In this document: positions 1 to 64,000 of the stretch, one piece after another | Position numbering within the stretch: position 1 is the stretch's first letter | How the letters are laid out: each line of letters starts with the position of its first letter | Source: a bacterium | GTDB taxonomy: Bacteria; RBG-13-61-14; DATKZS01 | DNA: 64,000 nt | NCBI GenBank assembly: GCA_963674965.2 | Contig: CAXXFL010000002.1 | Location: forward strand, 320,001-384,000 | Reading direction: 5' to 3' | The notes under the pieces: model-generated | Seen by the model: the letters and a program-made list of their open reading frames with translations, nothing else | The model's database searches: none | Told to the model about the DNA's origin: nothing | Made by a program: the position numbers and the translations under genes

Positions 1-731
1 GCGGGGGCCGATCCCCGTTTTACGCTCTCGATCTCGCTTGCCAGTTCCTCGATCGCGCCGGGTCCGGCGGCCGTCTCGGACAGGGACTGGAGGGAGCGCT
101 CGATATCCTGGACCTTGTCCTTGCCGACGTAGTCCTTCCTGATCTCCTCCACCGCCAGGGCGATCTCTTCCATGATCGAGCGCCGGGCGAAGGAAGACCG
201 GTCCCGGTCCATTTCCAGGGCCAGCTTGTCCACCTTCTCGGCGGCCGCGAACTCATGGGACAGGGAATCGACGCGCCGGGTTATCTCCTCCACCAGTCGC
301 TTCTCGGCCAGGCCGGCGGCGTCCTTTTCCCTTTTATGGCGGAGGCTTTCGAGGTCGTGTTTTATTTCAATCAGGCTTTGCTCGATGTATTTCTCGGCCT
401 TCTCGACGTCTTCCACTTTGTCGCCCACCGTGGAGAGGCGCTCGGAAAAGGCGTGGATTTCATCGCGCAGGGTCTCGAGGAAACGGCTCCTCTTCCTCTC
501 GCGAGGATCGGATTTGGTCTCCTCCTCGGTGAGGGCCAGGATCACCTCGGGCTCGTCCATGGCCACGAGGTCGATGAGGTTGGTGGAAAGGTCGTATAAA
601 TCCGTCGGCGAGACGCGGATGGTATAATCGGGAAGCGTGAAGTTCTCTTCCTTTGGCGGCCGTGAACGCCTCCAGAAAAGATACCACTTTTTATTGGTCT
701 CTTGGGGATGCCCTGGACGATTCTTTGTCAT
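1..731 (-). CDS. Hypothetical coiled-coil protein, runs off the window start
   Basis: ATG at 731 opens MTKNRPGHPQETNKKWYLFWRRSRPPKEENFTLPDY... with no stop to position 1; E/K/L-rich heptad-like text and host codon usage. Absent from the ORF track because it is truncated. Confidence 0.75.
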   Translation of the reverse strand, partial: MTKNRPGHPQETNKKWYLFWRRSRPPKEENFTLPDYTIRVSPTDLYDLSTNLIDLVAMDEPEVILALTEEETKSDPRERKRSRFLETLRDEIHAFSERLSTVGDKVEDVEKAEKYIEQSLIEIKHDLESLRHKREKDAAGLAEKRLVEEITRRVDSLSHEFAAAEKVDKLALEMDRDRSSFARRSIMEEIALAVEEIRKDYVGKDKVQDIERSLQSLSETAAGPGAIEELASEIESVKRGSAP

Positions 732-1013
732 TTCCGCATAATTCCGCTCGAGCAAAAGGAACCATCTTTATTCCGGCCCCAAAATCAATTCAAAATAATC
801 AGTCCCAGCGGTCAGGCCAGACCCTTACCGGCGCAAAGCGCGCTTTTATTATTATATCCTTTTCTTTCGCCCGCGTAAACCCCCCCTTTTGCAAATTCTT
901 TTTTTGAATTTGAGCCGGTTCGCGTTTCCTCGCGATCGTCCGCCCGCGTCTTCTCAAACGGCTTACCTGCTTCTTCTTGCCTTTATTAGGGAGCATAGCT
1001 AAAATTCGAGTGC

Positions 1014-1042
1014 TTGACTTTGCCGGAAAATGGCCTTAGTAT
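1014..1042 (+). promoter_or_regulatory. Sigma70-like promoter of tRNA-fMet
   Basis: TTGACT-17 bp-TAGTAT, 16 nt upstream of the tRNA. Confidence 0.6.
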
Positions 1043-1058
1043 GTTTTCTTACGCTTGA

Positions 1059-1135
<77 letters not shown>

Positions 1136-1144
1136 AAAAAAGTC

Positions 1145-1180
1145 AACGGGCGCGCCAACTTAAGGCGCGTCCGTTTTTTG
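1145..1180 (+). terminator. Rho-independent terminator after the tRNA
   Basis: AACGGGCGCGCC-loop-GGCGCGTCCGTT followed by a T run. Confidence 0.8.
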
Positions 1181-1415
1181 TGGGGGAAATTTTCCCCGCT
1201 GTTTCGGCCCGTGGTGCATTTTTGTCGTATTCGCTTCCCTTTCCGGGTTCCTTTATTTCACTTCGAGTACCTTCGAGACGTCATCGCCCGCATCGCCGAC
1301 CTCCTCCCAGATCAGTGGCGGGCCAAACAAGACCAAGCCCACCAAATATAAACATCAGCACACTCTCCCCGCCAGAAATTCATTTGCACCTAAATCGAGC
1401 GATTTTTTTATTTAT

Positions 1416-1601
1416 GAGCCTCTTGCAAAATTCCCGCTTTGGAGTGCGGCGGCTCGACGCCGCTTTTCTTCCGAGCGGCTTGACGCGAGGCAAGCCGGTG
1501 TATTAATAGGCCTTGTCAAGCCAAGGCCCTCGAAAGCGGTCTCAAGCGACCGCACTCCAAAGCGGCTATGCCGCAAAGAAAAGGACTTTTGCAAGAAGCT
1601 C
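1416..1601. mobile_element. 186-bp MITE (family F1) with internal REP-like palindromes
   Basis: Terminal inverted repeats GAGCCTCTTGCAAAA / TTTTGCAAGAAGCTC (14/15 match); TTAT on both sides; internal TTTGGAGTGCGG...CCGCACTCCAAA; second copy at 39969-40120. Confidence 0.75.
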
Positions 1602-1625
1602 TTATGCTAATGCAAAACCCAAATG

Positions 1626-2197
1626 GCGGGGTCGCCCATGCATCCTGCATGGGCGGCGTAAGCCGCGGGCTGAGTTCCTCCCACTTTTCAGGCCTCATCC
1701 CTCTCCGTGCCGCGGCCGTGTGGAGAATAATCAACATGCGATCAACTTTTATACGCTCAGCCCGTTCGCCGCGCTCACCAACGCAAAACGCGTGGGTGGC
1801 GCGGATAGCTCGCCTATCCACGCGGCGTAAGCCGTTGGATCGTTATGTACGCGCCCGGCGGCCCATCGCCCCCTTTCCCGCGCCTTCGGCGCCCAGATAG
1901 CGAAGCTATCCGGGCCACCCGGTCTATCGCTTTTTGGGTCACCCGGGTTTTACCGTCGAGCGGGGATGGAATTGGCGGGGTCGCCCATGCATTCTGCGTG
2001 GGCGGCGTAGCCGCCGGCTGAGTTCCTCCCACTTTTCAGGCCTCATCCCTCTCCGTGTCGAGGCCACTAGGAGTATAATCAACATGCGATCAACCTTTAT
2101 ACGCTCAGCCCGTTCGCTTCGCTCACCCACGCAAAATGCGTGGGCGACCCTGATTTATGATACGGCCGGGTTTTACCGTCGAGCGGAGATGGAATTG
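1626..2197. repeat. Two REPIN-like F2 copies (1626-1797, 1975-2155) with a nested F3 copy (1794-1920)
   Basis: F2 ends GGGTCGCCCATGCATtCTGCATGGG ... CCCACGCAAaATGCGTGGGCGACCC; F3 ends GGGTGGCGCGGATAGCTCGCCTATCC ... GCTATCCGGGCCACCC; ~32-bp direct repeat at 1943-1974 and 2167-2197. Confidence 0.85.
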
Positions 2198-2369
2198 AAG
2201 TCGTAAATTAGGGATGGACGATATTTTTTTCGGCACCGCTTACCCGCTGGAATAACTGAATTAACCATGATTGTATATCCACGCGGGCGTGATAATCCAC
2301 CGATTCGTCAACCGGCGCTCCACAAAAATGCACCCGTTTCGCCATATATAGAAGGGCATTTTTTGCGAG

Positions 2370-2546
2370 GGGTAGCCCGGATAGCTCCGCTATCTGGGCG
2401 CCGAAGGCGCGGGAAGGGAATACCAAAGGCTTGCGGGACATTTACATTTCCAAGCCTGCGGCTTACGCCGCGCGGATAGGCGAGCTATCCGCGCCACCCG
2501 GGAGGCGGCTTGGGCCGGGCGGATAGGCGAGCTATCGGCGCCACCC
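2370..2546. repeat. Inverted F3 REPIN copy plus an extra half-site
   Basis: GGGTAGCCCGGATAGCTCCGCTATC ... GGATAGGCGAGCTATCCGCGCCACCC, the reverse of 1794-1920 with a different interior. Confidence 0.8.
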
Positions 2547-2567
2547 ATTTGGGGCGAGGAGGAGAAC

Positions 2568-3752
2568 ATGCTATGGTTCAAGCATGAGGTGGACGCGGGC
2601 CGGGACTGGGCCAAGAGCGAGGTGATGAAGAGGTGCGGGCTCGAGGGCTACGGGCTTTACTATTATCTTATCGAGATACTGGCCGAGCGGGCGGAGGGGG
2701 AGGAGAACCGCGCCCTGACCCTTCCCGCCGGGGCCTGGGCAAAGCGGTGCGGCCTGTCCACGGTGAAGTTCAAGCGGATCGCTCGCGTCCTGGCCCGCAA
2801 TTTCCTCATCAAACTATCCGAGACCCGGTCCGGCGAGATGACCATACAATGCCGCCGCTGGCTCTCGACTTGCCCCGAGTGCCCGGCGGTGAAAGCCGGG
2901 TTGAAGGAGCTTGACGAGTTCGACCATGGATTTTTCGGGACCCCGCCCGAGCCGGAGCACGTGGGCTATCAAATACAGACGTGGCTAAGGACCGCCAAAG
3001 TTCCCGACTATCTTGTGGACGTGCCGGACGAGGTCATCGCCGGCCTTGATGAAATGTTCGTTCCTCGCGAGCGCGCCTTCGACCTGGCCTTCAGCTTCGG
3101 CCCGACCCTTTTGATCGACGGTTTTTATTACGCCCGGGCCCACGCCGACGACGATTTCGAGGCTTTCCAGTTCCTGCTCCTGGTCTATCTTTTACGCGGC
3201 CCGGTTTACAGTCCTGTCAAAGGCAATCCATATCTGGCTGAAGTCGGAAGCGACGGCGGCCTGGCCGCAATGGCATCGATGATCGAAAAATCCGGCTGGC
3301 CGGTCTTTCGCGCTGACTTCCTCGAGTCCGACTGCGCCCGCCCCCGTGACGGTCCTTGTCTGGCCTTTGGCAAAGGACGATCGCCTTGGTGGGGCGCCCC
3401 GGCCGGTTTTGCCAAAAACCGCCCGGGGCCGGTGGAGCCGGATAGGTGTATGGGCAGGTGGGAAATACGCGGTAACGAGAAATACGCGGCCCCGTACCCA
3501 TCCCGCTTCGCGGGACCCGCGCGGTTTCTTACGAAACCGGACGGGTCACCCGGCGTCCCGCGGCTTTCACGCGATGACGGCATGGCGATCCAAGTCAGGC
3601 CCCGGCGGCGCGACCCGCCTTGCTCTTTGACAATCGAATACCGAGGGCGAGCCAGTACCCATCCGGCTCCGCCGGCCCCGGGCGGTTTCTTACGAAACCG
3701 GCCGGGCCACCGCTCTCTTTTCGCTCCTTTAAAGCCCCGGATGGGGCGATGA
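2568..3752 (+). CDS. DUF4373-like (phage replication-initiator N-terminal type) protein; C-terminus reads through repeats
   Basis: GAGGAG RBS; N-terminus WFKHEVDA...GLEGYGLYYYLIEILAE; beyond ~3400 the frame is repeat-derived. Confidence 0.55.
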   Translation: MLWFKHEVDAGRDWAKSEVMKRCGLEGYGLYYYLIEILAERAEGEENRALTLPAGAWAKRCGLSTVKFKRIARVLARNFLIKLSETRSGEMTIQCRRWLSTCPECPAVKAGLKELDEFDHGFFGTPPEPEHVGYQIQTWLRTAKVPDYLVDVPDEVIAGLDEMFVPRERAFDLAFSFGPTLLIDGFYYARAHADDDFEAFQFLLLVYLLRGPVYSPVKGNPYLAEVGSDGGLAAMASMIEKSGWPVFRADFLESDCARPRDGPCLAFGKGRSPWWGAPAGFAKNRPGPVEPDRCMGRWEIRGNEKYAAPYPSRFAGPARFLTKPDGSPGVPRLSRDDGMAIQVRPRRRDPPCSLTIEYRGRASTHPAPPAPGGFLRNRPGHRSLFAPLKPRMGR

Positions 3753-4200
3753 TCTACAGCCCAGGGTGGAGGACGCGCTCCGCGTCCGTAACCCTGGGTA
3801 TGAGATCAAGCAAGAACCCGAGCGCTGAAGGCGCGGCGCAAAATTTCCAGCCAGGAAGATGGCCGTATTTTACCGGGCCTTTCCTCATTTTCGCCGTCCC
3901 TTTGGGACTCATTTGTTTATCGTCATCTTCTCCCAGGGTTTCGGCCGCCAATCGCGGCCTTCACCCTGGGCTATAGACCGCCGTCCCTACGGGACTTATA
4001 GGGGAACCAACATTGCTAACGGCGGGATGGCCCGGCCGGTTTTGCAAAAACCGCCCGGGGACGGCGGAGCCGGATAGGTACATTGGCAAGACGTCGGAGA
4101 ACGATGGAAAGAAACGGTAACGAGAGATGAGCGGCTCCATAGCCATCCCGCTTCGCGGGACCCGCGCGGTTTCCGCGAAAACCGGACGGGCCACCGCCGG
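3399..4200. repeat. Cluster of F4 repeats (3399-3555, 3655-3710 inverted, 4027-4200) around an F5 REPIN-like element (3732-4000)
   Basis: CCGGCCGGTTTTGC..AAAACCGCCCGGGG..CGG.GGAGCCGGATAGG and CCATCCCGCTTCGCGGGACCCGCGCGGTTT recur; F5 has paired CCCAGGG...CCCTGGG hairpins. Confidence 0.75.
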
Positions 4201-4336
4201 GCCGCCCATAAAATGACGCCCTGAAAAAGGGCTTGCCAAATGACCATAAGTTACGATAAGATATAGATGGTGAATTTTACGGGTTGCGCTTTTGCCGATC
4301 GCGGTCAAGCGGAATAAGTGGAAGCAGAGGAAGGAC

Positions 4337-5815
4337 ATGAAGCAAAAACCTGGGTCGATTATTCTCGCCGCTTTTCTTCTCTCTTTATGGGCGCTGTGCG
4401 CGGCGCGTCCGGCGGATGGACCGCCATCGAGGGCCAATCAGGACGATCCTATTATAGCGGGAGCGGATGACGCCATCGCGGGAGTCATTTCCGGCAGGAA
4501 AGATTGCTCGGAGACGGACGGAGCCGATGAACCAGGGCCGGGAGATTCCGACCCCATCAAAAGCATCGGCGTTCTGTCCTCCCCCGAAAGCTCGCCCGAG
4601 CCCGCGTCGGAGCGGACGGACTGGATACCCCTTCCCGACCAGGCCCGGGTGCTGAGCGTCCGTTACTGGTCGAACAAGGACTACACCAGGGTCGTGATCG
4701 AGCTGGACCGGGAGGTACCTTACGAGGCGCCTCATCTGCTAAAGCCCGACTCGGAGCTTGGCACCTCCCACCGCCTTTACATCGACTTCAAAGGCGCGTC
4801 CATCGACCAGTCCATGCGCAAGGAGGTCACGCCCGAGGCCGGGTGCTTCACCCTGCCCATTGGAGACGGGCTCCTGAAAAAGGCCCGGGCCGGACAGTAT
4901 CTGCCGGACGTGTCCCGCGTGGTGCTGGACATCGAGAGGCTGGACCATTTCAAGGCCTTTCCCCTGCCGGGTTCTCCCTTCCGGTACGTGATCGACGTCT
5001 ACGGGGAGGCCGAGCCCATGAACCTGGCCAAGCTCCTCGAGAGGGGGGCCAAGATACCGGAGGTCCCCAAGGCCGCGGACCATCCGGCTTCTCCCTTAAA
5101 AGGCGCAAGCGGGAAATACATCATCGTGCTCGATCCGGGACACGGGGGCAAGGACCCCGGGGCCGTGGGACCGAGCGGGCTCAAGGAAAAGGACGTGGTC
5201 CTGGCCATCGCCAAGAGGACCAAGACGTCCATCGAGTCGCGACGGCCGGACGTGAAGGTGGTGCTGACCAGGAGCGACGACCGTTTCATTTCCCTGGTCG
5301 AGCGCACGGCCATGGCCAACACCATGAACGCGGACCTTTTCATCTCGATCCACTCGAACGCGGCGAAGAACTCTCAGGCCATGGGCGTGGAGACCTATTA
5401 TCTGGACAACACCACTGACCGGGCGTCCCTCCGGCTGGCGGCCAAGGAGAACTTCATTGACGAGGAGAAGATGATCAAGTCCAGCGACACGACCAACCTG
5501 ATCCTGGCCGACCTCATCACCAACAGCAAGGTCGAGGACTCGGTCCCCCTGGCGGAGTCGATCCAGCGGGAGCTGATAAGGGGGCTGAGGCGCAACTGGA
5601 GCGACGTGCCCGACAAGGGCGTGAAGAAGGCGCCCTTTTGGGTCCTGACCGGCGCGACCATGCCCTGCGCCCTGGTCGAGGTCAGCTTCATGTCCAACCG
5701 GACGGAGGAAAAACGACTGGCCTCGAGCGCTTACCAGTCCGCGGCGGCCGAGGCCATATCCTCGGGCGTGGTCGGCTACCTCGAGTCCTATCCGCTGCTC
5801 ACGAGAGCGGATTAG
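4337..5815 (+). CDS. amiC: N-acetylmuramoyl-L-alanine amidase (AMIN + Amidase_3)
   Basis: Signal peptide; YTRVVIELD; IVLDPGHGGKDPGAVG, EKDVVL, FISIHSNA, LVEVSFMSN motifs. Confidence 0.93.
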   Translation: MKQKPGSIILAAFLLSLWALCAARPADGPPSRANQDDPIIAGADDAIAGVISGRKDCSETDGADEPGPGDSDPIKSIGVLSSPESSPEPASERTDWIPLPDQARVLSVRYWSNKDYTRVVIELDREVPYEAPHLLKPDSELGTSHRLYIDFKGASIDQSMRKEVTPEAGCFTLPIGDGLLKKARAGQYLPDVSRVVLDIERLDHFKAFPLPGSPFRYVIDVYGEAEPMNLAKLLERGAKIPEVPKAADHPASPLKGASGKYIIVLDPGHGGKDPGAVGPSGLKEKDVVLAIAKRTKTSIESRRPDVKVVLTRSDDRFISLVERTAMANTMNADLFISIHSNAAKNSQAMGVETYYLDNTTDRASLRLAAKENFIDEEKMIKSSDTTNLILADLITNSKVEDSVPLAESIQRELIRGLRRNWSDVPDKGVKKAPFWVLTGATMPCALVEVSFMSNRTEEKRLASSAYQSAAAEAISSGVVGYLESYPLLTRAD

Positions 5816-5946
5816 CCGCGTGAAGCGCGCGGTTCAAGAAGCAGCGGGAAGACGTTGACAGGTCCAGGCGAGAATTCCCGGATATAAGCTATTTGACAAG
5901 ACCAGCCAGGCCACGCGCTGAAAGCCAGTCATTAGATTGGGCATGA

Positions 5947-6963
5947 TCAGTCGGCGGCGCAGCGGAACCCCAAGCTGCGGCTCCTGCTGATCGGATTATA
6001 ATAGTGCCGGAACGACACGCGGGTGTTTATCAAATTGCCGTACCAGTAGCCGCCGCGCACCACGCGGGCCGCTCCCGTCGAGGGGCCGGGAGGGTCGTTG
6101 ACGATATCGTTGTCAACGCAGTACTGGTAGTAAGCGTCCGAATACCACTCGGCCGTCCACTCGAAAACGTTTCCCGTCATGTCGTAAAGACCATAGCCGT
6201 TAGGCCGATAGCTCTCCACCCGGTGAGTGTCGTTTTCCAAACCGTTGAAATCCCAGCAATAGCCCGCTGAAGTCAATCTTCCGTAACAGGCATCGGAACA
6301 TATCAGCAGGTTTCCGTGAGGATACCTGTAGCCATCCAGTCCTCCCCTGCCGGCGTACTCCCATTCAGCCTCCGTGGGAAGCCTTTTTTCGGCCCAGGCG
6401 CAGTAAGCCGCGGCCTGGTACCAGTTCACGAAAAGAACGGGAAAATCATCATAGTCGGGATTGCCGTAATAGTCGGTCCGTGTCCAACTGCCCAACGAGT
6501 TGGGCAGAGTGCACTCGCCGTCATTTACACAAGCGGCGTACTCGGCGTTAGTCGCCTCGTGTTTATCCATATAAAAATCGTAGGTGATGCAAACGCTATG
6601 CACCGGCAGTTCATCCGCTATACCTTCATTGAAGTGGTCCCCCATGTCAAAACAGCCTGAAGGGACCAACGCCATGTTATCGAGAGCGCACTCTCTGGCC
6701 TCATCAATCTCCCCGTATCCATCGTCTCCGGGACATTGGTTGTCATGGCCGTCGCAAAGTTCCCTGGCCCCGGGGTATACCGCCGAGTCGCCGTCGTCAC
6801 AGTCCACCGAGGTTCCGCATCCCCGCAGGTTGTAAAAACCGTCACCGTCGGCGTCTGAACATTCCTTTCCACAATCGCATTTGCAATCATAAGGACCCGT
6901 TTCGCATCCAACGGCAAGGAGTAAGGATAAAAAAAGAATGGCGATGAATATTGTCTTTTTCAA
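5947..6963 (-). CDS. Lipoprotein with a Cys/Asp-rich motif and an FGE-sulfatase (C-type lectin fold) domain
   Basis: LAVGC lipobox; [55 protein letters not shown]...GFRCA. Confidence 0.9.
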   Translation of the reverse strand: MKKTIFIAILFLSLLLAVGCETGPYDCKCDCGKECSDADGDGFYNLRGCGTSVDCDDGDSAVYPGARELCDGHDNQCPGDDGYGEIDEARECALDNMALVPSGCFDMGDHFNEGIADELPVHSVCITYDFYMDKHEATNAEYAACVNDGECTLPNSLGSWTRTDYYGNPDYDDFPVLFVNWYQAAAYCAWAEKRLPTEAEWEYAGRGGLDGYRYPHGNLLICSDACYGRLTSAGYCWDFNGLENDTHRVESYRPNGYGLYDMTGNVFEWTAEWYSDAYYQYCVDNDIVNDPPGPSTGAARVVRGGYWYGNLINTRVSFRHYYNPISRSRSLGFRCAAD

Positions 6964-7226
6964 TTTCGCTCCTTCTGCTGACTATTGCATTTCGCAGTCG
7001 GGCTCTTTTTTTTTAACATTACCATCCATGGATGTCAATGAACCGCGAGATGAGCGGCGAAATTCTACTCGAGTTTTCAGCCCTTGAGGTGTTTTATTTC
7101 GCACTTCCCGACTTGTTCTGTTCGGTATTGACGCGGCGCCTCGCATTTGCCATAGTAAAGAGGTACTGGAAAGTCTCGACGGGCCTTGCCGGAGGCGGGC
7201 CGGTTTCGAAAGAGGAGGAAGATTAA

Positions 7227-7469
7227 ATGGAGACTCTCGCCATCGCGCTTCTTGCCGCCATTATCATTCTTGGCGGAGCGATCATCATGATATTTCTTCA
7301 GTTCCTATCCGTGTCCCGCGAGACCAGGGGCATGCACCGGGAGATCATGGAGAGCATGGGCCGGCTCCAGCGCAAGGTCGACGACCTGGCGGGAAAGACC
7401 GCGTCGTCCGCGGCCCGCTCGGGAAGCGGCTCAGGGACCGATGATAACGGGGACGAAGATGAGGATTGA
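7227..7469 (+). CDS. Small single-pass membrane protein
   Basis: GAGGAGG RBS; hydrophobic N-terminus then a short coiled coil. Confidence 0.7.
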   Translation: METLAIALLAAIIILGGAIIMIFLQFLSVSRETRGMHREIMESMGRLQRKVDDLAGKTASSAARSGSGSGTDDNGDEDED

Positions 7470-7779
7470 AAAGGCGTTGGCTAAGGCCCCTTATATCTGG
7501 GGCCTGGTTCTTATAAATATTTATCCTTTGGCGGTCCTGGCCCAGGAGGAAGCGGCCAAGCCCAAGGCCAGTGCCGGCGGGTATCTTTTCAGCGTTTTAA
7601 TCGTTCTATTATTGGCCGTGATCGCGACGCTGGTAACGGCCCGCTTTTTATATAAGAAGCGAGTGGAGGAAAAGGAGAAGAGCCTCTCGAGATTCTTGCT
7701 TAACGACCCCGCCACGAGAGACTTCGTGCTGAAACAAAAAACTTCCCAGGCCCCAAAAAACCATCCCGAAAATGAGTGA
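7459..7779 (+). CDS. Small membrane protein
   Basis: Two hydrophobic segments; overlaps both neighbours in operon style. Confidence 0.65.
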   Translation: MRIEKALAKAPYIWGLVLINIYPLAVLAQEEAAKPKASAGGYLFSVLIVLLLAVIATLVTARFLYKKRVEEKEKSLSRFLLNDPATRDFVLKQKTSQAPKNHPENE

Positions 7780-8482
7780 GCGCGCCGGCGGGGGCCTCGC
7801 TCCCGAGCTTCTGGCCATCTACGAGAAACTTCGCGGCCGCTTTGGCCATTTGAACTGGTGGCCGGGCGAGAGCCCTTTCGAGGTGATGGTCGGCGCCATC
7901 CTTACACAGAACACGGCCTGGACCAACGTGGAGAAGGCCATCGCCGCCCTTAAAGCCGACGGGTCGCTGGACGCCGAGTCGATCGCCAAAATGGACGTCA
8001 GAAAGCTGAGGCGACTCATCCGGTCCTCGGGCTACTACAATCAGAAGGCCGACAGGCTGAAGATATTCTCGAGGTTCTTTCTTGCCGCTCCATATTACGG
8101 CTCCGCCGAGCGCATGGCCCAGGTGGAGATGGAGGAAATGAGACAAATCCTTCTTTCCATAAAAGGGATCGGACCGGAAACGGCGGACTCTATCCTGCTT
8201 TACGCTCTCGATAAACGGTCCTTCGTGGTGGACGCCTATACGAGGAGGATTTTCGCGAGGCTCGGCTATCTGCCCGACGGCGTAAGCTACGAGAACGCTC
8301 GAGAATTCTTCACCAGGAACCTGCCTCGGGACCTGGAACTGTATAACGACTTCCACGCCCAGATAGTCTACCTGGGCAAGGATTACTGCCGGCCAAAGCC
8401 CCGGTGCGAGGATTGCCCACTGGCTAAATGCAAGGGAAGCATAATCCTGGAGAAAGAGGAGCGACGCAAAAAAGGCAAATGA
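7772..8482 (+). CDS. Endonuclease III-related HhH-GPD protein
   Basis: WWP..SPFEVMVGAILTQNTAW, GIGPETADSILLYA, VVDAYTRR, C-terminal CRPKPRCEDCPL. Confidence 0.9.
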   Translation: MSERAGGGLAPELLAIYEKLRGRFGHLNWWPGESPFEVMVGAILTQNTAWTNVEKAIAALKADGSLDAESIAKMDVRKLRRLIRSSGYYNQKADRLKIFSRFFLAAPYYGSAERMAQVEMEEMRQILLSIKGIGPETADSILLYALDKRSFVVDAYTRRIFARLGYLPDGVSYENAREFFTRNLPRDLELYNDFHAQIVYLGKDYCRPKPRCEDCPLAKCKGSIILEKEERRKKGK

Positions 8483-8547
8483 GCGCCGGGCTTGACAATG
8501 GGCCGAGGCGGCCACATGCTGTAGTGAAAGGGTCGAGGAGTACAATA

Positions 8548-8898
8548 ATGCATGAAATGGGCATCGCCATGCAGATCATGAACATCGTGAACCAGAGCCT
8601 TCCCCCCGGCGAGGACTTGAGGATCAAGTCCATCACCTTGAAGGTGGGCAAGCTGACGGCCATCGTTCCCGGGTCCCTTCGCTTCTGCATGGAGGTGGTG
8701 ACCAAGGACACCCCGGCCGAGGGGGCCGAGATTGTGTTTAACGAGGTCCCGGTCGAGGTCGAGTGCGACTCCTGCGGCCAAAAGTCCATCATCGAGGAAC
8801 CGCCCTTTTCCTGCCGGTCCTGCGGGGGCGACAAGATAGCGATACTCAGCGGCCGGGAAATGATAGTCGAGTCCATCGAGGTGGAGGGCTCGGGCTAG
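8548..8898 (+). CDS. hypA: Nickel metallochaperone HypA
   Basis: MHEMGIA start; two CxxC motifs; SGREM. Confidence 0.95.
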   Translation: MHEMGIAMQIMNIVNQSLPPGEDLRIKSITLKVGKLTAIVPGSLRFCMEVVTKDTPAEGAEIVFNEVPVEVECDSCGQKSIIEEPPFSCRSCGGDKIAILSGREMIVESIEVEGSG

Positions 8899-8954
8899 TC
8901 CAGGAATGACCGGGCGGCAGCCATATTTAGGGAAAAAAGATCGAGAGGATAAAG

Positions 8955-9677
8955 ATGCATAAAGACCATTCGCACAAGGACCACTCTCACGGCGAGGGGG
9001 CGAGACGCATCCAGGTGGCGCAGGACGTTCTCGGGCTGAACGACAGGCTGGCCCAGGCCAACCGCCGGGAATTCGCCGACCTCGGGCTTTTCGTGCTTAA
9101 CGTCATGAGCTCGCCCGGCTCGGGCAAGACGACCATCTTGACCGAGACCCTGAAGAAGCTCCATCACGAGATCAACATGGGCGTGGTGGTGGGAGACATA
9201 TGCACCACCAACGACGCCGACCGCCTGAGCCTGAACAACCACATCCCCGTGGTCCAGATTTGCACGGACAACTTCGGGGGCGACTGCCACCTGGCGGCGC
9301 ACGTGGTCAAGGACGCGGCCTCCGGTCTCGACCTCGCCTCCCTGGACGTCCTGATCGTGGAGAACATCGGCAACCTCGTGTGCCCGGCCGAGTTCGACGT
9401 GGGGGAGGACAAGAGGGTGGTGGTGCTTTCAGTCACCGAGGGCGAGGACAAGCCCGCCAAGTATCCGCTCATGTTCCGCGTGTGTGACGTGGCCATCCTC
9501 AATAAAATTGACCTCCTTCCCTACCTGGACTACGACAAGGACCTGGCCATAAAGTATATCAAGGATGTTCATTCCGACATGCCCATCTTCGAGACCTCCG
9601 CCAAAACGGGCGAGGGCATGGAAAAGTGGTACGAGTGGATACTGGACCAGGTAAAGGCGAAAAAGGCCGCCAAATAA
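8955..9677 (+). CDS. hypB: Nickel-insertion GTPase HypB
   Basis: His-rich N-terminus; SSPGSGKTT, CHL, ENIGNLVCPA, EGEDKP.KYP, NKIDL, SAKTGEG. Confidence 0.96.
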   Translation: MHKDHSHKDHSHGEGARRIQVAQDVLGLNDRLAQANRREFADLGLFVLNVMSSPGSGKTTILTETLKKLHHEINMGVVVGDICTTNDADRLSLNNHIPVVQICTDNFGGDCHLAAHVVKDAASGLDLASLDVLIVENIGNLVCPAEFDVGEDKRVVVLSVTEGEDKPAKYPLMFRVCDVAILNKIDLLPYLDYDKDLAIKYIKDVHSDMPIFETSAKTGEGMEKWYEWILDQVKAKKAAK

Positions 9678-9710
9678 GAAGACGCGAAATTTTTGGGAAA
9701 GAGAAAGATC

Positions 9711-9734
9711 AAGGCCGGAGATTACTCCGGCCTT
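9711..9734. terminator. Hairpin between the convergent hypB and small peptide genes
   Basis: AAGGCCGGAG-ATTA-CTCCGGCCTT perfect 10-bp stem. Confidence 0.65.
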
Positions 9735-9768
9735 ATATCCTTGCGCCCTGGGCGCCGATTAAAATGTT

Positions 9769-9825
9769 TTAGCAGGAGCTTTTGCACTTGCAAAGACCGG
9801 TTTTCTTTTTCTCTACTTTCTTCAT
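9769..9825 (-). CDS. Unannotated 18-aa Cys-rich peptide MKKVEKKKTGLCKCKSSC
   Basis: AAAGGAGG RBS 7 nt before the ATG; consensus promoter upstream; hairpin downstream. Confidence 0.7.
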   Translation of the reverse strand: MKKVEKKKTGLCKCKSSC

Positions 9826-9876
9826 TTTTCGTCCTCCTTTAAGGTTTGTAATCTTTTATATTTCCCATTGATAGAG

Positions 9877-9904
9877 ATTATATCTTCGCCTGAAGAAATG
9901 TCAA
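9877..9904 (-). promoter_or_regulatory. Consensus sigma70 promoter for the small peptide
   Basis: Minus strand TTGACA-16 bp-TATAAT. Confidence 0.75.
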
Positions 9905-10154
9905 GCAAAAACAGCCACTTAGCACATATTAATTCAAAATAACACTCGCCATGAACGGCATTTTCGTGGCACTTTACGGCGCGTGATAAAGCGCTATTCT
10001 ATAAGCTGTTTTTTAACGGAAGGCCATAATGTTCAATTATTGTAAGTATTATCGTGTTATCGCGTTGATTCTTTGCGTCCATCAAGATATAATGACCGTT
10101 AGAAAGCGATCCGTCATTAAGGCAAAAACACTCGATATGAAGGGATGCATTATC

Positions 10155-11174
10155 ATGGGTACGGCGCGAACGACTTCCATTCTTTTGGCTCTTTTATTAA
10201 TCATGGCCTCTTGTCCGACCTACTCCCTCGCCGATGGACCCGAGGCCAAGCAGGAGATATTCCCCGGCCAAGCCGAGCCCATCTTGTCCGAGTTGATAAT
10301 GAAGGCTTTCAACCTGGCCTTGAAGCGCGATTACGACGGGGCCAAGGCGGCCTGCCTCGAGCTGGGCGAGGCCCTTCCCCAGGACCCGAGCGGTCCCACC
10401 GGCGAGATGGTCCTTTACCAGGTGATGATGCTCGAGAACGAGGACTACGAGCTGGACGCCGAGTTCAGGGACGCGGCCGGGCGGGCCGAGGAAAGGTCAA
10501 AGGTCTTCGTGAAAAAGGCGGAGAAAAACGACTGGTATTATACACTCCTGGGCGCGAGCTGGGGCATCCAGGGAATATACTACTTGAGGCAGGACGAGTA
10601 TTTCAGCGGCCTCTATTACGGGTTTAGGGGCCTGTCCTACATGCGGACCGCGGCCGAGATGAGCCCGGACAACTGGGAAGCCAAGATGGGGATAGGCGTG
10701 TTCCTGTATTACCGCTCGGCCCTGGCCTCGATTTTTCCCGCGCCCTGGCTCGACCAGCGCGAGCGGGGCATCGAGATGGTCAGGCGAGCGGGCGAGGAGC
10801 GCGAGTACCTGGACGAGGTCAGCCGCATAGCTCTCAGCTATATCTACTATAACGAAAAGGACTACGACAAGACGGCCTCCTACATGGACGACCTCATATC
10901 GGAGCGTCCCTATTTCCCCATTTTCTACCACTTGGCCGGGCGGGCCATGATGGCCAAGGGAGATTACCAGAGGGCCTACGATTATTACGACGCCATGAGG
11001 AAGACCGACCCCGGCCTGTACCTCCCCTACCTGCGCCTGGCCGACATCTCGGAGAAGATGGGCAACAACGGCGCGGCTCGCGAGTGGCTCGATTTGTTCT
11101 ACCAGACCCTGGGCAAAAGGAAAAGCTCCCACCTGGAGGAGGCCGCGGACCTCAAGAAAAAACTGGCCGAATAA
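10155..11174 (+). CDS. Secreted TPR-like protein
   Basis: Signal peptide; helical repeats (ALSYIYYNEKDYDKTA, AGRAMMAKGDYQRAYDYY); start inferred. Confidence 0.75.
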   Translation: MGTARTTSILLALLLIMASCPTYSLADGPEAKQEIFPGQAEPILSELIMKAFNLALKRDYDGAKAACLELGEALPQDPSGPTGEMVLYQVMMLENEDYELDAEFRDAAGRAEERSKVFVKKAEKNDWYYTLLGASWGIQGIYYLRQDEYFSGLYYGFRGLSYMRTAAEMSPDNWEAKMGIGVFLYYRSALASIFPAPWLDQRERGIEMVRRAGEEREYLDEVSRIALSYIYYNEKDYDKTASYMDDLISERPYFPIFYHLAGRAMMAKGDYQRAYDYYDAMRKTDPGLYLPYLRLADISEKMGNNGAAREWLDLFYQTLGKRKSSHLEEAADLKKKLAE

Positions 11175-11379
11175 AAACGCGGGGGGGAGGGGGATTTTTC
11201 CAAGTGGAAGAATCTTCATCATGGAAAGGCTTATCAAATGTTCTTTTATAAGGCTTACATATGAAAAGAATTTAATGTTGACGATCTTCAGCTAAAATGC
11301 TAGCTTTAAATTGGTATTTTTCATCCAGAGTTGCATCAATGCTAGGCTAAACTTGAAGGCTAAGGGCAAGGAGAGAAAA

Positions 11380-13938
11380 ATGAAAAGTTCTAAAATTCTT
11401 CAATTCTCAGCAATCGCCTTGATGATGGCGCTTGTATCTATCATTTCAATCCCCACCGCTCAAGCTGCCACCTGCGGCGTAAGCGTTTGCGGCGACGGCA
11501 TCCTTGATCCAGGCGAGGAATGCGATGACGGCAACCTGTCGCTTGGAGACGGCTGCTCGGCTGACTGCACCGAAAGTTTCGACATGCAAGTTGGGAGCGC
11601 TCTGTTTTCCTATTCAGGCGAGCATCCGAGGGACATGGTCTCCGGTGACTTGAATAACGACGGGATAGTTGATTTCGTGGTCACAACATACCGCGGAGCC
11701 TCCATGTATACCTACCTAGTTAATCAAAACGGCTCCATCACCCAGGCGGGTCATTATTCATTGGGATCTAACACCTGCGCCATCGCGGGAGGAAACCTGA
11801 ATGGTGATCATTTCCTGGACGTGGCTACCGTCGATTGCGACACGGACCAACTATTTGTGTTTTTCGGGAACGGCGACGGGACCATGACCCTGGCGGACGT
11901 CTATATTCCCGGAGAGCGCCCCATGAACGCGAAGATAGGCGACGTCAATAACGACGGTTATGGAGACATCATAGCCGGGTGCCTGATAAGCCGCGGCTTC
12001 CGCGTTTATTATGGCGATGGCCATGGAGGCTTTCCCTCCAGTGAGTTTATTTCAACCAACGCCACAGGAAATCCCACCACGGAGGCGCGCGATCTGAATG
12101 GCGACGGATATAACGACCTTGTCCATGGAGCGCACGACAGAAACGGAGGAGAACCCTTTTTTGGTATCTTGATGGGCATAAACGACGGCTTCTCCATCAG
12201 CCAGACTTTCAACTCTCCCTTCAGGGCACAAAACGCGAACGCTCTGGATCTTAACAATGACGGGTATCCGGATTTGGCCGTTTACGCCTCTGTCGATGGG
12301 CCCTCATGGTCGGCGGCGACTATACTTCGCGCCATGATAAACCAGGGAGACGGCTCGTTCTCCATAGGCCAGGAGATAAACACCGGCGATCAAGGCCACC
12401 GAATGGCGAAAGGCGACCTCAACAACGACGGAGAAACGGACATTGTCATGACCTCAAGATATTCCTCTCAACCGGCCGCGAGAGTTTTTCGAGGGGATGG
12501 CGTCGGTTTCTTCAAATCCGAGATCAGATATAATATGAGCACTGACGTCCTTGGAGTCGCCGTAGTGGACATTAATAACGACGGCCTTCCAGACGTCCTT
12601 TCATCGATAGCCGATCACTATAAAGTCGTTCCCACCTTCAACCACAACTACTACCAGTTCCCCGTCTGCGGCGACTTCCGCATCGGGCGGGGCGAGAACT
12701 GCGACGACGGGAACACGGCGGACGGCGACGGGTGCTCGGCCATCTGCCGGCTCGAGGCCACGGGCGACACGGACAGGGACGGACTGACCGACGGCGAGGA
12801 GACGGGGATTTATTACACCGACCCGCTTAATCCCGACACGGACGGGGACTGCGTGTTCGACGGGGAGGAGGTCTGCTCGGGGGCCGACCCGCTCGACCCC
12901 TCCGACCAGGAAGGCTGCCGGCAAATAGTCACCCCCAGCGGCGAGTGGAAGATCAAGGCCACCCTGCTCGAGGCCTCGGCCGCCCTCTCCTCCGAGGTCT
13001 GGATTTCCGAGCCCATCGAGGAGCGCCTTATCAAAAACAGCTTGAAGCACGTGGGCAAGGTGGTGACCACCACCGTGCTCTCGGGCGAGACGGTGAACTT
13101 CTTCATCCGGGTCCACGCCGAGTCCTGGGGCCTTGGCGTTTACGACCACTACTCGGACTCGATGTACGCCCGCGTGTCGCGCCAGGACGCCTTTACCTAC
13201 ACCATCGGCTTCGAGGACCTTCCCGTGGGCCAGTCGGACTGGGACTTCGATGACCTGGTCCTCCTGGTCGAGTTCATCCCGGCCGAGGCGGCGCCCGGCG
13301 TTGCGCGGAACTCCATGGACGAATACGAGGTCTCGACGGCCAACCAGGCGGGGAGCCGCGCCCTGGATTCCTCCACCGTCTTCGCCGAGCTTAATTTCGA
13401 CGGGTACGCCTCGATCGAGATTTCCGGCGCGGCCATCTCCGGCGACGCGGCGGTGGTTCTCACGGCTGGCCTCGCCGAGAAGTACTCGGACCTTCCCTCC
13501 CCCACGCCGGGCTATTTCGGGGAGTTCAAAAAGGTCCTTCTCACGAACGGCCAGACCGACCTTGGCGGGGTCAACGGGACGATCGTCATCTCTTACAAGG
13601 ACGAGGACGACGACGGCGTTGTTGACGGCACGACGGCCGCCGAGGACAACCTGGTCGTTTACCGCTACGACGAGGACTCCCAGGACTGGGTCCAGCTCAT
13701 CACGAACAAGGACGGTGACGGCAACCTGGTGGCGGGCGTGACGGACAAGGCTTCCCTTTTCGCGGTCGGCTCGAGGTACTCCCCCGGCGGAAGCGTTAAC
13801 CTCAGTTGCATGATGAGCGACGCATCGAGCTGGAGCGCCAGGGACTTCTTCGGCAACGCGGCGGTGTTTTTCATCGTCATTCTGGCCCTGACGCTGGTGA
13901 GAAAAGGGGCCGCGAAGAAGGAGACCAAAGCGGGCTAG
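11380..13938 (+). CDS. Surface protein: DUF4215-type Cys repeats, FG-GAP/VCBS propeller, Ca-binding repeats, DUF4114-like domain, C-terminal membrane anchor
   Basis: CGDGILDPGEECDDGN...GDGCSADC type repeat twice; about seven GDLNNDGxxD; DTDRDGLTDGEE; GFEDL...DWDFDDLV; Cys + TM + RK tail. Confidence 0.85.
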   Translation: MKSSKILQFSAIALMMALVSIISIPTAQAATCGVSVCGDGILDPGEECDDGNLSLGDGCSADCTESFDMQVGSALFSYSGEHPRDMVSGDLNNDGIVDFVVTTYRGASMYTYLVNQNGSITQAGHYSLGSNTCAIAGGNLNGDHFLDVATVDCDTDQLFVFFGNGDGTMTLADVYIPGERPMNAKIGDVNNDGYGDIIAGCLISRGFRVYYGDGHGGFPSSEFISTNATGNPTTEARDLNGDGYNDLVHGAHDRNGGEPFFGILMGINDGFSISQTFNSPFRAQNANALDLNNDGYPDLAVYASVDGPSWSAATILRAMINQGDGSFSIGQEINTGDQGHRMAKGDLNNDGETDIVMTSRYSSQPAARVFRGDGVGFFKSEIRYNMSTDVLGVAVVDINNDGLPDVLSSIADHYKVVPTFNHNYYQFPVCGDFRIGRGENCDDGNTADGDGCSAICRLEATGDTDRDGLTDGEETGIYYTDPLNPDTDGDCVFDGEEVCSGADPLDPSDQEGCRQIVTPSGEWKIKATLLEASAALSSEVWISEPIEERLIKNSLKHVGKVVTTTVLSGETVNFFIRVHAESWGLGVYDHYSDSMYARVSRQDAFTYTIGFEDLPVGQSDWDFDDLVLLVEFIPAEAAPGVARNSMDEYEVSTANQAGSRALDSSTVFAELNFDGYASIEISGAAISGDAAVVLTAGLAEKYSDLPSPTPGYFGEFKKVLLTNGQTDLGGVNGTIVISYKDEDDDGVVDGTTAAEDNLVVYRYDEDSQDWVQLITNKDGDGNLVAGVTDKASLFAVGSRYSPGGSVNLSCMMSDASSWSARDFFGNAAVFFIVILALTLVRKGAAKKETKAG

Positions 13939-14033
13939 GGACCAATGGGGGGGCTCGCGCCGTTCTTATTAAATAATCCCGGTCCCCATCCGACTGCTAA
14001 GGGGCGGATGGGGACGGGGCTGCTTGCAAGGTT

Positions 14034-14938
14034 TCAGCCGGACGTGATCATGGCCACCAGGCCGCCGCCGGGTCGCATGGCGGCCTCGATCTTTCCGTCC
14101 GAATCGAGCTCGATCTCTTGGCGCCTGAACGCCGCGGGGTTGTCCATTTCGTCGGACAGGACCACGGCGTGGCCGGGACCGTCCAGGAAGTCGGTCTCGA
14201 TGGTTATGTCCCGCCGTCCGCTTCCGTTCAGCACGCCAACGTACCACACGTCTCCCTTGCGCCGGGCAAAGGCCGCCAGTTCTCTTATCTGGCTCTGAGG
14301 GAGGACTATGGTCTCGTCCCAGGTGGCGGGAAGCTTTTTCATGATCTCGATGGCGGGAGCGGCCGGCGGGTTTTCAAGGTACATCTCCGGCTTGTCCGCG
14401 TAGTGGGTGACCGATGAGAAAAGCGCTATGGGCAGGGCCAGTTGATGGGCGTAGCTGGTCTTGCCGAGCTTTTTGGGATTGAAGGTCACGGGCGTGTAGT
14501 CGGCATGTCCGGCCAGGAGCCTGGTAAAGGGCAGTCCGCAGTTGTGCTCGGGGGTCAGGGGCGTGAGACTGAACTTGTTGTACTCGAGGCCCCTTATCCC
14601 CTCCCGGGTCATCTCGTTCGGATATGTCCTGGACTCGCCCGCCGGCTTGTTGGCGCCGTGGAAGTTGATCATCAGCTTGTGGCGAGCCCCGTCAATCAGC
14701 GCCTTCTCGTGGAACTCGAGTTTCTTGTGGCTCTCGCTGTCCATGAAGTCGATCTTAACCCCCACGGCCCCGGTTTGCTTGACGTTGGCGAAATAATAGT
14801 TTCGCCGCTCGTCGTCCAGGATCATCTGGTGGGCCTTCCACACCCACACGTCCACGCCCTTTGTCTTGGCGTAATCCACCAGTTCCGCCATCACGGCCCA
14901 CTTGTCCTTGCCCAGGCCGCCCCATCGCTCCCATCCGC
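14034..14938 (-). pseudogene. Glycoside hydrolase family 97, C-terminal half only
   Basis: GW..W, GVKIDF, INFHG..KP.G..RTYPN..TREGIRGLE, PFTR.LAG.ADYTP, P.TWDET; the 5' half is missing beyond the REPIN at 14939. Confidence 0.85.
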
Positions 14939-15065
14939 GGGTGGCGCGGATAGCTCGCCTATCCGCGCGGCGCAAGCCGTTGGATTGATCTGTACGCGCC
15001 CGGCGGGCCGCCGCTCCCTTTCCCACGCCTTCGGCGCCCAGATAGCGAAGCTATCCGGGCCACCC
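14939..15065. repeat. 127-bp F3 REPIN
   Basis: GGGTGGC...GCCACCC ends; near-identical to 15379-15505. Confidence 0.9.
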
Positions 15066-15378
15066 CGCGCCCAAAGGCCCAGCCAAGCCCAAGTCCCTTT
15101 AAACTTCCTCGTTCTCATGGCGATCTCCTTTGCTCTTTAAAGTCAGTCCGCCGCGCGGCGCGTAGAACGCATAGCTCGCCTATGCGTGGCGCCCGTTTTG
15201 TCAATTTCCCAGCATAACGGCAGGAAAGCGGCTACCCCCATTCTTGGTACCACGCGACCTGCTCGCTATGCTCGCACACATAGGCGAGCTATGTGCGTAC
15301 ACCTTATCAGTCCGCCGCGCAGCGGATACCGAGGAGGCTTCCCCTGGTTTCCGGCGCGGAATTGTACCGCTTGGCCGC
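15066..15378 (-). pseudogene. Fragment paralogous to 18375-18685 (3' end of an FGE gene, REP spacer, first 17 codons of a target gene)
   Basis: Encodes ...AAKRYNSAPETRGSLLGIRCAAD* and [17 protein letters not shown]. Confidence 0.85.
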
Positions 15379-15505
15379 GGGTGGCGCGGATCGCTCGCCT
15401 ATCCGCGCGGCGCAAGCCGTTGGATTGATCTGTACGCGCCCGGCGGGCCGTCGCCCCCTTTCCCACGCCTTCGGCGCCCAGATAGCGGAGCTATCCGGGC
15501 CACCC
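15379..15505. repeat. 127-bp F3 REPIN
   Basis: Direct repeat of 14939-15065. Confidence 0.9.
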
Positions 15506-15576
15506 CGCGAAACTCATGGCAAAACCTCTTTACACAGATCATAAGCTTTCTGAACCGCGGGAAGTTCCTTCTTCAT
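15506..15576 (-). pseudogene. avd: 5' stump of a DGR accessory variability determinant
   Basis: MKKELPAVQKAYDLCKEVLP*VSR resembles the Avd N-terminal helix (ELP..QK.YDL); lies directly after a target gene; internal TGA and truncation at the REPIN. Confidence 0.7.
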
Positions 15577-15591
15577 TTCAAAAATTTTTCC

Positions 15592-15658
15592 GATGGGGGC
15601 TTACGCCCCCATCAAAGGGTAAAAGGGATAAAGAATCAAAGTGTAATCAGTCCCCAGC
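15592..15658 (-). other. Candidate DGR IMH tract and target-recognition hairpin
   Basis: 43 bp (15616-15658) identical to 17054-17096; GATGGGGGC-GTAA-GCCCCCATC hairpin at 15592-15613 with no adjacent U run. Confidence 0.65.
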
Positions 15659-16987
15659 GCAACGAAATCCAAGGCTGTTGTACAGGAACGTCGGGAAGTA
15701 GGTGGTACGGTAAGCCACGCGCAAGTAGGCCGAAGGGTCGTACCAAAGGCCGCCGCGCAAGACGCGATACGTACCTGAAGCGGGACCGGGAGGGTCGTTG
15801 GTTGGACTTGAACTGTAATACGTTGATGAATACCAATCGTTCGTCCATTCATAGACGTTGCCCGTCATGTCGTAAAGACCGTAGCCGTTGGCCGCGTAAT
15901 ACTCAACCTCCGAGGTGTCGTTGTCCCAGGGATCGCCAGAGTTCCAGTAATTTGCATCAGTCCCGCTGATGCTGTCGCCCCAGGGATAGCGCTTTCCGGA
16001 AAGACCGCCGCGGGCAGCGTACTCCCACTCGGCCTCGGTGGGCAGTCTCTTGCCCGCCCAGGTGCAGTAAGCCGTGGCCTGGTTCCAGTCAACGTAGATA
16101 ACAGGGAAGTTGTCATAAGTGGGATTGCCGTAATAAGAGCCTCGGGAATAGCTTGAAGAATTACTCGGAGCCGTGCATCCCCCTCCGCTGACACAGGCCG
16201 CGTACTCAGCGTTGGTTACCTCGTGCACGTCCATGTAAAAGTCAGATGTAATGCAAACGTTATGCACCGGAAACTCATTGCTTTCTCCCTCACCGAACGC
16301 GTCGCCCATGTCGAAGCAACCGGAGGGAATCAGGGCCATGTTGGGGGGGGCGGGGCAGCTCTGGTAGTCGGCGAAGACCTGGAGATAGGCGGTGTAGTGG
16401 CCGGCGGCGACGCTGGTGAACACGAAACTCTGGGAGGCGACGCCGCCGGGTGGTATGCTTTCCTGCCAGGTGTTGGCGCAGCCCTCGGCCGAGCCCGCCG
16501 AGCTGGGGGAATCGTCGGTAATGCAGTAGCCCGAGTCGTTTATCGGCTGGGAGGTGTTGGGAGCGAGGATGAAGTCAACGCCCGGGTCGGTCCAGATATA
16601 GTCGGCCTCGGCCATGATCGCGTCGGGCCTGGTCGAGGAGTTGAACCGGGTGCGGACGTTGTACATGCACTCGTCCGAGTCGAGGTTGTGGAAAACGACC
16701 TCGCAGGTGGCCGCGTAGTTCCCCGCGTCCCACGAGCAGCCGGCCGGACCGTTCCGGACCTCGAGGGTGTGGCCGTTAAGGGCCCCCACCCAGGAGCGGC
16801 CCGGAGCGTCGCCGATCTCGAGCGTCTTGTGGTCGAGGTCAAGGCGAAGCTCGTACACCGCGGCCTCCACCTGGCCAACCGCCGTCTCCCCGGAAGGGTC
16901 GCCGCCCGGCGTCCCGCAACCGAAAGACAGCGCCATCGCCCAAAGGCCCAGCCAAGCCCAAGTCCCTTTAAACTTCTTCGTTCTCAT
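15647..16987 (-). CDS. FGE/CLec-fold lipoprotein, candidate DGR target A
   Basis: SFGC lipobox; FGE motifs; C-terminal [39 protein letters not shown]. Confidence 0.9.
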
Positions 16988-17084
16988 GGCGATCTCCTTT
17001 TCTCTTTAAAGTCAGTCCGCCGCGCGGAGTGTAGAAACCCTTTCATGGGAAATAGGGTAAAAGGGATAAAGAATCAAAGTGTAA

Positions 17085-18425
17085 TCAGTCCCCAGCACAA
17101 CGGAAGCCAATGAAGTTGTTCTGGACAGTAGGCGAAATGTAGCCCCGGTAAGCTACGCGCAGGCTGTACGAAACGTAGTACCAAAGGCCGCCGCGCAAAA
17201 CGCGAGACGTACCGTACGCGGGACCGGGAGGGTCGTTGGTTGGACTTGAACTGTAATACGTTATTGAATGCCAATCGTTCGTCCATTCCCAGACGTTGCC
17301 CGCCATGTCGTAAAGTCTGTAGCCGTTGGCAGCGTAATATTCAACCTCCGAGGTATCGTTGTCCCAGGGATCGCCCGAGTCCCGGTAATTGGCGTCCGTC
17401 CCACTTATGCTGTCGCCCCAGGGATACCTCTTGCCCGCCAGTCCGCCACGGGTAGCGTACTCCCACTCGGCCTCGGTGGGCAGCCTCTTGCCCGCCCAGG
17501 TGCAATAGGCCGTGGCCTGGTTCCAGTCAACATAGATAACAGGGAAGTTGTCATAAGTAGGATTGCCGTAATAAGAGCTCCGGGTATAACTGTTCGCACT
17601 GCCCGGCGCGGTGCAGCCGCCGCCACTCACGCAGGCCGCGTACTCCGCGTTGGTCACCTCGTGAACGTCCATGTAGAAGTTCGAGGTGATGCAAACGTTA
17701 TGCACTGGAAGCTCATTGCTTGTTATCTCGCCGAAGGCGTCGCCCATATCGAAGCATCCGGCGGGGATGAGGGCCATGTCCGGGGGGGCGGGGCAGCTCT
17801 GGTAGTCGGCGAAGACCTGGAGATAGGCTCTGTAGTGGCCGGAGGAGACGCTGGTGAACACGAAACTCTGGGAGGCGACGCCGCCGGGTGGGATGCTTTC
17901 CTGCCAGGTGTTGGCGCAGCCCTCGGCCGAGCCCGCCGAGCTGGGGGAATCGTCGGTAATGCAGTAGCCCGAGTCGTTTATCGGCTGGGAGGTGTTGGGC
18001 GCGAGGATGAAGTCAACGCCCGGGTCGGTCCAGATATAGTCGGCCTCGGCCATGATCGCGTCGGGCCTGGTCGAGAATTTGAACCGGGTGCGGACGTTGT
18101 ACATGCACTCGTCCGAGTCGAGGTTGTGGAAAACGACCTCGCAGGTGGCCGCGTAGTTCCCAGCGTCCCACGAGCAGCCGGCCGGACCGTTCCGGACCTC
18201 GAGGGTGTGGCCGTTAAGGGCCCCCACCCAGGAGCGGCCCGGAGCGTCGCCGATCTCGAGCGTCTTGTGGTCGAGGTCAAGGCGAAGCTCGTACACCGCG
18301 GCCTCCATCTGGCCAGCCGCCGTCTCCCCGGAAGGGCCGCCGCCCGGCGTCCCGCAACCGAAAGACAGCGCCACCGCCCAAAGGCCCAGCCAAGCCCAAG
18401 TCCCTTTAAACTTTTTCGTTCTCAT
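17085..18425 (-). CDS. FGE/CLec-fold lipoprotein, candidate DGR target B
   Basis: Same length as A (446 aa) and near-identical; C-terminal [39 protein letters not shown]. Confidence 0.9.
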   Translation of the reverse strand: MRTKKFKGTWAWLGLWAVALSFGCGTPGGGPSGETAAGQMEAAVYELRLDLDHKTLEIGDAPGRSWVGALNGHTLEVRNGPAGCSWDAGNYAATCEVVFHNLDSDECMYNVRTRFKFSTRPDAIMAEADYIWTDPGVDFILAPNTSQPINDSGYCITDDSPSSAGSAEGCANTWQESIPPGGVASQSFVFTSVSSGHYRAYLQVFADYQSCPAPPDMALIPAGCFDMGDAFGEITSNELPVHNVCITSNFYMDVHEVTNAEYAACVSGGGCTAPGSANSYTRSSYYGNPTYDNFPVIYVDWNQATAYCTWAGKRLPTEAEWEYATRGGLAGKRYPWGDSISGTDANYRDSGDPWDNDTSEVEYYAANGYRLYDMAGNVWEWTNDWHSITYYSSSPTNDPPGPAYGTSRVLRGGLWYYVSYSLRVAYRGYISPTVQNNFIGFRCAGD

Positions 18426-18448
18426 GGTGATCTCCTTTTCTCTAAAAA

Positions 18449-18627
18449 GTCAGTCCGCCGCGCGGCGCGTAGAACGCATAGCTCGCCTATGCGTGGCGCC
18501 CGTTTTGTCAATTTCCAAGCATAACGGCAGGAAAGCGGCTACCCCCATTCTTGGTACCACGCGACCTGCTCGCTATGCTCGCACACATAGGCGAGCTATG
18601 TGCGTACACCTTGTCAGTCCGCCGCGC
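18449..18627. repeat. REP doublet (F3-related) flanked by a 15-bp direct repeat
   Basis: ACGCATAGCTCGCCTATGCGT and GCACATAGGCGAGCTATGTGC hairpins; GTCAGTCCGCCGCGC at 18449 and 18613; copy at ~15142-15321. Confidence 0.75.
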
Positions 18628-19468
18628 AGCGGATACCGAGGAGACTTCCCCTGGTTTCCGGCGCGGCATTGTACCGCTTGGCCGCCCGAAGGCTCATGGC
18701 GCTCTGGCCGAAGCTTCCTCCTCGAAGCGCCTTTGCCGCTCCGGAGGCGGGTCCGGCCGGGTCGTCCCCAGGGCTCGAAGCGTAATAGTCCGGGCCATAC
18801 CAGTCGTTGGTCCATTCCCAGACGTTGCCCGCCACGTCGTAAAGTCCGTAGCCGTTGGGTGGGAAGTATCCGGCCGGGGAGGTGTCGTTGTCCCAGGGGT
18901 CTCCCGAGTCGAAATAATTGGCCTCCTGGCCCGTGACCGTGTCCCCATTCATAAAGCGCCCGCCCGAGAGCCCGCCCCTGGCCGCGTATTCCCATTCCGC
19001 CTCGGTGGGAAGCCGCTTGCCCCTCCACTCGCAATAGGCCCTGGCCTGGTACCAATCGACGTAGACGACCGGGAAGTCTTTATAGGCGGGGTCCTCGTAG
19101 TAGGAAACGCGGGAAAAGCTGCTGGAAAAGGCCGGCGCCGAGCATGCCCCGGCGGCCACGCAGTCCGCGTATTCGGCGTTGGTCGTCTCGCGAGCGTCCA
19201 TCAGGAAGGAGCCGAGACAGACCTTGTGCACGGGCAGCTCGTCCGCCTCTCCTTCCAGGAAAAAATCACCCATCTCGAAACAACCATCGGGTATTGGGGA
19301 CATGTCCGCCCGAGCGGCCTCTTCGGCGTAACCCGCCTCGTCGCCGCCGCATCCAGGGGCCGAACAGAGGAACAGCATGAAGGCAACAATAAATAGAAGC
19401 CCACGCGGGAAGCGCGGCCGGTGATTAATCGCGCCGGAGTTTATTCGGCTCTTTAGAAAAATGTCCAC
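18614..19468 (-). CDS. FGE/CLec-fold lipoprotein C (short form)
   Basis: Hydrophobic leader ending [41 protein letters not shown]; start uncertain. Confidence 0.85.
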   Translation of the reverse strand: MDIFLKSRINSGAINHRPRFPRGLLFIVAFMLFLCSAPGCGGDEAGYAEEAARADMSPIPDGCFEMGDFFLEGEADELPVHKVCLGSFLMDARETTNAEYADCVAAGACSAPAFSSSFSRVSYYEDPAYKDFPVVYVDWYQARAYCEWRGKRLPTEAEWEYAARGGLSGGRFMNGDTVTGQEANYFDSGDPWDNDTSPAGYFPPNGYGLYDVAGNVWEWTNDWYGPDYYASSPGDDPAGPASGAAKALRGGSFGQSAMSLRAAKRYNAAPETRGSLLGIRCAAD

Positions 19469-19810
19469 GTCTCGAATCCGATTTTATAGACCTTATCAAG
19501 CCGTCATGTCGAAACCGCGAATAATAATATGATGGCGGCGCCAACCGACGGGAAAAACGGCGGCCTTGATCTCCCAATAATGATCTATTAAAAAGATAAC
19601 ACCACGCCCCTCGCCGGTCAAACGGGAGCCTTGCAAAACATAGTTATAATTGTTTGGATCATGGTCTTCAGGAGGATTTCCCGCCTCGCCTTATTATCGC
19701 CCTCAAACCATATACAGGATTCCAACGATCGAGTTCAAGGCGAATTTCAGTTGACAAGTTTCACGCGATCACTTACCATCGAAATCAACTATCATTTCAG
19801 GGGAATGGAC

Positions 19811-20005
19811 ATGAAACCAGGAGTAGTGGAAAGATATTTAGTGGACGCCGATGGAACGAAACGATCGGTGGTCCTTGCCGTGAAGGATTATGAAAAGTTG
19901 CTGGATGACCTCCACGACCTCGCGAAGGTAGCCGAGCGCCGCGAGGAAAAGGCGATCGATATTGATGAGTTGAAGCGGCGCTTGAAATCGGATGGTTCCT
20001 TATAA
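19811..20005 (+). CDS. Type II antitoxin (RelB-like)
   Basis: 64 aa, YLVDADG...VVL...YEKLLDDLHDL...IDELKRRL; overlaps the toxin start. Confidence 0.8.
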   Translation: MKPGVVERYLVDADGTKRSVVLAVKDYEKLLDDLHDLAKVAERREEKAIDIDELKRRLKSDGSL

Positions 20006-20257
20006 ACTCGTCTTTAAAACCTCGGTCGAAAAGGACCTGAGGAAATTTCCGCCCGCCGTGGTTTCCGCCATCCTTGAAAGAATATCTCAACTCCCCGCGG
20101 ACCCCTTTCCGCGAGGAAGCCTCAAGCTGACCGCCGCCGAGAGATTATATCGATTTCGCTACCGCGACTACCGCGTGGTATATGAGGTTGACGAGGAACG
20201 TCACGAGGTCGTCATTCATTACATCGACGTCGCAAAGACGCCTATCGAAACCTGTAG
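19992..20257 (+). pseudogene. relE: RelE/ParE-family toxin with a C-terminal frameshift
   Basis: YKLVFKTSVEKDL, P.PRGSLKL, YRFRYRDYRVVYEVD; the expected R.RKDAYR* end lies in another frame after 20225. Confidence 0.8.
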
Positions 20258-20370
20258 TACCATCAGCCCGCGGCTTCGCCGCCCATGCGGGGACGGCGTT
20301 CTACAACTCGGCGGTGGATGCCGCGAGTGACCGTAACCCCGGGGAGGGTCTGAAGGAAGGCGAATAAGAG

Positions 20371-21627
20371 TTACCGCAGTCCCGCCACGCACTGGCATTT
20401 GCAGCCGAGTTTCTCCATTTTCTCGATGGCCTCGGGGCTGAATATGACCTTTTTATCGTCGCCGCCGCCGGCGATGATCTCGGCCATGGGGATGAGGAGG
20501 GGGTTGTTCCGGTCCTGCTCCTGGTAGGCCCGGGCGTAAACGTCGAGGGCGTAATTCTGCCAGCACTTGATATTGGCCTCGTTTAGATCGAGGGTCCCGT
20601 CGCAGTAGCCGGTAAGGGAGCAGGCCTCGCAGTCGCAGAAGTCGTTAATCAGTCCCGGTTGGGAGGGCGTGACCTGGCCGTCGGTGACGACTTCGAACTC
20701 GGCGTACATGGCGAAGTGGTCGCTGTAGTTGACCTCCTCGACCTGCTTTTTCTTGGGGCTGGTGAAGGGGTCCATCAGCTCGACGCGGGCCTCGGTGGGC
20801 TTGAGCCAGAAGCCGGCCTCCCCGTCGTAGTTCTTGAACATGACATGGTCGATCCTCGAGGCCTCGAGGGTGACCCAGTTGTTGTCGAGGGAATAGGTCG
20901 ACTGGTTCTCGCCGGGATGGACCGCCTCGTAGGCGCTCTCGAAGCCGGACTTGGCCTTGAGGAAATCGTACTCGAGCATTTGAGGCGACACGTTGTAGTC
21001 CCCCGCCACCAGGACCGAGCGGCCGAGCCGGTTGCGCTGTCCCCTCACGTAGCGGTCGATCTGGTACATGTTGAGGAGACGGTCCGGCTGGTGGCGGTCT
21101 CCGGGAATGAAGTTTCCGTCCTCATCGAAAATCCTGTCCATCCGGGCGATGGCGTGAGTGTCGAAGAAGTCGAGAAGGCCCCACGGCGTATCGAGCCGGA
21201 CGTGGGCTATGCCCTTGCCGCCCAGCCACTCGATGTAAAAGGGCCCGCCCGTGAGCCGGTAGGGCTCGTAAAGGACCTTCTCCATGGGATACTTGCTGAT
21301 CAAAAGGATGCCCGAGCCGTACATGTCCCGGAAATAGACGCTGTCCTCCCACTCGTAGCCCGCCTCCTTCATGCTGTCGAAGAGTATATCGCGATGGCGG
21401 TAATTGAAGGCCTCCTGGATGGCCACCACGTCGGGGTCGAGCTCGGCTATCTTCTTGCCTATGGCCACGGCGCGAAGGGTCCTTTGCTTGGCGCCCACTA
21501 TCCCCCAAACGTTATAGCTGAGCACCTTGAGCTTGGGCTCGGGCTGAGCCAGGGCGGGCCCGGCGGCAAGGTACATGGCCAGGGCCAGGGCGATAATAAG
21601 GATGACCTTTTCCTTCAACCTGTTCAT
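20371..21627 (-). CDS. Secreted EEP-family phosphodiesterase, sphingomyelinase-like
   Basis: Signal peptide; LSYNVWG, IQEAF, GSGILLISKYP, KG, DTH, GDYN, RIDH, SDHF. Confidence 0.85.
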   Translation of the reverse strand: MNRLKEKVILIIALALAMYLAAGPALAQPEPKLKVLSYNVWGIVGAKQRTLRAVAIGKKIAELDPDVVAIQEAFNYRHRDILFDSMKEAGYEWEDSVYFRDMYGSGILLISKYPMEKVLYEPYRLTGGPFYIEWLGGKGIAHVRLDTPWGLLDFFDTHAIARMDRIFDEDGNFIPGDRHQPDRLLNMYQIDRYVRGQRNRLGRSVLVAGDYNVSPQMLEYDFLKAKSGFESAYEAVHPGENQSTYSLDNNWVTLEASRIDHVMFKNYDGEAGFWLKPTEARVELMDPFTSPKKKQVEEVNYSDHFAMYAEFEVVTDGQVTPSQPGLINDFCDCEACSLTGYCDGTLDLNEANIKCWQNYALDVYARAYQEQDRNNPLLIPMAEIIAGGGDDKKVIFSPEAIEKMEKLGCKCQCVAGLR

Positions 21628-21709
21628 ATTAGCGTGTCCTCCAGTCACTAGGGTCGATGCCAGCGTATCATATCATTTATATGGGCGCGTGCAACAAAAA
21701 ACGCGCGTC

Positions 21710-22315
21710 TCAAGGCTCGTATCCCACCTCGATGATCCGGACCTCGGCCGTGCCCGTCTTGAGCATGCCTATGGCCTGGGCCGCGGCTTTCGAGAGGTCT
21801 ATGATCCTGTCCCCGCAATAAGGGCCGCGGTCGTTTATCCTGACCACCACGGATTTGCCGTTGGCAACGTTCGTGACCTTGACCAAGGTGCCGAAGGGAA
21901 GCGTGCGATGGGCCGCCGTCATGGCGTTCATGTCGTATTTCTCGCCGTTGGCGGTGGTCCGTCCGTGGAAACCTGGACCGTACCAGGAGGCCTCGCCTCG
22001 TTGCACGTAAAGATCGTCTATATACTCCCCGTCGCCAAGGTCTCCTTGCAGGAGCCGGGCAAGCTCCTCGTCGTTTTGGCTCGAAAGCACGGCCTCGCAG
22101 ACCGCGTCAAGCTCGGCCGAGGCGCGGGGCGACACCGAGGGGGCCGGGGCCTCGGGTTCGTTCTTCCTCAAGCGCGGGCCTTTGGTTATGCATCCCATGC
22201 ATAGGGCCACAGCCAAAGTAAAGCAAAGAGCGAACAAAGCCGAGCGGCCAACGCCTCCTGATTTTTTCCTCCCGCGCGGGGGACGGGATTTCATTCCAAT
22301 CGAGTCTCCCTTCAT
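21710..22315 (-). CDS. rlpA: RlpA-family lytic transglycosylase lipoprotein
   Basis: GEASWYG..FHGRTTANGE, TAAHRTLPFGT, VRINDRGP, IIDLS. Confidence 0.92.
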   Translation of the reverse strand: MKGDSIGMKSRPPRGRKKSGGVGRSALFALCFTLAVALCMGCITKGPRLRKNEPEAPAPSVSPRASAELDAVCEAVLSSQNDEELARLLQGDLGDGEYIDDLYVQRGEASWYGPGFHGRTTANGEKYDMNAMTAAHRTLPFGTLVKVTNVANGKSVVVRINDRGPYCGDRIIDLSKAAAQAIGMLKTGTAEVRIIEVGYEP

Positions 22316-23010
22316 TTCTCCACCAGGTCCAATAGCTCCAGCAGCCCGTCGATCCTTTTAAATTCTCTCACGGGCTTGGGGTCGATAAAGTCGTTGCCCA
22401 GCCACACGGCCGGCATGTCCGACGCCTGGGCGCCCATTACGTCGCAGCCCCACAAGTCTCCCACGTGGAGAATCTGGTGAGGCCTGAGTCCGGACCGAGC
22501 CGCGGCGACGCGGAAAATCCTCGGGTCCGGCTTCATGATTCCCTCGACCGTCGAGTCCAGGATGAACTGAAAATATTTCTTGATGCCCGCGGACTCGCAT
22601 TTGGACGAGGTAAATCCATCGTTGTTCGATATTATCGCCATGGGGTATCCTCGGTAATGGAGTTCCTCTAAAAGCTCGAGGCTGCCAGGCATTAAAACGC
22701 GTTTGGGCCGAAGCTCGATGAGCCACTCGGCCAGTTGGGGACCTATCTCGGCCGCCTGGTCGGTCAGTCCCAGGTCCTGGAAAAAATAGGAACCGAAAAC
22801 GTTCCGGAAATGCTCGGGATCGATCGGGGCGTGGGGCAAAAGCATGTCCGCCGCCATCAAGTCGGCCCGGAAGTAGGCCCTTTGGACCTCTTCATGACTT
22901 CTCTCGTGACCCAGGTCGGCCAGCGCCATGGCCGTGCGCTCGAGGTAGGCCGGTTCCGAGGTTACAAGGGTATCCCCAAAATCGAAAGTTATCAGACGAG
23001 GTTTATACAT
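22312..23010 (-). CDS. HAD-superfamily hydrolase
   Basis: FDFGDTL, ISNND, KPDPRIF, HVGDLWGCDV.GA. Confidence 0.9.
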   Translation of the reverse strand: MYKPRLITFDFGDTLVTSEPAYLERTAMALADLGHERSHEEVQRAYFRADLMAADMLLPHAPIDPEHFRNVFGSYFFQDLGLTDQAAEIGPQLAEWLIELRPKRVLMPGSLELLEELHYRGYPMAIISNNDGFTSSKCESAGIKKYFQFILDSTVEGIMKPDPRIFRVAAARSGLRPHQILHVGDLWGCDVMGAQASDMPAVWLGNDFIDPKPVREFKRIDGLLELLDLVEK

Positions 23011-23147
23011 TTATCTTAAGGCTCCAGCGCCGGAACGTGAGATAATTCTAACACGACACCCCGCTTTTTATCAATAACTTGTCAAATCTCTTCCTACGCC
23101 GGGCGGCCGCTTTCAAACCCCGACCGCCCGGGAGTATAATCGCCTCT

Positions 23148-24791
23148 ATGGATGATAATAAAAAAAACAATAGAAACCACCCTTATGCCCGGGCCCTCTA
23201 TCGAGCCGCCGGGATCAAGGCCTCGGACCTTGACAAACCCCGGATAGGGATCGCCAATTCATTTTGCGAGGCCAATCCCGGCCACGTGCATTTAAGGGAA
23301 CTGGCCCAGAGCGTAAAAAAGGGAGTGACCCGGGCCGGCGGGCTGCCCCTCGAGTTCAACGTTATCTCCATCTGCGACGGCATAGCCCAGGGGCCGGGCA
23401 TGCACCACGTACTGCCCTCCCGCGAGATCATCCGGGCGTCAGTGGAAACCATGGCCGGCGCTTACGGTTTTGACGGGCTGGCGCTCATGGCGTCCTGCGA
23501 CAAGATCATTCCCGGAATGCTCATGGCCGCGGCCGGCCTCGATCTTCCCGCCGTCTTCCTGACGGGAGGCACCATGAAGCCCGCCCACATAGGCGGCAAG
23601 AACCTGGTGGCCTCCGACGTCAAGGAGGCCTACGGCGCCATGCTGGCGAGCAAGATCACGCCCGCCCAGTTCGAGGAGATCGAGGCGAAGACCTGCTCCG
23701 GGGCCGGGGCCTGCTCGATGATGGGCACGGCCTGCACCATGGCCATAGTGGCCGAGACCATCGGGCTGGCCCTGCCTGGATCGGCCGTGGGCCTGGCCAT
23801 GAGCGACGAAAGACGAGATATCGCCGAAAGGACCGGACAGGCGGCGGTGGAAGCCGTAAAGAATGGGACCATATTCTCGAGCATGGTCACGAGAAATTCC
23901 CTCGAGAACGCCATCCGGGTGGTGCTGGCGGTGGGAGGTTCCACCAACGCGGTGCTTCATATCCTGGCCTTGGCCCGGGCCGCCGGTATCAAGCTTGGGT
24001 TGGACGACTTCGACCGCCTGGGCCGGGACACTCCCCTTTTAGGAAAATTCAAGCCCAACTCGGGCTATACGGTATTGGACTTCCATCTGGCCGGAGGGGC
24101 GCCCACCGTGCTGCGGGCCCTGAGCGGTCTAATCCATGGGGGGGAGAGGAACGTCAGGGGAGAGAAGATTTCAGACCTGGCCGCCGGGGCAAAAGAGCCC
24201 GGAGAGGTCATCCGTCCCTCGAGCGCTCCTCTTTCATCCGGTCCGGGGCTATGCGTGCTCAGGGGAAACCTGGCCCCGAGGGGGGCGGTGGTCAAACCCG
24301 CCGGGATCGCGCCGGGCATGATGAGGCACAAGGGCCCGGCCGTTGTCTTCGAGAGTGAGGAAGACCTGACCGAGGCCCTGAAGGGTAAAAGCATCCGGCC
24401 CGGATCGGTGCTGGTCATTCGCGGCGAGGGACCGAGAGGCGGGCCCGGCATGAGGGAGCTAAGTCTCCCGGCGGCCATGCTGGTGGGCATGGGTCTGTCC
24501 GAGAGCGTGGCCATGATCACGGACGGTCGTTTCTCCGGCGCCACTCGCGGGCCCTGCATCGGCCACGTCTGTCCCGAGGCCGCCGATGGAGGTCCCATCG
24601 GAGTTGTGAAGGACCAAGACCCGATCGAGATAGATATCCCCGAGCGGCGGCTCCACCTCCATGTCCCCGAGACTGAAATCGAAAGACGCCTGGCCTTCGA
24701 AAAATTCCACAAACCCCTAAACGCCAAAGGCTTTTTGCGCCTTTACGCCGAGCGCGTCTCGGGCGCGGACGAGGGGGCGGTACTGGAGTGA
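23148..24791 (+). CDS. ilvD: Dihydroxy-acid dehydratase
   Basis: [56 protein letters not shown]. Confidence 0.92.
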
Positions 24792-24944
24792 TCGAGAGGG
24801 CGTGTCTATCATCCGGACGGGCCTTGCAGGCCACAATTAAAATTTATCCAACTTTGAGCGCCAAAACAAATTTATATTTAAATATTAGGACATTAAGCTA
24901 AAGAACATATTGCAATGGCAGGTAAAATAATCGGTTAAGCGCGT

Positions 24945-24973
24945 TTGACATTATCCCTGGATTATCATAAAAT
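24945..24973 (+). promoter_or_regulatory. Sigma70-like promoter of uppP
   Basis: TTGACA-17 bp-TAAAAT. Confidence 0.65.
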
Positions 24974-24990
24974 AGAAAGAGGAAAAAATA

Positions 24991-25827
24991 ATGGATTCCC
25001 CTTTGGTTCAAGCCGCCGTGCTGGGGATCGTGCAGGGACTTACGGAGTTTCTGCCGGTTTCGAGTTCGGGACATCTGGCGCTGGCTCAAATGCTGATTCC
25101 CGGCTTCAGCCAACCGGGCGTTCTGCTTGACGTGATGCTTCACGCTGGCACGCTCCTGGCCGTGATGGTCTATTTCAGGAGGGAAATCCTCGAGGTGATG
25201 AGGCTGGCCATCGATATGCTCAAGCCGGGGTCCGAGAAGGATGGGGAGAGCGTCAAGCTGGTAGTTGGAATATTGCTGGCCAGCGTTCCGACCGGGATTA
25301 TCGGCCTGGCCATCGAGGACTCGGCCGAGGCGCTTTTCTCGAGCGCGGTTCTGGTGGGATGTGCTCTTTTATGCACGGGATTCATCCTGCTTCTGGGAGA
25401 GCGCCTGGCCAAGGCGGCGTCGGAAAGGGCAGGGTATCCCGTCTGGTGGGCAAGCCTTATAATAGGCGTGGTCCAGGGTTTGGCCGTCGTTCCGGGGATT
25501 TCCAGGTCGGGCTCTACCATCTCGGCGGCCAGGGCCTTGGGAGTTGGTGGGAGCGAAGCGGCTAAGTTCTCGTTCCTATTGTCGATTCCGGCGATCGGAG
25601 GAGCGGCTTTTATATCGGTGGTCAAACACCTGGAAGAGATTAAAGGCTTTACCGGGACCGAGGCCCTGGCTTATTTCCTGGTGGGTCCTCTTGTGGCGGC
25701 GGCGGTCGGATACGTGGCCATCGAGGCGGTGATGAGAAGCATAAGGGGCGGGAAATTTACCTGGTTCTCGATCTATTGTTTCATTATCGGGGCCGCCGCC
25801 ATATTTGCGGGAACGATTTATAAATAG
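24991..25827 (+). CDS. uppP: Undecaprenyl-diphosphatase
   Basis: QGLTEFLPVSSSGHL, PGISRSGSTI, FSFLLSIPA. Confidence 0.96.
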   Translation: MDSPLVQAAVLGIVQGLTEFLPVSSSGHLALAQMLIPGFSQPGVLLDVMLHAGTLLAVMVYFRREILEVMRLAIDMLKPGSEKDGESVKLVVGILLASVPTGIIGLAIEDSAEALFSSAVLVGCALLCTGFILLLGERLAKAASERAGYPVWWASLIIGVVQGLAVVPGISRSGSTISAARALGVGGSEAAKFSFLLSIPAIGGAAFISVVKHLEEIKGFTGTEALAYFLVGPLVAAAVGYVAIEAVMRSIRGGKFTWFSIYCFIIGAAAIFAGTIYK

Positions 25828-25922
25828 CCGTTTTAAAATCGGTTATCTTTATTTGTGACGGAGGCCGATTCGGTTCGGCCCTTTGTAAGAAGCAAAACAT
25901 TGGCAAGCGTGAACGCGCGCGA

Positions 25923-28316
25923 GTGGAGGTGGATAAAGTGGAAGCCGTCAACGCTGATGCACCGGTTGTCTCCCGGAGGAAACGGGAACTCTACGGAGTG
26001 TTGTGGAGCTTCGTGGCGTTATTTTTCGCTCTTGGCCTTTTAAGTTATTCCCCCAAGGACCCTTGCCCGTTTATCAGGGAAGGACTTACGGGTCCGGTCA
26101 CCAATTGGATGGGCCCATTGGGAGCGGCGATCGCCGGCTGGATTTACACTATCTCCGGTTTCTCGGCCTGGCTTATTCCTCCGGCCCTGGGGGCTTTCGC
26201 TTACCGGGCTTTTTCCGGCAAATGGTCTCCCTTTTTGGGGCTGAGCCGGGTAAGACTAGCCTTGCGTGGAGGGGGAGCGTCGCTTCTTTTCCTGTCGGCG
26301 GCCGTGTTTCTCGAGTTGTCTTTAACCGACGTGGGCATGGACGGAGAGCGCGTAAGGGCGGGAGGACTTATCGGCCGGGGACTGGGAGCCTGGCTTTCCG
26401 GTTCGCTTGGCTACTGGGGCGCCTTATTCCTGGGCGGGCTTTTGACCGTGCTGGGGCTGATGGCGGCCATAGATTTTTCTCCCATCCGGGCGGCAAGACG
26501 GGTATCGGACTGGGCCGGTTGGGGTAAAGACTATGTTTCGTCGATCCTTACGCGCCGCCGCGAGGCGCAAAGGCGCCACGAGATCGTGGCTCAGGAGCGA
26601 AGGGTCATCAAGGACAACCGGACCCACTCGGAAATAAAGATAGTTATCGAGGATAAGCCCAAGCCCAGGAAAAAAAGAGCGGCCCCGGCCAGGCAACCCA
26701 AACAGGAGAAGTTCTCCTTTGCCAAGACCGAGCAGGACGAATACGAGCTTCCGAGCACGGAAATTCTCGATGACGTAAGCGAGAGTAAAAAGAAAATCGA
26801 CCAGGATGCCCTTCTCCTTAACGCCCAGATACTGGAGAACAAATTCAAGGACTTCGGGGTCAAAGGAGAAGTGGTTAAAGTGCAGCCGGGTCCGGTGGTA
26901 ACCATGTACGAGTACAAGCCGGGTCCAGGTATAAAGATAAATAAAATTGCAAATTTAGCCGATGATCTGGCCATGGCCCTCTCGGCCATGTCCGTAAGGA
27001 TCATCGCGCCCATACCGGGCAAGGACGTGGTGGGAATCGAGATAAGCAACCGGGACCGGGAGATGGTATATTTAAGAGAAATAATCGAGAGCGACGCTTT
27101 CTCCCGCATGAGGTCGAAAATGCCCATGGTACTGGGCAAGGACACCACGGGCGATCCCGAGACTTTCGACATGAGAAAGGCCCCACACCTCCTGGTGGCC
27201 GGATCGACGGGAGCCGGTAAAAGCGTCAGTCTTAACGCCATGATCATGAGCGTACTCTACCGGGCCACGCCCCATGACGTCCGGCTCCTCATGGTCGATC
27301 CCAAGCGTCTCGAGCTTTCCATTTACGAGGGGGTCCCGCACCTTATCCATCCCGTTATCTCCGACCCCAAGGACGCGGCCCTGGCCCTCAAGTGGGCGGT
27401 GGCGGAAATGGAAAGAAGATACAAGCTCCTGGCCGCCATGGGCGTAAGACACGTGGATTCATATAACAAGGCCGTGGCCAAATTGGCGGACGAGAAAGCG
27501 GGAGAAAAGGAAAAGACCAAGGCCAAGGCCAAGTCCGGCGCGTCATCCACCGATGAAGGCGACACGGTCCCCCTTTCGGAAGGGGTCATCTCGGAAGGAG
27601 TCGGATCGGAGGCGTCCAAGGCGGAGCCCGCGGCGGAGGTATCGCATGAGCATCTGCCCCTGCTTCTGATCATCATCGACGAGTTGGCCGACCTGATGAT
27701 GGTCGCGGCCAAAGACATAGAGGCGTCCATTTGCCGTCTGGCGCAGATGGCCCGGGCTTGCGGTATCCACTTGATACTGGCCACGCAAAGGCCGTCGGTG
27801 GACGTCATCACGGGACTTATCAAGGCCAACTTCCCGTGCCGCATAGCCTTCAAAGTGGCCAGCAAGACGGACTCGAGGACCATCCTCGATCAGAACGGCG
27901 CGGAAAGACTGCTGGGCCAGGGCGACATGCTCTTCCTCGGGCCGGGCACCTCGGACCTCCAGAGGCTTCACGGGGCCTTCGTGTCGGACGAGGAGATCAA
28001 GCGGGCCACCGAGTACTGGCGCTCGCAGGGCCAGCCCAACTACGACGAGGCCATCGTGGCTCCCCGCGGCGAGGACAAGGAGATCGAGGACGACGAGCCG
28101 ATGGACGACAAGTACGAGGACGCGATCAGGATAGTGGTTCAAACGCGCATGGCCAGCATCTCCATGATCCAGCGCAAGTTGAAAATAGGCTATAACCGGG
28201 CCGCGCGCATAATCGAGCGGATGGAAGCCGACGGAATAGTCGGTCCTTCCGACGGCGTTAAGGGACGCGAGGTCCTGATCGATCAAATGGACGTGGACAG
28301 CATGGCTTCCATGTAG
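25923..28316 (+). CDS. ftsK: DNA translocase FtsK
   Basis: N-terminal TMs; PHLLVAGSTGAGKS, IIDELADLMM, ATQRPSVDVITG, gamma domain IGYNRAARIIE. Confidence 0.97.
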   Translation: MEVDKVEAVNADAPVVSRRKRELYGVLWSFVALFFALGLLSYSPKDPCPFIREGLTGPVTNWMGPLGAAIAGWIYTISGFSAWLIPPALGAFAYRAFSGKWSPFLGLSRVRLALRGGGASLLFLSAAVFLELSLTDVGMDGERVRAGGLIGRGLGAWLSGSLGYWGALFLGGLLTVLGLMAAIDFSPIRAARRVSDWAGWGKDYVSSILTRRREAQRRHEIVAQERRVIKDNRTHSEIKIVIEDKPKPRKKRAAPARQPKQEKFSFAKTEQDEYELPSTEILDDVSESKKKIDQDALLLNAQILENKFKDFGVKGEVVKVQPGPVVTMYEYKPGPGIKINKIANLADDLAMALSAMSVRIIAPIPGKDVVGIEISNRDREMVYLREIIESDAFSRMRSKMPMVLGKDTTGDPETFDMRKAPHLLVAGSTGAGKSVSLNAMIMSVLYRATPHDVRLLMVDPKRLELSIYEGVPHLIHPVISDPKDAALALKWAVAEMERRYKLLAAMGVRHVDSYNKAVAKLADEKAGEKEKTKAKAKSGASSTDEGDTVPLSEGVISEGVGSEASKAEPAAEVSHEHLPLLLIIIDELADLMMVAAKDIEASICRLAQMARACGIHLILATQRPSVDVITGLIKANFPCRIAFKVASKTDSRTILDQNGAERLLGQGDMLFLGPGTSDLQRLHGAFVSDEEIKRATEYWRSQGQPNYDEAIVAPRGEDKEIEDDEPMDDKYEDAIRIVVQTRMASISMIQRKLKIGYNRAARIIERMEADGIVGPSDGVKGREVLIDQMDVDSMASM

Positions 28317-28379
28317 CCGCGTCAGGCGGGAACTGAATGGTCCATCCGGCATGTCCGTTTTGGACCGGGAGATAGATAG

Positions 28380-29129
28380 ATGCGAAAAACATTCGGTGCT
28401 TTAATAATCACGATGGCCCTGGCGGTCTTTGCGGTTTGCTTTTCCGCCCTGGGCCAGTCGTCTTTGACCCTCGACGAGGTGGTCCTCAAAATGGAGGAGA
28501 ACTTTAAAAAGGTCAATTCCTATCAGGCCGATTTCCGGCAGGAGATCATGAGCGTAAACCAGGGCCGCGAGATCAGCGCCGGCTCGGGCAAGGTCATGTA
28601 TAAAAAACCGGGCATGATGTCCTGGAAATATATCGAGCCGGACGAGCACCTTTACATCACCAACGGCTCGACCATCTACGACTATTCCCCCGAGGACAAG
28701 GAAGTGTACGTGATGTCGGTCAAGGACGCCATGTACAAGTCCTTTTTGCTCGGGCTGGCCGACGTGAAGAAGCAGTTCGAGGTCAGCTTCCACGCCGGCC
28801 GCCGCCTAAGCCAGGACGGTTCCTATCAGCTGGACCTCGTTCCCAAGGACCCTGACGAGCGGGAGGCCATCGGCCTTATAACCCTTTATCTCGATCCGAA
28901 ATCCTTCCTGGTCAAAAGCACGGAAACGGTGGACGCCCTGGGCAACAGGAACATGATCAAGTTCGAGAACGTCAAGCTTAATCCCGACCTGCCCGACGGA
29001 CTGTTCAAGTTCGAGTTTCCCGAGGGCGTCAAGATAATCAAGGGCGAGAAGATCGAGCCGGGAGAGACGGTCGACGTTCCCGACTCGGGCGAGGAGGAAG
29101 GAAACGAGGGAGGCTCGGGCAACCAGTAA
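28380..29129 (+). CDS. lolA: Outer-membrane lipoprotein carrier LolA
   Basis: YQADFRQ, KKPG..SWKY..P, F.F..PEGV; conserved ftsK-lolA order. Confidence 0.88.
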   Translation: MRKTFGALIITMALAVFAVCFSALGQSSLTLDEVVLKMEENFKKVNSYQADFRQEIMSVNQGREISAGSGKVMYKKPGMMSWKYIEPDEHLYITNGSTIYDYSPEDKEVYVMSVKDAMYKSFLLGLADVKKQFEVSFHAGRRLSQDGSYQLDLVPKDPDEREAIGLITLYLDPKSFLVKSTETVDALGNRNMIKFENVKLNPDLPDGLFKFEFPEGVKIIKGEKIEPGETVDVPDSGEEEGNEGGSGNQ

Positions 29130-29237
29130 AGCCCGGTCCCGTTTCTCCATTTTTAATTCGGTCGGAGAGGCGATGGATCGCCTTTTCGCTCAAAGATACA
29201 TTCGAGTTATCCGATTGGCGCCTGCGAGGTATAAGGA

Positions 29238-31742
29238 ATGCAAGAAATAGGAACCAGGGTCGAGGTACCCATCAAGGAGGAGCTGAAAACCAGCTACCTC
29301 GATTACGCCATGAGCGTGATCATCGGCCGAGCCCTGCCCGACGTAAGGGACGGACTCAAGCCGGTCCACCGCCGCATACTCTACGCCATGTACAAAGAGG
29401 GAATACTGCCCAACAAGAAGTATTCCAAATGCGCCGGCGTGGTGGGCGAAGTCCTGAAAAAATACCATCCTCACGGCGACGCGGCCGTGTACGACACCAT
29501 GGTCAGGCTGGCCCAGAGCTGGAACATGCGCTACCCACTTATCGACGGGCAGGGCAACTTCGGGTCCATCGACGGGGACTCCGCCGCGGCGTATCGATAC
29601 ACCGAGAGCAAGCTGGCCAAGATAAGCGTCGAGCTTTTAAACGACATCGACAAGGACACGGTCGATTTCATCGACAACTTCGACGGGACCACCCAGGAGC
29701 CGACCGTGCTGCCGGCCAAGCTGCCCAACCTCCTGGTTAACGGCGGCGACGGCATCGCCGTGGGCATGGCCACCAAGATACCTCCCCACAACCTGGGCGA
29801 GGTGGTGGACGCCCTGGTTACAGTCATCGACAAGCCCAACGCCGAGACGGACGAGATCATGCGCAAGATGCCCGGGCCGGACTTTCCCACGGGAGGGTTC
29901 ATCCACGGCCGCTCGGGCATACGCGAGGCCTACAAAACCGGCAAGGGCATCATCCAGATGAGGGGCAGGATACTGGTCGAGACCAACCCCAGGACCAAGA
30001 AGACCGCCCTGGTTATAACCGAGATTCCCTACCAGATCACCAAGACCAGGATCATCGAGAAGATCGCCGAGATGGTCAACAACAAGAAGATCGAGGGCAT
30101 CTCGGACCTTCGCGACGAGTCCGACCGTGAGGGCATGAGGATCGTGGTCGAGCTCAAGCGCGACGCCAACCCGGCGGTGGTAAGGAACAACCTTTACAAG
30201 CACACGCCCCTGCAGGACAGCTTCGGCATCATCATGCTGGCCATCGTGGACGGCCGGCCCGAGGTGTTGTCCCTTCGGCGCCTGCTCGATCTTTTCGTCA
30301 AGCATAGAAAGGAGGTCGTCACCAGGCGGTGCCTGTACGAGCTTCGCCAGGCCGAGGCCCGGGAGCACATCCTGATCGGTTTCAAAAAGGCCCTCGACAA
30401 CATGGACGCGATCATCAAACTGATCCGGGCCTCGAGGACGGCGGCCGAGGCCAAGGAAGGCCTGATGCGGGAGTTCGAGTTCAGCGACCGCCAGGCCCAG
30501 GCCATCCTCGAGATGCGTCTGCAGCGGCTCACGGGCATGGAGCGCCAGAAGATACTGGACGAGTTAAAGGAGGTCCAGGCCGAGATCAAAAGGCTGAGGG
30601 ACATCCTTTCCTCGGTGGCCAAAATCCTGGGCGTGGTCAAGGACGAGTTGCTCGAGCTCAAGGACAAGTTCGGGGACAACCGTCGCACCGAGATAGTGGG
30701 CCGGGCCGAGGAGATCAACCTCGAGGACCTGATCGTCGAGGAGGACATGGCGGTCACCATCTCGAACACGGGTTACATCAAGCGTAACCCCGTTTCCCTT
30801 TATCGCGCCCAACGGCGGGGGGGCAAGGGCAAGACGGGCATGACCATGAAGGAGGAGGACTTCGTGTCCGAGCTCTTCGTGGCCTCGACCCATACCAATA
30901 TGATCTTCATCACCGACAAGGGCAAGGCCTACATGAAGAAGGTCTACGAGATACCCCAGGCCGGGCGGGCGGCCAAGGGCAAGGCCATCGTGAACCTCCT
31001 TCCCCTGGACCAGGGCGAGATGGTCCAGACGGTCCTGGTGGTCAAGGACTTCGAGGAGGGAAAATACATCATGACCGTCACTAAAAAAGGACTGGTCAAA
31101 AAGACCGACCTCATGGCCTACGGGAACATCCGCTCGAACGGACTCATCGCCGTTGTCATCGACGAGGGCGACGAGCTGATCAAGGCCGACCTGACCGACG
31201 GCGCCCAGGACGTTTTCCTCAGCTCGAAGAGCGGGAAGTCGGTTCGCTTCAAGGAGGATGAGGTAAGGCCCATGGGACGCGGCACCCGCGGCGTCAAGGG
31301 CATGGCCCTGGGCAAGGACGACGAGGTGGTGGGCATGGAGATACTCTCGCCCCAGGGCGAGGCCACCATCCTGACGGTCACGGAAAACGGGTTCGGGAAA
31401 CGGACCAGCGTCGACGAGTACCCCATCCAGCACCGCGGAGGACAGGGAGTCATAACCATCAAGACCACCGCCAGGAACGGAAAGGTCATGGGCGTACATC
31501 AAGTGACGGACGACGACCAGCTCATGATCATCACCGACGGCGGCAAGATCATCCGCCTTAACGTAAAGGACATATCGGTTATAGGACGGAACACCCAGGG
31601 CGTTAAGCTCATAACCCTGGCCGAGGACGAGCAGGTCACCGGGCTTTGCCAACTGGTGGAAAAGGAAGAGAACGGAAACGGCGAGGAAGAGCCCATCGAG
31701 GACGGCGTCGAGGAAGTATCCCCCGAGGAAGAAACGGAATAA
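29238..31742 (+). CDS. gyrA: DNA gyrase subunit A
   Basis: [24 protein letters not shown], GyrA box QRRGGKG. Confidence 0.98.
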
Positions 31743-31793
31743 AACCGGACCCCATAGGCCAAGAGTCGTTTTATCAGTTATGGATACTCTTCC

Positions 31794-33029
31794 TCACGCG
31801 TCGATGCCCTCGAGGAAGGCGGCCAGTTTGAGGAACTCTTTTTCCTCGGAGTATTTCCGCTGGTCGGCGTGGTCGACCTCGATCATGACGGTGGGCACGC
31901 CCGTTTTTTTCTCGATTTCCCGCATAAGGTCGAGTTGCATCACCGAGTAAGGCTTGCAGCTCCGGTTGCCGCTGAAGACCACGCCGTTGATCCCGAACCT
32001 TTCGATCATCTCGGCCATGGCCTTGAGTCTCAGCTCGAGGCCGCTGGGGCACACGGAGCCGTTCTGGATCAGGGCCAGGGAACGGAGGGGATCGGACTCG
32101 TCACAGACGAACCTGTCCACGCTACCCTCCCGGACGCCGATGGCGTTGGTGTAGGTGGCGTAGATGACGTTGGCGTCCATGCCCGCCAGCCTGGAGCTCA
32201 TGCTCCGAAGCTGATGCCAGGGAGCGATGTTGTCCCATAACAGGCGATAGCGCTCGTTGGGCACGGGGAAGTCCCTGGCCGCGACCAGCTCGGCGGTCTC
32301 CTCAGCCAGGAGGCGGCAGTGATCGACCAACTCGGGCGTGCCCCGGAAAGAGGTGATGTACGGGGCCATATGCACGAAGGAATCGAAGGCCGTAATGCCC
32401 GCCGGGCGGTGGGAGGCGAAGTCCATGAACTCTTTCCACAGGCGGTTGGCCTCGTTCGAATAGGAGATGGCCTCGATGGTCCTGTCCATGTCGTGCTTCT
32501 GGCCGGTCATCTCCTCGATGAGACCGATAAGCTCGCCGTACTGGTCCACGATATATTGCGTGTCCTTTTCCGCCTGCTCCTCATAGCAGAAGGGAACGTC
32601 GAGCACGAAATGAGGAACGCCCAATTCCCGCCTGTACACGTCGAACCACTTGACTAAAAGGGAGCAGTTGTTGTTGTTCGAGATCATAAGGCCCGGCTTG
32701 GGCATGCCCATGCTGGGTGAGCCTTTGCCGCCTTCCATCCAGGCGCCCAGGTCGATGCGGGCGTAGGAGCAGATGTCCGTCGAGTAGCCCCTCTCCTCGG
32801 CCTTCTCGGCCAGGGACGATCCCGCGCCCCGGGCCGCGCACATGGCCGCGTGGTTCTCGGGCACGGCTATGACCAGGTCGAATCCTTTCAATAACTCGAT
32901 GGGCACGATAATGGCGATCCAGGTTACCAGCTTGCCCTGGGCCGCTCCCGCGTGCATCTCGGTAAAATACCTGGCCACCATCTTCTTGAGGTTTTCCGCC
33001 GATCTCGAGAGTCTTCTTTTCGGTTTCAT
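31794..33029 (-). CDS. 2-hydroxyacyl-CoA dehydratase / benzoyl-CoA reductase family subunit (HgdA/BcrB-like)
   Basis: PENHAA, GYSTDICSY, NNCSLLVKWF, NRSCKPYS, IEVDHAD. Confidence 0.88.
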   Translation of the reverse strand: MKPKRRLSRSAENLKKMVARYFTEMHAGAAQGKLVTWIAIIVPIELLKGFDLVIAVPENHAAMCAARGAGSSLAEKAEERGYSTDICSYARIDLGAWMEGGKGSPSMGMPKPGLMISNNNNCSLLVKWFDVYRRELGVPHFVLDVPFCYEEQAEKDTQYIVDQYGELIGLIEEMTGQKHDMDRTIEAISYSNEANRLWKEFMDFASHRPAGITAFDSFVHMAPYITSFRGTPELVDHCRLLAEETAELVAARDFPVPNERYRLLWDNIAPWHQLRSMSSRLAGMDANVIYATYTNAIGVREGSVDRFVCDESDPLRSLALIQNGSVCPSGLELRLKAMAEMIERFGINGVVFSGNRSCKPYSVMQLDLMREIEKKTGVPTVMIEVDHADQRKYSEEKEFLKLAAFLEGIDA

Positions 33030-33042
33030 TTTCCGCCCCGTT

Positions 33043-34146
33043 TCAGGTTTGTTTTTTTAAAAGCTCGGCAAAGGCCTCGACCCTGGTATGGATAGGGCCG
33101 GCCCCCTCGTCGTCAATGGACAGCTCGATAAAAAGGCACTTAAGGCCCGCGTCGGTCAGGCGCTTCTCGATGTAGGGGTATTCAAGATACTCGTATTCGC
33201 AGAACTTCTCGCCAATAAAGACGAAGCCCCTGGCCTTGCTTTGCCTGGCCAGGCCCAGTATGGCCTCGGCCCGCTTGTCCGCCAGGCCGGCCAGGGTAGG
33301 GCAGGGGAAGTGATTTTTATAAAAGTCCAGGTAGTATTCCTCGGCCGAGTCGAACTCCGCCGGCGTGTAGGCGTTGGCCCGGCGCAGGCCGGCCACGTCG
33401 TTGGCCGCCACCACGAGTCCGGCCTCCTGGAAAAGGGGAGTCAGAAAGGGTCTGGCCGCCGAGATGCCGCTGATGAGGATGGGTATTCCCGAATGATCGG
33501 CGGGGTTTTTCCTGGCCGCCACGATCCTTTGCCCGAGGGTCGCGGTAAGCCCCTCGATGGAGGTGGACGCCTCGTATAGTGACATGCCGCCAAGCTGGTC
33601 GAACGCCATTCGGCCGTCGGCCACCAACTCTTGAGCCTCGGAAATAAGGGACCTATACCGGCGATAGACCTCGACGCTGGCCCTGAAGTCCGTGATGGAA
33701 AAGGCACGGCCCATGAATTTCTCGAGGCTCGAAATAAGACCGGTAATCTCGTTTTTAAGGTAGTTCGAGGCATAGGCCGCGCAAAGGTCTTTAGCTGGAA
33801 GATGCATCCGGAAATACTCGAGGCTCCTTCCTCGGCTGTCCATGCCTTTTTGTAAAGGTTCCGGAAGGTTGCGCAAGGTGTCGCAGGCGTTGTATGAGAA
33901 GACGGCCGCCATGTCCGAGGAAAGAGGGCCAAGGGCAAACTGCATGAGACGCCTGGCCACGGCACATGAAAAAGCCTGCACGTGCAAATCGGACAGGTCC
34001 GTACCGTCGATGGTCTCCTCGAGTCCCCATAATACCCTCGGGTCCATGCCCATGGAGTGGAAAAGCTCGAGGGGAGGATATAAAGGAAAACAGCCGATCA
34101 GGGGGCGTGAATTGCCAGGTTGGGACTCGCTCAATTTTTTCTCCAT
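33043..34146 (-). CDS. 2-hydroxyacyl-CoA dehydratase family subunit (HgdB/BcrC-like)
   Basis: GCFPLYPPLEL, QAFSCAV, CDTL, KFCEYE, TRVEAFAE. Confidence 0.85.
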   Translation of the reverse strand: MEKKLSESQPGNSRPLIGCFPLYPPLELFHSMGMDPRVLWGLEETIDGTDLSDLHVQAFSCAVARRLMQFALGPLSSDMAAVFSYNACDTLRNLPEPLQKGMDSRGRSLEYFRMHLPAKDLCAAYASNYLKNEITGLISSLEKFMGRAFSITDFRASVEVYRRYRSLISEAQELVADGRMAFDQLGGMSLYEASTSIEGLTATLGQRIVAARKNPADHSGIPILISGISAARPFLTPLFQEAGLVVAANDVAGLRRANAYTPAEFDSAEEYYLDFYKNHFPCPTLAGLADKRAEAILGLARQSKARGFVFIGEKFCEYEYLEYPYIEKRLTDAGLKCLFIELSIDDEGAGPIHTRVEAFAELLKKQT

Positions 34147-34282
34147 GAATCTCTAATTTTCCCGACGTGGAAAAAGTCTATTGCATGATCTTGAGTATGT
34201 CAAGAAATAGCGAGGTGGACTTCCCCCATTTTGGAAAACTCGGGATATACGGCTCGCGGCGGTCTGCAAACAAATCGAAGGC

Positions 34283-34500
34283 CAAGCCCGAAGGGCTTGA
34301 ACATGAATAGCCGTAGGCGCCAGCCTACGGTAGGCGCAGCCGGAAATTTCTTCGGCGCCCCTAAAAGGGGCGAACCTTGCCTGGCGTCTGCAATCCACGT
34401 CGCCGCTGGTCCGGCCCTTTCAGGGCCGAAGATTATTTTTTAAGCCATCCTTTCCGTAGGCTGGCGCCTACGGCTATGCGAAGTTCCCCCTTTCAGGGGG
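34283..34500. repeat. F5-type REPIN-like element
   Basis: GCCGTAGGCGCCAGCCTACGG and its inverse CCGTAGGCTGGCGCCTACGGC, with CCCTAAAAGGG / CCCTTTCAGGG hairpins. Confidence 0.75.
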
Positions 34501-34781
34501 AGGCGGCCGCGTACGTTTCAGCGGCGTCCCAGGCCATCCGCGCGAGGAGGCGACGGTTGATTTTCACCTCGAGCGGTGGACAACCTGTCGAATGAAAAAA
34601 GGAACCAAGAACGAAACGGTCAAAATTGGGGAAAGTTCTGATAGCGAGGTGGTCAAGACATGACGCGTTCCTTAATTGATAATTGATAGAAAGCCCGGAT
34701 TTGGAGCGGGGCGGCTCTACGCGAGGCAAGGCTTTGCAATGGCGGGCAGTGTTAGAATTATGTTAGGTTGTATAAATGCCG

Positions 34782-34810
34782 TTGACATACTCGCTTAATT
34801 TAATTATAAT
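34782..34810 (+). promoter_or_regulatory. Consensus sigma70 promoter of the GAK operon
   Basis: TTGACA-17 bp-TATAAT. Confidence 0.75.
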
Positions 34811-34864
34811 TTTTATTTGGCAAGGTTGAATGATGTATAATATTCTCTCGCCTTTGAAGTTGTA

Positions 34865-36028
34865 ATGAAAGTTGTGGAACCAGTTGGCGGCCGCGGAGTC
34901 GAGCCGATTATGCCCGAAAGCCTCTCCCCCGAGATAACCGGGGCGGATGAGGAGGCTTTTCTCCGGATCATCTCGACCGACCTGAGCGAGGAGCAGGAGG
35001 AAAGAATAATCGAGCCTCCTCGTTCATTCCCCGAGAAAAGGGCCGTCCTTGGCGTGCACTGGCACCCCGAGTTCATTCCCATGAATCTGATTCGGAAACG
35101 AATCGACGCCTTTTTTCCCTGCAAGGAGGATGAACTCCTCATCCCCACCCAGCATAATGATATATTATCCTTCGACTCGGTTTATTCCGGTATCGAGATC
35201 GACTGCTATGACCAAGGCTTCAACCAGAAAGTGCAGCTTCTTATCCACGCGAGATCGGAAAAACTCGAGCGGGCTAACGTTTTAAGGAAGATGGCCGCTT
35301 ACACCGCGAGGTACCGCTCGTCCCAGCTTGTCGAGTTCATGGACTCGATCATAAGGCCCATGGATGACAGGATAAACGAGGCCGCCCAGGCCACGGGAGC
35401 GGGCGAGGCGCTTATCGAGTTCGTTACTATTAACGTTCAAAAGGTCCATGATCTTATCGTAAAGCATGAAAAGCGGATCGTGCCCATCATGGTTAAGAAC
35501 AAGCTTCTTCGCGACTTCTTCAACGAGATGAGGCCGGTTTACGGCAATTCCATTATAAATCGCTCGCAGACCTTCTTGCAGGCGGTGAAGGGGATAGTCA
35601 AGCGCGAGTTTCCTCTCCATTATTTTTATCGCGCCTCCGAGGTGATCGAGGAGGCCCGGGGAGCGGGGGCGTGTATAGTCATTCCTCACCCCGAGCAGTT
35701 CTGGCCCATACTCCTGGCCGATTACGACGTTGACGGCATCGAGGTCTGGAACCCCCAATCGAGAAAATACACGGATTTTCTTATCTCAGTGATCGTTCGC
35801 AAAAACGGCGAGATGGGCAAGTCGGAAAAAAAGCTTTTGGTTTTCATGGGTGACGACACTCATATGGGCGAGAAGATTAAAGACCCGGCGATCCAGGACC
35901 AGGAGAAGGCCGCCCGCGAGATAGGTCTCCAGCCTCCCTGGGACGATCTGGCCATCAAGAAGGGCCTCATCCTGGCGGGGATGAGTCTTTCCGAGGTAAT
36001 GGCCGAATACAGGTCTCGTCTGGACTGA
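34865..36028 (+). CDS. PHP-like metallo-phosphoesterase (GAK-associated)
   Basis: HWHPE, IPHP, DGIEVWN, GDDTH motifs. Confidence 0.65.
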   Translation: MKVVEPVGGRGVEPIMPESLSPEITGADEEAFLRIISTDLSEEQEERIIEPPRSFPEKRAVLGVHWHPEFIPMNLIRKRIDAFFPCKEDELLIPTQHNDILSFDSVYSGIEIDCYDQGFNQKVQLLIHARSEKLERANVLRKMAAYTARYRSSQLVEFMDSIIRPMDDRINEAAQATGAGEALIEFVTINVQKVHDLIVKHEKRIVPIMVKNKLLRDFFNEMRPVYGNSIINRSQTFLQAVKGIVKREFPLHYFYRASEVIEEARGAGACIVIPHPEQFWPILLADYDVDGIEVWNPQSRKYTDFLISVIVRKNGEMGKSEKKLLVFMGDDTHMGEKIKDPAIQDQEKAAREIGLQPPWDDLAIKKGLILAGMSLSEVMAEYRSRLD

Positions 36029-36071
36029 AAAGAGCGCCGCCATATGAAGTTTTTTACATGGAGAATTTAAC

Positions 36072-36350
36072 ATGACGGACAACGACACCTTCGATTACGA
36101 ATCCATCCAGGACTCGATCACGGTCAAGAATTTTATCCAGTCCCTGATCGACGGCATCGAGAAGGGAAGGATACAGCTCAATTCCAACGGCGAAGAGATA
36201 GTGCTGAACCCCGCCCAGATGTTCAAGTTCACGGTCAAGGCGAGGAGAAAAGGGGGCACGGGCAAGATAAGCCTTAAGATTTCCTGGAAGGAACAAAACG
36301 CCATGAAGATACTCTCGGAGGGACCCCTGGAGATTTCCACTGAAAAATGA
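36072..36350 (+). CDS. Amphi-Trp domain protein
   Basis: L.DGIEKGRIQL...alternating beta pattern ending ISLKISWK. Confidence 0.8.
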   Translation: MTDNDTFDYESIQDSITVKNFIQSLIDGIEKGRIQLNSNGEEIVLNPAQMFKFTVKARRKGGTGKISLKISWKEQNAMKILSEGPLEISTEK

Positions 36351-37996
36351 TTACCTTCGAAGGCATCGAGGAAAATCTTAAATTCCTCGTTCTGGAGACC
36401 GAAAAACTTGTGACCTCGACTCGCGAGTTTCTCGACGCGCCCGACCCCAGCGAATACGAGCGGATAATCGCCAGCGACGATTATATCGACAATCTCAAGA
36501 ACATCGTGGAAAATCAGTGCTATTCCCGGATCAACTCGGAAAGGGGCATTTCCAAGCGAGACGTGAACGTGGTCCGGGCCATGCATATAATCGGTATCAA
36601 CCTCGAGCGCATAGCCGATAACTGCATCAACATCATCGAGCAGACCCAGTATCTTGACGACCACGATTACATCCACAAATTCAATTACAAAGCTCTTTTC
36701 GACGAGCTTCTCACGGCCCTTTCAAAAATCATCGACGTCATGAGGCAGGGCAGCCTGGCCGGGGCCCTGGCCGTATGCAGGTCCGAGCACGAGATAGACG
36801 TGCTTTATAAAAAGGACTTCGACCGGATAATGAACAAGCTTCGGTCGGGCCGTAACGTTCAAAACCTTATCACCGTGCTTTTCATATATCGCTACCTGGA
36901 GCGCATGGGCGACTCCATGCTCAACGTAGGAGAAGCGTTAATATTTTCGATAATCGGCGAGAAGATAAAGATACATCAGTTCCAGTCTCTGCAACAGAAC
37001 CTGTCCAAGACCGGGATGTCCGGACATATGTCGGACCTGGATTTCCAGTCCTTTTGGGGTACCAGGTCGGGCTGCCGGATAAGCCGGGTCGAGCACCGGA
37101 GCGAGTCGGAAAACCCCGCCCAGGAGAGTATCTTCAAAGAAGGCGCGGTACAAAAGATCGAAAAAGAAAAGGAAAGCCTGGAAAGGTGGAACAAAGTCGC
37201 GCCCGGCCTGACGCCCAAGGTGCTAAGCTACACGCGGGAAAAGGACAAAGCCTCGATGCTGGTTCAGTTCCTGCCTGGATGCACCTTTGACGAAGCCCTG
37301 CTTAACATGAACGAATATCCAATGTTAGACGCTTTCGAGGGACTGAAAAAAGTTGTGCGCCAGGTATGGGATAAAACAATGGAACAAAGTCCCGTGCCCA
37401 TTGACTATATTAGCCAGCTAAGAGAAAGGCTGGACCAGATACGGGAAATCCATCCCAATTTCATCCGCTTCGAGCAGAAGATGGGCTCGGCTAAAATAGA
37501 CTCTTCCAACAAGCTCTTCGAGGCCTGCTCCAAAGTGGAAAAAAACGTACTCGCTCCTTTTACCGTCATGATCCACGGAGATTTCAACGTAAGCAACGTT
37601 ATTTACGATCACGTGGATAACAGGGTGTATTATATCGACTTACACAGGTCGCTTCAGTCCGATTACGTCCAGGACGTCTCGGTTTTCCTTATCTCCAATT
37701 TCAGGATTCCCGTTTTTAACGATAACCTGCGCGACAGGATAAACCTGGTCATCGAGCATTTTTACGATTTCGCCGAAGGATACGCGGAAGAGATGGAAGA
37801 TAAAACTTTTTATCTCAGGATGGCACTCGCACTGGCCAGGTCGTTATATACATCGACGCGGTTCGAGCTGAACTTCAAGTTCGCCAAGGAAATGTTTTTA
37901 AGGTCGCATTATCTAATGGAAAAAATCGCCACACACGACGGCCGGGGCGGACTTCCCGAGGACTTCTCGCTTCCCGAAGCCGTCCTTTATTACTAA
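36347..37996 (+). CDS. PhoU-domain + APH-like phosphotransferase fusion
   Basis: DDYIDNL, LERIADNC.NI, LERMGD; IHGDFNVSN, IDLHRS. Confidence 0.82.
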   Translation: MITFEGIEENLKFLVLETEKLVTSTREFLDAPDPSEYERIIASDDYIDNLKNIVENQCYSRINSERGISKRDVNVVRAMHIIGINLERIADNCINIIEQTQYLDDHDYIHKFNYKALFDELLTALSKIIDVMRQGSLAGALAVCRSEHEIDVLYKKDFDRIMNKLRSGRNVQNLITVLFIYRYLERMGDSMLNVGEALIFSIIGEKIKIHQFQSLQQNLSKTGMSGHMSDLDFQSFWGTRSGCRISRVEHRSESENPAQESIFKEGAVQKIEKEKESLERWNKVAPGLTPKVLSYTREKDKASMLVQFLPGCTFDEALLNMNEYPMLDAFEGLKKVVRQVWDKTMEQSPVPIDYISQLRERLDQIREIHPNFIRFEQKMGSAKIDSSNKLFEACSKVEKNVLAPFTVMIHGDFNVSNVIYDHVDNRVYYIDLHRSLQSDYVQDVSVFLISNFRIPVFNDNLRDRINLVIEHFYDFAEGYAEEMEDKTFYLRMALALARSLYTSTRFELNFKFAKEMFLRSHYLMEKIATHDGRGGLPEDFSLPEAVLYY

Positions 37997-38009
37997 TGGA
38001 GCATTATTT

Positions 38010-38891
38010 ATGAGGATTGGCGTTGTTGGTACCGCAGCCGGCTGGTCAACGGAAAAACTGGCCGACGCGGTCGAGAAGCTCACGGGTTTCAGACTAATAG
38101 TAGACATGAAAAAAATCCGTCTCGATCTTGTCTCCGGCAAGGTATGGCACGATGGAGAGGATCTGGCCGAGCTTGACGGTCTTATCATTAAAAAGATCGG
38201 AGGCAGATATTCGCAGAATTTGCTTGACCGGCTCGAGATACTAAGGATGCTGTATGACGAGGGAATGCCGATATTTTCGTCTCCTATCAAAATAATGCGG
38301 GTGCTTGACCGACTTAGCTGTACCCTGACGCTTTACGAAAACAATATTCCCCTTCCTCCCACCACGATTACAGAGGACGTGGACGAGGCGATGGCGGCGA
38401 TAGAAGAATATGGAGAATCCATACTTAAACCTCTTTATTCCTCGAAGGCCAGGGGCATGGTCAAGCTGTCCAGGTCCGAAGAAGCCAGGGGCATACTGCT
38501 CGACTTTAAACGGGAAAACCAGATCATCTACATTCAGAAAAAGATCGACCTTCCCGGCAAAGACCTGGGCGTGGTCTTCCTGGGTGGAGAATATCTAACC
38601 ACCTATGCCCGCTGCCAAAATGGTGATTCATGGACTACCAGTACCGCTTTTGGAGGGACCTACGAGCCGTATGAGCCTTCCCCTGGAATCATCGAGCTGG
38701 CCAGGAAGGCCCAGGCGCCTTTCGGCCTTGACTTCACCTGCGTCGACGTGGCCGAAACAAGCGCCGGTCCCGTTATTTTCGAGGTGTCCGCTTTCGGAGG
38801 GTTCCGGGGCATCTACCGTACTAGCACAATCGAAGCGGCGGAAGAATACGCCAGGTACGTCATCGACAAGATCGAAAAACAAGGCGGCTGA
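38010..38891 (+). CDS. GAK-system ATP-grasp enzyme (RimK-like)
   Basis: LKPLYSSKARGM, DLGVVFLGG, VDVAE, FEVSAFGGF. Confidence 0.85.
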   Translation: MRIGVVGTAAGWSTEKLADAVEKLTGFRLIVDMKKIRLDLVSGKVWHDGEDLAELDGLIIKKIGGRYSQNLLDRLEILRMLYDEGMPIFSSPIKIMRVLDRLSCTLTLYENNIPLPPTTITEDVDEAMAAIEEYGESILKPLYSSKARGMVKLSRSEEARGILLDFKRENQIIYIQKKIDLPGKDLGVVFLGGEYLTTYARCQNGDSWTTSTAFGGTYEPYEPSPGIIELARKAQAPFGLDFTCVDVAETSAGPVIFEVSAFGGFRGIYRTSTIEAAEEYARYVIDKIEKQGG

Positions 38892-39958
38892 TGTTAACGG
38901 TAAGTCAAATCATCAGGGAACTGAGGGGAAAATATCCAGCCGACCATGTACTTTTTCTGAAATTTCATGACCTTGCCATACAGTTCAGGACCAATGAAAC
39001 AAGGCTCATCCGGGCGCTCCAATACTATTTCAATCCCTTCATATCGGAAAAAGAAGAGAACGCCCTATTAATCACGGCACACCAGGCGGAACCGCCCGAG
39101 TTCGAGTCGGAATTTCTCACCAAGCCGCCCGATCCCGGTAAGAACAGGATCAAAGAAGAGTATTTCGATCTGCCCGATGGAAGGGTCGTCAGAAAAAGGC
39201 TCACCTCCATGATCTTCATCTTCGGGGGAGACGAGCATTTAGCCATCGGGCCGTGCCTTGCAAACGATAACCAGGTTATTAACTTTATCAACAATCGCCT
39301 TATCGCGCATATGCTTGAAAAAGGATGCCTTTTGGGACACGCCGCCGGAATTTTGCTGGGCAAAAAAGGCATGGCCATAGCCGGCGTGGCGGGCGCGGGA
39401 AAATCCACCCTGGCCTTGAAATGCGTAAGTCTCGGCGCGTCATTCGTTTCCAACGATAGACTATTGCTTGAGAGGTCGGACGGCGGCCCCCTTGTCATGC
39501 GCGGCGTGCCCAAGCTTCCGCGCGTCAACCCCGGCACCGTTCTCAACAACCCGGACCTGGAGTCGGTCGTTCCGCTCGAGGAACGGCGTCGGTTTCTAGA
39601 ACTCCCGGCGTCTAAGTTGTGGGACCTAGAGCATAAATACGACGTGCCCATAGGAGAAGTATTCGGCCCCGACCGTTTCGTGCTCAAGGCCCCCGTGGAC
39701 GCCATTGTCATACTCAACTGGAGACGAGAAAAAGCCACCCCGGTTATCGGCCGGGTAGACCTCTCCCAAAGGCTGGAACTTCTCGAGGCCCTTATAAAAT
39801 CTGAAGGCCTTTTCTATATCCACAGCGACGCCTCGGCCCCCCGAGACAACACCCACCAGGGATACCTGGACCTCCTCCGGGGGACCGAAACCATCGAGAT
39901 ATCCGGCGGAGTTGACTTCGACGTGGCCGCGTCTAAGTGCCTTGAAATATTGAAATAG
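38891..39958 (+). CDS. HprK-related kinase B
   Basis: HAAG, GVAGAGKST, VSNDR, PRVNPGT. Confidence 0.85.
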   Translation: MLTVSQIIRELRGKYPADHVLFLKFHDLAIQFRTNETRLIRALQYYFNPFISEKEENALLITAHQAEPPEFESEFLTKPPDPGKNRIKEEYFDLPDGRVVRKRLTSMIFIFGGDEHLAIGPCLANDNQVINFINNRLIAHMLEKGCLLGHAAGILLGKKGMAIAGVAGAGKSTLALKCVSLGASFVSNDRLLLERSDGGPLVMRGVPKLPRVNPGTVLNNPDLESVVPLEERRRFLELPASKLWDLEHKYDVPIGEVFGPDRFVLKAPVDAIVILNWRREKATPVIGRVDLSQRLELLEALIKSEGLFYIHSDASAPRDNTHQGYLDLLRGTETIEISGGVDFDVAASKCLEILK

Positions 39959-39968
39959 TAATATCATA

Positions 39969-40120
39969 TTGCAAAGTCCCGCTTTGGACTGCGGCGGCTC
40001 GACGCCGCTTTTCTTCCGAGCGGCTTGACGCGAGGCAAACCGCTGTATTGATAGGCCTTGTCAACCCAAGGCCATCGAAAGCGGCTATGACGCCAGGAAA
40101 AGGACTTTTGCAAGAATCTC
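39969..40120. mobile_element. Degenerate F1 MITE copy
   Basis: Colinear with 1416-1601; internal deletion between AAAGCGG direct repeats; right end TTTTGCAAGAATCTC. Confidence 0.75.
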
Positions 40121-40299
40121 AGAAATTGACCTGTCTCGCTGGATGACCGCAGTGTCCAAAAATCATGAAGATAATGGCGGGCTATTTTCTTCTTGACAAT
40201 CCCTAAAAGCCGTGCTTGATTGGCAAGTGGGACCGCTGTCCTGGATAATGCCACACTTAATATACATGGAGATAGTAGACAACAATAATAGGAGAAAAC

Positions 40300-41166
40300 A
40301 TGAGCGTTCAGATACCGTCATATGATTCCCTCATGAACCCAATTTTAGAGGCACTTTTCTCTTTAGGCGGCTCTGGGTCTATAGATGAAATTTATGAAAA
40401 AGTACTTGAACTTCAGCATATTGGGGATGATATTTCATCGATATTACACAATCCCGACAGGAGCAACCAAACCGAAATAGCTTATCGACTTGCTTGGGCA
40501 AGGACTTACTTGAAAAAATATGGCTTCTTGGAAAATTCCAGCCGCGGAGTGTGGGCTCTAACCAAACTGGCTAAAGAGAAAAAACATGTTGTTCCCCAGG
40601 AAGTTGTGAAAAAAATCAGAACCGAATGGAAGGAGAAGGTTGAAAAGTTAAACAAGGATATAAATGAAGAAGGAGACTATGAAGTAGAAGAGATTGAAGT
40701 CCAGGACTGGCGGGAGGATTTGTTTAATATTCTTACAAAAGAGATATCTCCGGATGTTTTCGAAAGACTTGCCCAGCGACTTTTAAGAGAATCAGGTTTT
40801 GTTCAAGTGGAGGTCACCGGACGTACGGGTGACGGTGGGATCGACGGCAAAGGGATAGCCAGGATTCATGGGTTTATGAGTTTTCATGTGATATTCCAGT
40901 GCAAAAAATATCAGGGGAGTGTCTCCGCCGGAGACATAAGAGATTTTCGAGGAGCCATGGTTGGCCGAGCCGACAAGGGATTGTTTATTACAACGGGGAC
41001 CTTTACCCCTGCGGCAATTAAAGAAGCCACGCGTGATGGAGCACCTCCAATCGATCTCGTGGATGGGGAGCAGCTAGCCAATAAGTTGAAGGAATTTGAA
41101 TTGGGAATTAAGACTCAGATGATCGAGAAAGTGACCGTTGATAAAGAGTGGTTCTTGAATATATAG
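40300..41166 (+). CDS. mrr: Mrr-family type IV restriction endonuclease
   Basis: YRLAWARTYLKK..SRGVW winged helix; FERL, GDGGIDG, QCKKY, FITTGTFT; AT-rich. Confidence 0.93.
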   Translation: MSVQIPSYDSLMNPILEALFSLGGSGSIDEIYEKVLELQHIGDDISSILHNPDRSNQTEIAYRLAWARTYLKKYGFLENSSRGVWALTKLAKEKKHVVPQEVVKKIRTEWKEKVEKLNKDINEEGDYEVEEIEVQDWREDLFNILTKEISPDVFERLAQRLLRESGFVQVEVTGRTGDGGIDGKGIARIHGFMSFHVIFQCKKYQGSVSAGDIRDFRGAMVGRADKGLFITTGTFTPAAIKEATRDGAPPIDLVDGEQLANKLKEFELGIKTQMIEKVTVDKEWFLNI

Positions 41167-41170
41167 AAAA

Positions 41171-41750
41171 CGGCGTAAGCCGCGGGCTGAGTTCCCCTTG
41201 CCGCGTGGAATCCTGCCGCTCCGTTCGATCGCGATTAGAACCTCGTCAGACTCTTTTGCTTCCTAGACCCCCAGCCCGTTCGCTTCGCTCACCCACGCAA
41301 GATGCGTGGGCGACCCTGATTTGTGCCGTGGTTGGAAATCAGGCAATGAGCTTCAAGCCGGGGTCGCCCATGCATTCTGCATGGGCGGCGTAAGCCGCGG
41401 GCTGAGTTCCCCTCGCCGCGTGGAATTCTCCCGCTCCGTTCGATCACGATTAAAACCTCGTTAAACTCTTTTACTTCCTAGACCCCCAGCCCGTTCGCTT
41501 CGCTCACCCACGCAAGATGCGTGGGCGACCCTGATTTGTGCCGTGGTTGGAAATCAGGCAATGAGCTTCAAGCCGGGGTCGCCCATGCATTCTGCATGGG
41601 CGGCGTAAGCCGCGGGCTGAGTTTCCCTGGCCGCGTGGAATTCTCCCGCTCCGTTCGATCACGATTAAAACCTCGACAAATTCTTTTACTTCCTAGCCCC
41701 CCAGCCCGTTCGCTTCGCTCACCCACGCAAGATGCGTGGGCGACCCTGAT
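41171..41750. repeat. Tandem array of 215-bp F2 REPIN units (about 2.7 copies)
   Basis: GGGGTCGCCCATGC at 41360 and 41575; first copy 5'-truncated. Confidence 0.92.
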
Positions 41751-41834
41751 TGAATATAGGAGTATCTGATTTCTGGTAAGGCGACAATTTTTAACATAAT
41801 ATGCTAGATTAAAGACCGTATTGAAGGAGGGGAT

Positions 41835-42257
41835 ATGAAATATATTTTATTGTTATTTTTACTTTTAATCACAACTAATTGTACATCATCATACAACAAT
41901 AGAGGAAATGACATGTTGAAAGATCAAATAAGCAAAGAGAAAATCGACAATCTAATAGAAGATGTACTTAAGGAAGATAAATTAGGCGGACAAATTAGTA
42001 ATCTTTACATAAGATATAATTATCTAAATGATGACATTCTGAGACTAAAGCCTGATGGCCGTATAAATGGCGTGGGACCCTGGAAATACGGATATTGGAT
42101 TATTACAGAAAAAACCAATAAAGAGTTTTCAATGCGGTATAGCTATGATATAAATAGGGCGGAAATATTGCACATATCCGTTGACTTCATGATTGATGGC
42201 GACTATAAGCCAATTAATTGGAGCATGATAATTTTAGCCCGAGAGAATCCATTATAA
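41835..42257 (+). CDS. Very AT-rich orphan lipoprotein
   Basis: GAAGGAGG RBS; MKYILLLFLLLITTNC leader. Confidence 0.75.
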   Translation: MKYILLLFLLLITTNCTSSYNNRGNDMLKDQISKEKIDNLIEDVLKEDKLGGQISNLYIRYNYLNDDILRLKPDGRINGVGPWKYGYWIITEKTNKEFSMRYSYDINRAEILHISVDFMIDGDYKPINWSMIILARENPL

Positions 42258-42265
42258 TTATGGGT

Positions 42266-42622
42266 CGGGGTCGCCCATGCATTCTGCATGGGCGGCGTAA
42301 GCCTCGGGCTGAGTTCCCCTGGCCGCGTGGAATCCTTCCGCTCCGTTCGATCACGATAGAAACCTCGTCAAACTCTTTTACTTCCTAGCCCCCCAGCCCG
42401 TTCGCTTCGCTCACCCACGCAAGATGCGTGGGCGACCCTGATTTGTGCCGTGGTTGGAAATAAGTCAATGAGCTTCAAGCCGGGGTCGCCCATGCATTCT
42501 GCATGGGCGGCGTAAGCCGCGGGCTGAGTTTCCCTGGCCGCGTGGAATCCTGCCGCTCCGTTCGATCACGATAAAAACCTCGACAAATTCTTTTACTTCC
42601 GAGACCCCCAGCCCGTTCGCTT
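42266..42622. repeat. Continuation of the 215-bp F2 array (about 1.7 copies)
   Basis: Unit starts at 42267 and 42482. Confidence 0.92.
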
Positions 42623-42639
42623 TTCCGACCCTCCCGATA

Positions 42640-43803
42640 TTATCCGGCGACCGTTCTTACCAGCCGGCCTTCGGCCTTTCCTTTTTTCCTTTGAATTTTG
42701 ACGTAGGTCCTGCTAGGCTTGCCGCCCGTGTCCAGGGACTCGGCGGCGAAGGCGCCGTGGTTCAGGTAGGCGCCGGCCCGATGTCTCATTTCCTCGGCGC
42801 GGTGGACGTGTCCCATGACCACGATCTTCTGGCCGGTCTGGAAAATCCTCGAGGCGGCCCGGTGGCATGAGCGCCGGTGCCGGTCCCTGTATTCCTTCCT
42901 CCTGCCCGCGGGTTTGATCACTATGGCGGCGAAGGGAAGGCCGATCAGGAGCCAGGCGAGGGGCATGCCCAAAAGAGCGAACAGGAAAAGGGCCGCCACG
43001 GCAGCGGTTGACAGGTAGCGATCGATATACATGCGCCGGATGGCTTCACCCGCGCCGTGCATGGGCGACGCTTTGCCTTCTTCCTCAGGGGGGGGCGCGT
43101 CTTTTCGCCGGGCCGCCAGGCTTGCCTGGCAGGCGATCTTGAGCCCGGCCACCGGGTAGAGGGCTATCATCTTGAGCGCGTGCAGGCGATATTGCAAAAG
43201 CACTCGCGAGAGCACCTGGATGGGCGTTTTCTGCGAGTCCGTAAATGCCTCGTACCTTGGTATCCTGGAGAGGAGGTACTTGTTGACCAGGGTGCTGATG
43301 GGCAGGGCGCTGTCCCTTTTCTTTTGAAGCGCCGTCATTTCGTCAGGCCAGAAAAGGCAGTCCGGGTCATGGGCGTGTCCGTGCTCGACGTGTATTTCGT
43401 CGTCGATGAGGGACTCTCCGAACTTGAGGCTGGACTCGTCCGCTTGAAGCCTTTCGCGAATGGCTTGTCTTACCTCGGGCAAAGAGGTTTCCACGTCGTG
43501 GTTGCCGTGAATCCAGGTGACCGTTCCTCCCCGGACGAGATGCCGGGCAAGGGCCCGGGTGAAATCCGGATGCGAGTCAAGAATCTCGATCGCCCTTGCC
43601 GCGGCCGCCCTCGGGTCGAAACCGTCTCCCCGGCTTCCCTCGAACACCTCCAACTCGATCACGTCGCCGTTCAGCACCAGGTGAGGGACCGGGCCGGGAC
43701 CGGACGCCTCGTCCAGCAGCCTCGCGAAGTCCCTCGAGGCCCGGGCGTCCGATCCCGTCCGCAGATGAAGGTCACCCACGATAATATAGCTATCGGCCTT
43801 CAT
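42640..43803 (-). CDS. Calcineurin-like metallophosphoesterase with a membrane segment
   Basis: GDLHL, LNGD, GNHD, EHGH, MGHVH. Confidence 0.85.
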   Translation of the reverse strand: MKADSYIIVGDLHLRTGSDARASRDFARLLDEASGPGPVPHLVLNGDVIELEVFEGSRGDGFDPRAAAARAIEILDSHPDFTRALARHLVRGGTVTWIHGNHDVETSLPEVRQAIRERLQADESSLKFGESLIDDEIHVEHGHAHDPDCLFWPDEMTALQKKRDSALPISTLVNKYLLSRIPRYEAFTDSQKTPIQVLSRVLLQYRLHALKMIALYPVAGLKIACQASLAARRKDAPPPEEEGKASPMHGAGEAIRRMYIDRYLSTAAVAALFLFALLGMPLAWLLIGLPFAAIVIKPAGRRKEYRDRHRRSCHRAASRIFQTGQKIVVMGHVHRAEEMRHRAGAYLNHGAFAAESLDTGGKPSRTYVKIQRKKGKAEGRLVRTVAG

Positions 43804-43814
43804 GACGCCGGCGA

Positions 43815-45329
43815 TTACCTCGATACGGGGGCCCGGTCGTGGCCGTGCCTTTTTTGCTCGGGGCCATCCACCTTGGCCGCCTTGGAGTCCTTGCCTTCCT
43901 CCTCGAAGAACTTGCCCATCCTGTCGGAGAAAAACTCGTTCACGTCCAGATAGCCTAAAAAGGGAACGAACACCTTTCTGCCCGACTCGTAATCGGGCCC
44001 CTCCCAAACCGGATCGGACACCTTTTTGTAAGCCTGGGAATAGCGGTCTAAATGTGCCGTGACCACCGGGTCCTCGATGACCGACTCGCCGCCGTCATAA
44101 GTGGCGACCGCCCCGTGCTCCTTGGCCAGGGACCTCAGCACCTCGGGATGGTCGATGATCATGCAGCAGCGAAGCAGGTTCTGTGAGTAGGGCTGGGCCT
44201 TCCGAATGGCCTTGAAAAAGGGCGAGCGGAAAATCTCGGCCAGACTGTGGTCCTTGATGTTGTGGGTGGCGAACTGGGCGAAGGTGCAGGGCTGGACCAT
44301 GCCGTCGGGAGAAATGAAGCAATAACGGCTGGCGGCCATGCAGCCGGCTATGCAGGGACCGTCGTTCCAGAAGTCGCCGAAGAAGAAGGGCTTGGTTTTC
44401 CTCCACTCGACGATCTTTCCCCGCAGCTTGTCGCGCTGCTCGGGAGTGGGCATCATGGTCACGTCAGGGTCGCGGCCGATGGGGATATAGTTGAACATCC
44501 AGGCGAACAAGGCACCCTTGCCGATGCACATGTCGAGGAAATCGTCCGTGCAGATGGTGTCGCTGTTCTGCAGGGTGGGGGTGATGCTCACGCCGAACAT
44601 GACGCCGTGCTCGCGCAGGTTGTCCATGGCCCGCATGGTCTTGTCGAACACGCCCTCGCCCCGGCGGTCGTCGGTCAGTTCCCTGTAGCCCTCGATCGAG
44701 ATGGCGGGGAAAACGTTGCCAAGCTCGGCCAGGCGGGCCGCCGCCTTCTCGTCTATAAGCGTGCCGTTGGTATAGGTTAAAAAGGTCAGGTCGTTGAACT
44801 CCTCGAAGATTTCCATGATGCGCTTGTAGATGAAGGGCTCGCCGCCGGTAAGGGTGATGAAGCGCATGCCCAGATCGCGTCCCTCGGAAAGGGCGCGGCG
44901 GAGAAGGTCGTGGTCCATGGTTTCCCGGTTGTATTTATAGGCCCAGCAACCCTTGCAGCGAAGGTTGCAGGCCATGGTGGGATTGAGGACCATGGTGAAA
45001 GGAGGAAGGAACCCCTCGTCGAAAAGAGGGTTGAACACGATCTCTTTCCTCTTGGCCACCACGGAGATGATGAGGTTCTCGACGAACTTTTTCCACGGCG
45101 TCTCGCCCAGGCTCGAGGCCGTCCTCAGCGCCCAGCCGATGAACATGGGGTTGTCGTTTAATAACTTTTCCAGGTACGCCTCGACCCGGCCGGAAAGTTG
45201 CGAGTCCCCCGAGCCGTTCCCCTTTATTTCGCCCGCGCTGCCCGCGACCCTCGCGATGGCGCCGTTTATCTCTTCCTGAGTAAGTCCGGCCATCCTGCCG
45301 GCCTCCATAATCTTTTCCAATGTCCGCAT
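43815..45329 (-). CDS. Radical SAM protein with SPASM/twitch domain
   Basis: CNLRCKGC, TGGEP, TNGT, DFWNDG..GC...QPC. Confidence 0.92.
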   Translation of the reverse strand: MRTLEKIMEAGRMAGLTQEEINGAIARVAGSAGEIKGNGSGDSQLSGRVEAYLEKLLNDNPMFIGWALRTASSLGETPWKKFVENLIISVVAKRKEIVFNPLFDEGFLPPFTMVLNPTMACNLRCKGCWAYKYNRETMDHDLLRRALSEGRDLGMRFITLTGGEPFIYKRIMEIFEEFNDLTFLTYTNGTLIDEKAAARLAELGNVFPAISIEGYRELTDDRRGEGVFDKTMRAMDNLREHGVMFGVSITPTLQNSDTICTDDFLDMCIGKGALFAWMFNYIPIGRDPDVTMMPTPEQRDKLRGKIVEWRKTKPFFFGDFWNDGPCIAGCMAASRYCFISPDGMVQPCTFAQFATHNIKDHSLAEIFRSPFFKAIRKAQPYSQNLLRCCMIIDHPEVLRSLAKEHGAVATYDGGESVIEDPVVTAHLDRYSQAYKKVSDPVWEGPDYESGRKVFVPFLGYLDVNEFFSDRMGKFFEEEGKDSKAAKVDGPEQKRHGHDRAPVSR

Positions 45330-46119
45330 AATTCCTCCTGAAAGCGAAAAAGCGCGTCAAGTCGCGCGCTTGCCCGTCTTCTCCTTTTTTTCTTCGCCGA
45401 GCCAAATTTCACTCGGCTCTCTTTTTGTCCCGCTTGATTTAACCCCTGGTAAAACCCTGTTCTATGGAGCCATAAGTAAATGATAAATATATTAAACCGC
45501 CTTCTAGCGGGTCGTCTTCGTCGTTTTTTCGACCTCTTTTTATCCTACAAGTTTCAAAAATATGATTGAATTTGCAATCGGCTAAATCCCCATTAAACCC
45601 TTTTACCTAAGGGTAAAGATATTTTACCAACCAGTAAGTAAATTATAAAATATTCTGAAAACAAGTTTAACCGGGTGGTAATAAACCCCGACATATTTTT
45701 TTTATGGTGGTAGTCTAGACCCTCAAGAAGCGTTTGTCAAGTAACTTATGCTTACCGTATGGTTAAATAACAAATTGAAAATAAATGAATATTCCAGAAT
45801 AATGTTTGTTCGGCGAGCGGTTGCAGAATATGCAAAACATAGAATTGGCCGGGATTAAAATATTATGATAAATCGGAGGCAATACGCCGAATAAAAAAAG
45901 AGACAACGATAATCGACTTGAAAAAAATACTATATAATTATAATCAGACGTGACGGTAATCAACTTGGTCGCGCGACTCATTTGATAAGGCCCCTCAATA
46001 CAAGATTTTTCAATTTTCCTCGGATAACCTTCGTTCCCAACCATGCGTCTATTGACCGCGCAAAAAATATGCATGGCGCACCGGCCTGTGTTATACAAGG
46101 AGAAAAGGAGGAACGGACA

Positions 46120-47847
46120 ATGGCCAAAAGGGCAGGATCGCGGTTCGCCATCGGCGTTGATTACGGGACCAACAGTGTAAGGGCGCTTATAGTCGATTTG
46201 AATGCCGGCGCGGACGTCTCGAGCCGCTTTTACAATTACCCCTCCGGCAAGAGCGGAATCTTGCTGGACCCCAAGGACCCCAATCTGGCGCGACAAAACC
46301 CGGCCGATTATATCAAGGGTTTTTTCGCCGCCGTCGGGGGCGCCGTAAAGGAGGCGGGCAAAAAGAAAGGTTTCGATCCTTCCCGGGTGGTGGGCATAGG
46401 CGTCGACTGCACCGGCTCGACGCCGCTTCCAGTGGACGAGCGTTGCGTGCCCCTGGCCATGAACAAGCGCTTTGCCAATAACATGGCGGCCCACGCCTGG
46501 CTGTGGAAGGACCATACTTCTCATGAAGAAGCGGCTATGATTACGGACAAGGCGGCCAGATCGGGAGCGCCGTATCTGAACAAGTGCGGCGGCGTCTATT
46601 CCTCCGAGTGGTTCTGGTCGAAGATTTTCCACTGCCAAAGGACGGCGCCGGCCGTGTTCAAGGCGGCTTATTCCTGGGTCGAGTGCTGCGACTTCGTGCC
46701 CGCCTATCTGACGGGATGTGAGGACCCGCTCAAGATCAAGCGGAGCGTCTGCGCCGCCGGCCATAAGGCCATGTTCAACCAGGAATGGGGCGGACTGCCG
46801 TCCAAGGCGTTCCTTAAAAAGCTCTCGCCCGAGATGGCGGACCTGCGTGACAGGCTCTACTCCGAGGCCCTGCCGTCGGACCGGATAGCCGGAGTGCTTG
46901 CCGACAAGATAGCCGCCAAAGTGGGTCTGGGCCCAGGAATACCCGTGGCCGTGGGCGCTCTTGACGCGCACATGGGGGCCGTGGGCTCGGGCATAAAGCC
47001 CGGAACCCTGGTCAAGATCATCGGGACCTCGACCTGCGACATGATGGTGGCGCCCATGGACAAGGAGTTGGCCGACATTCCCGGTCTTTGCGGCGTGGCC
47101 CCCGGCTCGATCGTCCCTTCCATGTACGGCATCGAGGCCGGGCAGTCGGCGGTGGGAGACGTTTTCAACTGGTTCGTCGAGGAGCTTTGTCCTCCCAGCT
47201 ACCTGAAGGGAGACCCTCACGCCCAGTTGACCAGGGCCGCTGAAAAACTGGCGCCCGGCGAAAGCGGACTTTTGGCCCTGGACTGGAATAACGGCAACCG
47301 CACGGTGTTGGTCGATCCACTTTTAACCGGGCTTCTGGTGGGCCATACCCTCCACACCACCGCCCCCGAGATATATCGCGCCCTTATCGAGGCCACCGCC
47401 TTTGGCGCGCTGACCATAGTAAAAAGGATCGAGGAGTACGGGGTTAAGGTAAAGGAGATCGTCAACTGCGGCGGCATAGCCGAAAAAAATCCTTTCCTTA
47501 TGCAGATATACGCCGACGTGCTCGACGGGCCCATGAAGGTCAGCGCCCACGGCCAGACCTGCGCCCTCGGCGCCGCCATCTTCGGTTCGGTGGTGGGCGG
47601 CCATTTCAAGACGGTCATGGAGGCGGAAAAACGTTTAACCAAAACCAAGCCCGATTACTATAAACCCAATAAAAAGAGCGTCCAGGTATATAAAAAGCTC
47701 TATCCTCTTTATTTAATGTTGCACGACGCCATGGGTACGCCATCTCACCAGGGTGAATTAAAAAGCGTTATGAAGGACCTTATAAAGATTCGTGACGAGG
47801 CAAGGGTAGGAGCGGGGAAGACCGATCGTAAGCGAAAGTCCAAATAA
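46120..47847 (+). CDS. araB: Ribulokinase (FGGY family)
   Basis: IGVDYGTNSVRA, LWKDHT, YSSEWFWSK, CAAGHKA, GTSTCD, LDWNNGNR. Confidence 0.92.
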   Translation: MAKRAGSRFAIGVDYGTNSVRALIVDLNAGADVSSRFYNYPSGKSGILLDPKDPNLARQNPADYIKGFFAAVGGAVKEAGKKKGFDPSRVVGIGVDCTGSTPLPVDERCVPLAMNKRFANNMAAHAWLWKDHTSHEEAAMITDKAARSGAPYLNKCGGVYSSEWFWSKIFHCQRTAPAVFKAAYSWVECCDFVPAYLTGCEDPLKIKRSVCAAGHKAMFNQEWGGLPSKAFLKKLSPEMADLRDRLYSEALPSDRIAGVLADKIAAKVGLGPGIPVAVGALDAHMGAVGSGIKPGTLVKIIGTSTCDMMVAPMDKELADIPGLCGVAPGSIVPSMYGIEAGQSAVGDVFNWFVEELCPPSYLKGDPHAQLTRAAEKLAPGESGLLALDWNNGNRTVLVDPLLTGLLVGHTLHTTAPEIYRALIEATAFGALTIVKRIEEYGVKVKEIVNCGGIAEKNPFLMQIYADVLDGPMKVSAHGQTCALGAAIFGSVVGGHFKTVMEAEKRLTKTKPDYYKPNKKSVQVYKKLYPLYLMLHDAMGTPSHQGELKSVMKDLIKIRDEARVGAGKTDRKRKSK

Positions 47848-48053
47848 CGGCGTTTTACTAAATAATACAAAGGGTATCGCTTGACGCCCGCCTCGTTTTC
47901 CCCGGCGCGTTTTAGTTAAATACTTGTAATAACCGCTTATTTATGCTAAAAATCTTAAGGGGACGGGCCCGGCTTGTCCGATCTACATGGTTTAACCGCG
48001 AGATTTTCCCGATACTGAAAATTAACTTCGCGCGATTTAAGGGGAGAGTGTGC

Positions 48054-48326
48054 ATGAAATATTGGAGGACTCCGCTTGACGTTAACCAGATAAACGCCAC
48101 CCGGGGCAAAGTCGTCATCATCGTCGATCGCTGCAAGGGTTGCGAATTCTGCGTGGAATTCTGTCCAAGGGGCGTGTTGAGGATGTCCTCCGATTTCAAC
48201 GCCAAGGGGTATCATCCTCCCGAGGTCGCCGACGAGTCGCGGTGCGTCAATTGTCATTTCTGCGAGATTCTCTGCCCGGAATTCGCGATCTTCTCGATCG
48301 AGTCGTCGGGTACGGAAGCCGCCTAG
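48054..48326 (+). CDS. korD: 2[4Fe-4S] ferredoxin, 2-oxoacid oxidoreductase delta subunit
   Basis: CKGCEFCVEFCP and CVNCHFCEILCPEFAI. Confidence 0.88.
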   Translation: MKYWRTPLDVNQINATRGKVVIIVDRCKGCEFCVEFCPRGVLRMSSDFNAKGYHPPEVADESRCVNCHFCEILCPEFAIFSIESSGTEAA

Positions 48327-48484
48327 CGTCCTGGCTCGTCCCGGTACGGGGCGATGGGGCGCGGCCGACTTCTTTCCCGCGCGGACCGGAGTAATTAAGG
48401 CACAAAAATCACAGCGTTCGAATTGCCGGTCCCGATAAAAACGATCTTCTCCGCCTTGGCGGGGATGGAATTGGAGGAGCCAAA

Positions 48485-49654
48485 TTGGCCGGAAAAGCGG
48501 TACTGACTGGAGTGCATTTCCTTAACGGAGACTACGCCTGCTCGGAGGGCGCGCTTGCCGCCGGTTGCCTTTTTTTCGGCGGGTATCCCATAACGCCCGC
48601 CACCGAGGTAGCCGAGCGCATGGCCCGCCGACTTCCCCAGGTGGGCGGAGTGTACATCCAGATGGAGGATGAGATCGCCTCGATGGCCTCGATCCTGGGG
48701 GCCAGTTGGGGTGGGAAAAAATCCATGACCAGCACCTCCGGTCCGGGGTTCTCGCTTATGATGGAAAACATCGGGCTCGGCCTGTGTACCGAGACGCCCT
48801 GCGTGGTCTGCAACGTGCAAAGGGCAGGACCCAGCACCGGCCTTCCCACCCTGGTGGGGCAGGGAGACATGATGCAGGCCAGGTGGGGTTCCCACGGCCC
48901 TTACGAGACGATCGCCGTGGCCCCCTCCAGCCCCCAGGAGATGTTCGACTTCACCGTCTGGGCCTTCAACCTGTCCGAGAAATACCGCACCCCGGTCATG
49001 ATCATGGCTGACGAGGTGGTGGGCCACATGACGGAGAAGGTGGTCATTCCTCCCGAGGACGAGATCGAGATAGTAAACCGGAAAAAACCCGAGCATCCGC
49101 CGGAGAAATACGAGCCCTATTTTTATCCCTATAAGGCCGGCCCCGACGGCATAGCGCCCATGGCCAACTTCGGCGAGGGCTACAACGTGCACATCACCGG
49201 CCTTACTCACGACGAGCGGGGATACCCGGGCATGGACCCGGTGACCCAGGTCCACATGGTCGAGAGGATAGTCAATAAGATCAGGAACAACGTGGACGAT
49301 ATTATCGACTACGATCTTTTCATGATGGACGGGGCCGAGGCGGCCGTGGTGGCCTACGGCATAAGCGCCCGGAGCGCCAAGCGGGCGGTCAAGGACCTTC
49401 GCGCCGAGGGAAAAAAGGTGGGCCTTATCAAGCTCAACTCGGTCTGGCCCTTCCCGGAGAGTTTCTTTCGGGGACTGGCCAAGGACGTGAAGGCCATGGT
49501 CATGCCCGAGATCAACCTGGGCCAGATGGTCCTCGAGCTGGAAAGGTGCGCCGCCGGCAATTGCCTGGTAAAACTGGTCGGTCACGCCGGCGGGGCCATT
49601 ATCAGCCCCAAGACCATCAAGCTGGCCGTGGAGCGGGCGTTAAAGGAGGCGTGA
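48485..49654 (+). CDS. korA: 2-oxoacid:ferredoxin oxidoreductase alpha subunit
   Basis: GYPITPATE, QMEDEI, TSGPGFSLM, QRAGPSTGLPT. Confidence 0.93.
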   Translation: MAGKAVLTGVHFLNGDYACSEGALAAGCLFFGGYPITPATEVAERMARRLPQVGGVYIQMEDEIASMASILGASWGGKKSMTSTSGPGFSLMMENIGLGLCTETPCVVCNVQRAGPSTGLPTLVGQGDMMQARWGSHGPYETIAVAPSSPQEMFDFTVWAFNLSEKYRTPVMIMADEVVGHMTEKVVIPPEDEIEIVNRKKPEHPPEKYEPYFYPYKAGPDGIAPMANFGEGYNVHITGLTHDERGYPGMDPVTQVHMVERIVNKIRNNVDDIIDYDLFMMDGAEAAVVAYGISARSAKRAVKDLRAEGKKVGLIKLNSVWPFPESFFRGLAKDVKAMVMPEINLGQMVLELERCAAGNCLVKLVGHAGGAIISPKTIKLAVERALKEA

Positions 49655-50547
49655 TGAGCGTCAAGACGAAAGGCAACGTTCCCTCCCATCCTCAGGACGA
49701 GCTCCTGCGGACGGACAGGATTCCCCATATCTGGTGCTCGGGCTGCGGGATTGGAACCGTATTCAGCTCACTTATGTCGGGCATAAAAAAGTCGGAGGTC
49801 CCTCTTAACGAGGTCGCCGTCGTGTCCGGAATCGGATGCACGGGCAGGATGGCGGGCTATATCAGGCTCGACTCCTTTCATACCACCCACGGCCGGGCCA
49901 TACCCTTCGCCACCGGGCTCAAGCTCGCGAGGCCAGACTCGAAGGTCATCGTGGCCAGCGGGGACGGAGACCTGCTCGCCATAGGCGGCAACCATTTCAT
50001 CCACGCCGCCAGACGGAACCTGGACCTGACGGTCATCTGCGTCAACAACTTCAACTACGGCATGACCGGAGGCCAGATGGCGCCCAGCACTCCCTTTGGC
50101 GCCAAGACCACCACCAGCGCCATGGGCAACCCTGAGGAACCCTTTAATTTCTGTCAGCTCGCCGCCGCCTGCGGGGCGACCTACGTGGCCAGATGGACCT
50201 CGCTTCACCTTCGCAGGCTCACGGACTCGATCAGGGAGGCCATGGATAAAAGAGGCTTTTCCTTTATCGAGGTGCTCGCGCCTTGTCCCACCTCATTCGG
50301 AAGAAGGAATAAGATGCGCAAAGCCCTGGATATCGCCAGGTTCTATCATGAAAAGTCCGTCATCAAAAACGATATCGACCCCAGCGGGGCCGATCTCGAC
50401 TTCGGGAAAAACATTGTCTGCGGAAGGTTCGTCGATTCTCTAAGACCGACCTTCCTCGATAATTACGGGGCCATAAACAGAAAAGAAATCGGAGACTGGC
50501 CCAACCTGGATAACCAGAAAAAACCCTCGGAAAGGAAAACCGGATGA
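49654..50547 (+). CDS. korB: 2-oxoacid:ferredoxin oxidoreductase beta subunit
   Basis: WCSGCG, SGIGC, HGRA, GDGD..AIGGNH, NYGMTGGQ. Confidence 0.93.
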   Translation: MSVKTKGNVPSHPQDELLRTDRIPHIWCSGCGIGTVFSSLMSGIKKSEVPLNEVAVVSGIGCTGRMAGYIRLDSFHTTHGRAIPFATGLKLARPDSKVIVASGDGDLLAIGGNHFIHAARRNLDLTVICVNNFNYGMTGGQMAPSTPFGAKTTTSAMGNPEEPFNFCQLAAACGATYVARWTSLHLRRLTDSIREAMDKRGFSFIEVLAPCPTSFGRRNKMRKALDIARFYHEKSVIKNDIDPSGADLDFGKNIVCGRFVDSLRPTFLDNYGAINRKEIGDWPNLDNQKKPSERKTG

Positions 50548-51173
50548 AAGAGAAAGCCAAGGCCCCGGAAAAAAACGGTCCCGGCGAAGATAGCAAGTCC
50601 GGTGAAAGGGAAATTCTCATTACGGGGTTCGGCGGACAGGGCATAGTCCTGACCGGAAAAATCCTGGGACAGGCCGCCGCCTTGAAGGACAACCTTCACG
50701 CGTCCCTTACCCAGTCCTATGGGCCCGAGGCCAGGGGCGGGTCTTGCTCGGCCCAGGTCATGCTGAGCGAGGAGGAAATCCTCTTTCCCTACGTCGAGTC
50801 GCCCGAGGTGCTCATCGCCATGAGCCAGGAGGGCTACGATAAAAACGTGGGCAACTTGAGAAAAAACGGACTCCTTATCTGGGACACGGACCTGGTTAAA
50901 ACCGGCGCGCATAACTCGAGCTGGACGACTTACGACGTGCCGGCCACCCGCTTCGCCGAGGAACTGGGCAACAAGATGATGGCCAACATCGTCATGCTCG
51001 GGTTCGTCTGCGCCGTCAGCGACCTGGTCAATCCCGAGTCCTTGCGGGAGACCGTGCTCTCGACCGTCCCTCCCCAAACCGTCGAGAAAAACTCCGCGGC
51101 CTTCGACCGGGGAAGGGAATACGGCGGAGAGATATTGAAAAGCAGGGCCAAACGGGAGAGGAACCAGGATTGA
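50544..51173 (+). CDS. korC: 2-oxoacid:ferredoxin oxidoreductase gamma subunit
   Basis: GFGGQG, QSYGPEARGG, NIVMLG. Confidence 0.92.
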   Translation: MKEKAKAPEKNGPGEDSKSGEREILITGFGGQGIVLTGKILGQAAALKDNLHASLTQSYGPEARGGSCSAQVMLSEEEILFPYVESPEVLIAMSQEGYDKNVGNLRKNGLLIWDTDLVKTGAHNSSWTTYDVPATRFAEELGNKMMANIVMLGFVCAVSDLVNPESLRETVLSTVPPQTVEKNSAAFDRGREYGGEILKSRAKRERNQD

Positions 51174-54100
51174 CCATGACCGGAAGCGCGAAAAAAGATG
51201 CGCCCCCCAAGGCCGTGCTCATAGCCGGCGCGGGCTACGGCGCCCTCAAGGCGGCCCAGGACCTGGCCGAGGCCGGCATACCCGTGGCCTGGGTTACCAG
51301 GTCGAGACACTTCCTCGAGCTGCCCGGCGGCGTCATGGACTTCGTCGAGCTTCCCATAGACCTAAACTTCCAGTTCCGCCCCCTTTACCTCCGCGTGACC
51401 CGGCACCCACTCGTGACTCCTCTTCCCCGGTCCCGCGTCGAGAAGATCGAGAAAACCTCCAAGGGCTTCCGCGTGGACGTCTACCAGGAGCCACAATACA
51501 TCGATTACGACCTCTGCACCGGGTGCGGAAAGTGCATCGAGGTATGCCCCCTTAACGAGAGCGGGCGCCCGCCCCTGACCAGGAGCCCCGCCTATTGCCC
51601 GTCCCGCGCCCTCGAGATGGACAAGCGCGTCGTCAGCCAGTGCCGCGTAACCTGTCCCCTGGGCCTTAACGTCCAGGCTTACATGGCGCTGACCGCGGCG
51701 GGTCGGTTCGACGAGGCCCTGGCGGTCATCAAGGCGGACAACCCTCTTCCTGGCATTTGCGGCCGCGTTTGCCACCACCCTTGCGAGGAGGCCTGCAGGA
51801 GGAGCGAGTTGGACCAGCCCCTCGCCATTCGGGACGTGAAGAGGTTCCTCGCCGACCGCGAGGCCGAAAAGGGCGACCCCACTTTCGCCGGGTCGGAAAA
51901 TCCGAGAAGAGGAAAAAGCGTGGCCGTTATCGGGTCGGGTCCGTCCGGACTTTCGGCGGCCCACTTCCTCAACCGGGAGGGCTTCGACGTCACGGTCTTT
52001 GAGGCCCTGCCCCAGGCGGGAGGTATGCTGCGGGCCGGCATCAACGCCTTCCGTCTTCCCAGGAAGGTTCTGGACGCGGAGATCAGGGCCATCGAGGCCT
52101 CGGGAGTAAGGATCAAGGTCAACAACCGGATCGCGGACGTTAACGACCTCTTCGAGCGCGGGTTCGACGCCGTCCTGGTCGCGACCGGGACCCACCGCGA
52201 CCGCTCCCTTGCCATACCCGGAGAGGACCTCCGGGGCATTGTCCATTGCGTCAAGTTCCTCTCCCGCGTCAACCTGGCCGGGGAAGGAGAAGTCGGAAAA
52301 AAGACCGTCGTTATCGGCGCGGGCAACTCGGCCATGGACGCGGCCAGGACCGCGCTCCGCCTGGGCGCCGGGGAAGTGACCGTGCTCGCCATCGAGCGCG
52401 AGCACGAGATGCCGGCCAACCCCCGCGAGGTAAGGGAGGCCTCGGAGGAGGGAGTGGAATTCAGGCTCGGCGCCGCCCCCATCGCCTTCGAGGGCGAGGG
52501 ATCGGTCAAGCGGATCGTCTGCCGGCCGGCCCATTGGGAGCATGACGAGGGCTGCGGCCTCCGGATAGTCCACGACTCGGAGGAAACCTTCGTCCTCGAG
52601 GCGGACACCGTCATCGTGGCCATCGGACAGGCCCCTCATTTGTCCGAGTGCGGCCTTGACCAGTCCTTCGAGACCGACCGGGGCGGAAGGGTCGTGGTCG
52701 ACCAGTCGTGCAGGACCACTCGTGAAAAGGTCTTCGCCGCCGGAGACGTGGTAACCGGGCCGTCCACCGTGGTGGGTTCCATGGCCGCGGGCAGAAGAGC
52801 GGCCGGCCGGATAATCGAGTGCCTCACGGGCGAGCCTTCTCCCTTTATCGAGATCGACGCTCCCGAGTGCCGGGGCGTGGGCCAGGCGGAGGACATCTCC
52901 GAGGACCTGGCCAGGAAATACAGGCCCGAGATGGCCCAGCGGCAGCCCAAGGTCCGGCGGCGCGACTTCGAGGAGGTGGACTTCGGCTATACCGAGGACC
53001 AGGCTGTGGCCGAGGCTTCGCGTTGCCTTCAGTGCGGGGTCTGCTGCGAGTGCAGGTCCTGTGAGGACGCCTGCCGCGATATAGGGGCCATCGACCATTT
53101 CAGGCCGCCCAGACGACTCGAGTTCCTTTGTCCATCCATAGTGGTGGCGGACAAAAATGAAATACCCGACCTGGGAATAATGAAGGATGAGGACGTCTTC
53201 GAGGCCGGAGGGTTCAAGAAAAAAACCGACGTCCTGGACGTGATGGTCGCGGGAAGCGCGGTGGCCGGTCAGGCCATGACCAGGGCCGTCGGAGCCAGGG
53301 TGACCGGGACTTACGAAAAGTCCCAAGCGGTCATGTTCGAGGACTCGGACAAGCTGGGCTTCTTCCTTTGTTCCTGCAACGGCTCCATGGCCCCTCCCGG
53401 CGTCATCGACAAGATCGTCGAGAGGGTCAAAAGAATCCCCGACGTTTTCCATAGCGACAAGGTATTGTCCATCTGCCATCCCGATGGGGCGACCCGCATA
53501 GCCGAGGCGGTCAGGGAACACGGGCTGTCCCGGGTGATCATCGCCTCGTGCATGTGCTGTCCCCTCGAGTTCAACTGCATATCCTGCAACGACCAGAAGA
53601 CAAGGGCCAGGATAAACCTCTTCGATAAGATGGGCATGGAGCGCGGCCGCTTCGAGATGATCAATCTTCGCGACCTTCTCGTTCGCGGCGAGATGACCGA
53701 GGACGAGACGGTCGACCGGGGCATGCAGCTCCTTCGAGGGTCTTTCATCCGGGCCAAGCTGATAGGGCCTCTCAGGAGCGGAGTCACCGAGATCGGCAAG
53801 AACATCGTAATCCTTGGCGGGTCGGACGTGGGTCTTGGCTGCGCCCTTAACCTCGATATCCAGGGCTTTAAAGTAAGATTGGCCCATCGGTGCCGCCTGG
53901 ACGGAAAGGATCTTCCCACCGCCGTCGCGGAAAGAAAGGTTGACGTAGGCCTGGGCAAGTCTATAAAACACGTCGTGGACGCGACGATCAAGGAAATCCG
54001 TGGACAACTGGGCGACTATACGGTCTTGGCCGAGGTGGACGGGGTCAAAAAACGCTGGAAAGCCGACGTGGTCTGCCTTACCGACGAGCACCTTATTCCA

Positions 54101-54550
54101 CTGGCCATCAAGGAGGACATGGAGGGATTGAGGAAGGTCTACCGCTACGACTTCTCCTTTTTCCATACCCCTCAGGCCGGACTTTTCAGGGTCATGCCCC
54201 GCACGCTGAACCGCGTGAGCGCCTTCGAGGCGGGCGCGGCCCTGGCCGCCCAGGTGGCACGGACCGCCGCCGAGGCCTTCCTTCGCGACCATCAGCTAAG
54301 CCCCAGGGTCGACCCGGAAATATGCCGGGGATGCGGAAGGTGCGTCGAGATTTGCCCCTTCAACGCCATCGAGCTCCTTCCCAACGCCGACGAGACCTAC
54401 ACGGCCAGGGTGATAAGGCACAACTGCGTGGGCTGCGGCGGGTGCGTGGGCCGTTGTCCGGTGACGGCCATGGACATGCCCTATTACTCGAACGACATCC
54501 TGGACCAGATCGTGTGGGGAACCATTACCGAGGAGCGGCTTGATGGATAA
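51170..54550 (+). CDS. HdrL-like flavoprotein: degenerate HdrA parts around a GltD/NfnB-like module, plus ferredoxin domains
   Basis: CGRVCHHPCEEAC, IGSGPSG, IGAGNSAMD, FAAGDVVTGP, EASRCLQC, FFLCSCNG, EMINLRD, two terminal CxxCxxCxxxCP. Confidence 0.8.
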   Translation: MTMTGSAKKDAPPKAVLIAGAGYGALKAAQDLAEAGIPVAWVTRSRHFLELPGGVMDFVELPIDLNFQFRPLYLRVTRHPLVTPLPRSRVEKIEKTSKGFRVDVYQEPQYIDYDLCTGCGKCIEVCPLNESGRPPLTRSPAYCPSRALEMDKRVVSQCRVTCPLGLNVQAYMALTAAGRFDEALAVIKADNPLPGICGRVCHHPCEEACRRSELDQPLAIRDVKRFLADREAEKGDPTFAGSENPRRGKSVAVIGSGPSGLSAAHFLNREGFDVTVFEALPQAGGMLRAGINAFRLPRKVLDAEIRAIEASGVRIKVNNRIADVNDLFERGFDAVLVATGTHRDRSLAIPGEDLRGIVHCVKFLSRVNLAGEGEVGKKTVVIGAGNSAMDAARTALRLGAGEVTVLAIEREHEMPANPREVREASEEGVEFRLGAAPIAFEGEGSVKRIVCRPAHWEHDEGCGLRIVHDSEETFVLEADTVIVAIGQAPHLSECGLDQSFETDRGGRVVVDQSCRTTREKVFAAGDVVTGPSTVVGSMAAGRRAAGRIIECLTGEPSPFIEIDAPECRGVGQAEDISEDLARKYRPEMAQRQPKVRRRDFEEVDFGYTEDQAVAEASRCLQCGVCCECRSCEDACRDIGAIDHFRPPRRLEFLCPSIVVADKNEIPDLGIMKDEDVFEAGGFKKKTDVLDVMVAGSAVAGQAMTRAVGARVTGTYEKSQAVMFEDSDKLGFFLCSCNGSMAPPGVIDKIVERVKRIPDVFHSDKVLSICHPDGATRIAEAVREHGLSRVIIASCMCCPLEFNCISCNDQKTRARINLFDKMGMERGRFEMINLRDLLVRGEMTEDETVDRGMQLLRGSFIRAKLIGPLRSGVTEIGKNIVILGGSDVGLGCALNLDIQGFKVRLAHRCRLDGKDLPTAVAERKVDVGLGKSIKHVVDATIKEIRGQLGDYTVLAEVDGVKKRWKADVVCLTDEHLIPLAIKEDMEGLRKVYRYDFSFFHTPQAGLFRVMPRTLNRVSAFEAGAALAAQVARTAAEAFLRDHQLSPRVDPEICRGCGRCVEICPFNAIELLPNADETYTARVIRHNCVGCGGCVGRCPVTAMDMPYYSNDILDQIVWGTITEERLDG

Positions 54551-54995
54551 AGATTTAAACCTGCTTGGAATCTGCTGCAACTGGAACCCCTACGCCTGTT
54601 ACAGCGCGGCCAGCCGGGCCAACCTTCCCATGCCCCGGAACTTCAGGCTCATGCGCGTCATGTGCATAGGAAGGATCAACCAGGCCCTTATCCTGCGGGC
54701 CTTCGAGATGGGGGCCGACGGCGTGATCCTGCTCGAGTGCAAGGACGAGGACTGCCGTTACGGTCCGGGTCCGGAGATGGGTCATACCAACGTAAGGCGC
54801 GTTAGAAAAATCCTCGAGCTTTTGGGTATCGGCCAGGAGCGCCTGGTCGAGCGGCAGTTCTCGGCCCATGAAAAGGAGGAACTGGCGAGCTCTCTTTGGT
54901 CCTTCGCCGAGGAAATCGCGCGGCTGGGGCCCAATCCGGCCAAGCCCAGGCAGGAACGGGAAAGACAACAAGCCATCAAGCGGGAAGCCGTATGA
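54543..54995 (+). CDS. mvhD: MvhD-like [2Fe-2S] subunit
   Basis: CCNW, RVMCIGR, GADGV, C...DCRY. Confidence 0.85.
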   Translation: MDKDLNLLGICCNWNPYACYSAASRANLPMPRNFRLMRVMCIGRINQALILRAFEMGADGVILLECKDEDCRYGPGPEMGHTNVRRVRKILELLGIGQERLVERQFSAHEKEELASSLWSFAEEIARLGPNPAKPRQERERQQAIKREAV

Positions 54996-56161
54996 GTTTA
55001 AAAGACCCCAGAATAGACAAGATGATCGGGGACAACTCCCTGTACATGTGCCTCGAGTGCGGCAAGTGCTCGGCCTCGTGCCCCAGGATGCTCACGGGCA
55101 AGGAATACTCGCCCCGCCTCCTGGCCCACAAGCTGATCGCCGAGAGGAACGACGAGGCCTTTATCGAGAACTCCGTCTGGGAGTGCCTCACCTGCGGCCT
55201 TTGCGAGGAAAGGTGCCCCTCCGGCGTGGCGGTCAGTAACTTTATCCTCGAGATGAGGACCCTTTTGGCCGGGTCCAAGGGCCTCAAGGGCTACAGGGCC
55301 CACGACGGCGCGCTCCATAGCTGGATGCGCATGATGACCTCGCCGGAAATGGAACAGGACAGGCTCGGATGGCTGACGCCAGAGCTCAAGACGCGGGAAA
55401 AAGGTCCCGTCGCCTACTTCGTCGGGTGCGCCCCCTATTTCGACGTGTTCTTCGCCGGCATTCAAGTGGACACCCTGTCGATCGCCAGATCGAGCGTGAA
55501 GCTCCTTAACTTTTTCGATATCGAGCCGGTGCTTCTTAAAAACGAGCGCTGCTGCGGTCACGACCTTTTATGGACGGGCGACCGGGACAATTTCGAGACC
55601 CTTTGCCGCCTCAACTACGCGGAGCTTAAGTCCGCGGGGGTGGAGGAGGTCATACTCAGCTGTCCCGAGGGGTATCTGGTATTTTCCAAGTACATGCCCA
55701 AGGTTATCCCCGAGTTCGACCTCAAGGTCACCTTCCTTTTGAACATGGTGGCGGAGGAAATGTATCGGGGCGGCAAGGCCTTCAAACCCCTGAGGCGCAA
55801 GGTAACCTATCACGACCCGTGCCGCCTGAGCAGGAAGGCCGGCATCGTCGAGGAGCCGAGGAAACTCCTCGGCATGGTGCCCGAGTTAAGCCTTAGGGAA
55901 ATGGAAAGCTGGGGAAAAAGCTCCCTTTGCTGCGGCAACAACGGGTTCATCAACTGCGACGCCTACTCGAAGAAAATCCAGGTGGAAAGGATCAAGCAGG
56001 CCCGGGCCACGCGGGCGGAGGCCATGGTGACGGCCTGTCCCAAGTGCATGATCCACCTGACCTGCGCCATGCGCGACCCGGTGAGAAGAGGAAGCGACCG
56101 CAAACTGGAAATAGTTGACCTCATCACGCTCCTGGCCGAGCGGATCGAGTATAAAGGATAG
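54992..56161 (+). CDS. HdrD-like Fe-S / CCG-domain protein
   Basis: [24 protein letters not shown], two CCG motifs, YHDPCRL, TACPKC. Confidence 0.88.
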
Positions 56162-56183
56162 ATTTAAAATAAAAGGAGACGCC

Positions 56184-58655
56184 ATGCAAGGGCAAAGATC
56201 GAACGACGAAATCCGCGTTGGCGTGTACGTATGCCATTGCGGATTGAACATCGCCGGCACGGTGGACTGCCAGGCCGTGGCCGAATACGGTGAGGGTCTG
56301 CCCAACGTCGTATTGTCGCGCCACAACGCCTACACCTGCTCGGAGACGGGCCAGGCCCTGATCAAGCAGGACATAGCCGAGCACGGCCTTAACCGGGTGG
56401 TCGTGGCCGCCTGCTCTCCGCGTCTGCACGAGCCGACCTTTCGGCAGTGCGTGGCCGAGGCCGGCCTCAACCCCTACCTGTTCGAGATGGCCAACATCCG
56501 GGAGCAGTGCTCCTGGGTCCATCACCACGACAAGGAGGGGGCCACCGAGAAGGCCAAGGACCTCCTGCGTTCCGCCGTGGCCAAGGTCTCGAGACTGAGG
56601 GCGCGTCAGGACCTCGAGGTCCCCATTACCAGGTCCACCCTGGTCATCGGGGGAGGAATTGCCGGAATACAGGCCGCGCTCGATCTGGCGGACTCGGGCT
56701 ACAAGGTGATACTGGTGGAAAAACAGCCGAGCATAGGAGGAATCATGGCCAGGTTGGATAAGACGTTTCCAACTCTGGACTGCTCGATATGAATTTTGGG
56801 TCCAAAAATGACCGATGCCGGTCGGCATCCAAACATCACTCTGTTGACGCTTAGCGAGGTCAAATCCATCACCGGGTACGTGGGCAATTTCCACGTCCGC
56901 GTGATCAAGAAGGCGAGGTACGTAAAGGAAAAGGACTGCACCGCCTGCGGCGACTGCGTGGCCGAGTGCCCCGTGGTCGTGCCCGACGAGTTCGACATGG
57001 GACTCGCCTCGAGGAAGGCCATTTACCAGGCCTTTCCCCAGGCCGTTCCCTCGGCCTACCTGATCGACATCGAGCACTGCCTGGGCAACAACCCCATCAT
57101 CTGCGGCAAGTGCGTGCAAAGGTGCGAGAAGAACTGCATCGACTTCGACATGAACGACGAGGAGTTGACCTTCGAGGTCGGGTCCGTCATCGTGGCCACC
57201 GGGCTCGAGACCTACGACCCCACCCAACTCGACGAGTACGGCTACACCCGTTACGACAACGTTCTGACCAGCATGGAGCTCGAGCGGCTCATCAACGCCG
57301 GCGGCCCCACCCAGGGCGAGGTCATCCGCCTGAGCGACCGCGAGGTACCCGGGTCGGTGGGCTTCATCCAGTGCGTGGGGTCCCGCTCGACCCGGCGCGG
57401 CGCTCCCTATTGCTCGAACGTGTGCTGCATGAACACCATCAAGTGCACGATCATGCTCAAGGAGCATTATCCCGATATCGAGGTCAAGGTTTTCTATATC
57501 GACGTCCGGGCCTTCGGCAAGGGCTTCGAGGACCTTTTCCGCCGGAGCAAGGCCCTGGGGGTCCAGTACATCCGCGGTCTTCCCGGCTCGATCCACGAGG
57601 ACAAGAAGAGCCGGAATCTGGTCCTCACGGTCGAGAACACGGCCACCAACAAGCTCGAGAAACACGAGGTCGAGATGGCGGTGCTGGCCGTGGGCGTGAA
57701 GCCCCCCGAGGACATGAAAAGCATCCAGGAAATGCTGGCCCTGCAAAAAAGCTCGGACGGCTTCTACCTGGAGGCCCACCCCAAACTCCAGCCGGTGGAC
57801 GCGGCCACGCGGGGAATTTTCTTCGCCGGCTGCGCCGAGGGCCCCAAGGACATCAAGGACTCGGTTACCCAGGCCTCGGCCTCGGCGGCCCGGGCCATGC
57901 GGATGATGAACCCGGGCAGGCTCAAGGTCGAGGCCATCACCGCCGAGGTCGATCCCAACGAGTGCACCTCATGCGGCATATGCGCCAGGGTCTGCCCCTA
58001 CAACGCCATCGAGGTGGATACCAGGAACAAGAGGCCGGCCCACGTGACCAGCGCCGCCTGCGCCGGATGCGGCACCTGCGCCGCCGCCTGCCCCCAGGAC
58101 GCCATCGAGATGCACCACTTTACCAACGACCAGATTCACGCGCAGATCGACTCGATCCTCGAGGAAAAACCCCTCGAGAGGATTTTGACCTTCGCCTGCA
58201 ACTGGTGCAGCTACGCCGGCGCCGACTTCGCCGGGGTCTCGAGACTTCAGTACCCGGCCAACGCCAGGCTGATAAGGACCATGTGCTCGGGCCGGGTCTC
58301 GGAGGACTTCATCTGGAGGGCCTTCGGAAAGGGCGCCCCCGTCGTCCTCGTCAGCGGATGCCACATAGGAGACTGCCACTATATCGACGCCAACCACTGG
58401 ACCGAGAAGCGGGTGAACAAGGTCTGGAAGAAAATGGAAAAGCTGGGCATAAGGCCCGAGCGGCTCCAGCTCGAGTGGGTCAGCGCCGCCGAGGGCGTAA
58501 GGTGGCAGGAGGTCATGAAGCGGGTCGAGGAAATAAGACAAAGCGTGACGCCCGAGGAGGTGGCCGAGACCAAGAGGATACTCGAGGAGCAAAAGGAAAA
58601 AAGGGAAAAACAGGGCGACGAGAGCATCGAGGATCAGCCCTCCGCCGGGGCGTGA
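56184..58655 (+). CDS. hdrA: HdrA-MvhD fusion, selenoprotein (in-frame UGA at 56790-56792)
   Basis: [32 protein letters not shown][TGA]ILGPKM in one frame, QCVGSR, CSNVCC, C-terminal [10 protein letters not shown] / CSGRV / GCHIGDCHY. Confidence 0.92.
56793..56833 (+). promoter_or_regulatory. Bacterial SECIS-like hairpin
   Basis: GATGCC-GGTC-GGCATC at 56814-56829, with possible TTTGG/CCAAA lower stem, just 3' of the UGA. Confidence 0.7.
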
Positions 58656-58675
58656 TCCGACCCGTTGACAAACGG

Positions 58676-58712
58676 GCCGCGGGAGGCGTTAAAGTCCCCC
58701 GCGGCCTTTTTC
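58676..58712 (+). terminator. Terminator after hdrA
   Basis: GGCCGCGGG...CCCGCGGCC followed by TTTTTT. Confidence 0.75.
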
Positions 58713-58723
58713 ATGGGACCAGA

Positions 58724-59737
58724 TTATATTCTTACCGGGACCTCGTCGTAGGTCTTTCTTTCCACGAACTCGGCGGCGCAAGCATTTGCGCTCGTCAAGG
58801 TCCCCAGCTCGGACCCGCCCGGACCCATCAGCTTAAGCTTGATACCCGCCACCTTGCCGTTATTGCACCAGAGCTTTGCCCCGTCGGGGTCGGTATAGGT
58901 CACGGCCACCATGTCCCGGGGCTCGATCGAAACCTGACCTACCATTTTCATGCCGCCGGTCTCGGCCTCGAAAGTCCAGTCGCCCAGTCTCCACGAGCTA
59001 TTATTGGCCGCGATCCGGCCTATCGAGTTGAAGTAATAATCCCGGCCTTCATGTCGCAGGTAAAAAAGGGCCAAGCGCGGGCTTTTAAAAGGGCCGACTT
59101 TTATCTGGCTGTCCAGCCCCTCCCATATGGCGCCTTCATCCTCCTCGAAGGCGTTGCAATGTCCCCAGGCCCAGTTCAGGGCGTGCTTCGTGCCCCAGAT
59201 ATGGGTCTGCTGGCCCGGCGCGTTTTTGAACTCGATCGTCCTGCCGCTGGCCATGACCCGGCCCGTGAAGCGGCCATCCTCGTGGGGAGAGAGCACCTTG
59301 GTCTTGGGAAAAGCCGCCTTGTACATCCAGGGATATGGGAAATGTTTGAAGGTCGGACCGCTCGAGTCGAAACGAAAATCCCACTCGAGCGCGAGGCCCC
59401 TGGATTCGTCCTTTAACTCTCCCCGGCAGGAGCGCGCGTCCAGATGGGCCCCTCCAATCCTCATGTTAAAAGCGTCCCGGCCGGCTTCCAACTCGGAGAT
59501 GGGAAACCTGTTCTTTAAGGCGAAGTTTCTTTCCGGGTCGGCGGCGTCGAAGAAGATGCCCCACAGCTCACAATAAGGATCGCCTTGCCCGGGGACCGGA
59601 CTGGTCATGGTGTAGCGTATCCAATAGGCCGTGTCCGACGCCAGGTCGTTCCATTTAAGATAATAGACCTCGTACCAGCCCCGTCTCGATCCGTCCCATT
59701 TTAGGACGTTGTCCATCTCCTTCTCGGATATGACCAT
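58724..59737 (-). CDS. Tocopherol cyclase / AttH-like beta-barrel protein
   Basis: GWYEVYY, YWIRYT, THIWGTKHALNWAWGHCN, YTDPDG; Trp-rich. Confidence 0.6.
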   Translation of the reverse strand: MVISEKEMDNVLKWDGSRRGWYEVYYLKWNDLASDTAYWIRYTMTSPVPGQGDPYCELWGIFFDAADPERNFALKNRFPISELEAGRDAFNMRIGGAHLDARSCRGELKDESRGLALEWDFRFDSSGPTFKHFPYPWMYKAAFPKTKVLSPHEDGRFTGRVMASGRTIEFKNAPGQQTHIWGTKHALNWAWGHCNAFEEDEGAIWEGLDSQIKVGPFKSPRLALFYLRHEGRDYYFNSIGRIAANNSSWRLGDWTFEAETGGMKMVGQVSIEPRDMVAVTYTDPDGAKLWCNNGKVAGIKLKLMGPGGSELGTLTSANACAAEFVERKTYDEVPVRI

Positions 59738-59929
59738 GATTCCTCCTGAAAAGCCGTCGCGCTCGCTTGAAATTATAACAACGGGACGGACGGCGCGTAA
59801 AGCATATAAAGCGAGGGCCTATCTAAATTCGACGGGAGGCCGTGGCGGGACAGGCCTCGCGAATGCATGGACCTCGCTATATATGGTAGGATAAAAGACA
59901 ATGGATTGTGTCAGAAAAAGGGGGACCGG

Positions 59930-60337
59930 ATGATAACGGTGACGGTAAAAACCTCGAGGCGTCGTGAAATGGTTGACGTGACCGGCCATTTCAAGAAGGC
60001 GCTGGCGGACGCGGGAATGAAGAGCGGCCTGGCCCTGGCCTTCGTTCCTCACACCACCGCGGGTATCACCATAAACGAGAACGCGGACCCCGACGTGACC
60101 CGCGACGTCCTGGCCCATCTGGCCAAACTGGTACCGGCGAACGACGGCTTTCGCCACGCGGAGGGCAACTCGGACTCCCACATCCAGGCGAGCCTGGTGG
60201 GCAGCTCGGTGACGGTTATCGTGGAGGATGGCCGCCTGGTGCTGGGAACCTGGCAGTCGGTTTTTTTCTGCGAGTTCGACGGCCCCAGATCGAGGAACCT
60301 CCATATCGAGTTTGTCCCGCGGGGGGTGACGGCGTGA
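59930..60337 (+). CDS. yjbQ: YjbQ family (UPF0047)
   Basis: PHTTAGITINENADP, HAEGNSDSH, LGTWQ...EFDGPR. Confidence 0.93.
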   Translation: MITVTVKTSRRREMVDVTGHFKKALADAGMKSGLALAFVPHTTAGITINENADPDVTRDVLAHLAKLVPANDGFRHAEGNSDSHIQASLVGSSVTVIVEDGRLVLGTWQSVFFCEFDGPRSRNLHIEFVPRGVTA

Positions 60338-60750
60338 AGGACCGCCACGAGATAACCTACATGGTTTGCAGGCCTCATTGCAGGTTCTATCGGCCGGACG
60401 AAAAGGAGGAGTTGTCCTGCCAGGGATATAATTTCCTTCGCGAGCGCCTGCCCGAGGCCCTGGCCGTCGAGGTCGCCCGCGAGCAAAGCGGCATGGTCGC
60501 GCCTGGCCCGAGGATGAGCGAGGCGCTCAAGGAACTTGACTCGTCGCGTCCGCCCGACCATCTGGAGCACGATCCGAGGATCGAGGCCGTCATCTGCGCC
60601 CAGTGCGAGTTCAGGGCCGAGGACTGCGATTTCATGGGAGGCGAGGACATGCCCGACGCGGTACCCTGCGGCGGATACGTGCTGCTTGCCCGGCTGATCG
60701 AGGCCGGCGTGGAGGAAGTGGAGGCTTGGCTTAATGTCCCAGGAAGATAA
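60334..60750 (+). CDS. Cys-rich hypothetical protein
   Basis: CRPHCRFY..CQGY / CAQCEF..DCDF..PCGGY; coupled to both neighbours. Confidence 0.75.
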   Translation: MKDRHEITYMVCRPHCRFYRPDEKEELSCQGYNFLRERLPEALAVEVAREQSGMVAPGPRMSEALKELDSSRPPDHLEHDPRIEAVICAQCEFRAEDCDFMGGEDMPDAVPCGGYVLLARLIEAGVEEVEAWLNVPGR

Positions 60751-61894
60751 GTACGTGAGGTTCAAAAAGGAGGTCGTTTACAGGGGACTCGAGAAGCCTC
60801 ATTTGTTCAACGTCCTGACCGACGAGCTATACGAGCTTGAGGAGGACGGGCTCGGGTATTTAGGCGAGGTTGACGGGACCAGGCAAAAGAGGGACGTTAA
60901 AAATACCGAGCTTCTCGAATACTCGGAGTCGGAGGGACTGCTGGAATTTTCCGATAGGCCCGCGGAGAGGAAACTGGAAAAGGGCCAGTCCCCCGTTCCG
61001 TCCCTGCGATACCTCGAGTTGATCCTGACGCGCAGGTGTTCCCTCAAGTGTCGGCACTGCTACCTTGGTGAGGCCAAAAAGGAAGACTTGAGCCCCGAGC
61101 TGCTGACGGATATCCTCGATCAGTTCGACCGCGTGCAGGGTCTTCGGCTACTGCTCTCGGGAGGCGAGCCTCTCATGTACCCCCATCTGGATGAACTGGC
61201 CCGGGCCATCGAGGGCAGGGGATTCCGTACGGTCCTGCTTACCAACGGACAGTCACTGGACGATAAGACCCTCTCGTCCCTTCCCGTGCATGAGGTCCAG
61301 GTTTCGCTTGACGGCATGGAGAGAGGACACGATATCATAAGAGGGCAAGGCGCGTTCCGCAAGGCCCTCGAGGCGGCCAAGCTGGTGGCCCAGAGCGATA
61401 AAGACCTTTCCATCGCCACCATGATCCATTCCGAGAACTTCGGGGAAGTGGACGTGCTGGAAAAAATGGTACACGCCCTCAAGGCCAGGGAATGGAGCCT
61501 CGAGTTCCCGACCTTCGAGGGAAGGTGGAAAGACGCCGGCAATCTGGCCATCGACCCGAAATTCGCGGCGGATATCATGGATAAGTCCTTTGGCGGCAGC
61601 TACCACGGCGGCTCGGAGGGCAGGGCCTGCGGGCTTCACCTGGCGGCGGTAACTCCGGAGGGAGGGCTTTGCTATTGCGGTTTCCACGCGGACGACCCGC
61701 TGGGTGATTTGCATGAAGTAAGCCTGGCCGAGGCCTGGTCGAGAAAGGAGGTCATGAAGACCTCGGATCTCGAGTTCTGCGCCGATTGCCGGGTGGTGGA
61801 CGAGTGCGGGGGCGGGTGCCGCTACCGGGCCGGCGGGACCGGGCCGGACCTCGTCATGTGCGCCGCCCATGGATGGCCCAAGGGGCGGCCTTGA
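60734..61894 (+). CDS. Radical SAM/SPASM protein with PqqD/RRE-like N-terminus
   Basis: CSLKCRHC, SGGEP, LTNG, C...C...CADC...CGGGC...C. Confidence 0.88.
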   Translation: MSQEDKYVRFKKEVVYRGLEKPHLFNVLTDELYELEEDGLGYLGEVDGTRQKRDVKNTELLEYSESEGLLEFSDRPAERKLEKGQSPVPSLRYLELILTRRCSLKCRHCYLGEAKKEDLSPELLTDILDQFDRVQGLRLLLSGGEPLMYPHLDELARAIEGRGFRTVLLTNGQSLDDKTLSSLPVHEVQVSLDGMERGHDIIRGQGAFRKALEAAKLVAQSDKDLSIATMIHSENFGEVDVLEKMVHALKAREWSLEFPTFEGRWKDAGNLAIDPKFAADIMDKSFGGSYHGGSEGRACGLHLAAVTPEGGLCYCGFHADDPLGDLHEVSLAEAWSRKEVMKTSDLEFCADCRVVDECGGGCRYRAGGTGPDLVMCAAHGWPKGRP

Positions 61895-62020
61895 AAAATC
61901 GGACATAAAAGGATATTAAATGTCCAGTCTTTACTTTGGCCCAATCTCTTCAGGGCAATTTTGCATCTATAAAACATGGGGTATCCTGGGGAATACAGGA
62001 AATAAAAAAGAGGTGTTGGC

Positions 62021-62350
62021 ATGAGCGACGCGAAAGACCTTTTTGACAGGAAAGAGAAGAAGGTTTCCTTTTTCAAGAAGCAGGACTGGTTTTTATCCGC
62101 TGTCCTGGTTATTGTCCTTTACGTAATCATGCTGATTTACATATATGGTTTCAAGCAGGAGGAATCCTTTATCGAGCACGTCATCCATGTTTTGCCCGCC
62201 ATATCCGTGTTCCTTGTCATATTCGGGTTCGTGGATAAAAGGAAAAAGGAAGCGGCCGACGCCGCGTTGAAAAGGAAGCGTTACGAGACCCGGATGGCCC
62301 TTTTAAAATATCAGCGCGAGATAGCGGAAAAGGAGGCAAAAGGAAAATAG
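62021..62350 (+). CDS. Small two-TM membrane protein
   Basis: GAGG RBS; two hydrophobic segments; basic tail. Confidence 0.7.
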   Translation: MSDAKDLFDRKEKKVSFFKKQDWFLSAVLVIVLYVIMLIYIYGFKQEESFIEHVIHVLPAISVFLVIFGFVDKRKKEAADAALKRKRYETRMALLKYQREIAEKEAKGK

Positions 62351-62473
62351 ATTTTTGCTTTCGATTTTTCCGCTTCGGCTTTTTCCGCTCTAAACTTCGA
62401 TTTTTCTTTGCTACTCGCCCAAATGCGCGCTATATTAATCTGGCGTTTACCAACCGCTAAACAACCCGGGAGG

Positions 62474-64000
62474 ATGGTTTCCATGAAAAAGGACCGATCG
62501 ATCGCCAAGCTTATTACATCTCTGGCCATTGCCTTCATTATCTCACTACTATTGACGGGTTGCGCCCGGACCATCGCCACTTTCCTGGGCACGGACCCAG
62601 GCGAGCGGGTGGGCATGAAGGTTGGCCTTAACAGGATTATGACCACCAGGGACGGCGTCGAGCTGGCCACGGACGTTTACGAGCCGGCGGGGGAGGGGCC
62701 ATGGCCCGTGGTGGTAACCCGTCTTCCTTACGGGTCGGACAACGCGCTTTTCAAGAACCTGGGCAAGCTATTCGTCCGCAACGGTTACGTGTTTGTAGTT
62801 CAGGACACCAGGGGCTCGAAGGACTCGGATGGAGCTTGGTTCCCCCTCATCTGGGAATACGAGGACGGACACGACACCATCGAATGGGTGAGCGAGCAAT
62901 CCTGGTGCAACGGAAAGATCGGGATGTGGGGAGGAAGCTACTTCGGCTACACCCAATTGGCGGCCGCGCCCGACAACCCCAAGATAACCTGCATGACCCC
63001 CTTCGTGACCTCGGGCAACATGCACAAGGTCATCTTCCGGGGAGGGGCCAGGGAACTGTTGACCACCGAGGGCTGGATAACGGGAGAGAGGAACGCCCAA
63101 CTCGAGAAGACGGGGGAAAAGGAAAAGCTGAAAACGGACTTCTCCGGCGGTTTTTACAACGACCCGATCAGGGACGCGAAAGCCCTGGACTACGACGCGC
63201 TAAGGAGCGACCCGGACATGATCAACGCCGGTCCCGAGGAATTTTTGATACATCCCGGCGACGTCGAGGACATGCCCCCCCTCAATTACTCGCGGTACTA
63301 CGACAAGGTCAGCGCTCCCTCATTGCTGATCGCCGGCTGGTACGACATGTTCCTGGGGCCCCAGCTCGATGACTTCGTCAAGTTCAGGAGCGAGGGCAGG
63401 GGCGACGCCCGGAAGACCAGGCTTATCGTGGGGCCCTGGGTCCACGGCCTTTTCCTCTCCAAGTTCGAGGAATCGCCCTTCGCGGGTTTCCAGGTCTTCG
63501 GTTCTTCCTTTATGGACTGGCTTGACTACTGGCTGAAGGGGGTCGAGAACGGGGCCGCCGACGAGGCCCCGGTAAAGATATTCGTGATGGGCGAGAACGT
63601 TTGGCGCGACGAGAACGAGTGGCCCCTGGCCAGGACTCGCTTTACCAGGTATTACCTGCACGGCCAGGGCGACGCGCATCTTCCGAACGGCTCGGGTTCG
63701 CTCGGCAAGGAGGCCCCCACCGGCCACGAGCCGGAGGACAGGTATTTTTACGATCCCATGGACCCGGTCGAGACGGCGGGGGGAAACTTCCTGGGCGCGG
63801 GCGGTTACCAGCCCGGCGTCAAGGACCAGACCGGGCTGGCCAAGCGGCCGGACGTGCTGGTATATCGCACGCCTCCTCTGCTTAAGAACCTCGAGGTCAC
63901 CGGTCCCATTACCCTCCATCTGTTCGCCTCGTCCAGCGCCAGGGACACGGACTTTACGGCCAAGCTCCTGGACCTGGGGCCGACGGGCAAGGCGCGGCTG
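62474..64000 (+). CDS. CocE/NonD-family serine hydrolase lipoprotein, runs off the window end
   Basis: LTGC lipobox; RDGVELATDVY, TRLPYG, QDTRG, GGSYFG, GWYD, GPWVHG, DTDFTAKL. Confidence 0.9.
   Translation, partial: MVSMKKDRSIAKLITSLAIAFIISLLLTGCARTIATFLGTDPGERVGMKVGLNRIMTTRDGVELATDVYEPAGEGPWPVVVTRLPYGSDNALFKNLGKLFVRNGYVFVVQDTRGSKDSDGAWFPLIWEYEDGHDTIEWVSEQSWCNGKIGMWGGSYFGYTQLAAAPDNPKITCMTPFVTSGNMHKVIFRGGARELLTTEGWITGERNAQLEKTGEKEKLKTDFSGGFYNDPIRDAKALDYDALRSDPDMINAGPEEFLIHPGDVEDMPPLNYSRYYDKVSAPSLLIAGWYDMFLGPQLDDFVKFRSEGRGDARKTRLIVGPWVHGLFLSKFEESPFAGFQVFGSSFMDWLDYWLKGVENGAADEAPVKIFVMGENVWRDENEWPLARTRFTRYYLHGQGDAHLPNGSGSLGKEAPTGHEPEDRYFYDPMDPVETAGGNFLGAGGYQPGVKDQTGLAKRPDVLVYRTPPLLKNLEVTGPITLHLFASSSARDTDFTAKLLDLGPTGKARL

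Follow-up and report, generated by a model that had tools for sequence, protein, structure and literature searches.

The window, a 64,000-nucleotide stretch of bacterial DNA, carries on its minus strand an 18-codon gene whose product belongs to a widespread and uncatalogued peptide family, a precursor that annotation has missed. The encoded peptide is likely the substrate of a radical SAM enzyme encoded at position 60734 of the same window, which would cross-link the C-terminal core of the peptide through one or more thioethers of its cysteines; judging from sequence comparison, we place the probability of this reading at roughly one half. New at this locus are the separation of a self-contained precursor gene from its enzyme, the co-occurrence of the two at class level despite this separation, and a conserved operator-like element. 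If the reading holds, few radical SAM precursors would be shorter than this peptide, and the linkage could be new, for example a Cys-to-Lys thioether or a lanthionine-like Cys-to-Cys bridge formed by radical chemistry on the terminal cysteine.

Table 1. Features of the peptide gene unit, the putative maturase gene and the partner gene, in window positions.
Feature	Position	Strand	Details
Operator-like element	9919..9945	minus	Imperfect inverted repeat with CIRCE-like spacing, conserved upstream of the -35 box
Promoter, sigma-70-type	9877..9904	minus	TTGACA 9904-9899, 16-nt spacer, TATAAT 9882-9877; 12/12 consensus matches
Ribosome-binding site AAAGGAGG	9833..9840	minus	7 nt 5' of ATG 9825
18-aa precursor-type peptide gene	9769..9825	minus	ATG 9825, TAA ending 9769; translation MKKVEKKKTGLCKCKSSC
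Terminator-like hairpin and pyrimidine tail	9697..9735	minus	Stem 9735-9710, from folding of the region
138-aa seven-Cys partner protein	60334..60750	plus	3 + 4 Cys in two half-modules; 17-nt overlap with the enzyme start
386-aa radical SAM enzyme, putative maturase	60734..61894	plus	Predicted RRE-like N-terminal domain and seven-Cys SPASM; from motifs, model and linkage

The peptide gene and its conservation in relatives

The expression unit reads as promoter, ribosome-binding site, ORF and terminator-like hairpin, from which expression is predicted (Table 1). The minus-strand TTGACA-16-TATAAT promoter, the ribosome-binding site, the ORF and the 10-bp hairpin had all been described in an earlier note on this DNA, and each was recovered exactly where that note had placed it. 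Perfect promoter sites of this kind with a 16-18 nt spacer occur only 21 times in the 6.5-Mb genome, and in an alignment of the five family genomes the TTGACA box is invariant (5/5), the -10 box less so. The hairpin consists of a 10-bp Watson-Crick stem (11 pairs counting one G-T) and a 4-nt loop, with a U-tail that is moderate only, and no shuffled sequence equalled the folding of the 81 nt 3' of the stop codon (-33.4 kcal/mol; z: -5.2; 0/200 shuffles). The Lys-rich leader-like half and three-Cys core that had been noted correspond to the basic residues 1-11 and to the core C-K-C-K-S-S-C, which runs to the stop codon. The gene is present in a single copy, a genome-wide search having found no paralogues. 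It is located between a TPR-repeat gene (10029-11174, divergent) and hypB (8955-9677, plus strand), with which it converges as had been claimed; the hypB stop codon is at 9677, and the HypA and HypB proteins of the window score above their NCBIfam TIGR cut-offs. The one RNA run found represents hypB of other organisms, does not include this organism and has no reads over the ORF.

The earlier note would have given up the gene had there been neither a transcript or ribosome footprint nor a conserved ORF in relatives. A DNA search of 41 genomes matched it in four of four genomes of the same family, with the translated products MKKVKKTKKGLCKCKSSC (G001 and G002), MKKLMKTKKGLCKCKSSC (G004) and MRKVRKAKRGMCKCKSSC (G003). 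Each of these relatives has a ribosome-binding site, a TTGACA box and a hairpin 3' of the ORF, and the hairpins of the four, as well as that of a further genome of the class (G011), are accompanied by U-runs. Across the 19 aligned codons, 15 of the variable columns fall on third positions, against four and five on first and second positions, and mean identity is 78% in the coding sequence versus 29% (ungapped) over the following 45 nt. Pairwise comparison of the core (Gly10-Cys18) in the five genomes yields 33 synonymous versus 4 non-synonymous differences, a codon-level pattern which indicates purifying selection on the peptide core. That the 18-codon ORF is a real gene is, in our judgement, close to certain. 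DNA matches in G006 and G008 and a second match in G002 are A-rich or due to chance and contain no such peptide. A tight 18-codon pattern, which is blind to 20-aa forms, identified four loci in 185,579 genomes, all of the 18-aa form.

The right arm of the operator-like element (GTGCTAA) is invariant in 5/5 family genomes, and its left arm is decayed in the genome under study. Some of these genomes carry a second partial copy about 29 nt further upstream, and a similar palindrome is located about 400 nt 5' of the peptide core in G011 (L129). Control of the promoter by HrcA was checked: the inner bases of the element differ from CIRCE and it lies more than four mismatches from CIRCE, though an hrcA gene exists (C7:271753-272748). 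Three CIRCE sites with two mismatches are present elsewhere in the genome (G000:C3:199122, C5:181927 and C7:17075). A matrix built from five sites of the element identified no second strong site in the genome (36.8 vs 16.7 bits).

The peptide family and its linkage to the enzyme

The peptide family comprises 47 distinct sequences from 68 ORFs, which encode 18 aa in the bacterial family of the window and 20 aa outside it, and an SD-like word precedes all 68 of the ORFs examined. Members begin with Met and a basic or aliphatic N-terminal stretch, followed by C-K-C-K-x-[ST]-C and the stop codon. Fixed positions also occur outside the selection pattern, with Lys at -16 in 47/47, Lys at -4 in 46 and Ser/Thr at -2 in 46, while Val is found at -15 in 42/47. 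There are three Cys per peptide (four in five members), and the last residue is always Cys. Trp and Tyr are absent from all 47 peptides, which argues against aromatic cross-links. Asp is found in the core of 1/47, and most members lack a PapB/NxxcB-type acceptor residue (Asp, Glu or Asn). The stop codon is free to vary (TAA: 34; TGA: 26; TAG: 8), and thus there appears to be no selenocysteine read-through in members retrieved with a search pattern that requires Cys codons; a Sec variant would escape this pattern.

No NCBIfam match was obtained for six natural 20-aa members and no Pfam match for four, and none of four 20-aa members checked occurs in a collection of about 15 billion predicted proteins. 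The family, which had not been recognised when the sequence was read by itself, thus has no Pfam or NCBIfam entry, and no published description of it was found, although it may be mentioned in the surveys by Haft and Basu (2011), Hudson (2019) and Clark (2022) of radical SAM RiPPs. No mention of it was found in the main texts of PMC12710340 and PMC9062424, nor in the supplements of PMC9062424 and PMC7470986.

Homologous loci strongly support the proposed role of the peptide as an orphan precursor, of RiPP type, for the enzyme at 60734. The gene order in G011 is peptide (MKIRKVKKTSKGLCKCKDSC), hairpin, a 120-aa Cys-rich gene and enzyme. A co-oriented C[KR]CxxxC-stop ORF furthermore adjoins the enzyme homologue, up to about 560 nt upstream or just downstream, in 62/80 metagenome loci (best 80 of 320). 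Among well-flanked loci (at least 700 nt upstream and at least 100 nt downstream) the peptide is present in 41/49, and after removal of duplicates and partial enzymes 66 distinct loci are left, 55 with a peptide, four without and seven with short flanks. By chance, 0.24 such ORFs are expected in these 390 kb; the pattern occurs four times in the whole genome, the real gene included. A looser CxCxxxC pattern adds only four matches, which are unrelated, and the family is therefore no artefact of the strict pattern. Clades differ in the position of the peptide, which precedes the enzyme in some and follows it by about 10 nt in others (37 distinct loci).

The eight well-flanked loci without an adjacent peptide are four of the window's own enzyme clade, plus L070, L074, L083 and L085. 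In an enzyme tree built without six loci whose matches were short, and in which many loci are close kin, the window's clade (eight distinct sequences; FastTree support: 1.0) falls among clades with the peptide upstream of the enzyme, and none of its members has an adjacent peptide. It appears to be the only clade that has consistently lost the linkage, the direction of change being a reading of a tree with a midpoint root only. Peptide and enzyme lie 51 kb apart in the window and on different contigs in the four relatives, and in these five genomes the pairing of the unlinked genes rests on homology. Orthologs of the enzyme (E below 1e-90), the partner and the peptide co-occur in the same 6/13 genomes of the class, which are kin and do not represent six independent events. 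A seventh match to the peptide pattern, in G008, is without a start codon or leader. We consider it very probable that the peptide is dedicated to the enzyme at 60734. In the family of the window the peptide gene would have moved away and would act in trans from its own promoter; precursors displaced by tens of kilobases from their enzyme escape RiPP mining based on gene neighborhoods.

Clustering of the neighbors of 85 loci, many with short flanks, identified no gene in more than 21 of them and no general protease or exporter, suggesting that the product stays in the cell. One clade carries an ATP-grasp-like gene (PF02655; E: 1e-6) directly 3' of the peptide (L062:5349-6269 and 20 other metagenome loci), possibly an extra tailoring enzyme; a single query, run with no positive control, did not find this gene in the 13 class genomes. 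Members of the same clade (L062, L077, L100 and L108) have genes divergently upstream of the enzyme, one kind in 10-13 loci, which we take to be NifS/NifU-like, and a methyltransferase in five, presumably resembling ArsM. In another clade, the fused enzyme is followed by a conserved gene that encodes about 110 aa, looks cupin-like on inspection and has no Pfam match (L124:3509-3838, L106:5316-5813 and L070:5205-5633).

The enzyme and its seven-Cys partner

Orthologs of the enzyme share 54-60% identity in G001-G004 and 43% in G011, while the other seven class genomes contain weak matches (E: 1e-21 to 1e-26) or none, and no ortholog was found in 28 distant genomes (best E: 3.8e-31). Of 8,000 scored candidates, 2,089 match the enzyme with an E of 1e-30 or lower, a number that may include more distant families. 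Named hosts of the system are Desulfarculaceae, Desulfomonilaceae, other Deltaproteobacteria and Nitrospirota, with the cultured species Desulfarculus baarsii (WP_013259077.1) and Desulfoferula mesophila (WP_338600309.1) encoding the enzyme. Ten Cys are invariant in 80/80 homologues, namely C102, C106 and C109 of the SAM cluster and C299, C315, C349, C352, C358, C362 and C376 of the SPASM domain; the Pfam SPASM model matches the C-terminal part at 21.6 bits (cut-off: 21.5). Among the NCBIfam matches listed, none comes near its cut-off for the enzyme (best: 88.8 bits) and likewise for three homologues, and the SCIFF maturase model is not among the 25 families listed out of 63.

The AlphaFold2 model of the enzyme (pLDDT: 93) has CteB as its best Foldseek match, with SkfB and SuiB next. 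VIA-align places residues 12-367 on SkfB 12-387 as the top-ranked alignment (Z: 26.2; rmsd: 4.8; 323 aligned) and residues 7-381 on SuiB 1-439 (Z: 24.9; rmsd: 4.2; 354 aligned). Both alignments run through the N-terminal 85 residues, and the N-terminal domains of SkfB and SuiB are RREs (PMC8326336). An RRE-like fold is predicted for the N-terminal domain of the enzyme from this alignment of the whole model; the Pfam RRE models do not match residues 1-93. The structural matches are only 16-22% identical, and SuiB, anSME and ChlB lie within about 3 Z units, so that the matches span enzymes of different chemistry and the fold does not fix the reaction.

Ten further SPASM or radical SAM loci in the genome were considered as sources of the maturase and rejected, as they lie in heme d1/AhbCD-like or other contexts and none adjoins a peptide of this family. 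The window also contains a second radical SAM gene (43815-45329, minus strand), which encodes 504 aa with a long N-terminal extension and passes no NCBIfam cut-off among the matches listed. Elsewhere in the genome, two mutually similar ORFs of 59-61 aa, each led by a ribosome-binding site (G000:C1:675597, plus strand, and C1:607567, minus strand), are possibly, on our assumption, variant mycofactocin-type precursors, and a SPASM gene (C1:668626) lies some 7 kb away from the former.

The earlier note was right to name the gene at 60734 as the maturase candidate and missed a third component, the Cys-rich partner that precedes it. The partner has no Pfam or NCBIfam match, and the invariance of its seven aligned Cys is partly due to selection of the sequences. 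Its model (pLDDT: 76) has no Foldseek match at E 0.001 and a best VIA Z of 2.7, which is not proof of a new fold, and its Atlas look-alikes are unnamed clusters. The family counts 257 representatives at 50% identity. Of 120 enzyme homologues among the matches listed, 42 are 465-518 aa in length, and all four long homologues that were read begin with the partner domain, one of them with its second half only. One clade has a half version of 54 aa with three Cys, and another enzyme clade no adjacent partner. We infer that the partner is a metal-binding accessory domain of the enzyme. A UPF0047 (YjbQ) gene (59867-60337) overlaps the start of the partner gene and precedes it in ten loci of the window's enzyme clade.

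Proposed chemistry and competing readings

If the enzyme acts as CteB does, the Lys-rich N-terminal half of the peptide would dock as a strand on the RRE of the enzyme, and a core cysteine would bind the open iron of auxiliary cluster I. Following the cluster layout of CrpC (PMC13692751), C299, C315 and C362 would hold this cluster, with one open iron, and C349, C352, C358 and C376 cluster II. The 5'-deoxyadenosyl radical would then abstract a hydrogen from a nearby core residue, for which the conserved Lys13, Lys15, Ser17 or another Cys are candidates, and closure of an S-C bond would give the thioether. For CteB itself, PMC8326336 describes binding of a peptide Cys to the open auxiliary site, and leader-RRE binding and radical thioether closure are described in PMC8326336 and PMC11002830. 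His291 (conserved in 79/80) and His302 (80/80), or a Cys at 260 (42/80; Thr in the window enzyme), could fill the supposed open site.

The general features of radical SAM/SPASM RiPP systems are present, namely a short precursor linked to the enzyme (in other genomes), the CxxxCxxC and SPASM Cys, and an RRE by predicted structure. The system would work like a radical SAM thioether RiPP and appears to lack the testable defining features of SCIFF, freyrasin and SbtA/SbtM. With the SCIFF/thermocellin pair CteA/CteB (PDB 5WGG, 5WHY) it shares the RRE, radical SAM and SPASM arrangement with one open auxiliary site, established for CteB (PMC8326336) and presumed here. It further shares a Cys-rich precursor in anaerobes and a wide distribution, read as pointing to a function other than antibiotic activity. 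SCIFF precursors, however, have six Cys in about 45 residues, whereas the present peptides have three in 18-20 aa with Cys last, and the CteB system differs in the enzyme (18-22% identity), in hosts, which are not Clostridia here, and in the presence here of the seven-Cys partner. The sactipeptide maturase SkfB (PDB 6EFN) is the best PDB sequence-profile match (E: 4.7e-20), but it has a Twitch domain where the present enzyme has a full SPASM, and the present system has a far shorter peptide and no common exporter or protease. Freyrasin PapA/PapB forms Cys-to-Asp links, unlike a family nearly devoid of core Asp, and the enzyme scores 47.7 bits against the PapB model (cut-off: 340).

Covalent modification of the peptide by the enzyme at 60734 is, on the sequence evidence, quite probable, and given such modification a thioether is moderately favored over other Cys chemistry. 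The product would serve in the thiol, metal or redox housekeeping of the cell and would not be an antibiotic. We tentatively suggest that this transporter-free set of three genes could supply anaerobes with a new peptide that acts inside the cell as a cofactor or metal carrier; its linkage, installed by the enzyme with help from the partner, would be one not yet described, and the pathway would matter enough to be kept in trans after separation of its genes. With a core built only from Cys, Lys and Ser, a cross-link of a new kind could come to light, and the chemistry is directly testable with a substrate short enough for synthesis and an enzyme available from cultured hosts.

The same pair of peptide and enzyme could instead carry out a Cys-centered oxidation with no thioether ring, giving SbtM-type thio-oxazoles (-4 Da per Cys), a thioaldehyde or an oxidised C-terminal Cys, and thereby a small metal chelator. 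This is somewhat unlikely, and it draws on the three fixed Cys, one of which is always the last residue, on the lack of a fixed acidic acceptor, and on an open auxiliary site that would serve Cys oxidation too. According to PMC11002830, SbtM converts Cys to thio-oxazoles with the loss of four hydrogens, and the SbtA/SbtM system (TIGR04082) resembles the present one in its short Cys peptide, its radical SAM/SPASM enzyme, its anaerobic Deltaproteobacteria-type hosts and fused forms of about 500 aa. The SbtM-type variant is, however, opposed by the score of the enzyme against the SbtM model (79.6 bits; cut-off: 350) and of fused homologues (50-61 bits), and by stop codons that vary, the members found being free of internal TGA. 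None of the genome's genes reaches the TIGR04082 cut-off.

It is also conceivable, though unlikely, that the peptide fills in a metal site of the enzyme or of the partner, as an exchangeable ligand, cluster carrier or sulfur donor, the true substrate being the partner, in the style of CrpA/QhpC, or another molecule. CxC motifs bind metals, and the odd 3 + 4 Cys set of the partner, its three-Cys half version and the lack of a common protease or transporter would suit such a role. A precedent is the Methanococcus voltae pair CrpA/CrpC, for which PMC13692751 describes a thioether enzyme with seven SPASM Cys in a 3 + 4 layout, an RRE and an adjacent Cys-rich gene, so that a SPASM enzyme can act on a neighboring Cys-rich protein. 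CrpA, however, is a repetitive Cys-rich substrate, whereas the present partner is compact, two-module and sometimes fused to the enzyme, which suits a domain and not a substrate, and a separate tiny peptide is present in addition. The predicted RRE-like domain also speaks against a ligand role, and the strong promoter and terminator of the peptide gene point to more peptide than enzyme being made, as would suit a substrate.

The suggestion that the peptide is a free-standing nickel or zinc mini-protein for hydrogenase maturation, tied to hypAB and not to the radical SAM enzyme, is largely refuted and, in our view, highly improbable. It derives from the convergence on hypB in this genome (G000) and from hypAB one gene away in G001, but a tblastn search found hypA or hypB at 1/86 other loci, that of G001, where a hydrogenase nickel-insertion accessory would be expected to have a conserved linkage. 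In the window hypAB is on the opposite strand, the peptide gene has its own terminator, and the peptide is tied much more strongly to the enzyme. In 3/4 relatives the TPR gene lies close to the peptide, and since neither it nor hypAB recurs beyond the family, these neighbors are read as a landing site and not as partners. An SPL-like radical SAM gene lies between the peptide and TPR genes in G001 and G003. Still more remote is a small RNA or cis-acting leader ORF (attenuator) that encodes a functionless peptide: the short unit with promoter and terminator, and hairpins that part the ORF from downstream genes in G011 and other loci, would fit, but the codon-level selection, the ORFs downstream of the enzyme, the distance in the window, the lack of a credible Rfam match (best E: 0.22) and the folding of the ORF region, no better than shuffles (z: 0.46), speak against it. 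Three weak eukaryotic Rfam matches are attributed to chance.

Two further gene groups in the window lie outside this system. Four genes (5947-6963, 15647-16987, 17085-18425 and 18614-19468) encode similar C-terminal domains; the two that were scanned are FGE-sulfatase-like, and two 446-aa genes among the four form a near-identical tandem pair. An operon at 34865-39958 encodes an uncharacterised protein, a PhoU-kinase fusion, a RimK-like ATP-grasp protein and a kinase-like protein, and presumably resembles the 'GAK system'.

Follow-up and report, generated by a model that had tools for sequence, protein, structure and literature searches.

Two tandem genes with a diversified C-terminus

The locus described here raises the question of how two neighboring genes can carry the mark of a DGR when neither a template nor an RT stands beside them. 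It lies in a window of 64,000 nt (positions 320,001-384,000 of contig CAXXFL010000002.1, assembly GCA_963674965.2); coordinates of the locus are given as window positions (Table 1), and the assembly that was searched comprises 6.5 Mb in 7 contigs and is 97.6% complete. An earlier note on this DNA had proposed that the two genes, A and B, are DGR targets which are either frozen or served in trans. Our answer, which we consider likely, is that the two genes belong to a multiplied and partly decayed DGR family as its satellite targets, with B written in trans from an intact cassette on another contig (C6) and A frozen.

Genes A and B have the same length and, as the earlier note had read them, a diversified C-terminus: between WY and GF, 13 of 23 codons encode different amino acids, and a re-reading of the codon alignment again gave 11 of these 13 with the third base kept. 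The identity of the 43-nt tract over the two stop codons is exact, with 12 nt in the gene and 31 nt beyond it. According to Pfam, the FGE-sulfatase domain (PF03781) spans residues 215-444 of 446 in both proteins, and PDB matches of gene B include FGE and Treponema TvpA (2y3c, E 1.2e-21; TvpA over residues 291-444), in line with the FGE/CLec type of target that had been suggested. The VR makes up the last 42 codons of each gene, at the C-terminal end of this domain.

The two genes share 402 of 447 aligned positions (stop counted), and their divergence is mosaic along the gene. Codons 1-213 have 97.8% nucleotide identity. Outside the VR, the FGE domain has 86.3% identity, and 52 of its 79 differences are at codon position 3 (45 synonymous vs 22 non-synonymous codons). 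Identity falls to 74.6% over the last 42 codons, where codon positions 1-2 account for 22 of 32 differences. At the N-terminus both proteins have a signal-like stretch, [17 protein letters not shown](V/M)ALSFGC, whose end (LSFGC, read by eye) we take to fit the lipobox pattern; A and B may thus be secreted or lipoprotein-like surface proteins. For the N-terminal domain that follows (about residues 25-212) we found no Pfam family and no usable match in the ESM Atlas. A single-sequence AlphaFold model had a mean pLDDT of 29 and was kept out of the fold search.

Table 1. Features of the A/B locus (window positions) and of the related elements on other contigs (contig:positions).
Feature	Position	Strand	Description
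Gene A	15647-16987	-	ORF, 446 aa; PF03781 at residues 215-444, E 7.3e-62
Gene B	17085-18425	-	ORF, 446 aa, tandem paralogue of gene A; PF03781 E 2.6e-60
VR-A	15647-15772	-	variable repeat of gene A, 126 nt
VR-B	17085-17210	-	variable repeat of gene B, 126 nt
43-nt tract (IMH region) past gene A	15616-15658	-	last part of the TR/VR homology and 31 nt of flank specific to VRs
43-nt tract (IMH region) past gene B	17054-17096	-	identical to the tract of gene A
GC-rich inverted repeat after VR-A	15592-15613	-	9-bp stem, GTAA loop
avd relic	15509-15576	-	68 nt; first 20 codons, in-frame stop, then homology stops at R repeat
R repeat, copy 2	15375-15509	.	135-nt palindromic, MITE-like; truncates the avd relic
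300-nt duplicate of 18375-18674	15068-15367	-	97% identical; between the two R copies
R repeat, copy 1	14935-15069	.	abuts a 5'-truncated GH97 gene
Gene C	18614-19468	-	284-aa FGE-domain paralogue upstream of gene B
C6 RT	C6:952327-953400		358-aa ORF
RVT_1 match in C6 RT	C6:952546-953193		
C6 TR	C6:952199-952324		126 nt
C2_270	C2:270486-270611		VR-like copy

Genomic neighborhood of the two genes

An IMH/hairpin had been noted at this locus. The hairpin is present after gene A, where none of 200 shuffles folds as well as the real sequence (z -3.05), but not after gene B, where 20 of 200 do (z -1.36). Gene A's hairpin is also found after the VRs of four further copies (C6cis, C6b, C2_268 and C2_270). 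A tandem-duplication breakpoint lies after the 43-nt tract of gene B, which explains why neither a hairpin nor an avd follows gene B. The Avd stump reported behind gene A is real: over its 68 nt it has 88% identity with the beginning of contig C6's intact avd, and its first 20 residues, up to the in-frame stop, match without a difference. By tblastn of the genome, avd relics occur only here and at C6b.

The R repeat that cuts off the avd relic is present in 23 copies of at least 110 nt across the genome and folds end to end. The 300-nt duplicate between R copies 1 and 2 comprises ~60 nt from the end of gene C, the intergenic/promoter region and the initial 51 nt of the lipoprotein gene, and is a rearrangement scar. 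In the GH97 gene next to R copy 1, the Pfam match begins only at profile position 77 of 275. Gene C itself is part of the paralogue cluster; BLAST of the TR against all contigs gave no match at its 3' end that would mark it as a target of the C6 TR.

An intact DGR cassette on contig C6

We found neither a TR nor a DGR RT within the 64-kb window; both are located elsewhere in the same genome. The earlier statement that the two are missing thus holds for the window but fails for the genome, and a TR-like copy beside an RT, which the earlier note had set as its test, is found on contig C6. The 6.5-Mb assembly contains one intact DGR, in the order target-avd-RT-TR. Its RT ORF has an RVT_1 match of 96.9 bits (cut-off 29.6) and is adjoined by a 114-aa Avd, which matches both PF22296 and NF033474 (98.3 bits, cut-off 80), and by a target of 437 aa with an FGE domain. 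In NCBIfam, which has no DGR-specific RT model, the best match of this RT is a group II RT below its cut-off; the RT contains VGNLTSQ, which we take to fit a DGR RT motif. The TR begins at the RT stop codon, has 41 adenines and 85 non-adenines, and is filled with AAC/AAT codons. BLAST of the TR against all contigs gave no second AAC-rich TR copy, and tblastn of the genome gave no second DGR RT and no avd besides the relics at C6b and gene A. The other two of three RVT_1 matches were rejected as DGR RTs, being halves of group II intron RTs.

The TR and the VRs cease to match at the stop codon. Over the ~31 nt beyond it, the six VR copies with the flank still in place resemble one another and not the sequence that follows the TR. 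Mutated adenines lie at TR positions 5-105 of 126, and the last 21 nt of TR/VR are unchanged in 7 of 8 copies (the exception is C7_109). The unchanged end and the VR-specific flank are as expected for a candidate IMH.

Mismatches between the template and its targets

We compared the C6 TR with eight VR-like copies, counting mismatches at the 41 adenine and the 85 non-adenine sites (Table 2).

Table 2. Mismatches of VR-like copies to the C6 TR.
Copy	Adenine sites (of 41)	Non-adenine sites (of 85)	Fisher p
C6cis	23	1	
C6b	25	0	
Gene B VR	23	0	2e-14
Gene A VR	24	10	8e-8
C2_270	26	9	
C2_268	22	7	
C7_109	31	9	
C4_80 (re-registered alignment)		19	

All or nearly all differences from the TR fall on adenines in gene B (23/23), C6cis (23/24) and C6b (25/25), and only part of them in gene A (24/34). 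For gene B the 450-nt flank is 76.9% identical to that of the cis target, and given this divergence the absence of any non-adenine mismatch among 85 sites of VR-B has a probability of about 2e-10. A VR that fits the template so exactly despite a ~77% flank points to gene B as a remote target written in trans. The element itself was active recently, since C6cis and C6b have a common tract of 1,120 nt whose 29 differences are all within the VR. Of the two fates that had been offered as alternatives, frozen or served in trans, both seem to apply, one to each gene: B agrees with the C6 TR at all 85 non-adenine sites and was served in trans, and A, whose VR misses at 10 of 85, is probably the frozen one.

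Gene A and a possible second template

The earlier note had cautioned that some synonymous differences do not fit a single template. These differences are real; set against the C6 TR, they turn out to be gene A's non-adenine mismatches. Six of the ten (positions 49, 75, 78, 84, 108 and 114) are in the same state in C2_270, and at position 77 neither copy has the TR base, nor do the two agree with each other. Between gene A and C2_270 there are differences at 26 of 41 adenine sites and at only 6 of 85 non-adenine sites. Two of gene A's ten mismatches also recur in C7_109 and C4_80, and at the C4 locus the states at 108 and 114 are joined directly to a diverged TR end and to sequence downstream of the TR (80.7% over 171 nt). 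As six of these non-A states are common to C2_270, and two of the six also to the collapsed cassette on C4, we infer that the VR of gene A was last written from a second, related template that has since been lost. No TR fitting such a template was found in the 7 contigs of the 97.6% complete assembly; it could still lie in an assembly gap or on an element that was not assembled. Gene A probably became frozen once its own cassette was gone, its avd(-RT-TR) having been lost at the 135-nt palindromic repeat with the associated rearrangement.

Population data and relatives

Three sequencing runs were found, two from one sample (shares 0.79 and 0.68) and a third from another study (share 0.06). They were examined as Logan contigs only, and as contigs drop rare variants these are uninformative on activity. 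The locus is present only in the contigs of the two runs from the one sample. In X3, one of these two, short exact contigs lie over VR-A (167 nt) and VR-B (165 nt), with a single exact version of each, and no variant inside either VR was seen among the contig rows listed. Clustered at 90% identity, the proteins of A/B and those of the C6 targets group only with copies from this genome and with none from other strains. Among metagenome contigs, the 80 loci kept of 84 relatives had no match upstream of residue 161, so that 0 of 80 cover the N-terminal domain. An RT match at E <= 1e-20 was present in 4 of 30 other genomes, none of the same genus, and the two family-level matches are fragments; no orthologous locus was found among these 30 genomes.

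Alternative explanations

That no retroelement is involved, and that the C-terminal differences reflect ordinary paralogue divergence, diversifying selection or gene conversion, is hardly credible. Gene conversion among copies is indeed visible in the mosaic genes (97.8% in the N-terminal half, 86% in the FGE domain), but when gene B is set against the non-coding repeat next to an RT, all 23 differences are at adenines (Fisher p 2e-14), and the AAC/AAT codons of the template, the Avd relic and the IMH/hairpin all speak for a DGR. A more serious reading, though still an improbable one, is that both genes are frozen and the window holds only fossils, B having been written once, recently, from the C6 TR, perhaps when the tandem duplication had not yet taken away its hairpin. 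The missing inverted repeat after the IMH region of gene B would fit this, as would the lack of variant contigs over VR-B among the rows listed for the runs holding the locus, except that such contigs cannot show absence. The 85 matching non-adenine sites of VR-B leave very little time since the last homing, the C6 TR has acted since the very recent duplication on C6, and a clear inverted repeat is reported for only 127 of the 372 DGRs surveyed by Wu et al. (2018, NAR 46:11).

Two further readings would keep gene A in service. It is quite unlikely that a second TR/RT outside the assembly (in a gap, on a plasmid or a phage) still serves it. The assembly leaves room for one (7 contigs, 97.6% complete), VR-A and C2_270 have common non-A states and differ mainly at adenine sites, and the IMH region and hairpin of VR-A are intact; against this, neither BLAST of all contigs for an AAC-rich copy nor tblastn for a second DGR RT or further avd returned anything, gene A's own avd is destroyed, and the 6 of 85 non-adenine differences between VR-A and C2_270 imply that neither was recently rewritten from a common template. 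Very unlikely, too, is service of gene A in trans by the C6 TR, with the ten non-adenine differences as non-canonical DGR errors or later point mutations. Wu et al. raise possible non-canonical mutagenesis for the non-A differences in one target of a comparable two-target DGR, a reading that, carried over, would have gene A still served. Its IMH flank is identical to that of gene B over 31 nt, it has the hairpin, and its adenine bias is strong (24/41 vs 10/85 sites). However, 6 of the 10 differences have the same base in C2_270, and two of them in C7_109 and C4_80, which makes them inherited rather than random; positions 108 and 114 lie beyond the last mutated adenine (105), where homing should restore the TR states; third codon positions account for 8 of the 10; and 10/85 (12%) equals the divergence between A and B in the adjacent non-VR domain (13.7%).

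A proposed model of a multiplied DGR family

We thus favor B as written in trans and A as frozen. By analogy with studied DGRs, the TR RNA would be reverse-transcribed with random bases opposite adenines, and the cDNA would then replace any VR that ends in a matching IMH. VR-B would last have been written in this way by the C6 TR, from another contig, which, if the two contigs are parts of a single replicon, means a distance of at least about 630 kb; such retrohoming may still be going on. VR-A would have been written from a different, related template that is no longer in the assembly. Gene A would once have had its own avd(-RT-TR), 68 nt of the avd being left and the remainder presumably lost at the palindromic repeat and its rearrangement.

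More tentatively, and with less confidence than the above, we can envisage a master-and-satellite life cycle in which cassettes are copied together with their targets, most copies lose avd-RT-TR, two template lineages coexist, and gene B is a captured orphan. The loss may have followed different routes: a cut at the palindromic repeat (gene A), a collapse between VR and TR (C4), and loss of the post-stop sequence to that repeat (C7). By flank similarity gene B is among the C-type paralogues, those with C at TR position 114, and the surviving master element would have taken it over with no need for the inverted repeat. A flank tree made as a test of this capture is star-like (0 of 6 inner branches supported), and a grouping of gene B and the C6 targets is not rejected (AU p 0.086). 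TR position 114 is T in 3 of 3 VRs that fit the surviving TR and C in 5 of 5 that do not, and the template lineages are perhaps told apart by such bases inside the IMH.

Against the favored reading, the VR of gene B is without the GC-rich inverted repeat of the other well-preserved VRs; the best-matching VR is the one with the poorer target site. The tandem genes with their identical IMH flanks offer a natural comparison, A having the hairpin but misfitting the TR, and B having no hairpin but a perfect fit. The pair could reveal which properties of a target site determine whether a remote DGR writes to it, and whether single IMH bases separate template lineages.

Comparison with known DGR systems

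What looked like a DGR without an engine turns out to be an arrangement already known, with remote targets that are served in trans and decayed copies of the cassette, and the relics show three different routes by which a cassette is lost. Remote targets, incomplete loci and action in trans have already been published for Treponema and Thiohalocapsa. In the account of Wu et al. (2018), the TvpA DGR of Treponema denticola has, as here, an FGE-type C-type-lectin fold in its target, a C-terminal VR, and several targets scattered over the chromosome, with one TR serving targets far from the RT. The Treponema cassette is of their HRDC-containing architecture C, whereas ours is avd-RT-TR (their B2) with no HRDC seen, and the N-terminal domain of A and B has no match.

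Thiohalocapsa PB-PSB1, as described by Doré et al. (2024, PNAS 121:e2316469121), likewise combines intact DGRs, incomplete loci and remote targets in one genome, with loci that are duplicated and broken by mobile elements and MITE-like repeats and one target that fits the TR yet is not diversified. Diversification was shown there by population metagenomes and long reads, whereas our data are one assembly and the contigs of one sample, and the targets reported are putative antigen sensors of conflict systems rather than secreted or lipoprotein-like FGE-domain proteins.

The DGR of Bordetella phage BPP-1 (mtd-avd-TR-brt), in the description of Wu et al. (2018), has the adenine-specific TR-VR differences, the Avd and the IMH differing from the post-TR sequence that we see here, and a GC-rich inverted repeat after the IMH like that of gene A and four other copies. 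In that source the GC inverted repeat is reported as necessary for efficient homing in Bordetella and Legionella, and a GC-rich one downstream of the IMH is counted in 127 of 372 surveyed DGRs; because so few have it, the inverted repeat is not a defining DGR feature. In contrast to BPP-1, the system described here is chromosomal and has many targets, its TR follows the RT, and its CLec domain is of the FGE type, not the Mtd type; it includes, in gene B, a target without the inverted repeat that nevertheless fits its TR perfectly.

Genes A and B: a mosaic tandem pair

Three FGE-domain paralogues, genes C, B and A, are arranged head to tail on one strand of the window (feature table). Compared by segment at the nucleotide level, A and B are tandem paralogues with mosaic divergence: codons 1-213 share 97.8% identity with few differences, the FGE domain outside the variable repeat (VR; the last 126 nt of each gene) shares 86.3%, with 52 of 79 differences at codon position 3 (45 synonymous vs 22 non-synonymous codons), and the last 42 codons share 74.6%, with 22 of 32 differences at codon positions 1-2. 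The codon counts made earlier from sequence alone were reproduced (between WY and GF lie 23 codons, of which 13 alter the amino acid, 11 of them with the third base kept), as was the exact match of the 43-nt tract across the two stop codons. Both genes are predicted to encode lipoproteins, from a reading of the N-terminus alone, and neither Pfam nor the Atlas has a match for their N-terminal domain, which covers roughly residues 25-212. Downstream of gene A, a GC hairpin with a 9-bp stem and a GTAA loop (z -3.05; 0 of 200 shuffles fold equally well) is followed by an ATG at 15576 that starts a 20-codon frame; both are missing from gene B because the tandem-duplication breakpoint sits 31 nt past its stop codon. 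In a fourth FGE-domain protein of the window, the N-terminus is lipobox-like and a metal-binding motif of MopE type is present; the 3' end of its gene has no match to the template repeat (TR) described below.

Locations of the features discussed (bare numbers are window positions; G000 is the source assembly, L007 an excerpt of its contig C4, L019 a metagenome contig)
Feature	Location	Strand	Description
Gene C	18614-19468	minus	284 aa, FGE-domain
Gene B	17085-18425	minus	446 aa, FGE-domain
Gene A	15647-16987	minus	446 aa, FGE-domain
Hairpin past gene A	15592-15613
Fourth FGE-domain gene	5947-6963	minus	338 aa
R copies	1791-1920, 2366-2500, 14935-15069, 15375-15509		palindromic repeat
Duplicate between R copies	15068-15367		300 nt, 97% identical to 18375-18674
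RVT_1 match, DGR RT	C6:952546-953193
TR	C6:952199-952324	minus	126 nt, AAC-rich, begins at RT stop codon
Group II intron RT	G000:C7:619101-619955		C-terminal half
Group II intron RT	G000:C4:400600-401247		N-terminal half
C6cis/C6b common tract	C6:953683-954802 vs ~1175100-1176200		1,120 nt
C2_268 and C2_270	G000:C2:268433-268753 + 270419-270739		tandem FGE paralogues with VRs
C4 paralogue and its 3' junction	L007:432-1754 plus about 100 nt past it (C4:80395-80743)		440 aa, FGE-domain
L019 locus	L019:2488-4469		403-aa FGE target

An intact DGR cassette in the same genome

The window spans C2:320001-384000 in an assembly of 6.5 Mb in 7 contigs (97.6% complete). A search of this assembly with the gene A 3' end found further copies; RVT_1 and the TR served as further queries. 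One of three RVT_1 matches, on contig C6, falls within a 358-aa RT ORF, immediately upstream of which lies a 114-aa Avd (NF033474, 98.3 bits with a cut-off of 80; also PF22296), preceded in turn by a 437-aa FGE-domain target. Adjoining the ORF is the TR-like copy that the earlier note had suggested seeking in the genome, and this repeat is the TR; of its 41 adenines, 36 fall at the first or second codon position in the VR frame, and the avd-RT-TR order corresponds to architecture B2 as described by Wu et al. 2018. The remaining two RVT_1 matches were rejected as DGR RTs, since each is one half of a group II intron RT, the C-terminal half on C7 and the N-terminal half on C4. BLAST with the TR found no second TR in the whole assembly, which likewise showed no second DGR RT and no further avd. 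TR position 24 (G000:C6:952301) is C, yet five of the eight VRs carry another base, G in three of them, T in one and A in one; since it varies like an adenine site, the TR may recently have changed from A to C.

Fit of the variable repeats to the template

The same BLAST search gave eight VR-like copies, every one at the 3' end of an FGE-domain gene, and their mismatches were split by TR base (mismatch table). Altered adenines range over TR positions 5-105, the final 21 nt are invariant in seven of the eight copies (the exception is C7_109, on contig C7), and the likeness ends directly past the stop codon, the behaviour expected for the homing site (IMH) and its TR counterpart (IMH*). The common tract of C6cis and C6b has 29 differences, all within the VR, which argues that at least two targets have undergone mutagenic homing after a very recent duplication or conversion, and that the C6 DGR has recently been active; the C6b locus keeps just the first 52 Avd residues.

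Mismatches of the VR copies to the TR
Copy	Adenine sites (of 41)	Non-adenine sites (of 85)
C6cis (cis target)	23	1
C6b (222 kb off on C6)	25	0
Gene B	23	0
Gene A	24	10
C2_270	26	9
C2_268	22	7
C7_109	31	9
C4_80 (re-registered alignment)		19

The mismatches of VR-B are biased to adenines (Fisher's test, p 2e-14). The 450 nt upstream are just 76.9% identical to the cis target, and given this flank identity the absence of mismatches at 85 sites has a p of about 2e-10. A perfect non-adenine fit despite a diverged flank argues that VR-B was overwritten from the C6 TR and did not merely co-evolve with it, and marks gene B as a remote target for the C6 DGR. A tree of the flanks gave no resolved branching, and a shift of gene B between template lineages cannot be read from it.

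Gene A and a probable second template

Eight of the 10 non-adenine mismatches of VR-A are at codon position 3, and they are the same synonymous differences that the earlier note had raised as a caveat. VR-A has the same base as C2_270 at six of the 10 (positions 49, 75, 78, 84, 108 and 114), and at position 77 both are unlike the TR with differing bases, as if their template had carried an adenine; the two VRs differ at 26 of 41 adenine sites and just 6 of 85 others. The 108 and 114 states also occur in C7_109 and C4_80, and the 114 state in C2_268. Homing from the C6 TR should have reset positions 108 and 114 to TR bases, as both are located on the 3' side of the last mutated adenine. The mismatch rate of VR-A (12%) matches the A-B divergence of the adjoining non-VR domain (13.7%). 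On the simplest reading, the last template to write gene A was a second, related one, and the gene has drifted since; most likely it is the frozen remnant of a second cassette.

On contig C4, the VR-like 3' end of an FGE-domain paralogue shows the gene A states at 108/114 and directly abuts a stretch that resembles the TR end and TR downstream sequence at 80.7% over 171 nt, with no avd or RT between the VR-like end and this diverged copy. We read this arrangement as a physical trace of such a second template; the junction looks like a DGR cassette collapsed through VR-by-TR recombination. The pair C2_268 and C2_270 shares its contig with the window; its members, separated by about 2 kb, both have the hairpin and lack avd, and with 7 and 9 non-adenine mismatches they do not fit the TR. 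On L019, a related target, whose VR shares 74% identity with the TR, is followed by small ORFs of 77 and 74 aa and then by a 104-nt stretch 92% identical to the last TR bases and TR downstream sequence; no avd or RT lies between target and stretch, and the locus appears to be another decapitated cassette, from a different organism.

Loss of the cassette of gene A

The Avd stump proposed in the earlier note is correct, since the frame 3' of gene A has 20 residues identical to the N-terminus of the C6 Avd (88% over 68 nt) before an in-frame stop, after which the homology ends. It ends at 15509, where a 135-nt palindromic repeat, R, starts. R folds end to end and is MITE-like; of 50 HSPs in the genome, 23 are copies of at least 110 nt. 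DGR relics adjoin it twice, at the avd stump and at the C7_109 target's stop codon (G000:C7 just below 109192), where a short piece after R was read as avd-like; an avd search did not recover this piece. Trapped between two R copies is a duplicate that runs from the gene C end through the intergenic region into the predicted lipoprotein gene, of which it has the first 51 nt. Past the R copy at 14935-15069, a GH97 gene lacks its 5' part, as its Pfam match begins at profile position 77 of 275. R at the avd break, the R-flanked duplicate and R at the C7_109 stop argue that the decapitation was a repeat-associated rearrangement.

The DGR-type pattern reported in A and B is confirmed, and the proposal of a target pair either frozen or served in trans is supported and sharpened, with B as the remote target and A, most likely, as the relic.

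Population data and relatives

The locus is present in two runs from one sample, stored as contigs, and one of them holds a single exact VR-A and a single exact VR-B at contig level. Neither the protein clusters nor the 30 relatives searched with the RT yielded another strain or orthologue carrying the A/B N-terminal domain, and none of 80 metagenome loci has this domain. The natural contrast between A and B could be used to dissect target-site requirements.

Comparison with known systems

Among the 372 DGRs surveyed by Wu et al. 2018, non-adjacent targets occur in 45 (73 in all) and targets >100 kb away in 10 (29 in all), and inverted repeats are reported in just 127 of 372; the Treponema DGR has seven non-adjacent targets, with TvpA an FGE-type CLec protein, and avd-TR-brt genes are described as functional in trans from a plasmid. 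For a Thiohalocapsa genome, Doré et al. 2024 describe intact DGRs together with incomplete loci and remote targets, loci duplicated and disrupted by transposons and MITE-like repeats, and one target that matches a TR yet shows no diversification; a perfect non-adenine fit is taken there as a sign of trans action. As far as these accounts go, the present locus has the same kind of arrangement as those of Thiohalocapsa and Treponema in another lineage, and with remote targets already documented, the A/B locus would be a further case.
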